A DNA stretch of 64,000 bases from a virus. Each line of letters begins with the position of its first letter. Positions within the stretch are counted from its first letter, which is position 1. The position numbers and the translations under genes were made by a program. The notes beneath the pieces were generated by a model. The model saw only the letters and a list, made by a program, of their open reading frames with translations. It searched no databases and was not told where the DNA came from. Below, in pieces: positions 1 through 64,000 of the stretch. The DNA lies in the IMG/VR virus record IMGVR_UViG_3300031251_000007, positions 23,782 to 87,781 of that record. One strand, 5' to 3'.

Positions 1-125
1 TTCCAGTGCCAGCGGCCGAAGCGATCGCACGCGCCTGCGCCGCCGCACTGCGCGAGGCCGGCGTCTTCACGCTGTCGAATGACGAGATCTGGGTCGCGCC
101 GCCCGTTGAGGCGTTGAGCGTCTGA
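1..125 (+). CDS. 3' end of phage DNA (cytosine-5) methyltransferase (partial)
   Basis: Frame 3 reads PVPAAEAIARACAAALREAGVFTLSNDEIWVAPPVEALSV*. This resembles the C-terminus after motif X (GNAVP) of phage C5 MTases (...FxLSxxxIWVxP). Confidence 0.6.
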   Translation, partial: PVPAAEAIARACAAALREAGVFTLSNDEIWVAPPVEALSV

Positions 126-143
126 TGCTGCTCGATCTTCAAA

Positions 144-289
144 GGGAGCGCTGGCCGGGTGCTGATACACCCGACCAGCACCCTCCGACCACAGTCGTAG
201 CCTGTGACCCTCGGGCCCAAGGCTCCCCCGCCTCGTACGAAGCGCGCGGACCCTATCGGCCCTCACTCCACGCGACAACAGGAGGGTCA
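144..289 (+). ncRNA. Structured 5' leader of the D12 methylase (D12-methyl-like RNA motif candidate)
   Basis: Outer stem GGGAGC(144-149)/GCTCCC(222-227) encloses hairpins GCTGGCCGGGTG-ctgata-CACCCGACCAGC (150-179) and CACAG/CTGTG (190-206). A further hairpin lies at 228-249, directly upstream of the SD and ATG of the methylase. Confidence 0.55.
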
Positions 290-1060
290 ATGCGCAGTCC
301 GATTCCATGGATGGGGAGCAAGCGGCGGTTGGCGGGGATGATCTTGGAACGACTGCCCGAGCATCGGTGCTTCGTGGAGGTCTTCGCCGGCAGTGCCGCG
401 TTACTGTTCGCGCGCGACGAGGCCGCCGACGTTGAGGTGCTGAACGACATCGACGGGGACCTGGTGAACTTCTTTCGAGTGCTGAAGCATCACCTCGAAG
501 AGTTCTGCCGCCAATTCAAATACGCCATCGTCAGTCGGCAGATCTGGGAGTGGACCAAGGCCACTCCACCGGAGACGCTGACCGACATTCAGCGGGCGGC
601 GCGGTTCTTCTACCTGCAGAAGCTCGGCTTTGGCGGGAAGCCCACCGGGCGCACGTTCGGCTACAGCCCGACGGCGCCGCCGAAACTCAACCTCGTGCGC
701 CTCGAAGAGGATTGCTCGGCCGTGCACCTGCGCTTGTCGCGGGTCCTGATCGAACAACTCTCGTGGGAGAGCTGCCTCGATCGGTACGACCGGCCAACGA
801 CACTTTTCTTTCTCGATCCGCCATACTTCGAGACGGCCGGTTACGGCGGCGCGCGGTGGACGCGCGAGCAGTATGAGGCGATCGCCGTCGCGCTCCGAGC
901 GATAGCCGGCAAGGCGCTACTCACCGTCAACGACCATCCGGTGATGCGCCAGGTGTTCGCAGCATTCCCGCTCGAGCGCGTCGCGCTGAAGTACACGGTG
1001 GCTCGGGCCAGGGGTGACCGACCCAGCAGCGGTGAGTTGCTGATTCGGACGTGGAAGTGA
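290..1060 (+). CDS. D12-class N6-adenine DNA methyltransferase (Dam-like)
   Basis: Motifs PWMGSK, FVEVFAGSA, VLNDID and FFLDPPY. SD AGGAGG precedes ATG 290. Confidence 0.93.
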   Translation: MRSPIPWMGSKRRLAGMILERLPEHRCFVEVFAGSAALLFARDEAADVEVLNDIDGDLVNFFRVLKHHLEEFCRQFKYAIVSRQIWEWTKATPPETLTDIQRAARFFYLQKLGFGGKPTGRTFGYSPTAPPKLNLVRLEEDCSAVHLRLSRVLIEQLSWESCLDRYDRPTTLFFLDPPYFETAGYGGARWTREQYEAIAVALRAIAGKALLTVNDHPVMRQVFAAFPLERVALKYTVARARGDRPSSGELLIRTWK

Positions 1061-1070
1061 GGAGGAGTAC

Positions 1071-1685
1071 GTGAGCGACGAATCTGCCTCACGCGCCATC
1101 ACCATCGTCACCGGCCTCGGCCGCTGCGGCAGCTCACTCGTCATGCGCATGCTGCACCGCGGCGGCATGCCGGTCGTTGCCGACGACTTCGCCTCCTACG
1201 AAGATCTCCGCGTCACGCTTCTTCCGGCGCATGCCGAGTGGCTGCCTGAATGCGTAGGCAAGGCACTGAAGATCCTCGATCCGCACGAGCACCTGTTGCC
1301 CTCGGCAATCTACGCCTATCGCTTCCTGTGGTTGACTCGCGATCTTCGAGAGCAGGCGCGCTCACAAGTGAAGTTCATCCGCGCCAACGGCTTCCGCATC
1401 GAGTCGCAGGCCTGGCGCTGGACGGAGCGTGGGCTCGCCAAAGACGTCAAGCGGAGCATCGACGTCCTGCAATCGCGGTATCAGTCGTCCACGCTGCTGC
1501 CGATCCGCTTCGAGCATCTGCTTGCCCAGCCTGGGGCCGAGGCGCGCCGCATCGCTGAGTTCTGCGGCCTAGCGCCTGAGCGCGCGCCGATCATGGCCGC
1601 CTGCGTGAAACAGCGCACGCCGAAGTGCCTGCCGTACCTCATGGAGTACGAGATCGTGGCCGAAGAGGAAGCCGCTCGTGGGTAA
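1071..1685 (+). CDS. Sulfotransferase-family P-loop protein
   Basis: IVTGLGRCGSSLVMRML (5'-PSB-like), LTRDLREQARS (3'-PB-like) and IRFEHLLAQP. SD GAGGAG. Confidence 0.75.
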   Translation: MSDESASRAITIVTGLGRCGSSLVMRMLHRGGMPVVADDFASYEDLRVTLLPAHAEWLPECVGKALKILDPHEHLLPSAIYAYRFLWLTRDLREQARSQVKFIRANGFRIESQAWRWTERGLAKDVKRSIDVLQSRYQSSTLLPIRFEHLLAQPGAEARRIAEFCGLAPERAPIMAACVKQRTPKCLPYLMEYEIVAEEEAARG

Positions 1686-2232
1686 GGCGAGCCGCAGAAA
1701 GCGGGAACGCGAGCGCGCAAAGATGGACTTCGCCGTGTCGCGCTTCAACCTCGCGATGGACGCGCTCGCTGCCGATCCCTGCGAGACGTGCGCGTTTCGC
1801 GATCCGGAGGCGTGGATTGCCGATCCCGCCATCCCGCAAAAGCTCGCCGATGCGATGGCGCGCCACCAGCCGTTCTACTGTCACCAAGGGCTGGAGACGA
1901 TCGACAACGTGTACCAGCCGGCGCCCGACCCCAGCACGATGAAGATGTGCGCGGGCTTCGCGCGGCTCTACCGGCGATTGGGCAGTCGGTCGGCGATAGA
2001 ACAGTTGGCGGCGATTCGCGCGCTGCAGAGTGGTCTCTTGAAGCGGTACCTCACCACCGACGACGAGACGCCGAATCGTCTGCGCGGGCCTGGTGGTGTC
2101 GAAGCACTGGCCCAGGCGCTCGACGTCATGGCGGACCTACGCCGGCGGGGCATCGATCCTGAGACGCTAGACGAGCCGGACATCATCGCCGAGCTCGCGG
2201 CGGCAGAAAGTCGTGCGGGGGCTGTCCAATGA
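1678..2232 (+). CDS. Hypothetical protein with Cys/His cluster
   Basis: CETCAFR, FYCHQG and MCAGF motifs. Overlap-coupled to both neighbours. Confidence 0.65.
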   Translation: MGKASRRKRERERAKMDFAVSRFNLAMDALAADPCETCAFRDPEAWIADPAIPQKLADAMARHQPFYCHQGLETIDNVYQPAPDPSTMKMCAGFARLYRRLGSRSAIEQLAAIRALQSGLLKRYLTTDDETPNRLRGPGGVEALAQALDVMADLRRRGIDPETLDEPDIIAELAAAESRAGAVQ

Positions 2233-2930
2233 TCGAACGGCCGATCCTCTTCAGCGCGCCGATGGTCAAGGCGATCCTCGCCGGCACGAAGACGCAGACG
2301 CGGCGTGTGGTGAAGCCGCAGCCGGAGATGCTCAAGCCGCTCGGCCCGAACGGTACGCCGTGGCCCTACCGCGTCGGCCGGCCGATTGCCGATATGCCCT
2401 CGGCCCGTTTCCATGAGCCATTTCGCTGCCCATACGGCGCGCCTGGCGATCACCTCTGGGTCCGCGAACACTATTTCGTCGCCGAGGTCACAGGCTGCGG
2501 GTCCGGTTATCCGTTCGTCGTGTTCGACGATGAATGGACGCAGGACGGGGGCGCGAAAGAGCCGTGCCCGACAAAGCTGCGCCCGATCACCGGCCAAAAG
2601 TGGGGCAGTCACGCCGGCTTTCATCTGCCACGCGCCGCGTCCCGCATCACGCTTGCCGTCGAATCGGTGCGCATCGAGCGCGTGCAGGACATCACCCTGG
2701 ACGACGCCCGAGCCGAAGGTATTCCGCAGACCGCCGGCGAGGCTCAGGCACTAGGGCTGCATGATCTGACCAAGTCGCCAGGTCACGAGTGGGACAACCG
2801 AACGAGCGCCGAGAACTATGCGCGCCTCTGGGATTCCATCAACGCCGCGCGGGGCTTCGGCTGGGATGCCAACCCCTGGGTTTGGGCGATCACGTTCCGT
2901 GTACTCGAGTCGAAGAGCGCAGCGGGCTGA
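2229..2930 (+). CDS. Conserved phage protein, ASCH/PUA-like
   Basis: ERPILFSAPMVKAILAGTKTQTRR, CPYGxPGDHLWVRE, SRITL..VRIERVQDI..DARAEG and WDANPWVW. Confidence 0.8.
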   Translation: MIERPILFSAPMVKAILAGTKTQTRRVVKPQPEMLKPLGPNGTPWPYRVGRPIADMPSARFHEPFRCPYGAPGDHLWVREHYFVAEVTGCGSGYPFVVFDDEWTQDGGAKEPCPTKLRPITGQKWGSHAGFHLPRAASRITLAVESVRIERVQDITLDDARAEGIPQTAGEAQALGLHDLTKSPGHEWDNRTSAENYARLWDSINAARGFGWDANPWVWAITFRVLESKSAAG

Positions 2931-2951
2931 CCACCACTGAAGGAGACCGCC

Positions 2952-3446
2952 ATGCCATCGCCTCACATCGATCTGACGACAGTCCAGAGCAGCAACGTCG
3001 AAGCGGTCGGCTACGACGCCGCGACGCGGACGCTGCGCGTTCGCTTCAAAGGCGGCAAGGCGTACGACTATGCCGCCGTCCCTGCTGAGATCTATGCCGC
3101 ACTGACGGGCGCCGCCTCGATCGGCAGCTTTCTCGCCACGCAGATCAAAGGCACATACGTCGCCAGCCCGGTCGCCCCGGAGCCCGTGGCAGAGGCCGCC
3201 AAGCGATTCGTCAAGGCGTACGTCGAGCACATCGAATCGGACGGCGCCGTGCGCCTGACGATAAACGCCGACATCGTGCGCGAGCTCGAGGCGCAGCCCG
3301 ACGACTGCGAAGTGCACCTGCTGCTGGTGCAGCGTGACGGCAAGCCACTGGTCGACGTGCTCTATGACCGCGGCGCCGCGCCGTCCCTCAGCGTTGGCGG
3401 GTTGCAGTACCCCATGCCCAACCCCGATCCGCTCAGCCGCACATGA
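2952..3446 (+). CDS. KTSC-domain protein with C-terminal extension
   Basis: VQSSNVEAVGYDAATRTLRVRFKGGKAYDYAAVP...SIGSFLATQIKG. SD AAGGAG. Confidence 0.85.
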   Translation: MPSPHIDLTTVQSSNVEAVGYDAATRTLRVRFKGGKAYDYAAVPAEIYAALTGAASIGSFLATQIKGTYVASPVAPEPVAEAAKRFVKAYVEHIESDGAVRLTINADIVRELEAQPDDCEVHLLLVQRDGKPLVDVLYDRGAAPSLSVGGLQYPMPNPDPLSRT

Positions 3447-3510
3447 TGGGCGCACCGTGAGACCGAAGCGAGCCGCATTTCAGGGAGTACCGAATCGAGG
3501 AGCGCCCAGA
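3431..3510 (+). ncRNA. TIGR-like dual-repeat array, upstream segment (~2 units)
   Basis: gctcagccg-CACATGATG-ggcgcaccg-TGAGACCGA-agcgagccg-CATTTCAGG-gagtaccg-AATCGAGG-agcgcccag. These are the same repeats as the array at 4385-4656. Confidence 0.7.
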
Positions 3511-3537
3511 GTGCTGGGTGGTGAGGAGGACGCGGAG

Positions 3538-4377
3538 ATGGACGAGGCGCTGAGCGAAGACGAGCAACACGCGGTCGTGACACGGCTCCGGCGCGACGTC
3601 GCCGAAGCGGCGCGCACGATGAACCAACGCGAGGGCGAGTATCTGGTGCGCGTCTATCACCAGCAACAGCGCCATCGCCTGGCGCTCGAAGCCCAGTTGC
3701 GCAGCCTCGGCGGCGCACCATCGGCCACGCTCGGCTTTCTGGTGGAACAGGCGCGCACGCTTGAGGCGCAGGTGCGGCGATCGCTCGATCTCTGGACCCG
3801 CGATCATCCGCCCAGTCAGTGGGCGAGAGGGATTGTCGGAGTCGGCCCGGTCGTCACCGCCGAGCTCCGCGCGTACACGCACATCGAGCACTGCCCAACG
3901 GTCGGCCATCTCTGGGCGTTCGCCGGACTCGATCCGACCAAGACGTGGGAGAAGGGCCAGCGCCGGCCGTGGAATCCCGATTTCAAGCGCCTCGCGTTCA
4001 TCTTGGGCGACAGCTTCACCAAGGTGCGCGGCAAGCCGGGCGACATCTACGGCCAGGTCTATTTCGATCGGCGCGCCTACGAAGAGGCGAAGAATCTCGC
4101 CGGTGATTACGCCGAGCAGGCCGCGGCGAGTCTCGGGCGCGTCGGCAAAGAGACCGGCGCGCACAAGCATTACGCGGAGGGCCGCTTGCCGCCGGGGCGC
4201 ATCTTCCTGCGCGCCAAACGCTACGCGGTGAAATTGTTTCTCGCGCACTATCACCACGTCACCTACGTGCACGTGCACGGGACGGAGCCACCGCTGCCCT
4301 ACCCCGTCGTGCATCTGGGCCATGCACACGTCTTCGCGCCGCCGGCGTTCAAGAAAACGGGCACCGAAGACGTGTGA
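3538..4377 (+). CDS. Nop-domain / IS110 C-terminal-like RNA-binding protein, TasA-like (no nuclease domain)
   Basis: SD GAGGAGG then ATG 3538 (279 aa). Coiled coil followed by GIVGVGPVVTAEL...LWAFAGLDP...PWN...Y..Y..R...RAKRYAVKLFL. No DEDD RuvC domain and no catalytic SG loop. Flanked by a dual-repeat array. Confidence 0.8.
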   Translation: MDEALSEDEQHAVVTRLRRDVAEAARTMNQREGEYLVRVYHQQQRHRLALEAQLRSLGGAPSATLGFLVEQARTLEAQVRRSLDLWTRDHPPSQWARGIVGVGPVVTAELRAYTHIEHCPTVGHLWAFAGLDPTKTWEKGQRRPWNPDFKRLAFILGDSFTKVRGKPGDIYGQVYFDRRAYEEAKNLAGDYAEQAAASLGRVGKETGAHKHYAEGRLPPGRIFLRAKRYAVKLFLAHYHHVTYVHVHGTEPPLPYPVVHLGHAHVFAPPAFKKTGTEDV

Positions 4378-4384
4378 CGTTTCA

Positions 4385-4656
4385 CCTGAGCCGCATCAGC
4401 CGAGAGCACCGTGGTGTTGGAGCGATCCACACAGACAGGCAGTGAGCCGACATTCCGGGAGTACCGAGGTGTGGGAGCGAGCCGTCAACTGCGAGAGCAC
4501 CGAGGAGGTTCAAGCGAGCCGATTACCCGAGGAGTACCGAAAGGAGGAGGCGAGCCGAATTGGATCTGGGAGCACCGTGGAGGTGGAGCGAGCCGATCGT
4601 TCTGGGAGCACCGTGGAGAGCGGGCGCACCGATCGCTGTGAGTACCGAAGAGGGGA
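4385..4656 (+). ncRNA. TIGR-like dual-repeat guide array (~7 units, ~36-nt period)
   Basis: Repeat 1 (RGCGAGCCG-like) at 4385, 4421*, 4441, 4476, 4513, 4549, 4587, 4623* (* degenerate). Repeat 2 (RGAGYACCG-like) at 4403, 4458, 4494, 4531, 4569, 4605, 4639. Variable spacers of 7-11 nt, mostly 9. Confidence 0.85.
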
Positions 4657-4662
4657 TTCTGC

Positions 4663-5124
4663 ATGGGTAAGCGTCGGGGCAAAACCGATCACGTTCTATT
4701 CGGCGGCGCGATCGGTGAGGTGGCGCATTGCACGCGCTGCGGCGAGGGCTTGCGCATGGGCATGCCCGTATTGGTCGACGTGCTCGTGGCAGCAGGCAAC
4801 GCGTTCGCGAAGGCGCACAAGAACTGCCCGGATACCGGCCGCGTCGAACCGGCACCAACGACACCTGGGGAGTGGATCGCCAGCCGCGATGTCGGCGTTA
4901 GTTCTGCAACGATCTGGTCGGTGATGACCGGCAAGCCGTCGCCGCTGGAGCGGTACAACACGCCGATGGACGAAGCCGACTTCGGCCGCTGCGATCGGCT
5001 GCTGGCGTTGTTTCCGGAATGGCGTACGCGGCTGCACGAGGTCGCAGAGAAGTTTCCGGCGTGGCGATCCGTCGTTACGCGCTGGGAGGAACGCACCCCG
5101 CAAGCGGCCGGAGCGGACCGCTAG
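4663..5124 (+). CDS. Conserved phage hypothetical protein
   Basis: CxxC, then WIASRDVGVSSATI...PMDEADFGRC.RLL..FPEW. Confidence 0.7.
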   Translation: MGKRRGKTDHVLFGGAIGEVAHCTRCGEGLRMGMPVLVDVLVAAGNAFAKAHKNCPDTGRVEPAPTTPGEWIASRDVGVSSATIWSVMTGKPSPLERYNTPMDEADFGRCDRLLALFPEWRTRLHEVAEKFPAWRSVVTRWEERTPQAAGADR

Positions 5125-5126
5125 CA

Positions 5127-5303
5127 ATGGCCGGCCGCTCTCAGTCTACCCAAGATCTGCGCAACGCGCTCGTTCGCGCCGACGAGCTGTTCTCGCTGCT
5201 CCGAGACTACTGGAACAACGAGGACGACATCGGCGAGCTGATGCCGCGCATTCGAGAGTTTCAGGAAGAGGCACGAGCGATCCTCCGGAGGGAAACGACA
5301 TGA
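5127..5303 (+). CDS. Small hypothetical protein
   Basis: ATG directly after the previous stop. ATGA overlap with the next gene. Confidence 0.55.
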   Translation: MAGRSQSTQDLRNALVRADELFSLLRDYWNNEDDIGELMPRIREFQEEARAILRRETT

Positions 5304-5884
5304 ACATCGAATCGATCACTATGGCTAAGCCCGACGCGCGCGCCGCCTTCGTCGAGTACCGCGACGCCTTGAAGGCCCGACACACGGCCGAAGACGAAGC
5401 GCTGATGCGCGGCTACAAGGCGCTCGCCAAGGGACAGCAGGTCATCGACCTGCACAACGTGATGCGCGCGGCTGGGCTCGACGAGGAAGGACGGCCGCGG
5501 CTGGCGATCTGTCGCGCAGACATCGGATGGGTGCGCTTCCGTCGCTATGACAGGCGCTTTGAATTCAGCGACGCACCCGACACGTTCTGGGGCATCCAGA
5601 ATCGCCATCGACGACTCTACGTCGATCTACCGAAAGAGACGTGGCCCGACGACAAGCTTACGCGCCGCGACTGCCGCGCGATCGTCCCGCCGATCCCGCC
5701 GCGCTTCCGTCCCCAAGGATCACTCAGCCGCTACCACATCCTGTGGGAAGCCGAGTGGCAGGACGTGCCGACCGATCCGCTGCTGCTCAGACACCTCGGC
5801 GGCGCGCTGTATGCGGTGCTGGCGCAATGGGACCTCTCCGCATTGGAAAGGGCCGTGCTGCGCGGCCGGCTCGGGGCGCGATGA
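5300..5884 (+). CDS. Conserved phage hypothetical protein
   Basis: SD GGAGGG. GLDEEGRPRLAICRAD...YHILWEAEW..VP.DPLLL..L...LYAVLAQWDL. Confidence 0.75.
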   Translation: MNIESITMAKPDARAAFVEYRDALKARHTAEDEALMRGYKALAKGQQVIDLHNVMRAAGLDEEGRPRLAICRADIGWVRFRRYDRRFEFSDAPDTFWGIQNRHRRLYVDLPKETWPDDKLTRRDCRAIVPPIPPRFRPQGSLSRYHILWEAEWQDVPTDPLLLRHLGGALYAVLAQWDLSALERAVLRGRLGAR

Positions 5885-6189
5885 ACGAGAGGCCAAAACG
5901 GGGCGCGGGGCCTAGGACATCTCGCAGGGGGCCGCTGCTCGATCGGTTCTCGCAGCGAAGGCTCAAGGCGCTGGCCGATCGCTTCCATCAGGAGCGCATC
6001 GCCCTGGAGCATGCCCAAACGCTGGCGCGCGCCGGATTCCTTTGCGGGTTCTCCGATCACGATCTCAGCATCCTATGGCGCGCCGGGTTCTTGTCGCTGC
6101 ACGACCTCTTCATCTTGAAGCGCTCGTTCCGCAATGATCCGCGCACGACCATCCAGAGTGGCGCCAACCGGCGCAAGGCGCACCGATGA
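5881..6189 (+). CDS. Hypothetical protein
   Basis: ATGA overlaps at both ends. Confidence 0.5.
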   Translation: MNERPKRGAGPRTSRRGPLLDRFSQRRLKALADRFHQERIALEHAQTLARAGFLCGFSDHDLSILWRAGFLSLHDLFILKRSFRNDPRTTIQSGANRRKAHR

Positions 6190-6398
6190 AACGGCGCACC
6201 GATCGCCAGCTCGTGGACACCGCCAATGCGCTCGCGCGGCGCTTCTACGCGCGCATGGGCTATCAGGTACCCGAAGGGTATCGCTTCGATGAGGCGACCC
6301 ATCCGCACGAGGTGATGTGCTGGGAGAACGCCGTCGACGCCTTCACCATCATCGCCGACGTGTCGGTCTACGACGCGCTGGCCAACATTGAGGACTAG
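6186..6398 (+). CDS. Hypothetical protein
   Basis: Coupled ORF with a protein-like sequence (LARRFYARMGYQVPEGYRF...HPHE). Confidence 0.6.
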   Translation: MKRRTDRQLVDTANALARRFYARMGYQVPEGYRFDEATHPHEVMCWENAVDAFTIIADVSVYDALANIED

Positions 6399-6494
6399 GC
6401 TCGGCGCCCCGCGTTTCGCTGGTTTTCGCGGTGGCGTTTGGCGCGCCCGGCGCTGGTGGGGGCCTCGTAGGGAGGCTCCCCGCCGGGCGGAGAA

Positions 6495-6761
6495 ATGGAG
6501 GAGACAATGCGAGGCGATTTGCGACTGACCGATTTGGGACCGCGCCGGACAGAGAGCAAGCTGATGAACACGAAGGTGCCTGAGAATGTGCTGCAGGCGA
6601 TCGGGGCCGCGGCCGCCGAGCTCGGGTGCTCGAAGACGGATGTCATTGTGGCGCTGTTCAACGAAGGGCTGGATGTGTTCGAGGCCAAGCGGGCGGAGTT
6701 TGAGACGATTGGGGCGCCGAGGGTACGGCGGGGGCGGCCGCCGGTGGCGCGCGCGGAGTAG
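6495..6761 (+). CDS. Ribbon-helix-helix-like DNA-binding protein
   Basis: LMNTKVPENVLQAIGAAAAELGCSKTDVIVALF fits the RHH pattern. C-terminal RRGRP. Confidence 0.55.
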   Translation: MEETMRGDLRLTDLGPRRTESKLMNTKVPENVLQAIGAAAAELGCSKTDVIVALFNEGLDVFEAKRAEFETIGAPRVRRGRPPVARAE

Positions 6762-6996
6762 TGGCGCTCACGATCAACGCCCAGCGTAGAACAGGCCGAC
6801 GAACGTGACGGCGGCGATTGCCCAGATCAGCGGCGCGACAAGCTCGACGGCGCGGTCCTGGTCAAGGGTGACGGCGAGCTGGCGCAGCCGGCGGATGATC
6901 AACAACAGGTCTCGCATGCCAACCTTATGGGCGGCGCGCTTTTGATCGGTACGCCGTTGGTACATCGGCTCGATTTTCTTTGCGGCGGAGGTGGAG

Positions 6997-7353
6997 ATGG
7001 CGGCGGCAGATGTGGCGGCGATCGCTGAGCAGATCCGCGCGCACGCCTATGCGTTCACCGACGAACGCGAGCTGCAGGACGGGCTTGCCATCGTCCTGGC
7101 CGACGTCGCCGGCCTGCACCGCGAGCACAGTTTCAGCCCGCAGGACCGCATCGACTTCCTGCTTCCGGACGGCGTCGGCATCGAGGTGAAGATCGACGGC
7201 AGCCTGTCCGACCTGGCCCGCCAGGTGCACCGCTACGCGCAGCGCGAGGAGATCACGGCGCTGATCGTCGTCACCAACCGGCTGCGCCTGGCGGAGCTGC
7301 CTGAGACGATCAACGGCAAACCGGTTGTGGTGGTGAAGGTAGGTGGATTGTGA
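6997..7353 (+). CDS. PD-(D/E)xK nuclease-like protein
   Basis: E..LQ...REH...RIDFL...GIEVK...QVHRY. SD GGAGG. Coupled to the helicase. Confidence 0.7.
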   Translation: MAAADVAAIAEQIRAHAYAFTDERELQDGLAIVLADVAGLHREHSFSPQDRIDFLLPDGVGIEVKIDGSLSDLARQVHRYAQREEITALIVVTNRLRLAELPETINGKPVVVVKVGGL

Positions 7354-9092
7354 GGACGTTCGGCACCGCAGAGCTGAAGGGCACAGAATGGGAGATCCGG
7401 TGCGAGCCGCACGTCGCCATTCGGCTGAAGCGCATGTTCGGGAAGGCGCAGCGCGCCGGCGGCAAGGTGCGGCTCAGTGACACGATCGAAACGGCGCGCG
7501 ACCTGCAATGGTTCTGCGAGCGCTTCCCGCTGGCGATCACGCCGCAGGAGCATCTGAACCGACGCGCCGCCGCGCACCGCGAGCGCGAGGCGACGGTCTC
7601 GGCGCTCCTGTCAGGTGATTACGTCGCCCGCCCTTTCGAGCTGGCGATCCCAGCCCGCGACTACCAGAAGCTCGCAGCGGAGATGACGCTGCAGGTCCGC
7701 GGCCTGCTGCTCGCCGACGACGTCGGCATTGGAAAGACCGCGTCGGCGATCTGCATGCTCACTGAGCCGGCGACCCGTCCGGCCCTCGTCGTCACGCTCA
7801 CCCATCTGCCGCGGCAGTGGCAGGACGAGCTGCGCCGCTTCGCCCCTACCCTGCGCGTGCACATCGTGAAGACGGGCAAGCCCTACGATCTGGTCGGCGC
7901 ACAGCGTGGGCTCTTTGGCGAGTTCCCCGACGTGATCGTGATCAACTACCACAAGCTTGCCGGCTGGGCCGACACGCTGGCGCCGCACATTCGCTCGATC
8001 GTCTTCGACGAGGTGCAGGAGTTGCGGCACCGCAAGACCGGCAACAAGCCCTCGCGGAAATACGAGGCGGCAAAGCATCTGGCGGAGAGCTGCACCTATC
8101 GACTCGGCCTCTCAGCCACACCGATTCACAACCTCGGCGGCGAGATGTGGTCGGTGCTCGATGTGCTGAACGAAGGCGCACTCGGCTCGTGGCCAGAGTT
8201 CTTGCGCGAATGGTGCGGCGACGGCGTCGACGACAAGGGGCGCGCGAAGATCAGCAATCCCAAAGCGTTCGGTTCCAGCCTGCGCGAGCAGGGCCTGATG
8301 CTCCGCCGCACGAGAGCGGACGTCGGCCGTGAGCTGCCCGACTTGACCAAGATCGAGCACTACGTCGACGCCGACACGCGCGCGATCGATGCCGGCGAGT
8401 CAGCCGCAATGGAGCTGGCGCGCATCATCCTCGATCAGAACCCGCTCGCAAAAGGTGACAAGTGGAAGGCGTCTCACGAGTTGAACAGCATGCTGCGCCA
8501 GGTGACCGGCCTCGCGAAGGCGCCGTACGTCGCGGACTTCGTTCGGCTCTTAGTCGAGAACGGCGAGCGGGTCGTGCTCTACGGCTGGCACCGCGAGGTC
8601 TACAAGATCTGGATGGAGCGGCTGCGCGACTTGCAGCCGGCGATGTACACCGGATCGGAATCGCCGACGCAGAAGCTCGAGGCCAAGCGGCGGTTCGTCG
8701 ACGGCGAGACGGACGTGCTGATCATGTCGCTACGTGCCGGCGCCGGGCTTGATGGCTTGCAGGGCTGCTGCCGCACCGTGGCGTTCGGCGAGCTCGACTG
8801 GTCGCCAGCCGTGCACGAGCAGGCGATCGGGCGCGTGCATCGCGACGGGCAAGGCGATCCGGTGGCAGCCTACTTCCTGATCGCCGACAGCAAGATCGAC
8901 AAGGTGATAGCCGACACGCTGCAGGTGAAGAAGATCCAGATTCACGGGATACGTGATCCGGATGCAGCGTTGGTGGAGAGGCTGCAGGTGTCGCCGGATA
9001 ACGTTAAACGGCTCGCGCGCTCGCTCTTAGAGCGCCGAGCTACGACATCGTCAGGGTCCGGATCCGTAGCTCTAGCGAACGATCGATGCTAG
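7350..9092 (+). CDS. SNF2-family SF2 helicase/ATPase
   Basis: LLADDVGIGKT, FDEVQ, LSATP, MLRRTR, AGAGLDGL and QAIGRVHR. Confidence 0.92.
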   Translation: MRTFGTAELKGTEWEIRCEPHVAIRLKRMFGKAQRAGGKVRLSDTIETARDLQWFCERFPLAITPQEHLNRRAAAHREREATVSALLSGDYVARPFELAIPARDYQKLAAEMTLQVRGLLLADDVGIGKTASAICMLTEPATRPALVVTLTHLPRQWQDELRRFAPTLRVHIVKTGKPYDLVGAQRGLFGEFPDVIVINYHKLAGWADTLAPHIRSIVFDEVQELRHRKTGNKPSRKYEAAKHLAESCTYRLGLSATPIHNLGGEMWSVLDVLNEGALGSWPEFLREWCGDGVDDKGRAKISNPKAFGSSLREQGLMLRRTRADVGRELPDLTKIEHYVDADTRAIDAGESAAMELARIILDQNPLAKGDKWKASHELNSMLRQVTGLAKAPYVADFVRLLVENGERVVLYGWHREVYKIWMERLRDLQPAMYTGSESPTQKLEAKRRFVDGETDVLIMSLRAGAGLDGLQGCCRTVAFGELDWSPAVHEQAIGRVHRDGQGDPVAAYFLIADSKIDKVIADTLQVKKIQIHGIRDPDAALVERLQVSPDNVKRLARSLLERRATTSSGSGSVALANDRC

Positions 9093-9101
9093 GATGGCCG
9101 A

Positions 9102-9533
9102 ATGAGTAAAACACTTGAGGACGGGATTGCCGCGTTGTTCGCCGATCTAGAAGCCGGTGACGAGCAGCGGCAGAAGGCCGCGCTTGAGGAAGAGAAGCTG
9201 CGCGAGGGCCGCGATCAGCTCTGCCGCACCGTGCTGTATCCGGTGCTACAGGCTGCCGCTCTCCTGGTCAGCAAGCGATTCCCGCAGGCGACCGTATCGT
9301 ACGACTATTCGGCTAGCCGCGACCCTCGGATGACCCTGACATTGGATGCCACGCGATCGCTCCAGTACACACCAGGGGTGAAGCCGCAGCGTCGGCTCAT
9401 TGTCTCAGGAACGGAACCGACGAACATGCTCGATGCAGTGATAGCACTGCCGGACGATGCGGTAGGATTCGAAAAGCAGGTCGTTGCGGATCTCCGAGAT
9501 CTTACAGAAGCGAAAAGAAAGGAACTGCCGTAG
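9102..9533 (+). CDS. Hypothetical protein
   Basis: 143-aa ORF following the helicase. Confidence 0.6.
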   Translation: MSKTLEDGIAALFADLEAGDEQRQKAALEEEKLREGRDQLCRTVLYPVLQAAALLVSKRFPQATVSYDYSASRDPRMTLTLDATRSLQYTPGVKPQRRLIVSGTEPTNMLDAVIALPDDAVGFEKQVVADLRDLTEAKRKELP

Positions 9534-9601
9534 ATTTCGCAGGTCACGGGGGGCCGTGCACTTGAACCAGAGACGGCAGCCCTAACCGCCTCAGGCATCG
9601 C

Positions 9602-9775
9602 TCAGGGCAAGCCCTTCTCCATCGGCAGCACGTCGCTCTGCTCAACCCACCGGTGATCACAGTGCGAGCACCGCCGGTGGTAGTGCCCGTCGCCGCCGTA
9701 CGCGTCCGCGCAGCGCCAGCAGAAGCCGACCGACGCCGGCGGTCCGCCTCCGCACTTCGGACAGCGGACGCGCAT
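9602..9775 (-). CDS. Small Zn-finger-like protein
   Basis: MRVRCPKCGG...CWRC...RCSHCDHRWVE. Start uncertain. Confidence 0.4.
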   Translation of the reverse strand: MRVRCPKCGGGPPASVGFCWRCADAYGGDGHYHRRCSHCDHRWVEQSDVLPMEKGLP

Positions 9776-9882
9776 GTTCGAGAATGGCGGGAGCTTGGAG
9801 ACATGGACGGAGCCGGGCATGGGCCGGCGCTCTAGCACATCTTGCTGGCGAGCGGTCTCGGCCGTCGCTACCGTAAGCCGGC

Positions 9883-10488
9883 GTGCCGCTCCCCCGCTTC
9901 ATTCCGATCGCGCCCCGCAAGATCGCCGGCCCAGTTGATCACCCCGGCATGAGCTGGGAGCTGAAGCACGATGGATTCAGGGCGCTCCTCTATCTCGACC
10001 GCGGCCGCGCGCAATTCGCTTCGCGCCGCGACATCGTGCTCGCGCGGTTCCAGCCGCTGGCCGACCGGTTGGCAGAACACCTCGGGGCGATCTCGCTCGT
10101 CTTGGACGGCGAGCTGTGCGTGCTCGACGACGCCGGCCGCTCGCACTTTCGGGACCTGCTGCGGCGCGACGCGGTGCCCGTCTTCTACTGCTTCGACATC
10201 CTAATGCACGGCGAGGACGACGTCCGCCGTGAACCGTTGACCGCGCGGCGTCGGCGTCTGGAAGATCTGCGCGGCCGCGCCCGCGAGTTAGTTATCGGCT
10301 CACACATTGTCGGTGACGGCATTGCCCTGTTCGGTGAAGTCTGCCGCGCCAACTGCGAGGGCATCGTCGGCAAGCCGCTCGAGTCGCCGTACGAGGCTGT
10401 TGGCGGCAAGAGTCCCTGGGTGAAGGTGTTGAATCCCGACTACACGCAAAAGCGCGGGCGGGCGGAGGCATTCAATCGGCGGCGGTGA
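9883..10488 (+). CDS. ATP-dependent DNA ligase, adenylation domain only (LigC/LigD-like)
   Basis: Motif I ELKHDGFR, III LDGEL, IIIa FDIL, IV EGIVGK and V WVKV. Ends before the OB domain. Confidence 0.85.
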   Translation: MPLPRFIPIAPRKIAGPVDHPGMSWELKHDGFRALLYLDRGRAQFASRRDIVLARFQPLADRLAEHLGAISLVLDGELCVLDDAGRSHFRDLLRRDAVPVFYCFDILMHGEDDVRREPLTARRRRLEDLRGRARELVIGSHIVGDGIALFGEVCRANCEGIVGKPLESPYEAVGGKSPWVKVLNPDYTQKRGRAEAFNRRR

Positions 10489-10670
10489 GTTCACGAACGC
10501 GGCTGGCGCGCCGCCGTCTACGCGCTACGCTGGCTCTGTGCCGAAGCGAGACGACCCAACCGACCGCGAGATTGCCGCCCTGCTCCGGGGTCCTCGCAAG
10601 CCATCGATCCGCAAGGAGCCGCGGCGGAATATGAAACGCGACGGCGACGGGCAGCGGTAGCGGCTCAGAT

Positions 10671-10706
10671 TATAGCGCTTGACTTATATAGCGCACGCGC
10701 TATACT
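10671..10706 (+). promoter_or_regulatory. Sigma70-type promoter with palindromic operator for the TA operon
   Basis: TTGACT(10679)-16 nt-TATACT(10701). Perfect inverted repeat TATAGCGC-ac-GCGCTATA (10687-10704) and an extra half-site at 10671. Confidence 0.8.
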
Positions 10707-10712
10707 GCTCGC

Positions 10713-11078
10713 ATGGTTGAGGTGATCGTCACCCGCGAGTTCAAGGCCTGGTATCGCGGCATCACCGACACGGTCATTGACCAAGCGATCGACCGCGCCA
10801 TCCTGTGGTTGGAGCGGTTCGGCGTCGCGCTCGGTCATCCTCAATCAAGCCAGGTGCTCGGCAGTCGCTATGCGATGCGTGAATTGCGCGTCAGCGCGAA
10901 GGGCCAGGCCATTCGCATTTTCTACATCTTCGATCCGCGCCGCCGCGCCGTGCTGCTGGTCGGCGCCATCAAGACCGGCGGCGCGCGCCGGTTCTACCGT
11001 GAGCACATCGCCCTGGCTGAGCAGAGCTACGAGACGTACTTGAAGGAGATCGATGATGGCGACGAAGAAGAAGACTAG
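10713..11078 (+). CDS. RelE/ParE-superfamily toxin (HigB/Gp49-like)
   Basis: FKAWY...LERFGVALGHP...MRELR...IRIFYIFDPRRRAVLLVG. Confidence 0.88.
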   Translation: MVEVIVTREFKAWYRGITDTVIDQAIDRAILWLERFGVALGHPQSSQVLGSRYAMRELRVSAKGQAIRIFYIFDPRRRAVLLVGAIKTGGARRFYREHIALAEQSYETYLKEIDDGDEEED

Positions 11079-11481
11079 CCAACCGTGGCGCGAGCTGCGC
11101 GCCGAGAAGTTCAGCGCGGCCGAGCGCGCGGCGATGGATGCTGCTTTCGAGCAGGAGCTGCTCGATATGGACCTGCGCCAGATCCGCGAGATGACCGGCG
11201 CCACGCAGGTCGGGCTCGCCAAGGCGGCGAAGATGACACAGCCGGAAGTGTCGCGCCTCGAGCGCAACACCGGGACGGCGCATCTCGCGACACTGCGGCG
11301 GGTAGTGAAAGCGCTCGGCGGGGAGCTGGAGATCGTCGCGAGCTTCGGCGACAAGCGCGTGCGACTGCGGGCTGCGGATGATCTGCTCGGGCATTCGGTC
11401 AAGTGGCGCAAGCGCGATGAGGCTGTCGGTATGTTGATTCCGCCGGCGGCGAAAGCGGTCGCCAAGCGCAAGCGAGCATAA
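11056..11481 (+). CDS. XRE-HTH antitoxin (HigA-like)
   Basis: LRQIREMTGATQVGLAKAAKMTQPEVSRLE...TLRRVVKALGGELEIVA. Downstream of the toxin. Confidence 0.88.
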   Translation: MATKKKTSQPWRELRAEKFSAAERAAMDAAFEQELLDMDLRQIREMTGATQVGLAKAAKMTQPEVSRLERNTGTAHLATLRRVVKALGGELEIVASFGDKRVRLRAADDLLGHSVKWRKRDEAVGMLIPPAAKAVAKRKRA

Positions 11482-11506
11482 AGTAACTGCGAAGCTGAGA
11501 AGCCCC

Positions 11507-12187
11507 ATGCGACCGACACCCCTTGATCACATGCGCGAATACGACCGCTCGATCCGAGAGTGTGCCGAGTGCGGCCTGACGTACGCACCGGGCAACCCCG
11601 ACGACCAACGTGAACATCGCAGGCGTCATCGACGCCTATCGCTTCGCTGGCGGTCGGCCCCGGGCGAGCAGATTGCTGGCGTCGACGGCGACCTTCGTGT
11701 GCTCGTCGTCAACTGCGCCTCGAAAGCGTGGCTGCGCCGGCGCGCAGATGGCATCGGGCGCCGCGCCAACTTGGAGATGCACTACGACTTCGGCGTCTAC
11801 GACGGTGACGCGGTCAATGAGTTCCGCGAACACGCGTTCATTGGCATTGCCGCCGATCAGGTCGCCAGCTTCGTCGTCGTCGACTGCCGGACATCCTTCA
11901 TGCGCGTGCCGTGGGAGCAGATCCACCGCAATCCTGTCGGCGATACCTGGCGCATGTACACGCACGGACGAGCGTTCGAGCGGCGTCGCGGATGGACGGT
12001 GAGCTTTGTCTGGACCCCCCAGGCAATCAGGCGGGCCGGCTTCGCGAGGCGAACGATTGCGATCGTCGCGAAGACCCTGCAGCTGCCTGTCGCCGACCTA
12101 GCATGGCACGATCCGTTTACGGACGCGGGACGAGATTTCGTGCGCTCGCTGTCACCCGAGACGGTGCTGATCGGGTGGTCGGACTGA
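11507..12187 (+). CDS. Eco1/ESCO-like zinc finger plus GNAT acetyltransferase
   Basis: CAECGLTY.PGNPDDQREHRRRH, followed by VSFVWT...RRAGFA...LAW..PFTDAGRDF. Confidence 0.7.
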   Translation: MRPTPLDHMREYDRSIRECAECGLTYAPGNPDDQREHRRRHRRLSLRWRSAPGEQIAGVDGDLRVLVVNCASKAWLRRRADGIGRRANLEMHYDFGVYDGDAVNEFREHAFIGIAADQVASFVVVDCRTSFMRVPWEQIHRNPVGDTWRMYTHGRAFERRRGWTVSFVWTPQAIRRAGFARRTIAIVAKTLQLPVADLAWHDPFTDAGRDFVRSLSPETVLIGWSD

Positions 12188-12222
12188 CGCGCGGCGAGCC
12201 GTAACCCGCCGCGCCAGCGCTT

Positions 12223-12489
12223 CTAGTTGACCGGCACCAACCCCGCGTTGATGCCGTCGATGCACGCCTCGGTCGCACCAGCTACCGTCGACAGATATTG
12301 CGCCGTTGTCTTCGCGGCGTCCGGCTGATCCTTCGCGAACTGCTCGCACTGCTTCTGCGAGGCGACGTCGATCTGCCCCTGCACCGCCGGGTTCTGCTGT
12401 GCGTTGCCGACGTCGGTGAACACCTTGCCTACCGTCGAGCATCCCGCCAGCGCGATGAGCGCCAGCCCTGCGATGATCCGTGTTCCCAT
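12223..12489 (-). CDS. Lipoprotein (lysis region, possible o-spanin)
   Basis: MGTRIIAGLALIALAG-C lipobox. SD GGAGG. Last gene of the late operon. Confidence 0.65.
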   Translation of the reverse strand: MGTRIIAGLALIALAGCSTVGKVFTDVGNAQQNPAVQGQIDVASQKQCEQFAKDQPDAAKTTAQYLSTVAGATEACIDGINAGLVPVN

Positions 12490-12524
12490 CTTCCACCTCC
12501 GTTGTGGGCCTTGCGGCCGTTGAT

Positions 12525-12899
12525 TCACTTCGTCGGGTCCTTTGGCGGAAACGGCCCGGTCCATCCGGCGCCGATGAGCGCCACCGTCGCGAGCGCGTTG
12601 ACGCTCGTCGGCAAGTCGGCCGACCAGTCGACCTCGGAATTCAGGACCAAGATGCGCACCGCTTCGACCACCTCGTCGCAGACCCACTGCGGGTTCGCCG
12701 TCGGGTTCTGCGCGATCACGCCGGCAGCGACCTGCAGCGCGAGTGGAGCGCCCTGCGGCTTGAGCGTCGATGACTTGATCGCCGCGACGAGCTGCCCGAA
12801 GCCCCACGTCAGGAGATCGGCGGCGTCTTGCTCGAGATCCGGCGACGCCTTGGCGAGCACATCGAGCGCGAACGTACCGAGTAGTGCCGCTGCTCCCAT
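12525..12899 (-). CDS. Hypothetical protein, lysis region
   Basis: SD GGAGG. In the operon after the endolysin. Confidence 0.6.
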   Translation of the reverse strand: MGAAALLGTFALDVLAKASPDLEQDAADLLTWGFGQLVAAIKSSTLKPQGAPLALQVAAGVIAQNPTANPQWVCDEVVEAVRILVLNSEVDWSADLPTSVNALATVALIGAGWTGPFPPKDPTK

Positions 12900-13124
12900 C
12901 TATCCTCCGCTCCGAATCTTCTGCGCGACGACCGTGGCGCCGCAGCTCTCACAGCGCTCGGCGAGCTGGCCGGCGCTCTCGCGAACGTGACCACAGGCGC
13001 ACTCGAAGCGCCGCCGAAACGAGCGCCGCGCGATCAGGCCCTGCGCCGCCTGACAGAGTTCCGCTGTCTCGTCGGCGGTCAGCTGGGTTGCGAGCTCCAG
13101 CAGCTCGTTCAGGCGCGCGCTCAT
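12900..13124 (-). CDS. Small Zn-ribbon protein
   Basis: MSARLNELL...ECACG...CESCG. ATGA overlap with the endolysin. Confidence 0.55.
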   Translation of the reverse strand: MSARLNELLELATQLTADETAELCQAAQGLIARRSFRRRFECACGHVRESAGQLAERCESCGATVVAQKIRSGG

Positions 13125-13699
13125 ACCGTAACCTCCACCACGCCCTGCTCCACCAACCGCCTGAGCATCGTCGCCGCGCCGCACTGCTTCGACACTGCCG
13201 TAGCCGACCACTGGTGATCAGCCACGAACTTCCCCGCCGTGTAGTGATTCGAGAAGCTCCACAGATACGGCGTCAGCACCTCCGGGTGCTGCGTGCGGTA
13301 TCCGAAGCCGTTCCAGCCTTCGATTTCGTAGAGCAGCCCCGCGGCGCTCCAGTCGTTCCACGCCGGCAGGTTCCGGATGCGCAGCGCGTCGGCGGCGGAC
13401 TCTTCCCAGGTAAACGGTGGATCGCCCGGCGGTCGGCTGGTCGGGTAGTGCACCGTTCTGGCCGTCAGCGGATCGCCGTTGTGCAGGTGGCAGTCGAAGC
13501 GCCCGCTTGATTCCATCTGGTGGATGACGGCGACGACGACCCAAGGCACCTCTATCGAGGCTTCGACGGCTTCATAGCGACCCTGGTGGGCGAGGATGCG
13601 CGTGGCGACCTGGTCGACTTCGGCGGCGTGCGCAGGACGGATTTCGCAGGTGCGCCAGAGGTCTTGGTACTCGGCGCGGAGGTTGGCGGTGAGGATCAT
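13121..13699 (-). CDS. Endolysin, lysozyme-like (COG5526-type)
   Basis: IHQMESS..F..HLHNGDPL, EGWNGFGY, PYLWS.SNHY..GKFVAD and QCGAA. Confidence 0.88.
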   Translation of the reverse strand: MILTANLRAEYQDLWRTCEIRPAHAAEVDQVATRILAHQGRYEAVEASIEVPWVVVAVIHQMESSGRFDCHLHNGDPLTARTVHYPTSRPPGDPPFTWEESAADALRIRNLPAWNDWSAAGLLYEIEGWNGFGYRTQHPEVLTPYLWSFSNHYTAGKFVADHQWSATAVSKQCGAATMLRRLVEQGVVEVTV

Positions 13700-14031
13700 C
13701 GGCCGCGCCCCTTCAGCGCGTCGTCGATCCGCTCGAGGTGGCGCTCGTGGTCCCTGAGTTTGTCGGTGTGGCCGTCGACGCGCTCAGTGATCGTCGCCAT
13801 ATGCTCGCGCATGAGGCCCCAGTTCACGACAAACGCCCCGACGCCCGCGACAAGGCCGGTAAGCGCGCAGCCGACTACCAGCTGCGCCCACGACGTTCCT
13901 CCGCCGCCCTCGCGCGACAGGGCCAGCGCGCGTGCGTCGGCCAGCGCCTGCGCGGCCTGCTGCAGAGTCGCCGCGGCCGCCTCTTGCCGCGCAACCAGGC
14001 GCTCGTACTTGTCTGCGTCATCCGCCGCCAT
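13696..14031 (-). CDS. Single-TM coiled-coil protein (holin/antiholin-like)
   Basis: One TM segment (LVVGCALTGLVAGVGAFVV). ATGA overlap with the endolysin. Confidence 0.55.
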   Translation of the reverse strand: MAADDADKYERLVARQEAAAATLQQAAQALADARALALSREGGGGTSWAQLVVGCALTGLVAGVGAFVVNWGLMREHMATITERVDGHTDKLRDHERHLERIDDALKGRGR

Positions 14032-14494
14032 CCCCACCCCCGGCGCGGCGCTCGCGGCGGCGCACCTCTTTTTGTAGCTGGCGCGTCGCCGCCTGCGATG
14101 CGGCGATCGCTTTGCCGAACGTGTCGAAGGCCGCGTCGACCGATGGGTGTTCCGGCAGTTTCCAGGTCACGCCGCCGGCGCGCTTCTCGCGCAGCGATTG
14201 CACGATGGTGATCCAGCCCAGCGCGGCGGTGAGGATGGAGATCGCGCCGCCGACCGCCGAGGAGACCGGTCGCGAGGTCACGGCTCCGACCAGGAAGGGG
14301 ATGCTCAGACACGAGAGAAAGGCGCCGTACCAGATGTAGAGCCGCAGCGTGCCGTCGCCGGCCGCGATACGCATCCGGCTGCCGTGCCGGCGATAGTCGT
14401 CCATCATCCCGACGCCGAGCACCAGGCACGCAACGAACGTGGCCAGGTTGGCCGGGCCTTGCAGCGAACGAAGGATCGCAAAAGAGGCGTCCAT
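14018..14494 (-). CDS. Three-TM membrane protein (holin candidate)
   Basis: Three hydrophobic segments and a basic C-terminus, upstream of the endolysin. Confidence 0.55.
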   Translation of the reverse strand: MDASFAILRSLQGPANLATFVACLVLGVGMMDDYRRHGSRMRIAAGDGTLRLYIWYGAFLSCLSIPFLVGAVTSRPVSSAVGGAISILTAALGWITIVQSLREKRAGGVTWKLPEHPSVDAAFDTFGKAIAASQAATRQLQKEVRRRERRAGGGDGGG

Positions 14495-14504
14495 CGTTTC
14501 GCCC

Positions 14505-14894
14505 TCAGCCCGCGGCAGCCGCCGGCGCTTTCTGTGCAAGCTCGACGATCTGTTGCGGCGTGAGCTGCGCGAGCGCGTTCACATGGTCGGGCGTTAGGTT
14601 ACCGAACGCTGGTGCGAGATCTTTCAAGGACTGCGGCGTGACGTCGCCGCCCTTCACCAGCACCGTGAGCAGCAGCATGATGCCGCTGCCGACATAGCCC
14701 GTTGAGCCGAGCCACTGCGTGATCGGCGCGAAGGGCCCAAAGCCGGACAGAATGCCGAGCGCCGCGACCAGCAGCATGCCGCGGATCTTGCCGGCGTTCG
14801 CGGCGATGTACGCCTTCAACCTGCCCGACGGTCCGTTGACCGCGGCGCGAAACGTTGCCTCATCGGTCAGGAGCTTCCACAGCCAACCCAGCAT
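14505..14894 (-). CDS. Two-TM membrane protein (holin candidate)
   Basis: SD GGAGG and two hydrophobic segments. Confidence 0.55.
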   Translation of the reverse strand: MLGWLWKLLTDEATFRAAVNGPSGRLKAYIAANAGKIRGMLLVAALGILSGFGPFAPITQWLGSTGYVGSGIMLLLTVLVKGGDVTPQSLKDLAPAFGNLTPDHVNALAQLTPQQIVELAQKAPAAAAG

Positions 14895-15026
14895 CTCCGC
14901 CTCCGTCCGATGACGACGGTGCGGGCGCTGGTCTGTACCAACCTGCTGCTTCTCCCACCGTCGAACGCCATCGCTCCTCAGCCCGCGGGAGTGCCGCGGG
15001 AAGTCAGGTGGGGGCCCTAATCGCTC

Positions 15027-15809
15027 CTATGCCACAACGGCCGCGCGTTGCGAAGAGGTGTTGGAATAGGTCCGGCCGGCATTGACCGTGCCCGCCACTG
15101 ACAGCCGGCCGGCCAGCGCAAACTCCTTCACCGTGCCCCCGTCGGCGGTCAGCGTCGCGCCGCCGAGCGTGCCGATCTGAGCGCCGCTGGCCACCTGCAG
15201 GCCGAACGGTCCGTCACAGTGAAGTACGATGCCACCGCCCGCGCCGTTGCCGGCCGAGGCCTCGCCTTCCGGCGCGCCGTGCGCGAAGACAGCCGCTGTC
15301 GCCGCGATGTGCAGCGCTGCCCTGGCGAAGAGACGGATCAGTCCGCCGCCGGCGCCGCCCGGCTGTGTGGTGCCCCCGCCGCCGCCGGATCCCTTCACGG
15401 CTGAGGTATCGGTGGTGCTGTCGCCCTGCCCTGCGCCGGCCAGATAGCCGCCGTCAACGCCGGCCGCGCCGCCGAATGGCCCCTCACCCGCAGCCGTCGC
15501 GGCGCCGCCGCGGTAGCCGAACGTCGATGAGACGAGCGCGCCCTCGAGGTCGATCGAGTGCGCATGCACTTCGAGCTCACCGAAGCTCGAGCCGTCGTAG
15601 GCCGCGACGTTGACCAGCACACCCGGAGCGATCCAAAGCCGGCCGACGTTGCGGTGCACGCCCGCGATGACCGTGTCGGCATCGACCAGCCAGTCGTCGC
15701 CGCCGTGGTTGCCGCCGGCGGTTTCGGTCCAGCCGACGGGATCGCCGGTGGTCGCATCGGCGGTGATGCCGTATTTGGCCGCCGAGTATTTGAAAGACCC
15801 GTATTTCAT
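15027..15809 (-). CDS. Gly-rich virion-associated-like protein
   Basis: MKYGSFKYSAAKYG start, with GGAGGG.I.L repeats. Confidence 0.65.
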   Translation of the reverse strand: MKYGSFKYSAAKYGITADATTGDPVGWTETAGGNHGGDDWLVDADTVIAGVHRNVGRLWIAPGVLVNVAAYDGSSFGELEVHAHSIDLEGALVSSTFGYRGGAATAAGEGPFGGAAGVDGGYLAGAGQGDSTTDTSAVKGSGGGGGTTQPGGAGGGLIRLFARAALHIAATAAVFAHGAPEGEASAGNGAGGGIVLHCDGPFGLQVASGAQIGTLGGATLTADGGTVKEFALAGRLSVAGTVNAGRTYSNTSSQRAAVVA

Positions 15810-15810
15810 C

Positions 15811-16377
15811 CTACGGCAGCGGCACAAACCGCAGGTTCTGGACCGGCACGTCCACGTGAAACGTGTATTGCTGTCCCGTGCCGGGCTGACAGACGCCGGT
15901 CAGCACGTGCGGCTGCGTCACCTCGTCGCTGCTGCGGCTGCAGGTTCCCGGCGCGCATTCGGCGTTGCTAGTGCACGGCTGATCCTTCTTCGGCGGCGGC
16001 GCGACGCACTTTCCAACATAGCCGCCCGTCGCCGGCGGCAGGCGGACGGTGGCGCAGCCGGCCTGCAGCGCACAGAGCCCGGAAGTCCCGGGCGGGCAAC
16101 CGGCGTCGTCGATGCAATAGTCGCCGGTGTTGGTCCCGCCGGTGCACTTCCGCGGGCATGGCTTGCTGCCCGGCGATGCTTCGGTCGTCTTGGCGAGCAG
16201 CACCTTGCCGCTGTTCACGTCGTTCACCTGATAGTCGAACGTCGGACACAGAGCGGGCTGGTGCGCCGAGTCGGTGAAGCTGAGATCGACGTCGCAGTAG
16301 CTGTCTTCGCGGCAGGCATCGTCGGCGCGCGCCGCGATCGGCAGCGCCAGGCAGAGGCTCAGAATCAGTCGGCGCAT
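15811..16377 (-). CDS. Secreted Cys-rich protein
   Basis: Signal peptide MRRLILSLCLALPIAARA and two Cys-rich modules. Confidence 0.75.
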   Translation of the reverse strand: MRRLILSLCLALPIAARADDACREDSYCDVDLSFTDSAHQPALCPTFDYQVNDVNSGKVLLAKTTEASPGSKPCPRKCTGGTNTGDYCIDDAGCPPGTSGLCALQAGCATVRLPPATGGYVGKCVAPPPKKDQPCTSNAECAPGTCSRSSDEVTQPHVLTGVCQPGTGQQYTFHVDVPVQNLRFVPLP

Positions 16378-16387
16378 CGGTCCCTCC

Positions 16388-16993
16388 TCAGCGGATGACG
16401 GCCTGCACAGCGGGCGCGCGCGGCCCGGCCGAGACGTTGGGTTCGCGCACCACGATGGCCGCCCCCGGTCCGCGGATCACGGCGCCCTTCAGGAGGTAGC
16501 CGCTGCCGGGTGTTGGCGTGATCGTCGCGGTCCCCGTCGCCGTGCGCGTGTCGGTGCGCGTCGGCGTTGCCGTGACAGTCCCTGTTGGTGTCGCGGTCCG
16601 GGTGGCCGTACTCGACGGCGTCGGCGTGAACGTGTCGGTGGCGCTCGGCGTTGGCGTTGCCGTCGGCGTCGCCGTGCGCGTCACGGTGGCTGTCCCGGTC
16701 GGCGTGTCGGTTGCAGTGAGCGTGCTGCTCGGCGTCAACGTCGCCGTGCGTGTGCTGGTGCGCGTCGGCGTGTCGGTCGGCGTGGCGGTCATGCTTGGCG
16801 TCAACGTCACCGTCGGCGTGTCGGTCGGCGTCGAGCCCGGCAGCGGCGTATCGGTCGCCGTCGGCGTCATGGTGGGGGTCGGCGGCGGACCGAACAGCGG
16901 CACGAGGCCGTGCGCCGGGCGCGGATACACCGCGGCGATCGCCGCCATCAGCAGCAGCGCCAGCAGTGCGATGATGTCCGGCCAGCGCCACAC
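16388..16993 (-). CDS. Secreted Pro/Thr-rich (PT-repeat) protein
   Basis: N-terminal hydrophobic signal and ~130 aa of TPTxT repeats. Confidence 0.7.
16510..16885 (-). repeat. Coding Thr/Pro repeats (ACGCCGACC-like)
   Basis: Degenerate 6-nt-period repeats encoding TPTATxT. Confidence 0.8.
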
Positions 16994-17065
16994 TCAGAGG
17001 CCCCGCGCACCGACGATCGCAGGCGTTGCGGACGCATTTGCGGGTATGCTCTGATCTACCCACAC

Positions 17066-17464
17066 ATGGGGTCGTCTCGCCTGCCCGCGCTGGGGATTCT
17101 GCTTGTCGGTATCGTACTGATCGCCCGCGTAGCGGTGCGCCCCGGCGATGTCGACGCGCGTCTCGGGCACATCGCCGCCGAGCTGACCTGCGATCGAGAG
17201 CTGTCGGGCGGCAAGCGCATCCAGCTTGTCGGAACGCAGACGGCGGCGCTCAGCGGCCCCACCAATGAGCACACGTGCGGCGATCTGCGCGTGTCGCTCG
17301 ATCACGGATGCGGCGCCGACATCGCGATCCTGCTCAACGGCGAGCTGACCGCGCTCACGTGCCATGTCGCATCGGGCGCCACGGATGCGTGCCGGAGCGG
17401 TCGGATCGTGTTGCCCGACGGCATCCTGTCGTTGCGCGCGGTCGCCACAGACTGCCCGGCGTAG
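17066..17464 (+). CDS. Counter-oriented exported protein (moron-like)
   Basis: MGSSRLPALGILLVGIVLIA hydrophobic N-terminus and paired Cys. Fills the gap between two - strand genes. Confidence 0.55.
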   Translation: MGSSRLPALGILLVGIVLIARVAVRPGDVDARLGHIAAELTCDRELSGGKRIQLVGTQTAALSGPTNEHTCGDLRVSLDHGCGADIAILLNGELTALTCHVASGATDACRSGRIVLPDGILSLRAVATDCPA

Positions 17465-17478
17465 GGTTCGTGGGCAGC

Positions 17479-20052
17479 TCATAGGTTCCCGCACGACGCG
17501 TAGGTGTCGCTGGTGCCCGTCAGGCAGTGGGTCATGAGATCGGCAAGCACCTGATTGCCCGTCGTCTGCATCGGGTTCGGGCAGCCCTGGCTACTACTGA
17601 ACAAGCCGTAGGTCGGGTCGACCGAGAGATGTAGCGCGTCGCGCTCACAGCATGCGACGCGATGATTGTCGCAGCGGTTCTGCATCGCGCCGTCTGGGTC
17701 GATGGTCATCCAGCTGCGGCGCGCCGCCTCATGCTCCCAGTAGCCGCGGCTCGCCCGCAGATCGTCGCGGACGTTGGTGAACCGACACGTGAAGGTCGCC
17801 GTATCTGCCGCGTTGGTCTCCCACGTGCGCCACGGCAGGATGGCGATGAACTTCGTGCCGTGCGCCACGCCGTACGCGTCCATCGCGTCGAGGATCTTGC
17901 CGAGATAGTCCTGAAAAGTTGATTCGGTGGTGCGCTGCGCGCAGAGCCCTTGTGGGCAACCGTTCGCATTTTTCGCCGCCGGGACGCAGATGGTCGCGCC
18001 GGCACCGGTCAAGTTGCATTGCGCCGTGCCGCCCGCGATCGGCGTTCCGCATGCCGTCGCCGGATTGGCGCCGAGCCCGCAGAAGACGCCGAAGAAGCCG
18101 GGATTGTTGCAGTAGGACGTGAAGCTGGCGAGGTCGACGGCGCCGGCCGGAATCGAGCAGGTCGAGCCCTGGATCGTGTCAGGCGTCGGCGTCGCGGGTC
18201 CGCCCGGTGTCGGCGTCGGCGCTCCCGGCGTCGGTGTAGCCGGCGCAAAACAGTATCCATCGGTCGGCGCACTGGGCGCGGTGCCGTAGTCGTTCGCGCC
18301 GTCCCACAGAAAAAAGACATAGTCGCAGATCGCGCCGGTGGTGCCCTTGTAAACCTGCTGTTTCCAGCAGGTCGGATTGCCGCCCGCGAGCGCGCTGTTC
18401 ACGCACGAGGCCGAGCCCGGCCAGAGCATGCCGAGCTTCGTGCCCTCGTTGCCGTAGTCGTAGATGTTGTCGGCGCCGTCGAGCTGCGCGGCGAGCGCCG
18501 TATACAGTGCCTGATCGTTCACCAGGCTCGTGCCGAACACGCACACGGTGTTCTTGGTGTCGCCGGTGGGGTCGGTCATCACCACGGTGGCCGGCGTCGG
18601 CGTCGGCCGGGTGACTTCCACCTCCGCCCAGGCGTCTGTGACACGCACACGAAAGCCGGAGCTGTTGGTCGACTGTGCGTCGAGCGCGAAATCCAGCGCG
18701 TTGATGTCGGTCAGGTTCCACGACGCGCTGCTCCAGTCAGAAGAGAACAGCGATGTCGGAGAACTCCAGTAACTCGTGCCATATCCGTTCGGGTCGAACG
18801 TCGAAGCGTAGCGCGTGGTGGTTCCGTTGCTGACACCGAAGCGGATCGGCTTGGAATTGCCATTAGCCGCCGTCTCGCGCAGGGAGGCGTTGAACCCCAC
18901 CATCGCGTCCGGGCGGATTGATTCGCCGGTTCCGAGCGTCACATCTTGTAGCTGGAACAGATCAAGGTCGGTGCCCTGGATCTGCACATAGTTCGTCTCG
19001 TTGGTGTGGCCGCTCGTGCCGCTGATCGTGTCCTGCACGCATTGGTAGTCATTCGCCGGCGAGGTCCCGGTGCAGCCCTGGTTGTCGGAGGCGCCGTCTC
19101 CGCCGCTGGGCGAGCCGTTGGGGTGCAGATCCGCGAGCCGGAAAAATAGCCCAGTGTTGACGCTGCCTTCGTGCGCCAGGTTGTCGATCGAGTAGTCGAT
19201 CGCGCCGGTGTTCGTATCGGTCACGCCCCAGCGAATCTCGCTCGTGTTACCGAGTGTCGTGACCGAGCACGTGCCCGCTGCGTCGCCTTCGGTGGTCTGC
19301 GAGCAATCTGTCGACTTCGCGCACGCCTCGCCGGGATGGAGCCCGCCCGTGCACACACCCTGCGCGCGTGTCTGGTTGCCTTGCAGCTTGCCGTTGACGA
19401 GCAGCCCGCACTGCACGTTGCCGGGATCGGTCAACGTGGTGTCGGTGGTAACCGCGACCTCGGAGCACGTGCCGACCTGCAAGACGGTCGAGCTTTGCGC
19501 AAAGTTGGCGGGCGCGCACGACGCGGCGCCCGGATTCACCTCACGACACACGGTGGTATCGGTGCAGTTGGTGCCGTTATCCAACGAGCCGACGCACTCC
19601 AAGCCCGTGTCGTGAAAATAGACGCGCAGACGCACGCCGGGGCTCTCGGCTTCCGCCATGAGGAAGCACTGCTTGGACGAGGTGGTCGCCGAGTAGAACG
19701 ACACGACCTCGCGGTTGGTGCCGGTCGCCGGCGCTGCGCGCAGGCAGAACTCAAGATGCACCGTGCCGTCGGCTGTCGCGGTGACCGACGTCACCACATA
19801 TTCGGTGCCACCGCTGGCTGGATTGATTCGGAGGCTGAAGTCGTCGCCGCTGTCGAGCCCACTGAGCCCGGTATTGGCCTCGATCGTGGGCGAGCCGACT
19901 ACGCTGGAGAACGCTTTCGACATGGTCGACAACGTCCACGGCGTCGCGCCGCTATCGCCGCCGCCCTCGAAACCCTCCAGCACGTCACGAGCGGCGAAGC
20001 TGGTCGAAGCAACCAGCACGAGGGCGGCAGCGGCAATCAGTTCGCGCTGCAT
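17479..20052 (-). CDS. Large secreted Cys-rich protein with C-terminal SGNH/GDSL-like hydrolase domain
   Basis: Signal peptide. SGNH blocks VFGTSL, GNEG, GANDY and DALH. Cys modules and PT linkers. Confidence 0.7.
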   Translation of the reverse strand: MQRELIAAAALVLVASTSFAARDVLEGFEGGGDSGATPWTLSTMSKAFSSVVGSPTIEANTGLSGLDSGDDFSLRINPASGGTEYVVTSVTATADGTVHLEFCLRAAPATGTNREVVSFYSATTSSKQCFLMAEAESPGVRLRVYFHDTGLECVGSLDNGTNCTDTTVCREVNPGAASCAPANFAQSSTVLQVGTCSEVAVTTDTTLTDPGNVQCGLLVNGKLQGNQTRAQGVCTGGLHPGEACAKSTDCSQTTEGDAAGTCSVTTLGNTSEIRWGVTDTNTGAIDYSIDNLAHEGSVNTGLFFRLADLHPNGSPSGGDGASDNQGCTGTSPANDYQCVQDTISGTSGHTNETNYVQIQGTDLDLFQLQDVTLGTGESIRPDAMVGFNASLRETAANGNSKPIRFGVSNGTTTRYASTFDPNGYGTSYWSSPTSLFSSDWSSASWNLTDINALDFALDAQSTNSSGFRVRVTDAWAEVEVTRPTPTPATVVMTDPTGDTKNTVCVFGTSLVNDQALYTALAAQLDGADNIYDYGNEGTKLGMLWPGSASCVNSALAGGNPTCWKQQVYKGTTGAICDYVFFLWDGANDYGTAPSAPTDGYCFAPATPTPGAPTPTPGGPATPTPDTIQGSTCSIPAGAVDLASFTSYCNNPGFFGVFCGLGANPATACGTPIAGGTAQCNLTGAGATICVPAAKNANGCPQGLCAQRTTESTFQDYLGKILDAMDAYGVAHGTKFIAILPWRTWETNAADTATFTCRFTNVRDDLRASRGYWEHEAARRSWMTIDPDGAMQNRCDNHRVACCERDALHLSVDPTYGLFSSSQGCPNPMQTTGNQVLADLMTHCLTGTSDTYASCGNL

Positions 20053-21533
20053 AGGAACGTGCCGTAGGGATACAGCGCGGTGGTGTTGTCAGTGCACGTC
20101 CCGCTGCACACCGCGTAGAAATGCACGCGGTCGCCTTGCGTGAACGTGTTCGTGGTGGTGTCGGTACAGGTGCCCGCAGCCGCGGTGACTGCACAGCTCG
20201 CGAGGGAAGTGGCACTTTCGTTCTTGGTGTAGCCAATGGTGATTGTGGCGCCGGTGGGCCACGTCCCGAAGGCATTGACCCTCGCCGAGAACGTGCCGGT
20301 GGTGCAGCTCTCCGGCAAGATGTCGAATTCGTAGACGGTCAGTAGCGCGTTCGAAGTGTTGTCCTTGATGTACTTCCGGGACGAAAGGGTCGACGCTGTC
20401 ACCTGAGCGACGCCGCGCATAGCGAACGAGAGCCTCGCTGAGACATTGGCCTTGGTCGCAACGTCGGCGCTGTTGGAGTAGCTGCCGGCGTAGCGACACG
20501 ACGTTGACGAGGTGTTGCCGCAGTCGATGACGCTGGTCACCACCAGCTTCGTCATCGTCTGCAGATTTGCGCCGAAGCTGTTCGCTTCGTCCTCATAGGC
20601 GATCGCTGTCGGGAGATCCGCCTTATCGATCGCCCCGTCCTGCGTGATCTGCGAGCCGGGTGCGACGTTGATCTTCGACGGGTCACTCGAATCGACCGAC
20701 ACGTCGAACAACGAGCTGAAGTTCAGGGTGAAGCCAGAGCCGATGAGTGTGCTGTTGTTCTCGACGCGCATCGGCGTCCGATCGACCGTCCACACGCCGG
20801 CCTCGCTGTAGAACATGCGCATCGACTGGCCGGCGGCGATATAGACCGGGCTGCCGGGTGTGTTCAGCACGTTGGTCACATCGGCAAATTTCACCCGCCC
20901 GGCCGATGCTTTGACGTTGAAGATCGTAACGACCTGGCCGGCGCGCGCGCTCGTCTCCTGCATCGTGCCGTCACAGCCGCCGCTGGTGTCGCTGCACGTG
21001 ATCTCGACGTAGGACTTCGACGGATCGAGGTTGAACGTCGCGGCTGAGCTGTTGCCCGAGTCGGCGACGCTGACGGCCTGCGTGTCGAGGTCGAGCACCT
21101 TCAGATCGGCGCGGCCGGTCGAGGCGTCGGAGATGCGCAGCACGCCGGCGGCGTCGCGCGCCAGGCCGACGTCGCTCCACGGCACCTGCTGGCTGTTGCC
21201 GAGCGCGCCGCTCATCAGCGCCCAGTTCTGCACGCGGGTCCAGCCCGACGCGTTGCAGCTCGAGCCGGGGCACGAGTACATCACCCCGAGATCGTCGATG
21301 ATGACCTCGCCGTTCAGGCCGTCGGTCTGCGCGGTCGGTGTGTCGGCGCGACGTAGCTGCAGCGTCGGCGAGTTGGCGGCGCGACTGGTGCCGCTCGACG
21401 AATCGCCGGGGTCGATCTTGATGACGTCGACGGCGCCGTTCTTCAGGCTGACCGAGCCAGACGCGCCCGGCTGCAGAGCGAGCGACGGCGCCGCGAGCAG
21501 CAGCGCGCCAAATGCCAGAAGTACCCGGCGCAT
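20037..21533 (-). CDS. Secreted fibre-like beta-rich protein
   Basis: Signal peptide MRRVLLAFGALLLAAPSLA. DVGLARDAAGVLRI fibre-like motif. Confidence 0.7.
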   Translation of the reverse strand: MRRVLLAFGALLLAAPSLALQPGASGSVSLKNGAVDVIKIDPGDSSSGTSRAANSPTLQLRRADTPTAQTDGLNGEVIIDDLGVMYSCPGSSCNASGWTRVQNWALMSGALGNSQQVPWSDVGLARDAAGVLRISDASTGRADLKVLDLDTQAVSVADSGNSSAATFNLDPSKSYVEITCSDTSGGCDGTMQETSARAGQVVTIFNVKASAGRVKFADVTNVLNTPGSPVYIAAGQSMRMFYSEAGVWTVDRTPMRVENNSTLIGSGFTLNFSSLFDVSVDSSDPSKINVAPGSQITQDGAIDKADLPTAIAYEDEANSFGANLQTMTKLVVTSVIDCGNTSSTSCRYAGSYSNSADVATKANVSARLSFAMRGVAQVTASTLSSRKYIKDNTSNALLTVYEFDILPESCTTGTFSARVNAFGTWPTGATITIGYTKNESATSLASCAVTAAAGTCTDTTTNTFTQGDRVHFYAVCSGTCTDNTTALYPYGTFLCSAN

Positions 21534-22405
21534 CACGACAGCCTTTCGAGGCTCCAGGTGACGTACTGACTGTTTGAGAGCGTGGCAGGTGTGGCGATTT
21601 TCAACGTGGCACATTGTCCCGCCGTCGTGGTGGTGACGTGCGTGGAGTCGCTGCAACTCGCCGCCGACGCACCGCCCGTGATGGAGCAGGTCGTCGTCGC
21701 GTCAGACATGGTGCCGTTGCAGGTTCCCGTGCGCAGCGTGCAGCTGACCGTGTTGCTAGCGCCCGCGGCCGTCGTCTCCATGCAGCGCAGGTTGCTGAAA
21801 GTGCCTGCGCCGACCGGGATCTCGGCGCGCGCCTCGGTCGTATCGGCTGTTCCGCCACCAGAGTAGACCGTTTGGTTGGTAGTCAGGTCTGTGACCGACG
21901 TGCCCCAGAGGATCGGCTGCGGGATCGCCGAGCACGTGCAGGTCGTTCCGCCACAGGTTAGCCGCTCATTGCTTGCGCAGGTCGGCTGCGTGGCGCCCAA
22001 GCCGCCGCGGCTACCGGCGAGCGTTGCCTCGCTCGACAGGTTGCCGCTGCCGTCGTTGATGACGACGTGGTTTGCGGTGCCAGCGGCAATCTTGCTTCGC
22101 GCAATCGCCGCGGCCGCATCGATCATCGCGTTGACGACGGGCGCGAACGCCGGCGCACCAGATACGAAGGCGAACACCGTGTTCGCGCTGCCGGCCGAGG
22201 TGCATGTCATCGCCGAGCTGCCCTGTCCGTACGGCACGCCGTTGGTCGCACACGACGTCAGCGCCGGCGGTCCGGTGACCGAGATCGTGCCGTTCTGCAT
22301 GCTGATGTTCGTGCCGCCGACCAGCGCCCAAGCTATGCCCGCCAGAAGCCACACGCTGACGAGCGCCACCGCACCGACAAAGAACCGTTCGCGAATCCGC
22401 TTCAT
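21533..22405 (-). CDS. Secreted fibre-like protein
   Basis: Signal peptide ending AGIAWA. Fibre motifs (AAIARSKIAAGTANHVVINDGSG, RGGLG). Confidence 0.7.
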   Translation of the reverse strand: MKRIRERFFVGAVALVSVWLLAGIAWALVGGTNISMQNGTISVTGPPALTSCATNGVPYGQGSSAMTCTSAGSANTVFAFVSGAPAFAPVVNAMIDAAAAIARSKIAAGTANHVVINDGSGNLSSEATLAGSRGGLGATQPTCASNERLTCGGTTCTCSAIPQPILWGTSVTDLTTNQTVYSGGGTADTTEARAEIPVGAGTFSNLRCMETTAAGASNTVSCTLRTGTCNGTMSDATTTCSITGGASAASCSDSTHVTTTTAGQCATLKIATPATLSNSQYVTWSLERLS

Positions 22406-22415
22406 CTTCCACCCC

Positions 22416-22880
22416 TCAAAATGCTGCGACATGAGCGTGCGGCGCGCTGGCGGCCGCTCCTGCCGAATACGTAGCTTTCCAGACGGCACAGTTGCCGTCG
22501 GGAACTGTGATCGAGTGCGTGAGATCATCGGCGGTCGTGCTGGTGCCGCTGACCGTGACCACCAGCGTGCTATCGGCGAGGGCCGTGCCGCAGGTGCCTG
22601 TCTGCGCGGTGAGCGTCACCGTCTCGCCGGCGCCAGGTGCGGTCGGTAGCGTCACGCGCGCGCGCCGAAGCACCGTTGCGTTGAGTCGCTGCGCAACTTT
22701 CGATTGCGTCGTGCTTAGGTCGGCACCGTCGATCGACAGATAGACCGTCGAGCCCGGCGTGATGTCGGTGACCGGCGTACTGCTGAACGCGTGCGGTCGC
22801 ACCACCGCCGGCGACCCCGGCAGCTGCGCTGCGGCGCTCGAAGCGGCCAGCAGCGCGGCGAAGATGAGGCCGGCCCGCAT
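22416..22880 (-). CDS. Secreted beta-sandwich protein
   Basis: Signal peptide MRAGLIFAALLAASSAAA. C-domain similar to that of 21533-22405. Confidence 0.7.
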   Translation of the reverse strand: MRAGLIFAALLAASSAAAQLPGSPAVVRPHAFSSTPVTDITPGSTVYLSIDGADLSTTQSKVAQRLNATVLRRARVTLPTAPGAGETVTLTAQTGTCGTALADSTLVVTVSGTSTTADDLTHSITVPDGNCAVWKATYSAGAAASAPHAHVAAF

Positions 22881-23434
22881 CACGGCGTGATGACCTCCAA
22901 CTGCTGGCCGCTGGTACACAGAAACTCGATCGTGCCGCAGTCGTCATCGGCCGCCGGTGCGATCGTAAAGTCGTAGGTGCCGGGCTCTAGGCGCCGACTG
23001 TTCGATGTCGTCACACCCGGGTAGCCGACGTGCGCGATGTCGTTGCCGAGCGGGTTGGTGATGCGCAGCTGTACGCACGGGCGCCAGCCGCTGCCGAGCG
23101 TAACGGCAGTGCCGGTACCGGCGCAGTTGATGCGGCCGTTCTTCCGCACAGCGCTGCTCGGAAGGCGGCTGACGATGTCTTGTGCCGGCGCCTGTGCGCA
23201 GCGCCCGACGACCGCGCTCCCGGGACAATCGGAGTCGAGGTTGCAGCCGGCGTCGTTGGCGTCGCCGGCATTACAGCGATTGCGGACGTCGAGCCCGACG
23301 ACGGTGCCAGTGCTGTCCTCGTACGGATTGATGACGCCGAACTGCGCGCGCGCCATACCGCCGAGTAAGAGCACAGCACCGAACGCAGCGGCCCGCGCCA
23401 CCGCGCCACCCATCCACCGCCACGTTCGGTGCAT
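22880..23434 (-). CDS. Secreted Cys-module protein
   Basis: SD GAGGAG. Signal peptide ending GMARA. CNAG...CNLDSDCPG...C. Confidence 0.7.
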   Translation of the reverse strand: MHRTWRWMGGAVARAAAFGAVLLLGGMARAQFGVINPYEDSTGTVVGLDVRNRCNAGDANDAGCNLDSDCPGSAVVGRCAQAPAQDIVSRLPSSAVRKNGRINCAGTGTAVTLGSGWRPCVQLRITNPLGNDIAHVGYPGVTTSNSRRLEPGTYDFTIAPAADDDCGTIEFLCTSGQQLEVITP

Positions 23435-23465
23435 CCGCTCCTCCTCCACCCAACCGTTGAGGTGC

Positions 23466-23837
23466 TTAGCTCTGCGCGGCCGACTGATCGGCCGGCGGCG
23501 CGCTCGGCACCGGGTTCTCCGGGTCGGCGCCGATGGCGCGCAGCGCGTCCAGGTGCGCGTTGATCTCCGTCTGGATCTGCGCCGCCTGCTCGTCGGTGAG
23601 GCCGCCGGCTTGCTGCTGCGCAACGAGGGCGGCCAGCTTGTCGGCGATGCGCGTGGTCTCGCTGTCGACCGCGCTCAGCGCGCTCTGAATGTCATCGAAT
23701 CGGGGCATGAGTTCCTCCTTCGTGGCGATCCGCGCCACACGGGCATTGGTGCGCAGCGTGGCGCACAAGTTGACGACGCCGAGCGCGGCCAGTCCGCAGA
23801 CCGCCGCGCCGGCGCCAATGAGAAGAGCCGTCGTCAC
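23466..23837 (-). CDS. Membrane-anchored coiled-coil protein
   Basis: N-terminal TM, then an amphipathic helical region. Alternative start at 23709. Confidence 0.6.
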   Translation of the reverse strand: MTTALLIGAGAAVCGLAALGVVNLCATLRTNARVARIATKEELMPRFDDIQSALSAVDSETTRIADKLAALVAQQQAGGLTDEQAAQIQTEINAHLDALRAIGADPENPVPSAPPADQSAAQS

Positions 23838-23841
23838 GGCG

Positions 23842-24174
23842 TTAGGAATTCGGACCCGGATCGACGACCTGCTCGATGTTCCACTGCACCGCCGCGATCG
23901 GGTTGAAGTTGATCAGCGGCAGGTACGTCTGCGCGGCGATCGACGAGAGCGGCGTCAGCACGTTGGCCACCGCCTTCAGGTCGTTCAGCGCATCCGCCAG
24001 ATTCACCTTCGAGCTGACCGGCACGACCAGCGGGGCCGGCGGCGTCTTGCCGGCCGGCACGCCGAAGACGATCCGCACCGACACGTTCCAGTGCGACGTC
24101 TGGGCCTGCGCCTGCGGGGCGCCGAGGGCGGCGAGGCCGACCAAGGCGCAGATGAACAGGAACTTGCGAAGCAT
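23842..24174 (-). CDS. Secreted protein
   Basis: SD AAGGAG. Signal peptide MLRKFLFICALVGLAALGAPQAQA. Confidence 0.7.
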   Translation of the reverse strand: MLRKFLFICALVGLAALGAPQAQAQTSHWNVSVRIVFGVPAGKTPPAPLVVPVSSKVNLADALNDLKAVANVLTPLSSIAAQTYLPLINFNPIAAVQWNIEQVVDPGPNS

Positions 24175-24391
24175 GTGCGACTCCTTCTGCCGCCTCAGGG
24201 GCGGCGGTTTCGGTTTCCCAGCCCAGGTACCCGCGCCCCGGCTTGAGGCGCGGCGTCCGTGGGACGTTGGCGGCGAGTAGAAACGCGTCCGGCAGTGCCC
24301 AGCCGAGCGCGACGTAGGCGCGGCGCACCTCGGCCTGGAGCTCGGCCGCGATGTGCAGCCGAAAGGCAGCGACCTGACGCGACTTGGCCAT

Positions 24392-24742
24392 TTAGGCGCA
24401 CGCGCATCCCTCCGGGGTCGGCGCCCAGTACGGGCCGCTGGCGCGCTTGCCCGGTGCGCAGACCCGCGGACAGGCGCAGATGTGCGGCTCACAGGTGGGC
24501 GCCGAAGCGAAGCAGCCAGCCGGCACCTGTGGACAGGCGGCGGCGCGCGCCGTGACGGCCGAGGCGATCGCCGTCTGCCAGGCGCTCGACGGCGTCGGCT
24601 CGGCGGCCGGCGCCAGCTGCACCAACGCGGCGCGCTGTGCCGCGAACCCCGACGAGACCGGCGTCGGGCTACAGGCAGCGATGCACAGCGCGATCAGGAC
24701 CGCGCCGAGTAGCGTCTTGCCTTGTTCCTCTGCGACACCCAT
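24392..24742 (-). CDS. Cys-rich lipoprotein
   Basis: SD GGAGG. LGAVLIALCIAA-C lipobox and a Cys-rich tail. Confidence 0.6.
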   Translation of the reverse strand: MGVAEEQGKTLLGAVLIALCIAACSPTPVSSGFAAQRAALVQLAPAAEPTPSSAWQTAIASAVTARAAACPQVPAGCFASAPTCEPHICACPRVCAPGKRASGPYWAPTPEGCACA

Positions 24743-25051
24743 GCACCAACCTCCACGGCGGTGAAGCCGTGCGTGATTGCAGGGGCGTCGGGCGGGGCGG
24801 GCACGCGGTGGAACGCGCGGGCACCCCAGACGGGCCTGTATGTTCTTAGCGGCGCTCTACCACATTGCCGCGGGCTTGAGAATTCTCCTCGCTGAGTAGG
24901 TCCATAATCGCCCGCAAGCGCTGGTTGTACTCGCGAAAGTCGCGGGCGCGGTGCGCCTCACGGGCGGCGCGCGCATGCCGACGTACGTTGACGTCGAAGG
25001 GGTCGGGCGCCGGCGTGCTGCCAGCCCCCGACCGGATGTGGGGAGTTCGAT

Positions 25052-25321
25052 TCACGCGACCCTGAATATTGGATAGACGACAGGAACTTCCGCGCCGGCG
25101 GCCATTGGATCGAAGGAGTCATGCGCGAAGACGAGCCGAAATACGTCCTCGGCACCGACGTAGCCTGATCGGACAAGCTCTGCAGTCTCCGGGATCACCA
25201 CCGGCTCAGTGGGGGCCGAACCTGGCGCGCCGCGCCGTATCAGCGACGCAACGACTTCAGGCGCCACATGGACTTCTCGAAAGCGACCTTCCGCAATTGC
25301 CTTGAGCTGCTTCTCCACCAC
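25052..25321 (-). CDS. Hypothetical protein
   Basis: SD GGAGG. C-terminal FRLVFAHDSFDPM..GAEVP resembles a recurring phage motif. Confidence 0.55.
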   Translation of the reverse strand: MVEKQLKAIAEGRFREVHVAPEVVASLIRRGAPGSAPTEPVVIPETAELVRSGYVGAEDVFRLVFAHDSFDPMAAGAEVPVVYPIFRVA

Positions 25322-25350
25322 ACACCTCCGCCAGTTGACCGCCGGGCGCC

Positions 25351-25905
25351 TTACGCGGCGTCTTCCGCCTCGAAGCCCGCCTGCGCCGCCGCATCGGTGA
25401 ACAGCGGCGTCAGGATCATCAGCGCCAATGTAGAGAGCTTCTTCGCGGGAATCAGCTTGTAGCCAAAACGCTGCACCTTGACCTCGACTTCCTGCTTCAT
25501 GAAGTCGTCGAAGCCCTGCCGGCGCTGCTCCTCCGCGTTGATCGCCGCCATGTGCGTCTCGCGCAGCTCGGCGAACTTCTGATCGAACTCGGCCTCGCGT
25601 GCCTTCTCCATGACGTACCGGCTGCCGCCCTCGGGCAGCGCCAGCACCTTCGCCTCGCCGCCCTCGCCCTTCTCGGCATACTCCTGCGCAAGCGCGCTGC
25701 GCGCCTGCTCAAACGCCAGGAACGCCTTGCCGGGCTTCTGCGCCTCGCGCACCGCATCGACCTCGCTGCGCAGGCTGTCGCGTGAGAGCTTCAGCGCATA
25801 GGCGAGCTTGTAATCGGGGCCGTCCATCGCGCCGGCGACGTGATCGATGGTGCCGGCGAGCTCCAGCACGTCGCGGCGCTGCATCTTGATCGTATCGAGG
25901 GCCAT
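25351..25905 (-). CDS. Helical protein after the tail fibre (possible chaperone)
   Basis: SD AAGGAG. KLAYAL...LRSEV..V motif (DUF1617-like by position and pattern). Confidence 0.6.
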   Translation of the reverse strand: MALDTIKMQRRDVLELAGTIDHVAGAMDGPDYKLAYALKLSRDSLRSEVDAVREAQKPGKAFLAFEQARSALAQEYAEKGEGGEAKVLALPEGGSRYVMEKAREAEFDQKFAELRETHMAAINAEEQRRQGFDDFMKQEVEVKVQRFGYKLIPAKKLSTLALMILTPLFTDAAAQAGFEAEDAA

Positions 25906-25936
25906 CGGGGGTCTCCTTCTGCGTTGGGGGTTGGGG

Positions 25937-28900
25937 TCACGCAATGTTGGAAAAGTACGGGACGTAAACGATGTTGCCGGCGTTATCGTGCACCTGCAGA
26001 TAGCCGGTGTTGTCGCGACTCGTGCCGGCGGTGAGCTTTAGCGATCCGACGCCGGTTGACAGGGAGGTGTTCACCGCCTGGACGCCCAGCACGCAGCGCT
26101 CGGTGCCGTCCTCGGCGCGGAAGAACACCCAGGACTTTCCGGCCGCCGCGTCCTTCGCGTAGATCTGCACGGAATCGGCCGGCGACGATGTCGGCGCCGT
26201 CGCGTTGGTAATGCCGATCACGTTCTTTGCCGACGTGCCCACCGACGTGCTGCCCAGCTTCAGGTTCACGCCATCGCTGAACATGCTGAAGCCGCCGAGC
26301 GTGGTGCCACTGGTGTCGCGCAGCGAGACGAACGAGGAGCAGATGAGCGCGCCGTCGGCGTTGACGGCGAACATGACCGTCGTCCCGTTGTTCGCGAAGC
26401 CGGTGATCAGGTTTGCCGACTGGCTCGACGTCCGCCGGATGGTGATCGCCGTCATGTCGCTCGGGATCTCGAACACCATCTGCGCGGTCAGCGTGGAGGT
26501 GCTGGAGCCGATGACCAGCTTGTCGGTCGCGGTGACCAGGCGGATGGTCGTGCCGTCGTCACTCCAGCCGCCACCACCGCCGCCGGACGTCAGGTCGAGC
26601 CACGTCGAGCCGTTGTAGAAGTAGAGCTTGCTGTCGCTGCTCTTGGTGTAGAGCGCGCCCAGCTCGGTCGGCGGCGCGCCGCTCTGCGGGTAGAGGATCA
26701 TCCCGCCGGCGGCGTAGAAGCCGAAGCGTACGTTCAGATCGTTGGTCGCGGATCCCGTGTCGATGCCGCACAGGATGAACTTGTCCTTGCGGTAGCTCGA
26801 CGAGGTGCCGATGCCGTCCCAGTACGACGCGACAATCATCGCCGCCGGAATCGGGTACGACGTGTCGGCCATGTTCAGCAGGCTGGCGTTGGTCAATACG
26901 GCGCCGTTCAGCGGCGCGTAGTCGAACCCCCAGAGCGAGCGCGGCCCGTGCGACGTCAGCCCTGCGTGACCTTCGACGCTGATGGGCCGGTACTGCCGGT
27001 TCATCTTCTCGGCGCCGGCGGTGGCGAATCCGGCCGTAACGGCGAGCGGGTTGATGTGCAGCCCGCGGATCGTCCACGAGGTGTTCGTGATGTTGTGCGT
27101 GATGCTCTGGCCGAGCGTAATGCCGGTGTTGCCGCGGAAGTAGAAGCCGATCAGGTTGTGATAGGTCGACGTCGACGACTCGAGTTGCGTGTGGCCCGCC
27201 ATGAAGCAGGCTTCCGGCGAGGTGCCGCCGGCCGCACCGACGTCCGCGCCGTTGTAGTTGAGCTCGCCGCCGACGCCGACGATCAGATTCCACTGGCCAA
27301 TGCCGGCGCCGAGCTCGCACGTCGCGTCGACGCCGTACAGGTTGTAGCTCGCGAACGTGCCGGCATAGTCCGCGCCACCAGAGCCCTTGGCGAACTGGCA
27401 GTGCATGCCGCAGTACACGGCCGACTGCGCGTTCGTCGTGCCGGCGAACATATTGAGCGCGATTGCGTTTGACGGGATCATCAAACGCATTTCGTTCGTG
27501 TAGATCGCGCAGAACCGCCGCGTGGCGCTGTTGGTCGAGACGCCGTCGATCTCGTAGCGCAGGTCGCCGACCAAGCTGATGCCGGCCTGGTAGACGCTGT
27601 CGCCACCCTTCGGGATGGCGCGCGCGCCCGGGCCGATGGTCAGGTAGCGCGTTTTCATGACCGTGCGGCCGCCCTCGAGCCATGCCGCCTGGCCAGAGAT
27701 GGCGTCAGCGTGGAACGTCCGCAGCGGATACGCCGTCGACGTCGTCAGCGCCTTGGCGTAGAGCACGTTGCCGCCGGCGGAGGCCGCGACCGACTCGCCG
27801 AGCGTCAGGCCGGCCACATCGCCGGCGCCGAGCGCCCAATTCCACACCTGCGCGTTGGCGCCGTTGGCAATCGTGTTGCCGCCCGCGGCGGCTGTTAGGC
27901 TGCTGAGCGCGGCCGTGCCGGCGACGCCGCTGACCCAACTGAGTACGCCGGTGCCGTCGGTCGCGAGCACCTGGCCTGCGCTGCCGTCGTCGGGCGGCAG
28001 CGTGTACGTGATCGTGCCGCCGGACGCCGGTGCCTTGATCAGCGTCGCGCCACTCGTCGCGCCGGTGAGCGTGATGCCGAAGCCGGCTTGCGTGGTGAGC
28101 GCGCGCGTCGACAGCGCACCGGCGCTGCTGACGCTGACGTAGGTGCTGGCGCCCGAGTTGTCTTGAACTTCGAGAATGTTCGCCGACTGCGACGCCGCGC
28201 CGCGGATGCGCGTGGCAACCTTGGTCGCCAGCGACGACACGACGCCGAGCTGCGCGGCGATGTCAGCCGTTGCCGCCGCTGAATCACCGAACAAGGCGTT
28301 CAGGCTCGGGCCGAAGATCTTGAGCGCCAGATGCGCGGCGGAGAACAGATTCGCTTCGGTGTCGATGTTGACGCCGAAGAAGTGGCCGGTGCTGTTGGTG
28401 GCCCCGAGGATCGCGCCGGCGGCGCCGAGCAGGCCCGCGGCCGCCGTCGCCGTCGTCTTCGAGAAGAATCCGCCCGCTGCGGTCACACTCGCGATCGGCG
28501 TGCCACCGCTGCTTCGCCATTCGGTGAACGCGCCCGTCGGCGTCGCCGCATGTTTGATGACCAGCGGAATGTCAGATGCCGACCCGGCCTCGACGTACAG
28601 CCGCGAGTTCGCCGCCGCGGTGGTTGCGCCGACCGCCACCTGGTCGCTGACCGTCGACAGACGCACGACCGTACCATCGTCCTGCCATCCGCCACCGCCG
28701 CCGCCGGATACGGTTGCCCACGCGCACACGCCACCGGAGCCGACCTGTAGGAACTGGCCGGCGGTGAACGTCGACGGCAGCGTATAGGTGACCGTGCCGG
28801 CGCCCGAGGTTGCGGCGATCGATACCGCCTCGCTGCCGGCGCCGCCGAGCTTGATACCCTGCTTGAACGCGGGGACAGTCCCGTTGAACGTCCAGGCGCC

Positions 28901-29266
28901 GATGATCGTCTCGTTGCCCGCATTGCGCGCGAGGATCGCGCCGTCGACGATGTCCGCCTCGACGATCGCGCGGAAGCCGCAGGCGGTTGCCGAAGAGGCG
29001 AACAGCGCATGCCCGACCGTCAGACCTGAGAGCGAAAGCGCGCCGAGCGTGTGCTTGTGGCCGGGGTCGATCGAGGCCGCGTTCTTGATCAGCCACTCGT
29101 GCGAGGTGGTGACCGCGGAGCTATCGATCCCGACTTTGGCCTCAAGCGCTAAGATTGCCGCGGCTCGGTCGTTCTGATGCGCCGCCAGCACATCGTCGAC
29201 GCCGTCGGTCAGGACGGGGAACGTCGTGCCGGTGGTGTCGAGCGCCGCAGGATAGTTGATTGCCAT
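25937..29266 (-). CDS. Long tail fibre / receptor-binding protein
   Basis: N-terminal YPAALDT...AILALEAKVG. Duplicated TYTLP...W and GGGGWxDDGT..RL modules. Gly/Ala/Ser/Thr-rich. Confidence 0.8.
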   Translation of the reverse strand: MAINYPAALDTTGTTFPVLTDGVDDVLAAHQNDRAAAILALEAKVGIDSSAVTTSHEWLIKNAASIDPGHKHTLGALSLSGLTVGHALFASSATACGFRAIVEADIVDGAILARNAGNETIIGAWTFNGTVPAFKQGIKLGGAGSEAVSIAATSGAGTVTYTLPSTFTAGQFLQVGSGGVCAWATVSGGGGGGWQDDGTVVRLSTVSDQVAVGATTAAANSRLYVEAGSASDIPLVIKHAATPTGAFTEWRSSGGTPIASVTAAGGFFSKTTATAAAGLLGAAGAILGATNSTGHFFGVNIDTEANLFSAAHLALKIFGPSLNALFGDSAAATADIAAQLGVVSSLATKVATRIRGAASQSANILEVQDNSGASTYVSVSSAGALSTRALTTQAGFGITLTGATSGATLIKAPASGGTITYTLPPDDGSAGQVLATDGTGVLSWVSGVAGTAALSSLTAAAGGNTIANGANAQVWNWALGAGDVAGLTLGESVAASAGGNVLYAKALTTSTAYPLRTFHADAISGQAAWLEGGRTVMKTRYLTIGPGARAIPKGGDSVYQAGISLVGDLRYEIDGVSTNSATRRFCAIYTNEMRLMIPSNAIALNMFAGTTNAQSAVYCGMHCQFAKGSGGADYAGTFASYNLYGVDATCELGAGIGQWNLIVGVGGELNYNGADVGAAGGTSPEACFMAGHTQLESSTSTYHNLIGFYFRGNTGITLGQSITHNITNTSWTIRGLHINPLAVTAGFATAGAEKMNRQYRPISVEGHAGLTSHGPRSLWGFDYAPLNGAVLTNASLLNMADTSYPIPAAMIVASYWDGIGTSSSYRKDKFILCGIDTGSATNDLNVRFGFYAAGGMILYPQSGAPPTELGALYTKSSDSKLYFYNGSTWLDLTSGGGGGGWSDDGTTIRLVTATDKLVIGSSTSTLTAQMVFEIPSDMTAITIRRTSSQSANLITGFANNGTTVMFAVNADGALICSSFVSLRDTSGTTLGGFSMFSDGVNLKLGSTSVGTSAKNVIGITNATAPTSSPADSVQIYAKDAAAGKSWVFFRAEDGTERCVLGVQAVNTSLSTGVGSLKLTAGTSRDNTGYLQVHDNAGNIVYVPYFSNIA

Positions 29267-29278
29267 CGCCTACCTACC

Positions 29279-30016
29279 TCACGGGGGGGCAAGGGTTCCG
29301 GTGACGAGCAGAGCGTTGCCGCCCGGTGTGGTGGAGCCGACCGAGGTGATGCCGAGTTGCACCCGGTCGCCGGCGAGCAGCGCCATCGGCGAGCCGACGA
29401 CACTGTGAATCGCGTTGGTGCCGGTGGCGATCGTCGCGCTACGCGAATCGTCAGCGACCGACACGCGCTTGCGCGTCAGTGTTACTGTCAGCCCAGCGCC
29501 GACGGGTGCCGTCTCGCCGTACATCCAGATGTCGGTGAGCTTGCAGTCTTGCTCGACGAGGGCCTGCGCGATCTTGCTCGCGACCGAGGCGTTGCCTTGC
29601 ACGAGGAAACGCAGCGGCGCAGGTCGGCTGGTGGCATCGACGTACGTCTTGGTCGCCGCGTGCAGCCCCGTCGTCGGCGCGCCGGCGAGCACGAGCGGTC
29701 CCAACATCGTGCCGCCGGCCAACGGCAGCATGGCGTTGATCAGCGCCAAGATCGCCGGGCCCGGCGTGCCGTCGAGCTTCAGCAACGTCACCCACGACGT
29801 GTTGGCGGCGTCGCGCACCTTCAACTCGTCCGGCGTCGGCGTCGTGTCCCACCAGAGGAATCCGGGTTGGACGTTGAAGGTCGCCGGCTGCGTGGCCGGA
29901 TCGATGGGGCCGAACTCGCACGACTGCGCCGCGGCGATCGCCGCGTTCAGGAGTCCAATTGTCGTCGCGCCGTCCGCGAGCGCCGCCGAGGGAAGTATGG
30001 TTGCGTCTTGTGCCAT
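29279..30016 (-). CDS. Tail fibre-associated protein
   Basis: WWDT...LKVRDAANTSW and LPLAGGTMLGPL.L...PT..LHAATKTYVD fibre motifs. Confidence 0.75.
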   Translation of the reverse strand: MAQDATILPSAALADGATTIGLLNAAIAAAQSCEFGPIDPATQPATFNVQPGFLWWDTTPTPDELKVRDAANTSWVTLLKLDGTPGPAILALINAMLPLAGGTMLGPLVLAGAPTTGLHAATKTYVDATSRPAPLRFLVQGNASVASKIAQALVEQDCKLTDIWMYGETAPVGAGLTVTLTRKRVSVADDSRSATIATGTNAIHSVVGSPMALLAGDRVQLGITSVGSTTPGGNALLVTGTLAPP

Positions 30017-30017
30017 C

Positions 30018-33000
30018 TCAGAACCCCGCCGCCTGCCAGGTGAAGTCTCGCACTAGGCGCATCCCGCCCGTGGTGACGACGTCCAAATCGAATCCGGTCG
30101 TCGTCTCGTTGGTGACCCGCATCTGCTCGATCTGCGTCGGCACACCGGCTGCCCGGGGCGTCACCACCAGCCCTGGGTTGCCGCCGATCGGATAGAACGC
30201 CTTTGGATAGGTGACGTGCACCACGCCCGACACCGACGTCGTGACGCGCCCGGTGAGCGTGTAGTCGGGCGCCTCGACCGTCCACGTGAGCGCGCGGAGC
30301 TCGGCCACGATCCCGTCGACCTTGGATTCGAGAAACACGCGGAGCCGAACCCGTCCGACCAGGTAGCTCCCTGGCTTGTACGGCGCCCACTCGGGCCGTG
30401 TGTCGCCGCCGGTCCAGTCATCGCCGCTCAGATCGTCGGAGATCGAGATCTCCGGCCGGGCGGTGATCAGGTTCGCCGCGTCGACGACGTTGACCTGTCC
30501 GATCGCGCCGAAGTCTGCCGCATCGCGAATCGAGGTCGCGTCGACGGCGACGGCATCCCAGCCGACGTTGATCCGCACCAGCATCCGCCGCGCGAGCGTC
30601 ACGATGTGCGCGTCGGGGATCTGATAGTAGCCCGACATCTTCGGCGTGGCGCGCAGGTAGCCGCTGCTCGTCACCTCCAGGTTAGTGATGTGCTGCCCGA
30701 ACTGCGCGGCCATCGCGTGCGCGGCGATGCGGTCGATCGTGAGTCCGTGATTGTAGAGCGCGATCTCATCGACCACGCCGGCAAAACGCGAGAAGCCGGT
30801 GAGCGGCGCCTCGGCGCAGATGAGCTGCGCGCCGGTGGCGATCGGCGCCCCGATGGTCGCGGGCGCCACGATCGGCGTGCCGCCATTGACCACCAGGACC
30901 AGCAGCCCAAAGGTGGCGTCGCAACCGGCCACCACGTGGAGGCGCTGGCCGGCGCTGTACGCGCCTGGCGGCGTCGCGACGACCTGATCGGTGGTGTCGA
31001 GCTTCGGGAAGTGCGCCTCGATCGACCCGTCGGCTTTGACCGCGATGAACGGACCGTTGGTGTAGATGCCCTGCACGTAGCCAGACGCAACGGCGTCGGG
31101 CTGGAACACGCATTCGAGCGCCACCTGCAACAGGTTCGCCCCGACCGGGAAGCCGACGCTTGCCGCGTTCGAGCCAGAGACGCCGGTGAAGTCGACCGCC
31201 TGATCGTCGTCGCCGTTCAGAAGGCCCGGCACGAACGAGGTCTCGGTCGATGCGATCAGCGGATGCGGCCCGCCCATCTGGTCGATGATGTGACGACTGG
31301 TCGGCGCTTCGTTGAACCGGCAGTAGGTGAGCGGCTTGGCCGCCATCACATACGAGCGGTAGACGCCTGGCCCGAACTCCCGTGCCGCGCGCCACCACGA
31401 GCGCAGCTGGTTGTGGTTCATGTACTGCGGGATCAGCGCGTACTCGTCGAAGTACCCGTTGAAGCTGCCGCTGACCGGTGAACCCCGATCGCCGAAGTAG
31501 GTTGTGCCGGTGGTCACCGGGAAGGTCGCGCCGTTGATCGCGCCCTCCGGCAGCCCGTCCATCGTGAGCTCGAGGAGCCGCGTCTCCATCCCGTGCGCAT
31601 CGAAGCGCCGGAACGAGAGCGCGATCATGTGCATCTGCCCGTCGCGGAAATTCGACCCGCCCAAGATCTGCGAGCCCGAGGTCTGCGCCAGCCAGCGGAG
31701 CACACCGGAAGCCTCGACGGTGATCCACGCCCCGGTGCCCTTCGAGTACAGATAGGCTTGCGAAGTCCCCAGGCCGCTCCACTGCGCCCAGAAGATCAGC
31801 GTGAATTCGTCACGGTTCAGGTCGTTGACCGACCGCGTCAGCGTAATCCGGTCGCCGCCGCCGGCGGTGTAGACGTACGCCGAATTGGGGAAGAGATCGT
31901 TCACCACTGCCCCACCCGGCTGGAACATCTGCGTGTCGGGAACAGTCAGCGTGTAGCTGCCGGCCGACGTGCCGGGCGTGACCTCGTCGAAGACTTTCAG
32001 CGTGCCGCCCGGATAGGGCGACATCCGCCAGTAGGCGAGCGGCGCGTCGGTGATCACCAGGCTCGCGAAATCGCTCCAGCCCATCGCAAGCTCATCGGCG
32101 CCGCCGACGATGTTGCTGGCAGTCTCCGCGCTTTCCTTCAGCGGGATGCCGTACGGTTCGCCGTAGACGAATTGCGGATCACCGCCCAGGGAGACCGCGA
32201 CGCGAGCGGCCACCCAGTAGACGCCGTCGGACACGACTTCGAAGCGCGTCTCGCGCGTAGTGCCGAGCACCACCGCACGCGCCCAGCCTTGGCTGCCCTT
32301 GCGGATTTCGTACTCGACCACGCCGCGGTAGTCGGCGACCGGATCCCAGGTGAGATAGAGCCGCGCGCCGCCAGTGACGTCGACGAACTGCGCCGCCAGA
32401 TTGGTCGCCTGTGCGACCGGGCCCCAGAGATAGGTCCCGCGCACCACGTAGGTAAGCTCGGCGACGTCCTCGAGGGCCTGTTCGCCGCCGCCGTAGCGGT
32501 TGAAGGAGGTGAGCTTGAATTTCAGCGGCACCCCCACCAGTCGCGCCGGCAGGGCCAGCTTGAAGATCGCCGGGTCATCGATCCGCACGACGTTGGCGCC
32601 AGCGCGGTGGAGCTGATCCGGCGTGCCGAACCCGCCGCGGCGCAAGCCGGAGAGCGTGTAGCGGTTCGGCGCGGTCAATGCGGGATCGATGTACGACAGC
32701 ACCTCGTACGGCACGCGCAGGCTCGTATCGCCGCCGTCGATATAGAGCTGCGCTTTGAAGCGGATCGCATCGGCGATGGTCTGCACTTCCAGCTCGACGG
32801 TGCTGCCCGCTGGCGCGCGGAGCTGCACATCGAGGCTGGTGCTGGTGTCGGTCATAGCCGCCTGCAGCTTGCCCATGCGTGCGCGGTCGGTGATGCGCCC
32901 CTGCGCCTCGTAGGTCACGCCGCCGTCCTCGGACATCCAGACGGTGGCGCCGCCCCACTGTTCTTCTTGGCCGTCGGCGGCGATCCACAGCTCGAGGTCG

Positions 33001-34643
33001 CCGCCCGTGAGCTCGGCGGTCGGCTCGAAGAGCACGGGCTCGAATATCTTGCCGGGCTCGCCGCTGAAATCGGGATCCGCGCTGGACGTCAGCGACGCTT
33101 GGCGCGGATAGCGCACGACAGTGTTGAGCCCGGTAATGACCTGATCCGCTTCGACATCGATCCGCTGTCCGGTGTCGTTCTCTTTCAGCGAGCTGATGCG
33201 TACGACGAAGTTGGAGAGCTTGCGGCGTGTATGCGTGAGCGCCAACAGGTCGCCCACTTCCAGACGGGAGTACCGGAAGTCGACGGTGAACTTGGCCGTC
33301 GGGCGTCCGGATACGGCGGCGCGCACGCGCGTCTCGCCGAGCTCCTGCGCCGAGTAGGAGTCGGTCAGGTAGTGCGCCTGGAATGTGCTCGCTTCATGCG
33401 CGCCGATTTCGTCGACCGACGCTTGATCTTTCGCCTCAACGGACTTCGCCGTATAGTCGTCGCGTCGATCCAGATACTCGATCGTGTGGATGTTCTCGGC
33501 ATCGGCCGGGTCGGGATACTCCAGACTCAGATCGCCAATGAAGTCGTCGTCGGTGAGCGAGTAGCAGACCTGGATGCTGTAGCTGCCGTCAGCATTCTGC
33601 TGCAGAAACTTCGGCGTGTGCTTGACCTGATCTTGCGGCGCGGCCCACACGGGGCCCGTCGTGACGCTGTCCCACAGCGGCAGCACCTCGAGCGCGCCGT
33701 TGCTCATGCGCACGAGCGAATTGCTCTGCTCCAAAATATCGCTAATCCACTCGCGTGCTGCGCGCTGACTGTCGCACGGCACGCCCATCAAAAAGCCGTG
33801 CGCCAGGCATGCGGTGCGGTAGTCGTCGAGCGCCTCGCTGCCCGGCCAGTCCATGCCGAACACCGGGTTGGTCAGGATCTGCTGAATGATGTCGGCCGGA
33901 TTCGCCCCAACCTTCAGGACCGGATGCTCACCGTCGCTGTCGGTGTAGGTCGCCTCGCTGCTCGCGTGCGGAACGAACGTCGGTTGCGGCGGCCCGTCTT
34001 CGATGCCTTCGGTCGGGAGACTCCAGTCGCGCACGGACTGCTCGAGCGCGATGCAGAATCCCTCGAAGGTGAGGTTCGGCAGCTGCGCCTGCTGATAGAG
34101 CGGCCATTCGAGGCGACCGAGGCTTGCGAGGAACGGATACGCCAACTCGATCGAGTTGTCGGTGGACCCCACATGGCCGGGCGTCAGCGAGGTCCAGAGC
34201 TTGCGGCCCGAACCGAGCAGCCGGTCATACGAATCGCGCCACGCGGGCTGATGCTCGGAGCCCGGAAAGATCCGCCCGCCGAAGTTGGGCGGGCGAATGA
34301 CCCCGTCGTCGCCGACGTGGTCGAAGTCCGCGAGCGTGATGAACGTGTCACGCTTGTAGAGCGTGCGAATGCCCTCGATTGGCCCCTCGCCGATCGCCCA
34401 CTGCAGCGAGACGAAATAGATGTATTGATCGTTGGTCGGATGCGCGGCGCCGAATCCTGACCCCGGTGTCTTGAACACGATTCCGGCCGCCGGCTGGTGC
34501 TGCAGCTTGCCCATCCAGATGAGCCGCGGCGTGACCATACAGCGACCGAAGTTGACGGCAATGACCTCGCCGTAGGCCGTCGTCGATACATCGACGCCCT
34601 TGGCGGGCTTCGTGCCCTGCGACTTGGGGAGCTTCGCGCCCAT
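30018..34643 (-). CDS. Tail tip / host-specificity protein (GTA-like megatron) with two LamG-like domains
   Basis: GEGPI, LPNLTFE, NPADII, RLEVGD and LRRGGFGT. Two PLAYWR/PLTYCRFNE...F.G..DE.AL LamG-type repeats. Confidence 0.85.
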   Translation of the reverse strand: MGAKLPKSQGTKPAKGVDVSTTAYGEVIAVNFGRCMVTPRLIWMGKLQHQPAAGIVFKTPGSGFGAAHPTNDQYIYFVSLQWAIGEGPIEGIRTLYKRDTFITLADFDHVGDDGVIRPPNFGGRIFPGSEHQPAWRDSYDRLLGSGRKLWTSLTPGHVGSTDNSIELAYPFLASLGRLEWPLYQQAQLPNLTFEGFCIALEQSVRDWSLPTEGIEDGPPQPTFVPHASSEATYTDSDGEHPVLKVGANPADIIQQILTNPVFGMDWPGSEALDDYRTACLAHGFLMGVPCDSQRAAREWISDILEQSNSLVRMSNGALEVLPLWDSVTTGPVWAAPQDQVKHTPKFLQQNADGSYSIQVCYSLTDDDFIGDLSLEYPDPADAENIHTIEYLDRRDDYTAKSVEAKDQASVDEIGAHEASTFQAHYLTDSYSAQELGETRVRAAVSGRPTAKFTVDFRYSRLEVGDLLALTHTRRKLSNFVVRISSLKENDTGQRIDVEADQVITGLNTVVRYPRQASLTSSADPDFSGEPGKIFEPVLFEPTAELTGGDLELWIAADGQEEQWGGATVWMSEDGGVTYEAQGRITDRARMGKLQAAMTDTSTSLDVQLRAPAGSTVELEVQTIADAIRFKAQLYIDGGDTSLRVPYEVLSYIDPALTAPNRYTLSGLRRGGFGTPDQLHRAGANVVRIDDPAIFKLALPARLVGVPLKFKLTSFNRYGGGEQALEDVAELTYVVRGTYLWGPVAQATNLAAQFVDVTGGARLYLTWDPVADYRGVVEYEIRKGSQGWARAVVLGTTRETRFEVVSDGVYWVAARVAVSLGGDPQFVYGEPYGIPLKESAETASNIVGGADELAMGWSDFASLVITDAPLAYWRMSPYPGGTLKVFDEVTPGTSAGSYTLTVPDTQMFQPGGAVVNDLFPNSAYVYTAGGGDRITLTRSVNDLNRDEFTLIFWAQWSGLGTSQAYLYSKGTGAWITVEASGVLRWLAQTSGSQILGGSNFRDGQMHMIALSFRRFDAHGMETRLLELTMDGLPEGAINGATFPVTTGTTYFGDRGSPVSGSFNGYFDEYALIPQYMNHNQLRSWWRAAREFGPGVYRSYVMAAKPLTYCRFNEAPTSRHIIDQMGGPHPLIASTETSFVPGLLNGDDDQAVDFTGVSGSNAASVGFPVGANLLQVALECVFQPDAVASGYVQGIYTNGPFIAVKADGSIEAHFPKLDTTDQVVATPPGAYSAGQRLHVVAGCDATFGLLVLVVNGGTPIVAPATIGAPIATGAQLICAEAPLTGFSRFAGVVDEIALYNHGLTIDRIAAHAMAAQFGQHITNLEVTSSGYLRATPKMSGYYQIPDAHIVTLARRMLVRINVGWDAVAVDATSIRDAADFGAIGQVNVVDAANLITARPEISISDDLSGDDWTGGDTRPEWAPYKPGSYLVGRVRLRVFLESKVDGIVAELRALTWTVEAPDYTLTGRVTTSVSGVVHVTYPKAFYPIGGNPGLVVTPRAAGVPTQIEQMRVTNETTTGFDLDVVTTGGMRLVRDFTWQAAGF

Positions 34644-35125
34644 TAGGTCGCCGCCTCCCAGCAGTGCAGACTCCAGAGACTATCCGTGATGTCAGCGAGC
34701 GTGCGGTCCTGATCAAGGTTGGTGCGCACGACGCGACCCGCCGGCTGGTACGCATGGATGACCCATGGCCACGCTTCGACGATCGCGCCGTGCGTGACGC
34801 GCGCCACGACGCGCCGCCCCGTCGTCATCGGCACGCGAAAGAGCACGATGTCGCCGGGCAGCGCTGCGCGAATCACCTCGCGCGCAAAGCGGCCAATGAC
34901 CTCGCGATACATCTGCTCGCCGGCGCGCAGGCGCGCGAGCGCGCCCTTGTACGGCTGCGGCTCAGGTTGCGAGATGAGGCAGCAGGCCGCGTAGACCCGC
35001 AAGAGAATCATCGCGCAATCGACGCCGGCGCCCTTGCAGCCCTGGCTTGCGACGTACGGCGTATCGATCCAGCTTGCGGCCTCGATAGCCACCTGCGCGC
35101 GCTGTTCCATCTGCAACACCGTCAT
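34643..35125 (-). CDS. NlpC/P60 tail peptidase
   Basis: WIDTPY, GVDCA, PGDIVLF, HGAI and IHAY. Confidence 0.9.
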   Translation of the reverse strand: MTVLQMEQRAQVAIEAASWIDTPYVASQGCKGAGVDCAMILLRVYAACCLISQPEPQPYKGALARLRAGEQMYREVIGRFAREVIRAALPGDIVLFRVPMTTGRRVVARVTHGAIVEAWPWVIHAYQPAGRVVRTNLDQDRTLADITDSLWSLHCWEAAT

Positions 35126-36207
35126 GACTCGGGATCCGTCTCGGGAACCTTCACGACCACGTCGGTCAGATCCTTCATCTTGGTGCCGGTGATCGCTGCT
35201 TCCGGTGGGACGTTCGGGAAACCGCGATAGCGCGCCTGGTTCGAGAGTTTCGCGCAGCCGCCGCCGTACGTCTTGTCGCAGCCAGGCGAGAGCACGAACT
35301 GATCGCCCTGCGCCGGTGGATATGGCAACGGCATCGTCAGCTCGAAATTTCCGTCGCCGGGATGCTGCTTGACGGTGCGCCGCACAAAGGAGTTGAGCCC
35401 CGTCGTGAAGCGGATGACACCCTCATCGAAGTACCCCGGCGGCTTGTTGCGTGCGCCGACGGTTCGCACCGCATCGGCGCGGATCGATGACAGTGTCGAA
35501 CCGATCGCCACCGCCCCCGGCAGTTCGAAATCTTCACGACGGAGACCGCAACCTGTACCGAACAGCGGCCATACGCAGCCCGGCCGATATACGTAGCGAG
35601 GGAAGTCGGCGGCGAGCAGATTGAGTGCGGACTTGACCGTCAGCTCGATGCGCGTCTCGGTCGGCACCGTTACCTTACCGACGTAGCCGGTGAACCGCTC
35701 GAGCGCGCCCGTGGCGTTGAAGATCAGCACGCGCGACTGCGGCGATGCGTTCACATTATTCGGCAGCAGTGCATTCGGATCGGTGAACGTTGGGTCGAGG
35801 ATCGGTCCCGGCATCGGCGCAAAGGCGCGCCACACGGTCACCGACGCTCCAGCTGAGAACAGGCCGTTTTGCGCGGCAATCAGCAACGGGGCCGGAAGCA
35901 ATGGTTGCGCCACGGTGCCGGTAACACCGGGGTCCGTTCCGCCCGCGGTATCGATTGGTGCCAGCTTTATCGTCAGGTCATCGACCTGCAGCCCCGGCTT
36001 CTCGCTGACCGCGCCAATGGTGACCCGGGCGCCGTCATGACGGAACACGGCGGCGCCCTTTTCGGGGAACTGCAGGCTGACGTCGGCCTCGGTGTATCTC
36101 AGCGTGAAGCCGTAGCGGGTGACGATCTCAACGGCGCGCGTCGACCAGAAACGGCGCGCCCCAGACTGCTCCAAGAGCGCCACGAGAGCCGGCAGGGCGG
36201 TCTTCAT
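35122..36207 (-). CDS. DUF2163/BR0599-like tail hub protein
   Basis: C.WPLFG.GCGL, FTTGLN and PGCDKT...C..LSN...YRGFP.VP. Confidence 0.88.
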   Translation of the reverse strand: MKTALPALVALLEQSGARRFWSTRAVEIVTRYGFTLRYTEADVSLQFPEKGAAVFRHDGARVTIGAVSEKPGLQVDDLTIKLAPIDTAGGTDPGVTGTVAQPLLPAPLLIAAQNGLFSAGASVTVWRAFAPMPGPILDPTFTDPNALLPNNVNASPQSRVLIFNATGALERFTGYVGKVTVPTETRIELTVKSALNLLAADFPRYVYRPGCVWPLFGTGCGLRREDFELPGAVAIGSTLSSIRADAVRTVGARNKPPGYFDEGVIRFTTGLNSFVRRTVKQHPGDGNFELTMPLPYPPAQGDQFVLSPGCDKTYGGGCAKLSNQARYRGFPNVPPEAAITGTKMKDLTDVVVKVPETDPES

Positions 36208-36827
36208 CGCTTCACGCTCTTGATGTGCACCTCGCGCAATGCGTGCAGGAGGTAGGTGAAGTTTTCGAAGTCGATCGAGTCGTCGTCGAACTCGACGCGG
36301 AAGTAGAATTCGCAGCTCGCCTTGATCTGCGTGACCGTTCCCGGTGGCGCGACCGCGAACTGCACCAGTCCTTGCGACTCGGTCCAGCCAGTCAACGTGG
36401 TGCCGCTTTGGTTCTTCACCACCAGCGTGCCAGCCTTGATCTCGTATATCGGCTCGACAAACCCGCCGTAGTTGCGAAGGATCTGGAAATTCTTCGTGAC
36501 GCCATTCCCGGCACCGATGAATTGATTGGTGATGGCGAAGTCTTCCGGGTCCCGGAACAAGAACGTGTCGCCGCGGGCCCGGTGCGTCAGGAAATGGCCG
36601 ACGATCGGCCGCAGCATGTCGCCGAGCTGCGGGTGCCCGGCTTGACCGATCGAACCGTAGGCGAGCTTCCAGTGCCAGCGCGGAAAGGCCCACGTCGCGG
36701 CGGCCGTATCGAGGCCGCTGGCGACCTCTTCAGTCAGCGTCTTGAACTCAGGACTGCGCGCGCTCGACCAGTCGAGCCGCCCGGTGCCGGTGCCCGTTGC
36801 GGCGGGGGGGAAGACGGCGTTGCTCAT
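36204..36827 (-). CDS. DUF2460 (TIGR02217-like) distal tail protein
   Basis: RSPEFKT...ASG, FLFRDPED, GNGVTKNFQ and EFYFRVEF. Confidence 0.85.
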   Translation of the reverse strand: MSNAVFPPAATGTGTGRLDWSSARSPEFKTLTEEVASGLDTAAATWAFPRWHWKLAYGSIGQAGHPQLGDMLRPIVGHFLTHRARGDTFLFRDPEDFAITNQFIGAGNGVTKNFQILRNYGGFVEPIYEIKAGTLVVKNQSGTTLTGWTESQGLVQFAVAPPGTVTQIKASCEFYFRVEFDDDSIDFENFTYLLHALREVHIKSVKR

Positions 36828-36877
36828 GCAGCGACCCTTGACGGCGAATCCCGCTGCGGCGTAGGCAGCGCGTCCTG

Positions 36878-37426
36878 ATGACGACACAGACGGCCAGGCC
36901 GTTTCTCTGCGCCGCTTCGCTCCTCCTCCTCGCTGGGTGCTGGACCTACGGAACGAAATTCACCCAGGACCAAGTCCGCCAACTGAAGCCGGGCATGACC
37001 GTTGACGAAGTCGAGGCGATCATGGGGCCACCGAACTCCATGATGGCCGGCACCGTTACGCGTGCGACATGGGTGTACGCCACGGCCCTCGGCGCGGTGA
37101 ACTCGCTGAATCTCGTCTTCGGCGCCGACGGTCGGCTTACCGCCGTCCCGGGCTCCGCAACTCCCGCGCAGGCCCCCTCGCTGCTCGGCCATGCGGACCA
37201 ACTGAAGGCCGGCATGACGATGGAGCAGGTGACCGCCATCATCGGGCCACCCGATCAGGCGACTGCCGGAATCCCGGCGGTTGATCCGGCGACCGGCCAG
37301 ACAACCGGTTCGCAGACCATCGCGACATGGGTTGCGCCGCCCGGCACGCCAGGCCTTAAGGCGCTGACGCTGATGTTCGGTCCAGACGGACGCGTCACAT
37401 CGATCCCACCCTTGCCGCACAGCTGA
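36878..37426 (+). CDS. Counter-oriented lipoprotein with two SmpA/OmlA(BamE)-like domains
   Basis: LLLAG-C lipobox. Two repeats of QLKxGMT..xV..I.GPP...W...L.FG.DGR. Confidence 0.8.
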   Translation: MTTQTARPFLCAASLLLLAGCWTYGTKFTQDQVRQLKPGMTVDEVEAIMGPPNSMMAGTVTRATWVYATALGAVNSLNLVFGADGRLTAVPGSATPAQAPSLLGHADQLKAGMTMEQVTAIIGPPDQATAGIPAVDPATGQTTGSQTIATWVAPPGTPGLKALTLMFGPDGRVTSIPPLPHS

Positions 37427-37428
37427 CC

Positions 37429-40400
37429 TCACCGCAGCCTCCGGGCCATGTTCTGATCGAAGCCGCGGACGCGATCACCGAAGAAACGGCTGAATCGGTC
37501 GCCGTGCTCTTGGAGCACACGATCGACGCCCGTCGCATCCATCGCCTGGATGACCGGCGCAAAGGTGAACTGGTTACCGGCCTGCGCCTTCGCGCCGGTG
37601 TCGTGGCTGCGTCGCTGCACGCTGTCCGCGATCCGATCACCGAGCTGCGCATAGTGCGGCATGGTGAGCATCGGTGCGTTCACCCGCTTCACGCTCCGAA
37701 CGAGATCGACCGCTCCCACGACCGTCTCAGAGATCCGTCGCGGCAGCACGAGTTCCTTCGCGTGCGCCTGCAGCATCATGTCGCTTTGTAGGTAGGCGCC
37801 GCCGGCCGCCGAGCCGCTGGCGGTGACGGTGGCCTGGCCACTGGCAATCATCGCGGCGGTGATCACTGCCGTCGGGCCCGCGGCGAAGCCGCCGATGTAC
37901 GGGATCATCGCGACGGACTCAGCGGACAGCGCGATCGCAGCAACCGCGGCGCCGACCGCCACTTCGTGCATCGCTGAGGCGAGCGCGCCGGCCTCGATAG
38001 CGATCAGCGGCTGCAGGATCGCCATCACGATCATGCTCGCCGCCGCGACGGCGAACGCCGCAGCAAGCTCGATCGTCTGGGCCACGAGCTGAATGGTCCC
38101 CGCCAGAGAGACGGCGATGGTCGCGGCAGATGCGGCCAGCTTCAGCGCCTCGCCGGCCACCCATGCAGAGACCTCGCCGATCTTTGCACCGATCGACGTC
38201 GCGATCTCGCCAAGCGTCAATCCGGTGCGGCTGCCGGAGTTGACGGCCGTCGCCGTCGTCTTCGCCGTTTCCGCTACGCCGTGCGCCAGGGCTTCGCCAT
38301 CTTTGGCGGCGATGCTCTGATAGGCCTCTGCCCACGCCATTCCCGTACGGGCGTTGCTGCCCGCTTCTGTCGCACCGATAATGCCCGCCTGCGCCGCCCA
38401 AGCGACGACGACATTCTTCGCCTGGCCCGCCGCCCATTCGGCGGAGCCCTTCACCGCCGCATCGCTCAGCGAGAGCAACATCGACTGCCCCGCGGCACGT
38501 GCCGCCTGCCCGAGCGTGGTCGTGCCCTGGATGATGCCCTGCACTGACGTCGAGAACGCGCTGGAGATGCTATCCGCGACGGTGGTGAACGTGTCCCCGA
38601 TGAGGTTTGCGACCTTGAGCGCCTGCTCGTAGCCCTTCACTTCGATTGCGACGGTCTGAATCTCCTCTTGTCGCCCCTGCTCTTCTTCGGGGTTGGCCTT
38701 CTCGGCACCTGGTGCCGTGAGGGTATCGAGCCGCGACCGCCCGGCGCTGATCTTCTGCTGCAGCGCCCCGGTGACATCGTCGCTGCCCTGGAGGCCGAAC
38801 GCCCTGAAGATGGCGGCCTTCTGTCCGATGGCGACCAGCTGCTTGTCGTAGTCTTCGAGCGCGGCGCGCTGCGCCTGCAGGCCCTTGGCATTGGCCAACT
38901 GCTCGTTCAGGTCGCGGTATTGCCGGCCGAGTGCATCGACATCGGCGGTCAGCTTGACGACCGATGGATCGGTTGCGCCGAGGGCCTTCTGCTGCTGCGC
39001 AAGCAGCGTGATCTGCTGATCCAACTCCGTCTTGGTCGCGCTGACCTGCCCTTCAAGTGCCAGCTGGCTGTCGCCGTAGACACGTGCACGGATCGATGCC
39101 GCGTCGAATTGCGATGCGAGCCCCGACGTGTCGCCGGCAAGCGCGCTGACGCGCTGCTGCAGCGCCGTAATGATGGCGCCATTCGCCCCCGGCAGCGAGG
39201 CGATTTCCTGTATCGCACCGCGTAGAAAGTCAATTGAGCGCGCGGACACGTCGAACGACGGCCCAACCGCCGCCGCTTGCCGCCCGATCTTGGCCAGCTC
39301 GTTCTCAACAGGCGGCCCGACCTTCTGCAAGTCCATCAGCTGCGCGCGAAGCGACGCGGCGGCGCCGGAATTTCCTTGCGATTCGAATTCAGCAATCTTG
39401 CTCTGCAGCGCGGAGACTTGCTGCTGCCAGGCGCCGAACGCATCGCCGGTGAGCCCGGCTTGCGCGCGGATGGCCACCATCTGCTGATCGAATTGGAAGG
39501 TGCTGCTTTGCGCGGCGGCGAGCTCGCTCGCGTATTTCTTCGCGGCATCGGATGCCGGATTCAACCCCGCATCGCCCGCCTTCTTCAGTGCGGCCTCGAT
39601 CGCATTGGCGCGCTCCGCAGCAATATCGAAATTCGGCCCCAGGAACTTCGCCGAGACGTTGATACCCTGGAGCTGTAGCTCCAGGTCCCTGAAGATATTC
39701 TTGACCTCGTTCGTATCGGCGCCCATCGACTGCGTCGACGTGCTCATGCTGGCGGCGGACGCCGCGGCTTGCTGCGCTGCTTGCGCAACCGCTTGCGCGC
39801 TCTGCTCGCGATCGCCCTCGGCGCGCGTATCAATCTCCGATTGGCGCAACGTCACCGGTGCTGATGGCGGGGTAGGCGTTGCGAACGTTGGCACTGCGGG
39901 CCGGAACGCTGGCGGCGTCGGGGTCGGTGTTTCCGCACCGCCTTGAACAAACGGTGGCGTATAGGCCCCACCGTAGGCCGGCATCGAGATCGCCGTCGGC
40001 GGCGGCACATAAGGCGCCTGCGGTGCACCCGTGCCCACCCTATTCGCTGACTCGTTCAGCAGATCGATCGTACCCTTTGCTTCGGCCGCCCTCTTGCCGA
40101 CATCTTCGATCCGCTCACCCATCGTCTGAAGCGGCGCACCGGCGGCCGTGGCAGAGCCGCTGAGTCCATTGACCGCGTAGCCCGCTCCGGTCGCGGCGAC
40201 GCTGAGCGCAACGGCGCCGGCGCCGACGATCCGCATGAGGCTTCCCGCGCCAGCAAGGCCGGCGCCCGTCGCCAGCACCTCGAGCGCGCCCCAAGCGGGC
40301 ACGAGCGCACTCAGCGCCAACAGCAGCGGGCCGGCGACCACCGCGAGCGCGGCCGCAGCGATCGCCGTGCTCTGAATCGGCAACGGCAGCCTGCTGAACC

Positions 40401-41622
40401 CGTCCGCCATGGCCGCGACAACGCCGAGCAGGGGTTCCGCCGCCTGTAGCGTCGAGGCCAGCGCCGGCGCGAGCCGATCCCCCAGGGCGGTCGCCACAGC
40501 GATCGCGTCGTTGCCCACCTGCCTCATCGCAAAGCCGGGCGTGGCGCGCGTACGCGCGAGTTCATGGTCGATGGTGCCGTTGGCCTGCACCACATCGGCA
40601 GTGACCTGTCGGTAGCTCTTCGCCTGCACGCCCGCGGTGTTCAGAATGCCCGTCAAGGCGCGCACGTCTTCGACAATGCCGGAGAGGCCTTGCGGGTCGC
40701 CCTTGAACGCATCCACCAAGCCGATAAGCGTCTCGGTCAGCCCCTTATCTTTCACCTCCTGGCGCAAGGCTTCGCTCGATAGACCGATGCCGCGGAGCGC
40801 CTGGCTTGCTTGATCGGACGGGCTGACCATGGCTAGCAGCGCGCCGCGGAGGCCGGTTACGGCTTCGTCGGCCGTGCCGCCGAGTTTGGTGAACGTTGCA
40901 ACGAATGAGATGACATCCGAGAGCGGAACGCCGAGCTGCGCGGCGATTGGGATGACGCGATTGAGCGAGCCGGCGAAGTCTTCCGCTTCCGCGCCGCCGG
41001 CCTGGATGCCGACCGCTAGCTGATCTGTCGCCTGCGCCGCGGTGAGCCCGGTGGCGGAATATGCCTGCAGCGCCGCCGTCACCGTGCGTGCCACGGTTTC
41101 GGTTGAGCCAAAGCCGATCGTCGCGGCCTTGGCTGAGTTTTCGAGGATGTCGAGCGCCTCGGCGCCGCGCGGGCCGATGCTGGTGATCGTCAGCAGTCCC
41201 TGCGCCAGATCCGTGGGGCTTTGCCCCAACGCCGGCGCAAGCCGCAGGACTGCGGCGCGAAAGAACTCGACGTCCTGGCTGCCGGCGCCGGTGAGGGTAC
41301 CGATCTTCGTGACCAGCGTGTCGAAGTCGGCGCCGAGCTTGGCGAGCGCCACGCCGCCGCCGACCACCGGCAGCGTGATCGCGGCAGTGAGGCCGGTGCC
41401 GATGCTGCGCGCCGCTTGCTGGATCCTCGACCCGAGCTTGGCGGTGGCACTGTTACCAACGGAATCGAGCGCCTTGTTGATGCGATCGGCCATCGCCTCG
41501 ACGCCGCCGCCGAGCTTGCTCTGCATGGCGGCATTGACGGCCTTTAGGCCGGCGTCGAAGTTCGTGTGATCGAGGAGGAACTCGACCGCGACGCGTCCGA
41601 CGGTGCCGCTGGCGACGCTCAT
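37429..41622 (-). CDS. Tape measure protein (TP901-type core)
   Basis: ~1400 aa, Ala-rich and helical. IGTGLTAAITLPVVG, then a PhageMin_Tail-like core. Follows the chaperones. Confidence 0.92.
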   Translation of the reverse strand: MSVASGTVGRVAVEFLLDHTNFDAGLKAVNAAMQSKLGGGVEAMADRINKALDSVGNSATAKLGSRIQQAARSIGTGLTAAITLPVVGGGVALAKLGADFDTLVTKIGTLTGAGSQDVEFFRAAVLRLAPALGQSPTDLAQGLLTITSIGPRGAEALDILENSAKAATIGFGSTETVARTVTAALQAYSATGLTAAQATDQLAVGIQAGGAEAEDFAGSLNRVIPIAAQLGVPLSDVISFVATFTKLGGTADEAVTGLRGALLAMVSPSDQASQALRGIGLSSEALRQEVKDKGLTETLIGLVDAFKGDPQGLSGIVEDVRALTGILNTAGVQAKSYRQVTADVVQANGTIDHELARTRATPGFAMRQVGNDAIAVATALGDRLAPALASTLQAAEPLLGVVAAMADGFSRLPLPIQSTAIAAAALAVVAGPLLLALSALVPAWGALEVLATGAGLAGAGSLMRIVGAGAVALSVAATGAGYAVNGLSGSATAAGAPLQTMGERIEDVGKRAAEAKGTIDLLNESANRVGTGAPQAPYVPPPTAISMPAYGGAYTPPFVQGGAETPTPTPPAFRPAVPTFATPTPPSAPVTLRQSEIDTRAEGDREQSAQAVAQAAQQAAASAASMSTSTQSMGADTNEVKNIFRDLELQLQGINVSAKFLGPNFDIAAERANAIEAALKKAGDAGLNPASDAAKKYASELAAAQSSTFQFDQQMVAIRAQAGLTGDAFGAWQQQVSALQSKIAEFESQGNSGAAASLRAQLMDLQKVGPPVENELAKIGRQAAAVGPSFDVSARSIDFLRGAIQEIASLPGANGAIITALQQRVSALAGDTSGLASQFDAASIRARVYGDSQLALEGQVSATKTELDQQITLLAQQQKALGATDPSVVKLTADVDALGRQYRDLNEQLANAKGLQAQRAALEDYDKQLVAIGQKAAIFRAFGLQGSDDVTGALQQKISAGRSRLDTLTAPGAEKANPEEEQGRQEEIQTVAIEVKGYEQALKVANLIGDTFTTVADSISSAFSTSVQGIIQGTTTLGQAARAAGQSMLLSLSDAAVKGSAEWAAGQAKNVVVAWAAQAGIIGATEAGSNARTGMAWAEAYQSIAAKDGEALAHGVAETAKTTATAVNSGSRTGLTLGEIATSIGAKIGEVSAWVAGEALKLAASAATIAVSLAGTIQLVAQTIELAAAFAVAAASMIVMAILQPLIAIEAGALASAMHEVAVGAAVAAIALSAESVAMIPYIGGFAAGPTAVITAAMIASGQATVTASGSAAGGAYLQSDMMLQAHAKELVLPRRISETVVGAVDLVRSVKRVNAPMLTMPHYAQLGDRIADSVQRRSHDTGAKAQAGNQFTFAPVIQAMDATGVDRVLQEHGDRFSRFFGDRVRGFDQNMARRLR

Positions 41623-42006
41623 CAACCCCTCAGTGTCTCGCCGCGCTCACGCGCCGCGCGCAGCGCCGCAATCTCTGCCTCGCGCGCGGCTCGTCCGCCG
41701 TCTGCTCCGCCACCGAACATCGCCTCCATCTCGGCAAACGCCCGCATCGAGCGGTCTTCTTGGTTGCGACCGAGGAGCTCATCGATCGAGGGCACGCGAT
41801 CCTTCTTGCAGTACGGTGCAAGCAGATGGTGCACGATCCACGCGTCGCGCTCGCGTTCGATCTCGATGCTTCGTCCGTAGCCTTCGGCCATCTCGTCGAA
41901 CTCGTCGAAGGTCAGCTCGCACACCTCGAGCGGCTTGAGTCCGATCCGCGCGCCTAAGACGACGGCGTGCGCGTACCAGTGTCGGAATCCGTAGTCTTCG
42001 AGGGGG
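41622..42006 (-). CDS. Tail assembly chaperone GT, -1 frame part
   Basis: -1 frame relative to the upstream gene reads WYAHAVVLGARIGLKPLEVCELTFDEF. No obvious start codon of its own. Confidence 0.6.
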
Positions 42007-42445
42007 ACTCCGTCCTCTCCGGATCGAGTCCCGTCGGTTCGTTTGGGACGGCGCCCGCTTTCTTGTCGACCTCGGCTTGTTTCAGCATGGACTTGAAGAT
42101 CGCTGTCTGCCCGAGGGCCAGCTCCAGTGGACCCCAAAGATCGGCCAGCATGTCGCCGCCGTCATCTTCGAAGCCATCGATCAGGCCGATGACCTTCTCG
42201 ACGGTGAGCGTTGCCCAGCGCCACCGCAGTCCGGCCCACAGGAGATGGGCGAGCAGGTTGTAGTTCGCCATCGTCTCGAATCGAGTTTCGGCGCTGTAAA
42301 GACGCAGAAAGAGCCGGCCGAAGGGGTAGTCCGGCTGCCCGATGGAACGCGCGTAGATCGTCTCAAAATCGCGCAGCGTTCCCGCAGTGAAACGCAGCGG
42401 CCGGTTCTGCTCATCGATCTTGATGAGCGTCCATGGTTCCGACAT
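41954..42445 (-). CDS. Tail assembly chaperone G
   Basis: SD GGAGG. Lies between the tail tube and TMP. LRFT..TLRDFE and LLWAGL. Confidence 0.75.
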   Translation of the reverse strand: MSEPWTLIKIDEQNRPLRFTAGTLRDFETIYARSIGQPDYPFGRLFLRLYSAETRFETMANYNLLAHLLWAGLRWRWATLTVEKVIGLIDGFEDDGGDMLADLWGPLELALGQTAIFKSMLKQAEVDKKAGAVPNEPTGLDPERTESPSKTTDSDTGTRTPSS

Positions 42446-42529
42446 TGGGGGCCCTCCGACGATGCTGAGCAAGCGGTGGCGGCGCGCCGCCTATTCGACG
42501 CGCCGGGACCGATCGCATGGAACCGTGCC

Positions 42530-42955
42530 TTACGGCTGCGTACCCGGCGCGATGTCGCCGCGCTGGCTGAACGTCGCGGACACCTTGTAGCCGTCGCTGA
42601 CGTTACCGCTGTTGGAATATTTGCTGCAGAAAAACGGCCCGCTCCACTGGCGCAGACCAGAGCCGGGCAACGGGTAGATCTTCACTAGGAAGTCGGTGCC
42701 GTTGACGTAGGCCGTTTCGACCGCAGCCTGTGTCGCGTCGCCAGTGTCGATCAGGAAGTACTCGACGCCCAGATCGCAGTCCTTCAACCCCGGCAGGTAT
42801 TCCTTGCTGCCGTTGTTGTCGTGGTTGCTGCAGTCGATTTTCTCCCGACTAAAGTCCGGGCTCAGGGTCGAGATCTTCGCGAGCTTGGTGTACGTCGACC
42901 CGCCGTCGAAGCTCAGCCACAGTTGCGATTTGTATCCCTGAAATACTGAAGCCAT
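42530..42955 (-). CDS. Major tail tube protein
   Basis: IDCSNHD..GSKEYLPGLKD and YP...SGLRQWSG. Confidence 0.85.
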   Translation of the reverse strand: MASVFQGYKSQLWLSFDGGSTYTKLAKISTLSPDFSREKIDCSNHDNNGSKEYLPGLKDCDLGVEYFLIDTGDATQAAVETAYVNGTDFLVKIYPLPGSGLRQWSGPFFCSKYSNSGNVSDGYKVSATFSQRGDIAPGTQP

Positions 42956-42996
42956 GCCGTCTCCCTCCTCTCGTTCGCCGCCGCCGCGCGCGCCGT

Positions 42997-43362
42997 TTAC
43001 TGCCGCGTGAGCTGCACGCAGGCGATTGAGACGCTCGTGCCGCTATCGACGTCGAGCTGCACCATGCCCTGATCCGCGCCGCTCTGCTGGGCCCAGCCGT
43101 CGTATGGGTACGGCCCGATCCAGCGCTCGGCTCCGGCCGCAACCGAGATGGACGTCTGGGCCGACGGCGCGCGCCGGCCGCGGCTATCGGGCACATCGGT
43201 AATGGTAACGGTACGCGTGGACCCTGACCCGTTCTTGACGATGATCACCGTCTGCCCGTCCGGCGTGAACTTCATGCCGTTCGGCTGATCGGCCGCGTTG
43301 AACGTGATCGCCGCGTTGGACTGATAGGCGATTGCCTGCGTCGGAATGGTCGTGCGTGCCAT
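42997..43362 (-). CDS. Structural protein (beta-rich, decoration-like)
   Basis: F..DGQTVIIVKNGSG..RTVTI...VAAGAERWIGP. Confidence 0.7.
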   Translation of the reverse strand: MARTTIPTQAIAYQSNAAITFNAADQPNGMKFTPDGQTVIIVKNGSGSTRTVTITDVPDSRGRRAPSAQTSISVAAGAERWIGPYPYDGWAQQSGADQGMVQLDVDSGTSVSIACVQLTRQ

Positions 43363-43365
43363 CGC

Positions 43366-43563
43366 TTACTCCTCGTGACCGGGCGCCGCGCCAGTGCCGG
43401 GCGCCGATTGCTGCTCGGCGCCTTCGGGCTCGGTCGCATCGTCGGCGGCGACGAACGCGTCCGCGACATCGTCCGGCAGCAGGTAAAAGTGCCCGGCCAT
43501 GTACGTCGTCTTCGACCCGTCGCTCGTCTCCGTGCGCGACTTCGTCATCTGCACGCGCTTCAT
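43366..43563 (-). CDS. Small hypothetical protein
   Basis: MKRVQMTK...Y.AG..Y.LPDDVA..FV. Similar pattern to its neighbour. Confidence 0.55.
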   Translation of the reverse strand: MKRVQMTKSRTETSDGSKTTYMAGHFYLLPDDVADAFVAADDATEPEGAEQQSAPGTGAAPGHEE

Positions 43564-43817
43564 CAGTCCCTCCCCATGGCTCGGCCGTGTTGATCGACAA
43601 TCGGCGGCGGTGGCGGCGCCGGCGGATAGGGCGCGCTGTGGTGCTGCGCGATCCCCATCTCGAACCACTCGAACGCAACGTCCTCGTCGACCGGGAACAG
43701 CTGGCCGGCGGCGAGCTGAATCGGCGCGCGATCGTCGTATTCGAACTTCCAGTCCTGCAGCATACGGACGGTGATCGGGTCGCCGGCCTCGCGCTCGAGC
43801 TGCGCCAGGTCCATCAC
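43563..43817 (-). CDS. Small hypothetical protein
   Basis: VRML...AGQ.F.VDEDVA.EW...GIA. Coupled overlaps. Confidence 0.55.
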   Translation of the reverse strand: MMDLAQLEREAGDPITVRMLQDWKFEYDDRAPIQLAAGQLFPVDEDVAFEWFEMGIAQHHSAPYPPAPPPPPIVDQHGRAMGRD

Positions 43818-44200
43818 GCCGCCTCGCGAGCGGTCCGGAAGTTCAGCGAGAACTCCGGCCGGCTGTTGTCGTCGTACCCAAGCGGCAGCGGCTCATGCTC
43901 CGCGATGATCCACGGATAGACCGAGCTGCCGATCGTTCCGTCGAGCTCGTGCAGCGCCACATTCAGCGCCGACGCCATCGCGAGCGCACCTTCATAGTCG
44001 TGCTTGGCGCCGCGCACACGGATCTGCAGGCCAGGCGCGGTGAACTCGACGCGCTTGATCGGCACCGACGCGCCCCCAGTCGCGAACAGCGCCACGACCT
44101 GATCCGGGTCGGGCGGCATCACGCCGATCTTGATCGCCCACGGCGCCGGCACGAGGCCCTGTGCACTGAGATAGGCAGCGAAGTCCTGCGTGATGCTCAC
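43814..44200 (-). CDS. Tail terminator (minor capsid 3-like)
   Basis: MPPDPD.VVALF.TGG, PGLQIRVRG and LGYDDNSRPEFSLNF. Confidence 0.8.
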   Translation of the reverse strand: MSITQDFAAYLSAQGLVPAPWAIKIGVMPPDPDQVVALFATGGASVPIKRVEFTAPGLQIRVRGAKHDYEGALAMASALNVALHELDGTIGSSVYPWIIAEHEPLPLGYDDNSRPEFSLNFRTAREAA

Positions 44201-44598
44201 GGCAGGCTCCCGATGAGAATCCCGGCCATGCGCTCACCGGCGCGCTTGGGCATGCTGTCACGGCGCGCGTTGAACGGATCCGAAAGGTATTTGGCCTTGC
44301 CGACGGTATGCTTGTACTCGGTGTGCTCGTGCTGGCGCGCCGCATAGGGCGCGGCCGGTCCGCCGTAGGCCGCCGCCACGGTGATGATGCTGCCGCTGAC
44401 CACTGGCGGCTCGACGTGCCCTGTGCCGCGCAGGATGCCGTCCCTTACCGGCACTTCCTGCTTGCTCGCGCTCATCACCGTCTCAGCCTCTTCGGTGAGC
44501 ACGAGCGCGGCGACCTGCGGCGCCTTGTCGCCGAGCAGGAGAAGATTGCGCTTCACCTCGTTGGTGCCGCGGATCGTCGTGCGAAACGTCTTGGCCAT
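44197..44598 (-). CDS. HK97 gp10-like neck/tail completion protein
   Basis: VPVRDGILR.TG, YAARQHE and AKYL..P. Confidence 0.8.
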   Translation of the reverse strand: MAKTFRTTIRGTNEVKRNLLLLGDKAPQVAALVLTEEAETVMSASKQEVPVRDGILRGTGHVEPPVVSGSIITVAAAYGGPAAPYAARQHEHTEYKHTVGKAKYLSDPFNARRDSMPKRAGERMAGILIGSLP

Positions 44599-44939
44599 CA
44601 GACGAAGTCCGCCCGCACGTGCGAGAGCGTGCCGTCGATGTCGTCGGGCTTGGAGACCGCCACGACGTCGACCACGTCGCCGTCGAGCGCATTCAGCGAG
44701 AAGCTGTCGCGCTCAGCAACAGCGGCCGCCTCTTCGCCGAGGATCAAGTAGCCACGCGTCACGACCACACGGCTGTCGCCATCGGCGGCGCTGCGCACGC
44801 GGAGCTCGCGCGCCTCCATCACGAGGTTGGCGTAGTACGGTACCGCCGCGCCGTAGACGGGCTTGTCGTACGCGTCCGACCCGATGCGCGGGAGATGCGC
44901 TACTGGGTGCGTCAGCAGATCGCGGAGTGCCGGATCCAT
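44598..44939 (-). CDS. Head closure protein
   Basis: DAYDKPVY motif and its position in the neck module. Confidence 0.65.
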   Translation of the reverse strand: MDPALRDLLTHPVAHLPRIGSDAYDKPVYGAAVPYYANLVMEARELRVRSAADGDSRVVVTRGYLILGEEAAAVAERDSFSLNALDGDVVDVVAVSKPDDIDGTLSHVRADFV

Positions 44940-45051
44940 CAGCGCGCCCCTCGCAAAATGTCCCACCGGTGCTGCCGACGGGCCCCCAAGCCAACCGACA
45001 GACACCGGCGGGTTCCGAGGCCGAAGCCGCGGAGCTCGTCGCGCTGGCCGT

Positions 45052-45912
45052 TCATGTCCGCACCCAGGGTCGGAGCAGCTCGAGCGCACGCGGCGGCAAC
45101 GCGCTGCCACCATCAGGGCTCGGATCGCGGTACGTAACCGCGGTGTCGGCCACGCGCTTGGAGCTGACCTCCGGATCGCGGCCGCGCGCCTGATACCAGG
45201 CGGCAGCGGTCGTCAGGCACGCGCGCTCAATGTCGCGCGGCAGGTTCCGCACGTGGAGCGTCACCTGGCGATCGTCGCTCGGCGCAGCTTCGTCTGCGAT
45301 TGTGCCGCTGACGATGATCTTGCTCGGCGTCGCCGAGACTACCGCCACCTGCTGGTTGTTCAGGACGGAGTTCTCGATCGTCAGCAGATCGCCGTTCACG
45401 ACGGGCGGTAGGCCGAGGCCGAGGTCGTTGATGCTGGAGTCGGCGGCGGCGAAGCTGATCGAGCCGGCCGTGTAGTCGTTGTCGGGGAGCAGCCAGCCGC
45501 TGAAGTACTCGAGGCCCCAGTCGCGCGCGCCGCGGCCCGGCGCCGAATCGACCCCCAGGAAGCCACTCCGAAACGCGCAGTCCTGCCAGCCCGCCTCGCG
45601 GTACAGCGTGCCGACCCTGGCGTCGTCGATCTCGTAGTCGACGATGACCTCGCCGCGGTAGGTGACCTTCGCCACGTAGACGATCGGCGGCGCGGCGAGC
45701 AGCAGGATGACATCGCCTGAGCCTTCGAGCGTCTCGCGGACCTTGCGCCGGGCACAGTCGCGATCGAGGTAGGCGTTGATTGCCGCCGTCGCATCCCCGA
45801 TCAGATCCTTCAGCGCAGGATCGAACTCCTCAGTGGTGAGCTTCAGCTCACGCCGGAGTGCCGGCACCGTGGTGAGCGCCGTAGCGGCTGGGGGGGTGAG
45901 GACGGTCAACAT
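45052..45912 (-). CDS. Head-tail connector (gp6-like) with inserted domain
   Basis: LTVLTPP...LTTV..L..EL, I..YLDR, LPRDIERACL and ELLRPW. Confidence 0.8.
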   Translation of the reverse strand: MLTVLTPPAATALTTVPALRRELKLTTEEFDPALKDLIGDATAAINAYLDRDCARRKVRETLEGSGDVILLLAAPPIVYVAKVTYRGEVIVDYEIDDARVGTLYREAGWQDCAFRSGFLGVDSAPGRGARDWGLEYFSGWLLPDNDYTAGSISFAAADSSINDLGLGLPPVVNGDLLTIENSVLNNQQVAVVSATPSKIIVSGTIADEAAPSDDRQVTLHVRNLPRDIERACLTTAAAWYQARGRDPEVSSKRVADTAVTYRDPSPDGGSALPPRALELLRPWVRT

Positions 45913-45915
45913 GGG

Positions 45916-46047
45916 TCATTCGCGCAAGCGTCGCCGCCCACCCAAGGGGGGCCGCCGGACGCGCTTGGTCTCCGCATCACCCTCGCGGATCATGCGGTCG
46001 ACCGGCGGCCCGGCGGGCGCTTTGGTGGGTGGACCGGAGGGCTTCAT
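45916..46047 (-). CDS. Small protein with PPVDRMIR motif
   Basis: TGATG overlap with the upstream gene. 43 aa, below the ORF-track cutoff. Confidence 0.45.
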   Translation of the reverse strand: MKPSGPPTKAPAGPPVDRMIREGDAETKRVRRPPLGGRRRLRE

Positions 46048-46247
46048 CACTTCTTCGGCGGATCCTTTTCGGCGGCGGCGCGGGCCGCCTCCTTGTCCGC
46101 GACGGCCTTCGCTTGCGCGTCGCCCCTCGCGTCACGGAAGCGTGCCGTGCCGCGCGAGACGAGGCGCTCGGCTTCGGTATCGTCGAAGCCCGCGGTCTCG
46201 CCTGGATTGTACGGCGGGCAACTCTTGATGAACTCGACGAGGCGCAT
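46047..46247 (-). CDS. Small head-region protein
   Basis: VEFIK..PPYNPGETAGF....AERLV..G.A. Confidence 0.65.
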   Translation of the reverse strand: MRLVEFIKSCPPYNPGETAGFDDTEAERLVSRGTARFRDARGDAQAKAVADKEAARAAAEKDPPKK

Positions 46248-46250
46248 GGC

Positions 46251-46730
46251 TTAGGAGGCCGGGAGTTGGTCGAAGCCGGCGACCACCAGGATCGCGTTGA
46301 GTGCGACGGTGTCGGTGCCGGTGGCGCTCAGATCGGCGGTCACTGTCGGCCGCACGTACCGGCGGGCACCGATGATCGGCAGCTTGTACGGCGTCACGCC
46401 GGTCACGGTGGCGCCGCCGCCGCCGCCGGACGCGACGATCGCGCTGGCGAGCGCCGTGCCGAAATCGGCCGGCGTGCCGTTGAACGCCGAGACCGTGTCG
46501 TCCTGCAGCTTCGCCGCAATCGAGAGCGACTTGTTGGCGGCCAGGGTGGTGGTCCACTGGATCAGCAGTACCGCCGAGCGCGGGCGTGAGTTGCCCCACT
46601 GCCAGAGATCGATGACGGCGCCATTGACCGCCACGTTGTCGTTGCCGGCGCCGGCGGTGATCGTCGCCTGCGCGAGCGCGTAGGCACCCTTCAAGTAGGC
46701 GCCGATGTCCTGAAACAGGCTGTCGCTCAT
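46251..46730 (-). CDS. Head decoration-like protein
   Basis: NGAVID, LQD and ARRYVR. Directly after the capsid gene. Confidence 0.65.
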   Translation of the reverse strand: MSDSLFQDIGAYLKGAYALAQATITAGAGNDNVAVNGAVIDLWQWGNSRPRSAVLLIQWTTTLAANKSLSIAAKLQDDTVSAFNGTPADFGTALASAIVASGGGGGATVTGVTPYKLPIIGARRYVRPTVTADLSATGTDTVALNAILVVAGFDQLPAS

Positions 46731-46770
46731 AGTTCGGGTCTCCCCTTGCAAGTCCGTTGGTGCGCGGCGC

Positions 46771-47967
46771 TTAGGCCCAGGTAACGCCCGTCAAAATCGC
46801 CACACTGGCATCGTGGCGCATGCCGAAGTCGTGTTCGGTGATGGCGCGGATCAGCGTCTGGTCGCGCTGCGCGGCGCTCACCAAGCTGCCGGTCGACGGA
46901 TCGGTGTAGGACGCCTGATCGAACGCCTTGATTTCGAGGCGCATCGTGTCGCCGTAGATCGCGTCGGCGAAGTCCACGAGGTAGACCTCGGAATCCGACC
47001 CGGAGCCGAGGTTGGTCGGCACCAAGGTCGTCGCCTTGTATGGGAAGCCCCAGAGCGTCCCATTCAGCATCTCGGCGCGGAAGACATAGTTGCCGTTCCC
47101 GTCGCGGATCGACATGAGGAACTGCTCGATGCGCGGCGCCATGATCCAGCCGGGCTTCAGCATCTTCACGTTCGCGACCTTGAGCGCGAGGATGAGCTTG
47201 CTGAGGTCGGTTGTGACCGTGGCGAGCGCCTGACCCGCCGTGGCCGGGATGACGTTGGCCGCCGGCGCCCAGTAGCGCAGGCCGCGCGGCGCGTACTGCG
47301 TGCCCGCCCCGCGGATCAGGGCGCCGTCCTGCGTCTGCGCGATGCCTGACGCGAGGTCGTCGCGGATCATCGTGTCGTCGAGCGCCGAGGCGCGGCGCAG
47401 GAAGTCGTTGCTGATCGGCGTCTCGGCGGCGCACTTCTTCGCCGAGAGCGTCAGGTCACCTGTCACCGCCTGCGTGACCGGAATGTCCTGATTCTCGCCA
47501 ACGTACGCGCCGGTGGCGCCGCCGACGATCTTCGGGATCGTGACGTTGCCGCCGCTCAGGTCCGCGATCCGGGGGCCGAAGTTCAGCACCACCGTCATCG
47601 GCCGCAGGAACTCGATGACCTCCTGCGAGAACACCGTCGGCAGCATCGCGCCGCCGGCGCCGAAGTCCGTCGCGGCCAGCGCCTTGGTGGCCAGCGCGTC
47701 GGCGCCGTAGGCCTTGGTCGCGAAGTCGACGGCTTTGCCCTGATCGTTGTGGCCGCTTGCGATCGCGCGGATGATGCGCGCGACGGTCACGCCCTTGCTG
47801 GCGCTCGCCGCCGCGGTCGCAGCCGGATCGAGGAAGGCCGGCGCCGGCTGTCGCGTCTTCAGCTCATCGATCTGCCGCTGAAAGCCGCTGAGCTTTTCGG
47901 TGAACTCCGCGCCCAAGACCTCGCGCATCAGCGCCTTGACTTGGTCGACCGTCAGGGTGTTCGACAT
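46771..47967 (-). CDS. Major capsid protein, HK97 fold
   Basis: GGAMLP.VF..EVIEFL, AYVGE, LIRGAG, WIM.P, D.NG.Y.F and HDFGMRH. Confidence 0.95.
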   Translation of the reverse strand: MSNTLTVDQVKALMREVLGAEFTEKLSGFQRQIDELKTRQPAPAFLDPAATAAASASKGVTVARIIRAIASGHNDQGKAVDFATKAYGADALATKALAATDFGAGGAMLPTVFSQEVIEFLRPMTVVLNFGPRIADLSGGNVTIPKIVGGATGAYVGENQDIPVTQAVTGDLTLSAKKCAAETPISNDFLRRASALDDTMIRDDLASGIAQTQDGALIRGAGTQYAPRGLRYWAPAANVIPATAGQALATVTTDLSKLILALKVANVKMLKPGWIMAPRIEQFLMSIRDGNGNYVFRAEMLNGTLWGFPYKATTLVPTNLGSGSDSEVYLVDFADAIYGDTMRLEIKAFDQASYTDPSTGSLVSAAQRDQTLIRAITEHDFGMRHDASVAILTGVTWA

Positions 47968-47989
47968 GGTTCCTCTCCTCCCGCGGCGT

Positions 47990-49252
47990 TCAGCCGAGGT
48001 GACCGGTTGCAGATGTGAGCGCCGCTTGGAGCGGCCCAAATGTCTCGTCGCTGAGCTCGGAAGCCGCTTGGCGTAGAATCGCCGGATCGACGCTGAAGCC
48101 CGACTCTTCGGCGGCCGCTGGGGGCGTGGCGCCGGCGCGCTTGAACGCAGTCGCCAGCGTGTCGACGCCTTGCTCGCTCGAGAAGAAGCGCGCGACGGCC
48201 TGGTCGAGATTCGCCGAGGCAGTTACTTCCGCGGCAGGCGTCTCAGTCGCTGCAGCGGGTTCAGCGCCAGCCTGGGCCGCACTGTCGCCGGCCGCAGCGC
48301 CCTCGGCGCCGCCAGAAGCACCCTCCGTCGCGCCGGCGGCGTCAGTTTGAGGCGTCGCGCCTTCGGTACTGGAACCTTCGCCACCAGCAGCAGCGCCAGC
48401 ATCGCCGGCCGCCGCACCATCAGCGTCGCGCGTGACCAGCGAGCGCAGCACCGTGCCGTCGGCGGCGAGCAGCTGCACGTCGCCGGTCAACACCGTGCGG
48501 ATGTCTTCAGCGTCGATACCCTTCAGCGCCAATGCCGGAATGCTGATCGTCTTGCCGGCAGCGAAGAGCTTGTAGACCGCCTCGGCCTGCGCCTTCGGCA
48601 CCCAGAGGCCCGCGCCTTCGCAGCCGGCGAGCACGGTCTCGGCCCATTCCTTGACGCCGGCCAGTTCGATGCCCGCGGCCTTCGCCTCGCTGAGCGCGTC
48701 GGCGTGCATGCCGATGACGCAGATCGACCATTCGAGCAGCAGCTGGATCAGCCAGTCGACGCCGCCCTGTTCGTTGAACGCGTACTTCTTCGGCTTGAAG
48801 CCGACCGACGCGGCGCGGATGAATCGCAGCGGGTGCAGCACGAGCTGCGCGATCGTGTTCGCGAACGGGTTGACGTCTTTCGGCTGGAAGACGACGACGC
48901 TTTCCATCGTCTCGCCGATGAGCGTGATCTCCTGCGAGAGCCCGAGCGTGGTGAGTCCGATGCCGGTGGGACCGGTGACCGGCGTGCCGTAGTAGTCGTG
49001 CGACCAGAGAACTTGCGGGTTCTTCTGGTAGTCGGCGAGCTCGAACCCACCCATCGCAATCGTATCTTCGTCGCGGTCGGGCGTGCTTGCGGAGATGACG
49101 AAGCGCGCGCGCAGTAGGCCGTCAGCGTTGTCGTCGAGCTTGGTGACGTCAGCGAAAGGAAGGCCCTTACGGAGCAGGCACTCGGTCGGCGCCTCGCCCT
49201 TCTTGGCCTTCGCTTTCCACTCGTCTAGCCCGATGACTGGCGGCTTCGGCAT
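47990..49252 (-). CDS. HK97-type prohead protease with scaffold-like tail
   Basis: DRDEDTI, YQKNP.VLWSHD, SVGF and LLEWSIC. Ala/Glu-rich C-terminus. Confidence 0.88.
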   Translation of the reverse strand: MPKPPVIGLDEWKAKAKKGEAPTECLLRKGLPFADVTKLDDNADGLLRARFVISASTPDRDEDTIAMGGFELADYQKNPQVLWSHDYYGTPVTGPTGIGLTTLGLSQEITLIGETMESVVVFQPKDVNPFANTIAQLVLHPLRFIRAASVGFKPKKYAFNEQGGVDWLIQLLLEWSICVIGMHADALSEAKAAGIELAGVKEWAETVLAGCEGAGLWVPKAQAEAVYKLFAAGKTISIPALALKGIDAEDIRTVLTGDVQLLAADGTVLRSLVTRDADGAAAGDAGAAAGGEGSSTEGATPQTDAAGATEGASGGAEGAAAGDSAAQAGAEPAAATETPAAEVTASANLDQAVARFFSSEQGVDTLATAFKRAGATPPAAAEESGFSVDPAILRQAASELSDETFGPLQAALTSATGHLG

Positions 49253-49275
49253 CGCTGCTCCACCGCCCGGGCTCC

Positions 49276-49320
49276 AAAAAGAAAAAGGCCGGCCCGGGCA
49301 TTCATCCCGGACCGGCCTTT
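49276..49320 (-). terminator. Rho-independent terminator
   Basis: On the - strand: GGCCGGTCCGGG-atgaatg-CCCGGGCCGGCC followed by TTTTTCTTTTT. Confidence 0.8.
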
Positions 49321-49363
49321 CGGCTTAGGGTCCAAATATTGAGTTCGTAGCGCTCCTACGAGT

Positions 49364-49795
49364 TCACTCGGGAGAAGTCAAGCTGCTCGTTGTTTCTCCG
49401 TGATCATCTCGAAGCTTCACGATGACTGGAATGCGATCGATGTCGACGCTGTCGACAATGAAGGTGAAATAATAAAGACCAGCCGCACTAACGCGTAGGC
49501 CGCTGAAGCGGATGTTAACCGGCACCACGAAGAGGCCGTATGTTTCGCTCCGTTCGACTGCGTGAACTTTTCCAACGATATTGTGACGGAACGAATTGTC
49601 TGCCGAGTGTATCGCAACCGACAGATCGTGTTCCCCGGACGCTTCCACTCCAACAACCGCGAACAGTCTGAAGTCCGGAAAGGGGTGATTGAACGTCGGA
49701 AGCGTCACCTGATCGAAAATTCCCATCAAGCTCTGCTTGCCGTCGGTTTCGGTCCGAACGTCGTCGCAGAGCACCCCAAGCAGAAGTCTTGGCAT
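49364..49795 (-). CDS. DUF6941-like protein
   Basis: LCDDVRTE.DGK.SLMGIFD...G.Y.F...VD. Lower GC than its flanks. Confidence 0.7.
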   Translation of the reverse strand: MPRLLLGVLCDDVRTETDGKQSLMGIFDQVTLPTFNHPFPDFRLFAVVGVEASGEHDLSVAIHSADNSFRHNIVGKVHAVERSETYGLFVVPVNIRFSGLRVSAAGLYYFTFIVDSVDIDRIPVIVKLRDDHGETTSSLTSPE

Positions 49796-49806
49796 GGAGT
49801 CGTCTT

Positions 49807-50148
49807 TCAGGGAGTCGCCGTCACGCTCTGCTGCAGGACGTCCGGTATGTCCATCGGCGCGGGAAACGTAGAACTCGTGTGCGTATCGGTAGTATCGTCT
49901 GCCGATGCCCCAAGCTCATCAGCGCTGGGCATGACCACGACCAGGGCGCCGGGCGAGCGGGGCGGCTCAAGACCTTCGTCGGCGAGGTATTCAAGCCAGC
50001 ATTCGACTGCGACTCGACATTCGGCAAGGGCTTCTTCCTGCGTTGCCCCCAAACCAGTCAAATCTGTAAACTCCAACGAACGCGCCACGTACTGCCGGTC
50101 GCGCTTCGACCACCAGATATGGAACGAGCAGTGGAACGTTTCCATCAT
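49807..50148 (-). CDS. hicB: HicB-family antitoxin
   Basis: WSKRDRQYVA...EF..L...GATQEEAL...WLE.L..EG..PP. Confidence 0.85.
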   Translation of the reverse strand: MMETFHCSFHIWWSKRDRQYVARSLEFTDLTGLGATQEEALAECRVAVECWLEYLADEGLEPPRSPGALVVVMPSADELGASADDTTDTHTSSTFPAPMDIPDVLQQSVTATP

Positions 50149-50429
50149 GTGCCCTCGTCTCCGTCCAGGATCTTCAGCGCTTTCGCCATCTCAAGCAACT
50201 GCCTGACCTGGTAGCCGTTCGCCTTGCCATTCTTGCCACACTGGAAGTTCATCGGCCTAGGAAACTGCGCCGCTACCGTCGCTGCTCGGGGGTGCTTATA
50301 GAGCTTATGACTTCCCTTCTGCCGTGCAAAGACGAAGCCTAGCTGCTGAGCCAGCCTACAGAGGTCGTCGAACCAAACGTCGTCCGTGTTCTGCTGAATG
50401 CGCCCTAGAAGCTTGCGGTCAACGGCCAT
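50145..50429 (-). CDS. hicA: HicA-family toxin
   Basis: FDDL..L...LGF..RQKGSH..YKHP and GKA..YQVRQ. Confidence 0.85.
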   Translation of the reverse strand: MAVDRKLLGRIQQNTDDVWFDDLCRLAQQLGFVFARQKGSHKLYKHPRAATVAAQFPRPMNFQCGKNGKANGYQVRQLLEMAKALKILDGDEGT

Positions 50430-50439
50430 TCAGTCGTCC

Positions 50440-50469
50440 ATTTTAGCGCCGCAAGACGTGTGGCGTCTA
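50440..50469 (-). promoter_or_regulatory. Putative hicAB promoter
   Basis: TAGACG-18 nt-TAAAAT, 10 nt before the hicA ATG. Confidence 0.45.
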
Positions 50470-50477
50470 TGGGTGGA

Positions 50478-50711
50478 CTACGACACGCCGCCCTCGACCA
50501 CGCGCGGCGCCTGGCACACGATCAGCCTTGCCTGCACGCGGCCGCGTTGCACATGAAACTCCAGCGACCCGAGCTCTAGCTGCCGCAATCCGACTTGCTG
50601 CTCGGCGAGCAGCTCGGCCATCACCGCCGCCAGCCCTGTTAGGATCACAGTCCGCCCATCGCGCGTTCTCAGCGTCGCACCCGCCAGCGCCGTTCTCCCC
50701 GCCTCCACCAC
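50478..50711 (-). CDS. Small hypothetical protein
   Basis: SD GAGGAG before GTG. GSLEFHVQRG. Confidence 0.5.
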   Translation of the reverse strand: MVEAGRTALAGATLRTRDGRTVILTGLAAVMAELLAEQQVGLRQLELGSLEFHVQRGRVQARLIVCQAPRVVEGGVS

Positions 50712-50890
50712 TCACTCCTCCTCGTCGAGCACAAACTCCAAGCGCACCGCCACGCGACGTAGCTGCTGCCGCCGTTCACGCAGCGCGCCGCGCACCATCG
50801 GCCGCCGTGCAACAGACGCCTCGCGTCGTGCCGGTGCGCGCTCCACCGTGCCGACCGACGTCGTGATGATGTAGGTTCGCCCGATTGGCA

Positions 50891-51190
50891 TTACCCCGCC
50901 CGCTTGATCACGAGATACTTCTTCATCAACGCCGCGGCGCCGTCTTGCAGACACGCGGCCAGCTTCACCTTCGCCAGATCCGCCACCAGCTCGGCGGTCG
51001 ATGGCACCGGCATCGCCTGCACGTCAACGTCGGGCTGCAAGATCAGCACTTCAACGCCGTGCTCGTCGCGCAACCGCTTCGACGTTTCGAGGATGTCCAT
51101 CGTCGGCATCGTGCCGCGCAGCAGCACGACGTGCGGCGCGAGCGCTTTGGCCTGCTCGATGGCGGCAAGGAGTGCGGGATGCGCGAACAT
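50891..51190 (-). CDS. Hypothetical protein
   Basis: Coupled ORF in the late operon. Confidence 0.55.
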   Translation of the reverse strand: MFAHPALLAAIEQAKALAPHVVLLRGTMPTMDILETSKRLRDEHGVEVLILQPDVDVQAMPVPSTAELVADLAKVKLAACLQDGAAALMKKYLVIKRAG

Positions 51191-51474
51191 CAGGCAGCCG
51201 GGAATAGGAACTGATTGAGCGGCACGATCGCCATGCCTGGTTTCGTTGGGTCATACGTGACTGCGATACCGAGCCGCTCGGCGAGCATTTCGCACTGCCC
51301 CTGATCTGCGGCGCGAGCCAGCGTCTTGACTGCGAGATGCCTGAGGAAGACCTGATGCGCGGCGGCGTGCTCGGCGCAGTACGCATCGCCGTCGATGTGC
51401 TCGACTACTGGCTTCGCGCAGCGCACGAGGCGCGCGCCCGAGACCGTCGCCTTGTAGCAGGGCTCGCTCGTCAT
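51190..51474 (-). CDS. Hypothetical protein (C...C...CxxH)
   Basis: ATGA overlap with the portal stop. Confidence 0.5.
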   Translation of the reverse strand: MTSEPCYKATVSGARLVRCAKPVVEHIDGDAYCAEHAAAHQVFLRHLAVKTLARAADQGQCEMLAERLGIAVTYDPTKPGMAIVPLNQFLFPAA

Positions 51475-53801
51475 CCGATCACCAACCCTTCCGCACACCG
51501 GCACTTCACATGAATCGGCGGGTCCTCGATCTTCTCGCCGTCGGGCGTGACGAACGCATCGTGCAGGCCAACTTGCTGCCCTTCCATCTTCAGGCAGGTC
51601 GAATCGCACCGGTCGTCGTGCGTGACGATCAACATGCGCTTGGTGCGCGACGGATCGAGGTGGCCTTTCTGCTCGGCCTGATTCCAGAGCTGCCGCTGCC
51701 CCTGATTGCTCGCCGTCAGTAGCTCGTGGGATGCGATGGTCTGCGCCCGATACCGCAGCTTCTGCGCAGCCGCCTTGGTGAGCATCTTCGAGAGCGTGTC
51801 GCCGCTGACACCGTCCGCCACCAACTCGGCGCGTAGGGTCTCCAGCGCCGCCACCTGTCGGCTGTGCAAGCCGATCGAGTCGCGCACCATCTTCGCCAGC
51901 TCGGCCGGCGCGATCTGATCGGCATACCCGCTCGCGATCAGCTCGCGAATCGCACTGCGCGTCGAGTCGGAAATCTCGGTGATGTACCGCGCCGCGTTCG
52001 CCTGCGCCCAGCTTTCCGCCGCTGGGTTGGTGCGATCGAAGGCGAGCGTGACGCCGAGTGCGCCGGACAGCTCAGAGGCTGACGCGTCGCCGGCGGCGTC
52101 GAGTGCGGCGCGGATGATCTGGGTGCCACCGTTCAGCTCGGCTTCGAGACGCGACCACGGGATCGCTGAATAGGCGCCATGAACCTGGCCTGACGCGAGC
52201 GCGTTCTCCAGATCGGAGAGCAGCGTCGCGTCCTGGATCTTGCCAATCGCCTGCAGGAACTGTCGGCGGAGCTTCGGCTCGAGCTTATCGGCGACGCGGT
52301 GGACCAACGTGTAATAATCGTCATCGAGCGCGATCGCCTTCAGGTTGGCGCTGGCGCGGAAGATCGACGGGCGGGCGATGGCGGGCGCGACCTTGCTGAT
52401 TGTCTTCGCTTCGTCGGTGGCGGTGGCGTCGCTGCCGTCGCCCGCGCTGACACTCGGCGCGACGCTGACGTCGTCGGCGAGGTCTTCGACGTAGGACATG
52501 CCGATCGGCACCATGTGGCCCTTGCCCGACTTCTCATCCGGTGGCAGGCCCTGCAGCTCACGCCACTCGTTGATCGTGCGCGACCACGGCGCGGCGGTGG
52601 CCGCCTCGAGCTGCCGGTCGCGATCCTCGCCGACCGGCGAGACATAGGCGACCACGATCCGGTCGTCGTACTCCGGCGCCAACCGCTCCTGATAGTGCTC
52701 GCGCAGGAACTCGCAGCGCGGCACGACCAGATCCTTGGCGAAGATCAGGTCTGCGCCTTCGATCGTTGATCGGTTGCTGTTCTCCAGCACGCCGAGCTTC
52801 TCCGGTGGAATGCCGTAGACCTGAATGATCGTGTCGCGCTCGAACTGCCGCAGCGGCACGAGCTGCAGCTCTTGAAACGTCTGCGAGATCTGATCGACCT
52901 GCACGGCACGCGAGAGGATGTGCAGGTTGTTCCCCTGGCGAAACAACCCACGGAGCTTCTGCGTCCACTTCTGCTCGAGCGTCTTCGCCGCCGTCTCGTC
53001 GATGGTCGCCTTCGTGTCCTTCGGTGAGATCAGGACGTCTGGCAGCGCGCGGTTCCACATGCGCGCCTTGGTCATCTTCGCCGCGTACTCGTCGGTCTCC
53101 AGTTCATCGGCAAGAGCTTGCGCCACACCCGTCCCGCGGCCGTACGGATTGAGCGGGTCGGCGCGCTTCAGCCACAATACGTCCGCATCATCGACGGAAT
53201 CGGTCCAGGTGTTCACCTGCAGCTTGAACTTCAGCGTCGACGGCGTCGGCGTCTCCTGTACCCAGTGCGGCGGCATCGGCCAGAGCCCCACCGGCACGCC
53301 GGCGACGTTGCGCTGCTTAATGAAGAATCCCTCGCCGACCAGATCGAGGTACAAGACGGTCAGCGCGCGCACCGTGCCGCCGGTCATCATGTCGTTGCCG
53401 CCGTGGAGCAGCTCGTAGAGCGGGTGGTCCGTCAGCTCGACGAGGTCGCCCGCCGCCTTGTGGCGTGCGAGCATCTTCTGGCGGGTGCGGAAGTCCGCGC
53501 GCTGCAAGATGGGATCGCGCACGAACTTCCCCGCCTTGCCCTTTACCGCGAGCACCTGCCACTCGACGGCCGCGACACCGCCGGCAACGCGATCGGAGAC
53601 GGCGCGGAGCCACGGCATCGTCGAATACGCGCGCAGGTAGTCTTGCCGGCCGCGCGGCGGAGGATCGCCTCGGTACGGCATGATGCCGCCGAGGAGTCCC
53701 GCCACGATGGGCGATGATTCCGTCGGAAGGTTGCCGACGCGCTGCCCCTGTTGCGGCTTCTCGCCCTTGCGGCTGAAGAGGCGGGTGAAGACGTTAGACA
53801 T
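51471..53801 (-). CDS. Portal protein fused to MuF/gp7 head-morphogenesis domain
   Basis: Portal motifs (LDLVGEGF, YGIPP.KLG, TINEWR..GLPP) are in frame with MuF motifs (RAQTIASHE, DDRC...C, PPIHVKCRC). Confidence 0.88.
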   Translation of the reverse strand: MSNVFTRLFSRKGEKPQQGQRVGNLPTESSPIVAGLLGGIMPYRGDPPPRGRQDYLRAYSTMPWLRAVSDRVAGGVAAVEWQVLAVKGKAGKFVRDPILQRADFRTRQKMLARHKAAGDLVELTDHPLYELLHGGNDMMTGGTVRALTVLYLDLVGEGFFIKQRNVAGVPVGLWPMPPHWVQETPTPSTLKFKLQVNTWTDSVDDADVLWLKRADPLNPYGRGTGVAQALADELETDEYAAKMTKARMWNRALPDVLISPKDTKATIDETAAKTLEQKWTQKLRGLFRQGNNLHILSRAVQVDQISQTFQELQLVPLRQFERDTIIQVYGIPPEKLGVLENSNRSTIEGADLIFAKDLVVPRCEFLREHYQERLAPEYDDRIVVAYVSPVGEDRDRQLEAATAAPWSRTINEWRELQGLPPDEKSGKGHMVPIGMSYVEDLADDVSVAPSVSAGDGSDATATDEAKTISKVAPAIARPSIFRASANLKAIALDDDYYTLVHRVADKLEPKLRRQFLQAIGKIQDATLLSDLENALASGQVHGAYSAIPWSRLEAELNGGTQIIRAALDAAGDASASELSGALGVTLAFDRTNPAAESWAQANAARYITEISDSTRSAIRELIASGYADQIAPAELAKMVRDSIGLHSRQVAALETLRAELVADGVSGDTLSKMLTKAAAQKLRYRAQTIASHELLTASNQGQRQLWNQAEQKGHLDPSRTKRMLIVTHDDRCDSTCLKMEGQQVGLHDAFVTPDGEKIEDPPIHVKCRCAEGLVIG

Positions 53802-53963
53802 GCGACCCCCGAGAGTGCGGCTGTGGGGGCCCGGGCGGTGTGTAGCACGACGTTGGGGCGGTGACGATGTGCACGTTGGCGCACTGCTTCGACATCGCCT
53901 CAACGGCGGCCCACACCTCTTCGTTCACAGGCTTCGCCTCTTCGATGATGACGACTGGAGCCT

Positions 53964-54374
53964 TCATTCCGCGACCCTCAGCGGTGCACACTCGCGCTCG
54001 CGCAGGGGATCGAGACCGCGCGACGTGATCACCCAGGAGGATCGCACGGTCGGGTGCCAGTCATGGCAGGCCTGGCGGGTCGTCCTGACGGCAACGCGCG
54101 CTCCCAGCGGAAACCACCGCGGCTTCGGGCAGCCAGCATTGTCTGTCACGCCCTCGCCACAGCGCGAGCATAGCTGCTCTTCGTCACAACGGGTCGGCGC
54201 CGAACCTGCCACATGGACGACGGCGCGCGCATCGACGCTCGGCTTGGGCTTCGGGCGTGTGCGCCGCGGTACGGCGCTTACGCCGCGCACGCTTGCGCGG
54301 CCAGCCCAGAGGCCGATGGAAAGGCAGACTGTGCCGAGTGAGGCGACGCCCACTAGCTCGGCGGCGCTGCTCAT
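53964..54374 (-). CDS. Hypothetical TM/Cys protein
   Basis: ATGA overlap, N-terminal TM and CSRCG. Confidence 0.45.
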   Translation of the reverse strand: MSSAAELVGVASLGTVCLSIGLWAGRASVRGVSAVPRRTRPKPKPSVDARAVVHVAGSAPTRCDEEQLCSRCGEGVTDNAGCPKPRWFPLGARVAVRTTRQACHDWHPTVRSSWVITSRGLDPLRERECAPLRVAE

Positions 54375-54775
54375 CGCAGCACCTTGGCGAACGCCGCCCG
54401 GTGCTTGCGCACGAAGGCTTCAACCTGCGCGTGACTCAACGCGCAGAACAGCTCCCACGCGCGCCGATTCAGATCAGCGGAAACAACAGCGCAAGTGACA
54501 GCATCGGCTACTTCGGCAGGCAGGCGAATCTCGCCGGCGTGCGCCATGACGACATCCTCCCCGGCTCCGGCAACGAATCGCCCGAACTTCTCTCGCTGCT
54601 CGTCAAGCACGCGCTCCAGGCCTTTGGCGTCGACCACCTGCACGACCGGCGCGAAAGAGAACGTTGCCTCTTGCTGACGCGGCGGCATGCCGGCAGGCAC
54701 ATCCGGCAACAGCCAGAGCGAGAGCCCAACGAACGCGACTATGCCGATCGCGATGAACACCATCGTCCACATCAC
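54371..54775 (-). CDS. Hypothetical membrane-anchored protein
   Basis: N-terminal TM. Directly after terL. Confidence 0.55.
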   Translation of the reverse strand: MMWTMVFIAIGIVAFVGLSLWLLPDVPAGMPPRQQEATFSFAPVVQVVDAKGLERVLDEQREKFGRFVAGAGEDVVMAHAGEIRLPAEVADAVTCAVVSADLNRRAWELFCALSHAQVEAFVRKHRAAFAKVLR

Positions 54776-56622
54776 CACACCTCCCACGTGTCCTCTTTCA
54801 GCTGCGGTGGCTCATAGAGCGCCAGCACAAACGCATCGGCTCTGTCCGGCGACCGCCCAATGCGTTTCTTGATTTCCTCTTTCGCGATCAGCAGCACGCA
54901 GTCCTTCAGTTCCTTGTGCTCGGCGCCGCTCTCGCCGACGACGCGCACCGACTTGGTCTTGTGGATCAGCCGATGCTCCATCAGCTCGGCGCGCATGAGC
55001 GGATCGTCGGGCATGTCGATCAGCCCGCGGGCGAGCAGCAGCGACGCCCGCACGTACATGGCGGTGCGCAGGTTCTCGGAGTACGGCTCGCCCGGCGTTG
55101 GATCTGGCGCCGCACTTCCGAAGCTCACGCCGATTGCTTGCTTGCCCAAGATGCGCGCGTGATCGAGCACTGAGCTGCCGACGCTGCCTTCGTCCACGCT
55201 CCACGGGCAGCGCTGCGGAAAGTGCGTCGCGATGCGGTTGGCGATCGTCGGCCCGTCGCCCTTGCCGAGTGCGACCACTTCACCGACACGGATGCGTCGC
55301 GTCGCGACCACCTCGTCGACGGCTTCAGTGCTCTCAAGCCGTGCGCTCGCCCAGGCGCGCAGCAGCGTCTCCGCACTGTCGCCCCAGGCCGGAACGGCCA
55401 TGTTTTCATCCGCGCCTTCGCGCGCGCAGTCGACGCCGAGACGGCTCGGCGCTTCAGTCGGGTCAGGCTCGGCGCGCCAGCGTTCAGCCGCGGCATCGAG
55501 GAGCGACGGCTCGAATAGGCCGGCATCGGTTCGGTCCGGCCACTGCCCCAGCACCTGGCCCTGAAACACACCGTTGGGTCGGTAGACGCGCACCGCACCG
55601 TCTGGATGCCCGATCACACCATCGGCGCGGGCGCCACGCTCATCGGCAGCAGGCGGCGGCAGCGCGTAGTGAAAGTCTCGCCGCTCCGGATCGGGCTGCA
55701 CCGCCGGATACGCGCCGCGGTCACGGCAATCGATCTTCACGCGCGCATCGATCACGGCGAAGTCGATCGCGTCGGGGATCACCGGCCGCCGCTCGCGGAT
55801 GTTCGGATGATCGAAGGCCGACAGATGCATGACGTGGTACGTGCCGCCGCGCGCACGCGTGTACGCCGAGCCGCGGGCCTCGGTCGGGTTGAACGCCGAG
55901 ATGATCTTGTTCCCGACCGCCGAGCACATGCCTTCGGTGCCGCGCCAGATCGGTTCGACGACACCCTGCCCCTCTTCGATGATCGCCGTCATGTTCCGTT
56001 GATGGCGTCCGCTGACCGTGTGCGCGACGTCTTCGCCGACATGCTTGGGCGGCGCGAAGTCTTCGACGAACCAGTCCGGCCGCACGCGCCAGAGCACGGA
56101 CTTCTCGGACAGATCCGCATAGCCGGGCATGCCGAAGCCGCGCGCGATCGCGCGGCGCAGATGCATCAGCACCTCGCGGTAGATCGTGGTGAAGATCGTG
56201 TCGTGGTCGGGCCCCGGCAGCAGGATGATGGCGCCCTGCTCGTCGAGGCCGCGGTCGGTCGCCGGCAGCGAGGCAACGGCGTCCATGACGTACACGACGT
56301 AGCCGCCTAGAAGACTCGACTTGCCGACGTTGTTCGCCGCGGCGATCAGGACGCGGCTCCGTGCTTCGATCTCGGCGAGCGCGCGCTCTTGCTGCGCGGT
56401 CAGTGTCCAGCCGAGGATCTCGGCGAAGTAGCGCGACGGATCGCCGGCGAGGCCGCGGCGGTGCTCGATGTCGCGCGGCGGGCCTTTGGGCTTGGGCGTG
56501 CCCTTCTCGCCGTAGAGCTTCGCCGCCGCGACGATCGCCTCGGTTCGCTTGGGCTCCGGCAACGCCATAATCCGCGCGTAGAGTTCTTCGCGCGTCATCG
56601 CCGCTGTGGGCTGTTCGGTCAC
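54772..56622 (-). CDS. terL: Terminase large subunit
   Basis: AANNVGKS (Walker A), IIEEGQ (Walker B), FNP, LGVDCAREGAD and SPDRADA. Confidence 0.9.
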   Translation of the reverse strand: MTEQPTAAMTREELYARIMALPEPKRTEAIVAAAKLYGEKGTPKPKGPPRDIEHRRGLAGDPSRYFAEILGWTLTAQQERALAEIEARSRVLIAAANNVGKSSLLGGYVVYVMDAVASLPATDRGLDEQGAIILLPGPDHDTIFTTIYREVLMHLRRAIARGFGMPGYADLSEKSVLWRVRPDWFVEDFAPPKHVGEDVAHTVSGRHQRNMTAIIEEGQGVVEPIWRGTEGMCSAVGNKIISAFNPTEARGSAYTRARGGTYHVMHLSAFDHPNIRERRPVIPDAIDFAVIDARVKIDCRDRGAYPAVQPDPERRDFHYALPPPAADERGARADGVIGHPDGAVRVYRPNGVFQGQVLGQWPDRTDAGLFEPSLLDAAAERWRAEPDPTEAPSRLGVDCAREGADENMAVPAWGDSAETLLRAWASARLESTEAVDEVVATRRIRVGEVVALGKGDGPTIANRIATHFPQRCPWSVDEGSVGSSVLDHARILGKQAIGVSFGSAAPDPTPGEPYSENLRTAMYVRASLLLARGLIDMPDDPLMRAELMEHRLIHKTKSVRVVGESGAEHKELKDCVLLIAKEEIKKRIGRSPDRADAFVLALYEPPQLKEDTWEVW

Positions 56623-56626
56623 CGGC

Positions 56627-57208
56627 TCATCGTTCCTTGCCGGGTACCGCTTCCGGCTTCACACCGAGTAGGCGCGCCAGCTCTGACGCGGGATCTTCCA
56701 CCATCACACGCAGCTTCTTCGGCTCGGCGCGCTCCAAGATCTCCATGTTGGCGTCGAGGATGACCTTCGCCGCCGCGGCGTCGTCGCGATCGGCAATGCG
56801 CGCGGGTGGCTTCTCGGCGCCCGCAGCCTCGGCCGCGGCGAGCTCGGCCAAGTAGTCGGCCATCGACTGCCCACGGCGGCGCGGTGGTTGCGCTATGCCG
56901 CCCGGCACTTTTCCCTCGGCGATGTCGACCAGACGTTGCTGCGCTGCCGGTGCGAGTTCCTTCCAATCGCGCAGGCGCTCAGCCGCCGCTTCCTCGGCCT
57001 TGCGGTGCGCTTCCGCAACAGCGTTCTGTACGCCATCATTTGCCATCAACCGCGCCGCGAGCTTGTGCGCTCCCTTCGGGCTGTATCCAGCGGCGACGTA
57101 CGCCCGTGTCTGATTGCCACGCACGCCGTCGTTGCCGGCGGTGAAGTGCCGCACGAATTCGCGCTGCCGTGCATTCAACGGCCGCGCCTTCTTCCCCTTA
57201 CGCGGCAC
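56627..57208 (-). CDS. terS: Terminase small subunit
   Basis: LNARQREFV...NQTRAYVAAGYSPKGA...AARL. Confidence 0.85.
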   Translation of the reverse strand: MPRKGKKARPLNARQREFVRHFTAGNDGVRGNQTRAYVAAGYSPKGAHKLAARLMANDGVQNAVAEAHRKAEEAAAERLRDWKELAPAAQQRLVDIAEGKVPGGIAQPPRRRGQSMADYLAELAAAEAAGAEKPPARIADRDDAAAAKVILDANMEILERAEPKKLRVMVEDPASELARLLGVKPEAVPGKER

Positions 57209-57986
57209 GCGCCACCTCTCGCTCTCGCGGCAGCTCGTCCCAGGTGCGGCCATCCACCAGCCGCCCGGCGCTGGTCGGTCTTAGCCCGCCCCACTGCTTG
57301 TGGAAGAACTTCACCCCCGCGGCCACGCACGCGTCGCGCAGATCGGTGATCCAGTGCGCGCGATCGGCCCGTGGCACCCAGCGCCCGTCGACCAGCTCAG
57401 CTAAGCCTCTCCGGCCACGCAGCGCCGCGTCTTTCAGGTGCAGCCCCGACTCGCCGCCGGTGATGACCCAGTGCAGCCCGTCGAGCTTCAGCGCCGGCAC
57501 GAGCGGCGACAGCAGCGGCTCGGCTGAGATGAACCGCACTTCCGCTTGGACCTGGCGCAGGATGTCGGCGCGCGCCGCGTACAGGCACGACTCGATCGAC
57601 GTGCCCGCCCAGAAGTTCGATGGCAGCCGCCGGCGCCGGCTGTATCGCAGCATATTCTCCGGCCGCTTGGTCAACACCTGGTACTGGTGGCGCGGCGTCG
57701 CCTCGATCACGTCAAGCACCTGGTCGCGGTAGCTGTCCGGGATTGCCTCCCAGAACAGATCGGACATCGAGTTGACGAAGATCAGGGACGGCTCTTTGAG
57801 CGCGTGCGGCTCGCGCAGCTTGTGCGGCCGGATGGTGAGATCGAAACCGTTTGGGAAGGCGCTCGTGCCGAGGTACCGCTCGGCGAGCGTCTTCGCGTAG
57901 CAGAACTTGCAGCCCGGGCTGATCTCGACGCAACCGGAGGCGGGGTTCCACGTCCGGCCGGTCCAGGGGATGGCGGTCTCGTTCAC
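57198..57986 (-). CDS. Phage Gp37/Gp68 (DUF5131) radical-SAM-like protein
   Basis: TWNP..GC..ISPGCKFCYA, FVNSMSDLF, LTKRP, ISAEPLL, GGESG and FHKQWG. Confidence 0.92.
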   Translation of the reverse strand: MNETAIPWTGRTWNPASGCVEISPGCKFCYAKTLAERYLGTSAFPNGFDLTIRPHKLREPHALKEPSLIFVNSMSDLFWEAIPDSYRDQVLDVIEATPRHQYQVLTKRPENMLRYSRRRRLPSNFWAGTSIESCLYAARADILRQVQAEVRFISAEPLLSPLVPALKLDGLHWVITGGESGLHLKDAALRGRRGLAELVDGRWVPRADRAHWITDLRDACVAAGVKFFHKQWGGLRPTSAGRLVDGRTWDELPREREVARAA

Positions 57987-57988
57987 GG

Positions 57989-58648
57989 CTACGCTCCGAT
58001 CTCGGCGTCGACGGCGACGACTTCTTCGACCAGCTTGCCGAAGCGGACAGCTCGGCGAAGGCGCACCGACGCGACCTTGCACTGCGTCACCTGCTCGAAC
58101 GTCCGCACGGCGTTCAGGATCAGTCCCTCGAGCTGCCGTTGTCGGTCCCTGGTCATCGTGGCTGCCGCTGGCAGCGGCTCAGGCTGACGCGCCCTCTGCC
58201 TTCGACTCTTCGCTCGCATCGGCTGCTCCCCTTCCGCACGTTTCGCGTGAAACATTCCCAGGAGCTCGGCACGCCGCCAGGCGAACGGCACGTGCTCGGC
58301 CCCGTAGCCCGCTTCCCGAAGGCCTGCGACCATGCGCTTGGCGGCGTCGGCGTTCAGGCTGTGCACCACGAATGAGCCGACGTCCGGCCGGTGCTCCACG
58401 ATCCACCGCACCACCGCGGCGCCGGTGTTCGGCTTGCTCGAATCGACGTACACTTCGCCGCCGAGGTCGTGGTCGAGAAACGCCACGTCCCAGGGGCAGG
58501 CTGAGAGCTGCTCGATGCACGCGTCGGCGGTCTCGACGCAGACGGCGTCAGGCACGAGCGACCGGAAGATCGCGGTGCGCTCGGGGCAGTCGTCGAGAAA
58601 CAACGCGCGACGCCTCTCGCTTGCGGCCAATTGGGTATGCGCGGGCAT
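57989..58648 (-). CDS. Cyclic-phosphate-processing receiver-like domain protein
   Basis: LFLDD..R, FLDHDLG, TG..V..W and VHSLN...A..M. Confidence 0.75.
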   Translation of the reverse strand: MPAHTQLAASERRRALFLDDCPERTAIFRSLVPDAVCVETADACIEQLSACPWDVAFLDHDLGGEVYVDSSKPNTGAAVVRWIVEHRPDVGSFVVHSLNADAAKRMVAGLREAGYGAEHVPFAWRRAELLGMFHAKRAEGEQPMRAKSRRQRARQPEPLPAAATMTRDRQRQLEGLILNAVRTFEQVTQCKVASVRLRRAVRFGKLVEEVVAVDAEIGA

Positions 58649-58717
58649 CAGTGCACGCCCTCGATCGCAATGCCGAGTCCAACGCCGAGCGCCCACACGC
58701 AGAGCGGGCACAGTAGG

Positions 58718-59241
58718 TCACTCACGGCCTTCTCCTCCTGCGCGCGGTTTCTGCCGCTCAGTCAACCATGCCGCTTCGGTGCGTAGCGCGGCAGCAGCTA
58801 GCTCCGGTGCGTCGGCGGCCTCACCCCGATCGAGGTCGAGCGCGACGCGCGTCAGCCGTTGCGCAACCTGCTCAAGCAGCCTTCGAACAACTGGGCTGTT
58901 GCGCGGGTCTTTGAAATGGCGATGCAGGCCCCGTTCGACCAGCAGCGCTTCATTGCGCTTCTCCCGCTCGTACTCGCGCCAAGATTCGCTGATCCGTGCG
59001 ATGACCCATCGCAACTCCCGCCACCCGCCTTCCCATTGCCATTCAGGCACGCCGACGAAGGTGATCTTCACGCCGGCCGGATCGAGATAGACGGCCAGCG
59101 CGCCGAGCTCGTGCGGGTCGCTTTCTTCGGGCTCGACGACGAAGAGCACGGGCGAGGTCAGCTGCGGCGGCTTTAGGCCGCGGAAGGCCATCTCGGAGAC
59201 CTCCGCCAGCGAGAGCAGCGCCGGCGTCGACACGGATCGCA
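58718..59241 (-). CDS. Hypothetical protein
   Basis: Long ORF in the operon. Start uncertain. Confidence 0.5.
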
Positions 59242-59456
59242 TCGCGTCGGTCACTGCGATTCCCTCCCGTCGCACTCAAACGCCGGCGGCTCGGGCTTCG
59301 CCGCGATGTGCGCCGACACGCGGATGTGCGCCGGCGGCGGCCACTCGATCGGTTCGCCGTCCCGCACCCGGCGTGCATTGGCGGTGTACAGGTCGGCCAG
59401 GTCATCGAGGCCGGCAGCGTGGAGCTCGGCCGCGGCGGCAGACCACTCGGCAACGG

Positions 59457-59669
59457 TTAGGCGCATGCGTCACCTCGGCGGCTTTCCGGCTTGCGGTGCG
59501 GGCACGGCGAGAGGCGGCAGAGTTGGCTGTGCACGCGCTGGCGCCAGAGCCAGCGGATGGCGCGCCGTTCGGTTTCGCTCACGGCTTGGTTGGAGAGGCC
59601 GAGGCGGCGAGCGACTTCACGGGTGGTCGCGGCTTCGGCGATGCGGAGGTCTTTGTCGGCGAGGTTCAT
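59457..59669 (-). CDS. Sigma70 region-4-like HTH protein
   Basis: TTREVARRLGLSNQAVSETERRAIRWL. Confidence 0.65.
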   Translation of the reverse strand: MNLADKDLRIAEAATTREVARRLGLSNQAVSETERRAIRWLWRQRVHSQLCRLSPCPHRKPESRRGDACA

Positions 59670-60571
59670 GCGGCGCCTCGCCTTTGCTGATGGCTCATTT
59701 CGGCGGCGATGTTCAGGCAGGTTCGGTTGAAGTAGCCACCCGGCTTCCTGAGCTTCCCTTCGCGCGGCGACATCATGCGCTGACGAGTCGACGACAACGC
59801 GCGCTCGAGACCACCGGGCCCGATGATCTCCGCGTAGCCCTGGTACAGCGCACGGTTTGCTCTTGTCTCGCGCTCACCGGTGACTTCCAGGATCCGACCG
59901 AACAGCGGTTCGAAATCGAAATCCTCCAGCGAGAAGCGAGGCACGCGACTGGTTTCTGGAGGCAACCGGCCGACTTTGGGCGCACCCGCATTCGAAGACG
60001 AATCGCTTTTTACGATCTTCTCGTCTCGTCTCGTCTCGTCTCGTCTAGGTCCGGATTTTGTCCGGCAACTTTCCGGTGTGTGTCCGGAATCTTCCGGACG
60101 TTCTGCGGACGACTGTCCGGTTGGCGTCCGCTCGGTGGCGGACGGAGCGCCTACACGCTGGGGATTCGCACCAGCGGCGGTGTCCGTCGGGGGCGTGTCA
60201 CTCGACGGCGAGGCGTCATTGTGGTTGCGGCGGCCGTTGCGCTTTCGGAGCGCGTCGTTGGCGCGCACCTTGGCCGTTTCTCCGTTGTGCTTGTCGAACC
60301 GAGGTATGCGAACGCCCTCGTCGACGACCTCTAGCCAGCCGACGCCACTGAGCGCGGCGGTGAAGCCCTGCAGCCCGATGATGTGGTCTAGGAGCTCGGC
60401 CGTCATGAAGCGGATCAGGCCGTCGACGGTATGTGTGTCGGCGTACTTCCAGAGGCGCCAGAGTTTCCCGACGACCAGGTCGACGTCGGGCACTTTGAGC
60501 GCGAAGGTGATCCAGAGCACCCGCGGGTCGGTGTCGAGATCGGTGCGCAGCTTGATCCAATCCTGCGCCAT
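59666..60571 (-). CDS. Phage replication initiator
   Basis: WIKL..DL.TDPRV, VGKLWRLW.YAD, GF..AL..VGWL, a low-complexity linker with iterons, and C-terminal KPGGYF. Confidence 0.8.
   Translation of the reverse strand: MAQDWIKLRTDLDTDPRVLWITFALKVPDVDLVVGKLWRLWKYADTHTVDGLIRFMTAELLDHIIGLQGFTAALSGVGWLEVVDEGVRIPRFDKHNGETAKVRANDALRKRNGRRNHNDASPSSDTPPTDTAAGANPQRVGAPSATERTPTGQSSAERPEDSGHTPESCRTKSGPRRDETRRDEKIVKSDSSSNAGAPKVGRLPPETSRVPRFSLEDFDFEPLFGRILEVTGERETRANRALYQGYAEIIGPGGLERALSSTRQRMMSPREGKLRKPGGYFNRTCLNIAAEMSHQQRRGAA
60021..60130. repeat. Putative origin iterons inside the rep gene
   Basis: (TCGTC)x5 at 60021-60045. TCCGG-like units at 60050, 60061, 60072, 60083, 60093, 60104, 60116 and 60127. 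Confidence 0.65.
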
Positions 60572-61062
60572 CAGTGCACCCGCGCGCCCTTCGAGCGATT
60601 GCACGGCCCGCAGAGCGCTTGGAGGTTATCGATCGTTGAGTCGCCTCCGAGCGCAACGGGGAATATGTGGTCGATCTCCAGGCCATCTGTTGTGCCGCAC
60701 CAGCGACAGGCTCGATCACGTTCAAGGATCGCCTGGCGAACGGTGCGCGGCACGTACCGGCAGGGCTCATCGCGATCGAGCCATGGCATCAGCCGAGGTA
60801 CGATGAAGCCTGGCCTGCCTGGTGCTTCCTCGAACAGCCGAACGATCGGTGGCGCGAGTGCGCGCCACCGCTGATTCGACACCCGAGCCAGCAGAGCCAA
60901 GGAGCGGGAGTCTGAAGGGATGGCGCTGTCGTCCGCCTGCGCGCAATGACACAGCAGCCGGATGTAGATTCCCTCTTGCTCGGGCAGAAGGCAGCAGATC
61001 TCCGCTGAGCAGAGCCATTGCGTCGCGTTGAACCTGAATGGCCGCGTTCGCTTCTCAGCCAT
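60571..61062 (-). CDS. YdaU/DUF1376-like domain fused to HNH endonuclease
   Basis: F.F....WL...EGIYIRLLC, followed by RDRACRWCG..LEIDHIFP..GG...NLQALC..CN..KG. Confidence 0.8.
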   Translation of the reverse strand: MAEKRTRPFRFNATQWLCSAEICCLLPEQEGIYIRLLCHCAQADDSAIPSDSRSLALLARVSNQRWRALAPPIVRLFEEAPGRPGFIVPRLMPWLDRDEPCRYVPRTVRQAILERDRACRWCGTTDGLEIDHIFPVALGGDSTIDNLQALCGPCNRSKGARVH

Positions 61063-61067
61063 CGCCC

Positions 61068-61400
61068 CTACGCGCCCCTTCCCGGCCGCAGCCATGGCGT
61101 CAGATCCTCGAAGCTCGTCGCCACGACGTGGACGATCCCGGCCTTGCGACAGGCATCGCGGAATTCCACCTGCTCGGGCCGCATTCTCCCGCGCTTGCTC
61201 TTCACCTCGATCCAGACCGTGCCGATGCCGGGCACGAGCGCGACGAGGTCAGGGACGCCGGGATCACCGACTTGCACAAAGCGCGTGCTGCCGTCGGCGT
61301 TCTGCACCGGGAAACACCCGACCCCGATGCCGTAGTGCGGGATGCGCAGCAGCGTCAGGCCTTGGCGGATGGTCTTCTTGATCTCACCCTCTGGGGTCAT
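61068..61400 (-). CDS. VRR-NUC nuclease
   Basis: E..IK..I, GVPDL and WIEVKSKRGRMRPEQ. Confidence 0.85.
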   Translation of the reverse strand: MTPEGEIKKTIRQGLTLLRIPHYGIGVGCFPVQNADGSTRFVQVGDPGVPDLVALVPGIGTVWIEVKSKRGRMRPEQVEFRDACRKAGIVHVVATSFEDLTPWLRPGRGA

Positions 61401-61465
61401 GGGTGCGTTACGGCGTCGCCGGCGACGAGAGCCGTAGCGGGATTGTCCGAGGAGCTCGGCAGTGT

Positions 61466-62464
61466 TCACGGCTTGCCCTCCCCCGCCACCGAGTCCGCGA
61501 GCTGTTCGAGCCGACAGATAACACCACCAACAGTGAGGATTTCCCCCTCACTGCGCGCTTGCTTCATTGCGGTGCTGAGCTGCCGTAAGTTCTCCGCACA
61601 CTGCTGGCGCGTGGCGGCTTGGATGGTGTCGAGTTGCTGCCGCGCCTGCTCCAACTCGGCGGTGAGGCGCTTGCATTCCTCGTTCTTCCAGACAGCTGAC
61701 TCGCCGAAGCTGTCACGCTCGGCGCGCAGCTGTTCGATGCGTTCGTTGGCGTCGCTGAGCGCGGCTGTGAGCCATTCGTTTCCGCGACTGAGGCGCGATA
61801 GCTCTGCGCATGCCCACTGCGCACCGGTGGCATTGGCGCGAAGCTGCTGTTTGACCTGCTCCAGCTCGGCGGCGAGCTTCTCCTTCTCCGCTCGCCACTG
61901 GTCGCGCTCATCGAGCCGTCGCCCTTCTTGTTCATCGCGCTGCTTGGCGCGGTCGATGGCGGTGGCCTTCCAGTTGGCGAGGTCCGAGGCGAGCCGCTCC
62001 GCCCGCGTCAGCAACCCGAGCATCACGATGCCATCGGCCACCGGCACGCCGGCCGCCGTCAGCGCGTCGTGCAGCTGAGTGTCGAGCGCGACACGTTCAA
62101 GTGCACCGTCGAGTAGCTTCGCGTTCTGTGCCTTGAGCGCCTCCACCTCGCCGGGGTCGGCGGCGGGCGCGGGGAGCTGGGCGGCAACTCTACGCAGAGC
62201 GACCGCTCGAATAGCGTCGTTATGGCCGAGTCCTGTCGTCTCGTGCTGCCGCGCGATTTCAATCAGTCGTTGATGACACCCGCAGCGCGGGGCGGCGTTC
62301 AGCGCGGCGGCGATTAGCTCGGCTTCGCTTCGTTCGTGGACATACGCAATGACGGCGCCGGAGCAGTCACGTACGACGTAGCGCTGTTCGTGTACGTGGC
62401 GCTCCGCCTCGAAGATGTTAGGCTGGTCGACCCGCACCGGCCGCTTGATCTCCGGCGCGCTCAT
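61466..62464 (-). CDS. Coiled-coil hypothetical protein
   Basis: 332 aa, heptad-rich. Confidence 0.65.
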   Translation of the reverse strand: MSAPEIKRPVRVDQPNIFEAERHVHEQRYVVRDCSGAVIAYVHERSEAELIAAALNAAPRCGCHQRLIEIARQHETTGLGHNDAIRAVALRRVAAQLPAPAADPGEVEALKAQNAKLLDGALERVALDTQLHDALTAAGVPVADGIVMLGLLTRAERLASDLANWKATAIDRAKQRDEQEGRRLDERDQWRAEKEKLAAELEQVKQQLRANATGAQWACAELSRLSRGNEWLTAALSDANERIEQLRAERDSFGESAVWKNEECKRLTAELEQARQQLDTIQAATRQQCAENLRQLSTAMKQARSEGEILTVGGVICRLEQLADSVAGEGKP

Positions 62465-62640
62465 CGGCGCACCTCGACGGCCTTGATCTCGAACCCATGC
62501 GACGCGCAGTGCACCGTGACTACTGCTCCGTCACGCGCCCATTTGGTCGCGAGCGCTAACGCTTCCGTGAGCCTCGCCCGCGTGTCGTACTGCGCGCGGC
62601 TTGATTCGATCGTCCACTTCTGACGGCGATGGCGGCTCAT
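62461..62640 (-). CDS. Small hypothetical protein
   Basis: SD AGGAG and an ATGA overlap. Confidence 0.45.
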   Translation of the reverse strand: MSRHRRQKWTIESSRAQYDTRARLTEALALATKWARDGAVVTVHCASHGFEIKAVEVRR

Positions 62641-62763
62641 CGGCGTGCTCCTGCCGGGGCGCAATCGTCGCAGAGCCACGCGCGAAACCAGCAGTTGAAT
62701 CGGCGCCAGCCGACGCGCGCCCAAGCGCCGCAGTCTTCACAATAGTCGTAGAATCCGTTGCGC

Positions 62764-62958
62764 TCAGCCATGGCGCTCCTTCGAAGGGGCGTTGGCATCA
62801 GCGCATTTCAGGTGCGCGCGACGACTATAGCCGCCGTCGTAGTAGTACTGACCCAACGTGATAGCTTGCGGACACAAGCAGCAGTGGTGCATCGAATAAC
62901 AGACGCGTAGCGGATACTCGGTAAGCCGTCGTTTCTTGCGGATTCCGTCGAAGCTCAC
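62764..62958 (-). CDS. Small Cys/His protein
   Basis: GTGA overlap. HHCCLC...I..G..Y...H..C. Confidence 0.5.
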   Translation of the reverse strand: MSFDGIRKKRRLTEYPLRVCYSMHHCCLCPQAITLGQYYYDGGYSRRAHLKCADANAPSKERHG

Positions 62959-63245
62959 GACGCACCGCCTTCCGTCTCCTCCGGGGTGAAACGTCCCAGG
63001 TAGTAGATCTCTCCCGGATGCGCGGCGATGTATTCGGCAGTGGCCTTCACCTGCTTGAAGCGACCGTGCCATTGGCCGCTGTTCTGGCTGGGCTCACCGC
63101 TTCGATACGTCCTCGGCGCGCACGCTGAGCAGAGCGCCTTGCCCACGTACTCCGGCGCGAACATCTCAGCGTCGTGGCGCGACCAGAAGTGCCCGAGCGC
63201 TGTGTTGTCGATCGTGTCGCAGTTGTCGCAGACGAAGAGGGGCAT
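62955..63245 (-). CDS. Zn-binding phage protein
   Basis: LFVCDNC..IDNTAL...LCSAC...GQWHGRF. Confidence 0.65.
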   Translation of the reverse strand: MPLFVCDNCDTIDNTALGHFWSRHDAEMFAPEYVGKALCSACAPRTYRSGEPSQNSGQWHGRFKQVKATAEYIAAHPGEIYYLGRFTPEETEGGAS

Positions 63246-63464
63246 CTACTTCCCCTCCGTCGCCGCGTCGTCTTCGACCAGCTCGAATTGATGACATATG
63301 CGTCCAAGGCTTCCGATGAAGCGCGGTTCGCCTTCCCAATCCTCAGTGTCGATGGCCATGACCAACCCGACCTTCTGGCCGGATATGGATTCGACGACAC
63401 AGAGAGTTCCGTTGGTGCGGCTGCGGATCTTGTCGCCGACCTTCAATTTCGTGATGGCGCCCAT
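63246..63464 (-). CDS. Small SH3/KOW-like protein
   Basis: SD GGAGG and LKVGDKI. Confidence 0.55.
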   Translation of the reverse strand: MGAITKLKVGDKIRSRTNGTLCVVESISGQKVGLVMAIDTEDWEGEPRFIGSLGRICHQFELVEDDAATEGK

Positions 63465-64000
63465 CTACTTCTCCTCCCTCGTCGCGCCCTCGACGGTCGC
63501 GGCCGGGCGCGGCAAGAGGGCTGCTAGTTCCGCCGCGATGTTCTCGACCCAGCCCGCAGTCTGGTGGTCGCTATAGACACGAGCGTTGCCCGCTCGTTCC
63601 TTGAGCTTGCCAATGTAGCGCTCCACCTCCGCGACCAGCGCCTCCCGCGTCGGCTGGGGTGCGAGATTGTTTAGGGCAGCAACATAGATCGGTCGCGCGC
63701 TCGTTCCTGCGCTAACTTCCTTCGCCTCGGCGGTGGGCTGGGCGGCGAGGGCTGCGCGAGCCTGCTGCGCTGGGCAATCGGGCTGGCACAGCGGCAGCTC
63801 GTTTGCGCACTGCCGACAGAAATCGAGTCCGTTCTCGCAGTAGAATTCGTGATCGACCAGCGCTTGCAGCGCCCCCCGCAGCGCCTCCGCTTCCGCCTGG
63901 TGCTGCGCGGCGGCGTGACGGTATCCAGCAACGAACAGCGACCACAGCGCGCCCTCCCGATGCTCCTCGCGCGCAACCCACTTGAGGTCGTTTGCATATT
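63465..64000 (-). CDS. Hypothetical protein (5' partial)
   Basis: Open frame from the window end: YANDLKWVAREE...FCRQC...DCP...REEK*. Confidence 0.55.
   Translation of the reverse strand, partial: YANDLKWVAREEHREGALWSLFVAGYRHAAAQHQAEAEALRGALQALVDHEFYCENGLDFCRQCANELPLCQPDCPAQQARAALAAQPTAEAKEVSAGTSARPIYVAALNNLAPQPTREALVAEVERYIGKLKERAGNARVYSDHQTAGWVENIAAELAALLPRPAATVEGATREEK

Follow-up and report, generated by a model that had tools for sequence, protein, structure and literature searches.

Genes and arrays at the tasA locus

The window analyzed here, a 64,000-nucleotide stretch of DNA, belongs to the 87.8-kb contig of an uncultured rhizosphere phage with a genome of 66% GC. The gene tasA (3538–4377, + strand) encodes a protein of 279 residues from ATG 3538 to the stop codon at 4375–4377, made up of a coiled coil and a Nop domain without a nuclease domain. 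The motif GAGGAGG is found at 3523–3529, upstream of this ATG; the protein database entry for TasA has 288 residues and starts at GTG 3511. The upstream neighbor (2952–3446) is a separate KTSC-domain protein. The locus is placed among genes of DNA metabolism, including those of a D12 methyltransferase and an SNF2 helicase, and Pfam and PHROGs searches of 10 neighboring proteins detected no ParB-like gene, integrase or Cas family.

Two arrays on the same strand as tasA flank the gene, at 3430–3509 (two units) and at 4384–4655 (six complete units and one partial unit). The original prediction had placed the repeats correctly, and its count of about seven units downstream plus about two upstream was right. 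The edge repeat GAGCGAGCCG alternates with the loop repeat GRGAGYACCG at a spacing of mostly 18 nt. The register used here has 10-nt repeats and about 8 variable bases, and is equivalent to the earlier register of nine plus nine. Both repeats open with R-G and end with CCG, except that one closing edge ends with CCA. [quoted passage not shown] The edge center C-GA-G can form a C–G pair and the loop center A-GY-A cannot, a distinction read with a repeat classifier that is biased toward these consensus bases; the same description of TaTasR includes an extra pair in the edge repeat and an unpaired loop center. The arrays begin and end with truncated edges, again as in the published description.

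The upstream array consists of a 5'-truncated edge (3430–3439), units U1 (to 3465) and U2 (3466–3499), and a 3'-truncated edge (3500–3509), all on the + strand. U1 carries spacer A at 3440–3447, a hybrid loop-like repeat at 3448–3457 and spacer B at 3458–3465, while U2 has its edge at 3466–3475, spacer A at 3476–3482, loop at 3483–3492 and spacer B at 3493–3499. This array overlaps the last codons and the stop (3444–3446) of the KTSC-domain gene.

Downstream, the conserved part of the first edge begins 9 nt past the tasA stop. The first sub-array (4384–4429, + strand) holds unit D1 and a closing edge, arranged as a 5'-truncated edge (4384–4393), spacer A (4394–4401), loop (4402–4411), spacer B (4412–4419) and closing edge (4420–4429). 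A 10-nt break of non-repeat sequence (4430–4439) separates it from the second sub-array (4440–4631, + strand), which contains units D2–D6 with edges at 4440, 4475, 4512, 4548 and 4586, loops at 4457, 4493, 4530, 4568 and 4604, and a closing hybrid repeat at 4622–4631. These five units measure 35, 37, 36, 38 and 36 nt. The partial unit D7 (4632–4655, + strand) has a 6-nt spacer A, a loop at 4638–4647 and a spacer-B-like stretch at 4648–4655; it lacks a closing edge and extends into the region where the next gene starts (ATG 4663), for which the stretch at 4648–4655 likely doubles as the ribosome-binding site (RBS). Across the locus the nine units are 36, 34, 36, 35, 37, 36, 38, 36 and 34 nt long, exactly 36 nt in four of the nine. 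Thus, of the dual-repeat 36-nt array that had been predicted, the two alternating repeats and the period of 36, also reported by TRF, are borne out, but the array is less regular, with units of 34–38 nt.

The pattern GCGAGCCG-N7-11-GAGYACCG occurs four times in the 64-kb window compared with zero times in each of 100 shuffles, and the longest repeat chain comprises 14 hits compared with a maximum of four in 100 shuffles. There are 12 plus-strand GAG[CT]ACCG sites in the 87.8-kb contig, eight of them in the locus, and no other repeat chain longer than three was found in the contig. Because contigs from four further metagenome runs on rhizosphere samples contain identical array pieces, the arrays are not an assembly artefact. 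The RNA structure of the array was not greater than that of shuffled sequences (z = +1.0), Rfam gave no match on the locus at E ≤ 1, and a scan for sigma-70-like promoters on the + strand showed none. A scan for rho-independent terminators on the + strand at 2800–5400 revealed nothing terminator-like, and the array abuts the next gene. The lack of a terminator after the array, unlike the typical published layout, and the lack of a promoter were counted against the favored explanation given below.

Homology and fold of TasA

A phmmer search of the PDB with TasA as query matched TaTasR (9mty_A, E = 4.5e-9) and SpTasH (21kl_A, E = 3.1e-7). With the TasA family profile, the E-values were 3.9e-23 for TaTasR and 2.3e-15 for SpTasH, followed by 1.9e-4 for IS621. 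An AF2 model of TasA was obtained with a pLDDT of 88.9 and a pTM of 0.83, and the best 10 Foldseek matches to it were all TasR or TasH. VIA-align superposed residues 27–270 of the model on TasH with a Z of 20.4 (222 residues, rmsd 3.2, 21% identity) and on TasR with a Z of 19.9, while structural alignment to IS110-family recombinases gave a Z of about 14. The match to Nop5 (1nt2_B) is a distant one at the level of fold (Z 7.9, 145 residues, 11% identity). The Nop/IS110-like protein with a coiled coil that had been predicted is, therefore, a sequence and fold homolog of the solved TasR and TasH over the coiled coil and the Nop domain.

Residue 27 of the TasA model, at which the structural alignments begin, corresponds to residue 65 of TasH and to residue 111 of TasR. 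As only 26 N-terminal residues are left by this alignment, there is no room in TasA for a nuclease domain. A Pfam search of TasA also detected no nuclease family; its sole match was the IS110-family PF02371, below threshold (17.5 bits, cutoff 21.3). The expectation that RuvC and HNH domains are missing was thus confirmed by both routes. PHROG 4285, which carries the label "transposase", matches TasA as well.

The G-x-G-P turn, encoded at 3838–3849 (+ strand; G101-V-G-P104), is common to TasA, TasR, TasH and IS621 in profile alignments, and G101, G103 and P104 do not vary among the 27 family members aligned. Toward the C-terminus, Y255 (codon 4300–4302) and H262 (codon 4321–4323), which bound the + strand segment 4300–4323, align with Y289 and H296 of SpTasH, named as the catalytic residues for pre-tigRNA (PMC13421893), a role of this pair in dual-repeat clades that the preprint 10.64898/2026.09.09.750476 states as well. 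Both are invariant in 27/27 aligned family members, and H262 falls within a low-confidence (flexible) C-terminal loop of the AF2 model. From this alignment, Y255 and H262 represent a candidate pre-tigRNA processing pair kept in TasA, which retains every invariant residue of its family, this pair included. The missing "catalytic Ser loop" to which the original prediction drew attention is an IS110 matter and beside the point; the relevant catalytic feature is the Tyr/His RNA-processing pair, which is present.

Members of the IS110 family (IS621, 8wt6; ISCro4, 9t56) share with TasA an RNA-binding Nop-like domain and a two-part guide logic. In contrast, they have DEDD recombinase and catalytic Ser domains, use one bridge RNA and are mobile, and none of these features was found in the locus. 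An IS110 insertion sequence was rejected as an identification, with a sub-threshold PF02371 match only, no DEDD family, a fold match confined to residues 125–321 of IS621 and no Rfam match. Box C/D snoRNP proteins Nop5 and Nop56/58 are characterized by a fibrillarin-binding N-terminal domain and by K-turn guide RNAs with L7Ae. CRISPR-Cas loci consist of a single repeat of 25–36 nt with spacers of similar size, accompanied by cas genes; this identification was likewise rejected, as the repeats here are 10 nt long and of two alternating kinds, the spacers measure 8 nt, and there is no Cas family among the 10 neighboring proteins.

Homologous loci and related systems

The homolog search returned 1107 TasA homologs at E ≤ 1e-3, with lengths of 261–328 residues like that of TasA. 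Of 119 sources, 89 have chains of these repeats flanking the homologous gene on the tas strand, compared with one on the opposite strand. Most spacers in a set of 51 de-duplicated loci are unique (472 of 522 in first position, 479 of 538 in second), and 90–94% of the spacers in homologous arrays are of standard length. Homologous loci thus have conserved repeats and variable spacers, as had been proposed; neither the absence of a Nop-like fold nor homologs without arrays or with invariant spacers, the outcomes named beforehand as refuting, came out of the analysis. The arrays of relatives hold 20–50 repeat hits, and that of the window is short by comparison. TasA has about 50% identity to all database proteins but two; P0002 and P0003 are 75% identical. 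Single-protein scans of viral and metagenome contigs for TasA gave no close relative, and an alignment-based metagenome scan gave relatives of 47% identity or less. Among cultured phages, only distant matches came up, in 79 Mycobacterium phage records with about 31% identity across residues 47–184. Cultured bacterial strains with homologous loci include Acidobacteriaceae bacterium KBS 96 and Halomonas sp. NO4.

The suggestion of an undescribed GC-rich variant did not survive the comparison of repeats. At the parsed spacer starts of homologous arrays, 42–45% have G and 52–55% have A as the third box C base, and the G fraction covaries between edge and loop repeats (r = 0.94, 52 loci); edge–loop covariation has been described for diverged motifs (PMC12045711). 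Since CCG-type repeats are present in other loci, with L019, L051 and L066 also all-CCG, the GC-rich repeats do not constitute a new variant.

TIGR-Tas systems were first described in 2025 (Faure et al. 2025, PMC12045711). Among the systems in that description, FpTIGR of Flavonifractor plautii resembles the present locus in having a solo coiled-coil and Nop protein that is phage-borne, two alternating short repeats with spacers of about 9 nt and a 36-nt period, and same-strand arrays on both sides of the gene with truncated edge repeats at start and end. As compared by description rather than by sequence, box C is CCG in the window and CCA in FpTIGR; the present locus also differs in its 34–38-nt units, the lack of a terminator after the array and its purine-rich second spacers, which are alike (PMC12045711).

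The best structural match to TasA, SpTasH from Salicola phage CGphi29 (PDB 9w03, 9w04 and 21kl; PMC13421893), has the C-terminal Tyr/His pair (Y289/H296, Y255/H262 in TasA) and is described with dual-repeat arrays of 8 + 8 variable bases. Unlike TasA, which begins at the coiled coil, it carries an HNH nuclease at its N-terminus and cleaves DNA. TaTasR (PDB 9mty; Faure et al. 2025) shares the Nop domain and coiled coil, the box D/box C logic of the repeat ends and the extra edge base pair, but differs in its active RuvC domain, which spans residues 1 to about 110, and in its UG...CCA repeats, and there is a Trp where TasA and SpTasH have the catalytic Tyr. The stem-loop TasA proteins MbTasA, PlTasA and BlTasA (10.64898/2026.09.09.750476, 10.64898/2026.08.11.744272) are nuclease-free and bind DNA via two-spacer guides. 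Their guides, in contrast, are described as framed by hairpins and variable in length, with processing at a CUU motif, and the proteins as having no Tyr/His loop.

With every computable part of the original TIGR-Tas/TasA reading passed (protein homology, fold, array architecture and homologous loci), the locus is very probably a TIGR-Tas system with dual repeats and a nuclease-free protein of TasA type, situated in the region of the phage devoted to DNA metabolism. This assignment is built on homology, fold, conservation of the catalytic pair, array anatomy and the association, throughout the family, of the gene with an array whose spacers vary. The locus is one more member of a family published in 2025, and is ordinary apart from its RBS-like second spacers.

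Proposed function and alternatives

From homology with the published systems, a model can be put forward for the transcription and processing of the arrays, for DNA binding and repression, and for the identity of the targets. The arrays and tasA would be transcribed together from the + strand. A TasA dimer, joined via the N-terminal coiled coil, would bind the box D/box C ends of one loop repeat and two half edge repeats, and Y255 and H262, which lie in the flexible loop at the C-terminus, are predicted to cut inside each edge repeat. The complex would then unwind a DNA site of 16–18 bp, with spacers A and B pairing to opposite strands, so that one target strand would read spacer B and then the reverse complement of spacer A. 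Having no nuclease, the complex would stay bound and block transcription or another DNA transaction, with the target in the host or a rival element outside the contig. Dual-repeat FpTasA is reported to bind 36-nt RNAs (PMC12045711), and stem-loop MbTasA to bind target DNA and repress reporters (preprint 10.64898/2026.09.09.750476). A repressing role for the TasA studied here is therefore suggested by experiments on TasA of the stem-loop type, not the dual-repeat type. Dual-repeat guides have been described in the literature as fixed at 36 nt; as only four of the nine units have this length, others may undergo inefficient processing or none.

It is unlikely that the complex binds DNA for a purpose other than transcriptional silencing, namely the bending of DNA for recombination or integration, the blocking of rival replication, or partition. 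These options are listed for TasA, with a target bend of about 180 degrees, in the discussion of PMC12045711, and the D12 methyltransferase and SNF2 helicase genes nearby are in keeping with them. Nevertheless, neither a ParB-like gene nor an integrase was among the 10 neighboring proteins scanned, and the sole direct functional data on TasA, as given in the preprint 10.64898/2026.09.09.750476, are the reversible transcriptional repression by MbTasA, the role proposed here.

Quite unlikely too is the array as a decaying relic, in which tasA is intact while the guides have drifted by duplications and small indels and direct binding to no target. Such decay would fit the five of nine units that depart from 36 nt, compared with the 90–94% of standard-length spacers in homologous arrays, as well as the short array, the hybrid repeats at 3448–3457 and 4622–4631, the final unit without a closing edge and the near-duplication of neighboring units, which are 83–86% identical over 36 nt. 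On the other hand, the half edges and box ends are correct in 8/8 complete units, the protein has all the family-invariant residues with the processing pair among them, and the published description permits spacers of up to 12 nt. Moreover, the locus is identical in contigs from the four other runs, which argues against ongoing decay.

That the repeats are not a guide array at all, but a 12-residue coding tandem repeat (ORF 4411–4641) or debris of an IS110-type insertion sequence, is hardly credible: one frame is open across the downstream array, and the only Pfam match and the PHROG label are of IS110 and transposase type, but 35 of 63 family arrays, all long ones included, are interrupted by stops in each of the three forward frames, tasA has these repeats on either side, there is no DEDD transposase domain, the partial match to the IS621 fold (Z 14) is below those to TasH and TasR (Z 20), and the gene is single-copy in the contig.

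Second spacers and possible targets

The spacers had been predicted to be unique. The first spacers are random-like, with a mean pairwise identity of 0.23, but the prediction does not hold for the second spacers, for which the value is 0.45 compared with a maximum of 0.34 in 52 homologous arrays. Such likeness among second spacers is unexpected for an array of independent guides. In composition, spacer B is rich in G (36 of 72 bases) and poor in C (5 of 72).

Self-targets were searched for in the 87.8-kb contig in both geometries, and no contiguous match with up to two mismatches was found. When the two halves were allowed to be split (gaps of 0–4, up to two mismatches), the nine true pairs gave two hits in the published geometry and four in the other, and 72 permuted pairs gave 39 and 26 hits, respectively; as permuted spacer pairs match as well, self-target hits are not enriched. 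Two inspected hits with three mismatches were not convincing gene starts. That no target turned up in the phage's own contig counts against the favored explanation. Single spacer words were not depleted in the contig (105 observed compared with 134.7 expected; about 42 compared with 43 without one 6-mer). As a check on whether words of the second spacers are ribosome-binding sites of the phage itself, 15 exact occurrences were examined, six of them followed by some long ORF start, a count that is uninformative in a genome of 66% GC.

A refinement of the TasA model, which would not replace it, is that the guides are not independent and all aim at regions where translation starts, in genes of the host or of rival phages. 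Spacer B, conserved and RBS-like, would read the Shine–Dalgarno half, and the variable spacer A the gene-specific half by the start codon. The 8-nt 3' overhangs that have been published give a geometry in which spacer B comes first and the reverse complement of spacer A second, which would place a purine-rich motif about 7 nt upstream of an ATG. Consistent with this are the G-rich composition of spacer B and the resemblance among second spacers, above that in all 52 homologous arrays and not shared by the first spacers. A Shine–Dalgarno core tetramer is present in seven of nine second spacers compared with 49 of 476 units of homologous arrays, AT lies within the first 4 nt of the first spacer in 7/9 compared with 92/476, and the two occur together in six of the nine units compared with 15 of 476. 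In addition, the reverse complement of spacer A has ATG in its last 5 nt in four of nine units, compared with 31 of 476.

Nevertheless, these motif definitions were picked post hoc from the same data, and the units are related by duplication and hence are not independent samples. The ATG appears in only four of nine predicted targets, and no matching start region exists in the phage's own contig. Across the family there is also a mild preference for A/T and then purine directly after box C, and the locus may be the extreme of a preference arising from RNA or protein contacts. Targeting of start regions by the whole array is accordingly considered improbable.

TIGR-Tas systems are under development as compact, PAM-free genome tools, and their natural targets and the route by which their arrays gain spacers are open questions according to the published papers. 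The locus offers two small handles on these questions, namely RBS-like, conserved second spacers with varying first spacers, and neighboring units that are visibly duplicated. Should the targeting of start regions fail, the locus adds a further soil-phage example to the annotated dual-repeat TasA systems. If it is true, TasA would be a natural silencer parked over the opening bases of chosen genes in the host or a rival phage, and the array would have grown by unit duplication with diversification of the spacer A half only. This duplication route would suggest how TIGR arrays gain guides without adaptation machinery, and would provide a testable rule for the natural targets of nuclease-free TasA.

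TasA and its genomic setting

The tasA gene (3538-4377, + strand) lies on a single virus contig of 87,781 nt with 66% G+C, identical pieces of which are present in contigs from rhizosphere metagenome runs. Its product has 279 residues, with GAGGAGG located 8 nt 5' of the ATG; the protein-database version has 288 residues and starts at GTG 3511. All neighboring genes are on the + strand. Upstream are a D12 adenine methyltransferase, a sulfotransferase-like protein, two unknowns and a KTSC-domain protein, and downstream are unknowns and a SNF2 helicase.

Pfam returned only a sub-threshold IS110-family match for TasA, and PHROG 4285, labeled 'transposase', matched it at 1e-34. The best PDB sequence matches were TaTasR (9mty, 4.5e-9) and SpTasH (21kl, 3.1e-7). 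With a 27-sequence family profile the E-values of these two matches improved to 3.9e-23 (TaTasR) and 2.3e-15 (SpTasH), with IS621 next at 1.9e-4. The AF2 model (pLDDT 88.9) is all-helical with three long helices at its start, and the top ten Foldseek rows were all TasR or TasH chains. VIA-align gave Z scores of 20.4 for TasH, 19.9 for TasR, about 14 for ISCro4 and IS621, and 7.9 for archaeal Nop5. The alignments start at model residue 27, which corresponds to residue 65 of TasH and residue 111 of TasR, so the nuclease domains of these two proteins have no counterpart in TasA. Together with the array anatomy, this homology and fold support the original prediction of a TIGR-Tas system of the TasA type.

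In the profile alignment, the C-terminal segment P-Y255-P-V-V-H-L-G-H262 aligns with Y289...H296 of SpTasH, and all 27 aligned homologues carry both Y255 and H262. The SpTasH residues Y289 and H296 are described as catalytic in pre-tigRNA maturation in PMC13421893.

Organization of the dual-repeat arrays

Edge repeats GAGCGAGCCG alternate with loop repeats GRGAGYACCG in a 10-nt register, separated by about 8 variable bases. The upstream array (3430-3509, +) comprises a truncated edge (3430-3439), two units, the first of which overlaps the KTSC gene stop codon, and a second truncated edge (3500-3509). The downstream array (+) begins with one unit at 4384-4429 and, after a 10-nt break, continues with five units at 4440-4631; a partial last unit on the same strand, lacking a closing edge, extends to 4655 and into the region where the next gene starts. 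Most half-periods measure 18 nt. The nine unit lengths are 36, 34, 36, 35, 37, 36, 38, 36 and 34 nt, so that five of nine depart from 36 nt.

An identical hybrid repeat, its center half loop-like and half edge-like, occupies a loop position upstream (3448-3457) and an edge position downstream (4622-4631). A short putative inverted repeat noted by eye at 3505-3518 (5-bp stem, 4-nt loop) sits between the upstream array's truncated final edge and the tasA ribosome-binding site. The array RNA of the window was no more structured than shuffled sequences.

The array pattern far exceeds chance. The edge-loop composite pattern occurred four times versus none in 100 shuffles, and the repeat chain of 14 hits compares with a maximum of four among 100 shuffles. 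Eight of the 12 loop-core matches on the contig plus strand fall inside the array locus, and TRF gave a period of 36. The alternating dual-repeat array noted at first was borne out. A repeat-chain search found no further array elsewhere in the 87,781-nt contig.

Adjacent units are 83–86% identical, spacers included (TRF, two 36-nt copies, 4543-4635), and an upstream unit (over 3467-3493) shares 81% identity with a downstream unit (over 4441-4467) across 27 nt including spacer A. These similarities suggest that the array grew by duplication of units followed by divergence.

Homologous loci

Homologues of TasA numbered 1107 proteins at E <= 1e-3. Two are 75% identical to TasA and all others at most 58%, most about 50%. 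The loci compared comprised 118 from viral and prokaryotic contigs and 22 further from metagenomes. Using the family's repeat consensus, chains of at least three repeats were called on the tas strand in 89 of 119 sources (the 118 loci plus the window) and on the opposite strand in one. In the other 30 sources the array may be absent, its repeats may have diverged, or the flanks may be cut short.

The spacers of 51 de-duplicated loci mostly had the standard length (471 of 522 in first position, 508 of 538 in second) and were mostly unique (472 and 479, respectively). The base after CC was A or G in about 97%, followed by eight positions of near-uniform composition; the choice between A and G covaried between edge and loop (r = 0.94, 52 loci). 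All-CCG repeats were found in three further loci besides the window. Across the family, about 61% of spacers start with A or T directly after CCR, and the positions that follow tend to be purines, a preference that may reflect RNA or protein contacts and not targets.

The 76-aa ORF 4411-4641 might be read as a coding repeat, since it stays open through the downstream array, whose period is divisible by three. However, 35 of 63 family arrays, the long ones of relatives among them, have every forward frame interrupted by stops, so the arrays are not coding repeats and the ORF is most likely spurious.

The window's array is among the shorter ones in the family. Very long arrays occur in relatives, with chains of 40–46 repeat hits at two loci (L005, 3297-4547; L044, 1638-2477) and more than 100 hits at another (L071, 3353-5004). 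Named strains with a homologous tasA (43–50% identity) are Acidobacteriaceae bacterium KBS 96 (L081), Halomonas sp. NO4 (L085) and Effusibacillus consociatus CCUG 53762 (L090); arrays of the same repeat type adjoin the gene, as a 12-hit chain in the first and short chains in the others. Distantly related proteins, about 31% identical across residues 47-184, occur in 79 Mycobacterium phage records under the names hypothetical protein, transposase or DNA-binding protein.

Proposed guide processing and possible targets

The arrays would be co-transcribed with the operon, given the shared strand, a scan around the locus that found no + strand promoter or terminator, and the family-wide strand bias. 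By analogy with SpTasH and FpTasA, Y255 and H262 would cut within the edge repeats, and the product would be loaded onto a TasA dimer. The 8-nt 3' overhangs described in PMC12045711 fix the targeting geometry, with one strand reading spacer B and then the reverse complement of spacer A; this is our own derivation, as the sole arrangement that yields 3' overhangs.

The window's second spacers are rich in G (36/72, with C at 5/72), and their G fraction ranks highest among the loci compared. Pairwise identity among them averages 0.45, and no homologous array of the 52 compared exceeds 0.34; for the window's first spacers it is 0.23, which is random-like. With motif definitions set post hoc, a Shine-Dalgarno core was present in the second spacer of seven of nine units (49/476 elsewhere), AT within the first four bases of the first spacer in seven of nine (92/476 elsewhere), and both jointly in six of nine (15/476). 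Under the published geometry, predicted targets are ribosome-binding-site-like, followed after about 7 nt by ATG in four of nine. Unit duplication accounts for part of this pattern. That the guides are aimed at translation-start regions is unlikely. The bias in the second spacers is possibly informative. No predicted guide targets were found in the virus's own 87,781-nt contig, and no avoidance of spacer words was detected there.

A preprint (10.64898/2026.09.09.750476) gives totals of 20,096 tas loci and 6,685 annotated arrays; in it a stem-loop TasA is shown to repress transcription. The anatomy of the locus matches the way PMC12045711 defines dual-repeat TIGR arrays and TasA. The locus is a genuine but unremarkable member of the dual-repeat TIGR-TasA type, a kind already known; its bound complex, having no nuclease, would act as a roadblock.
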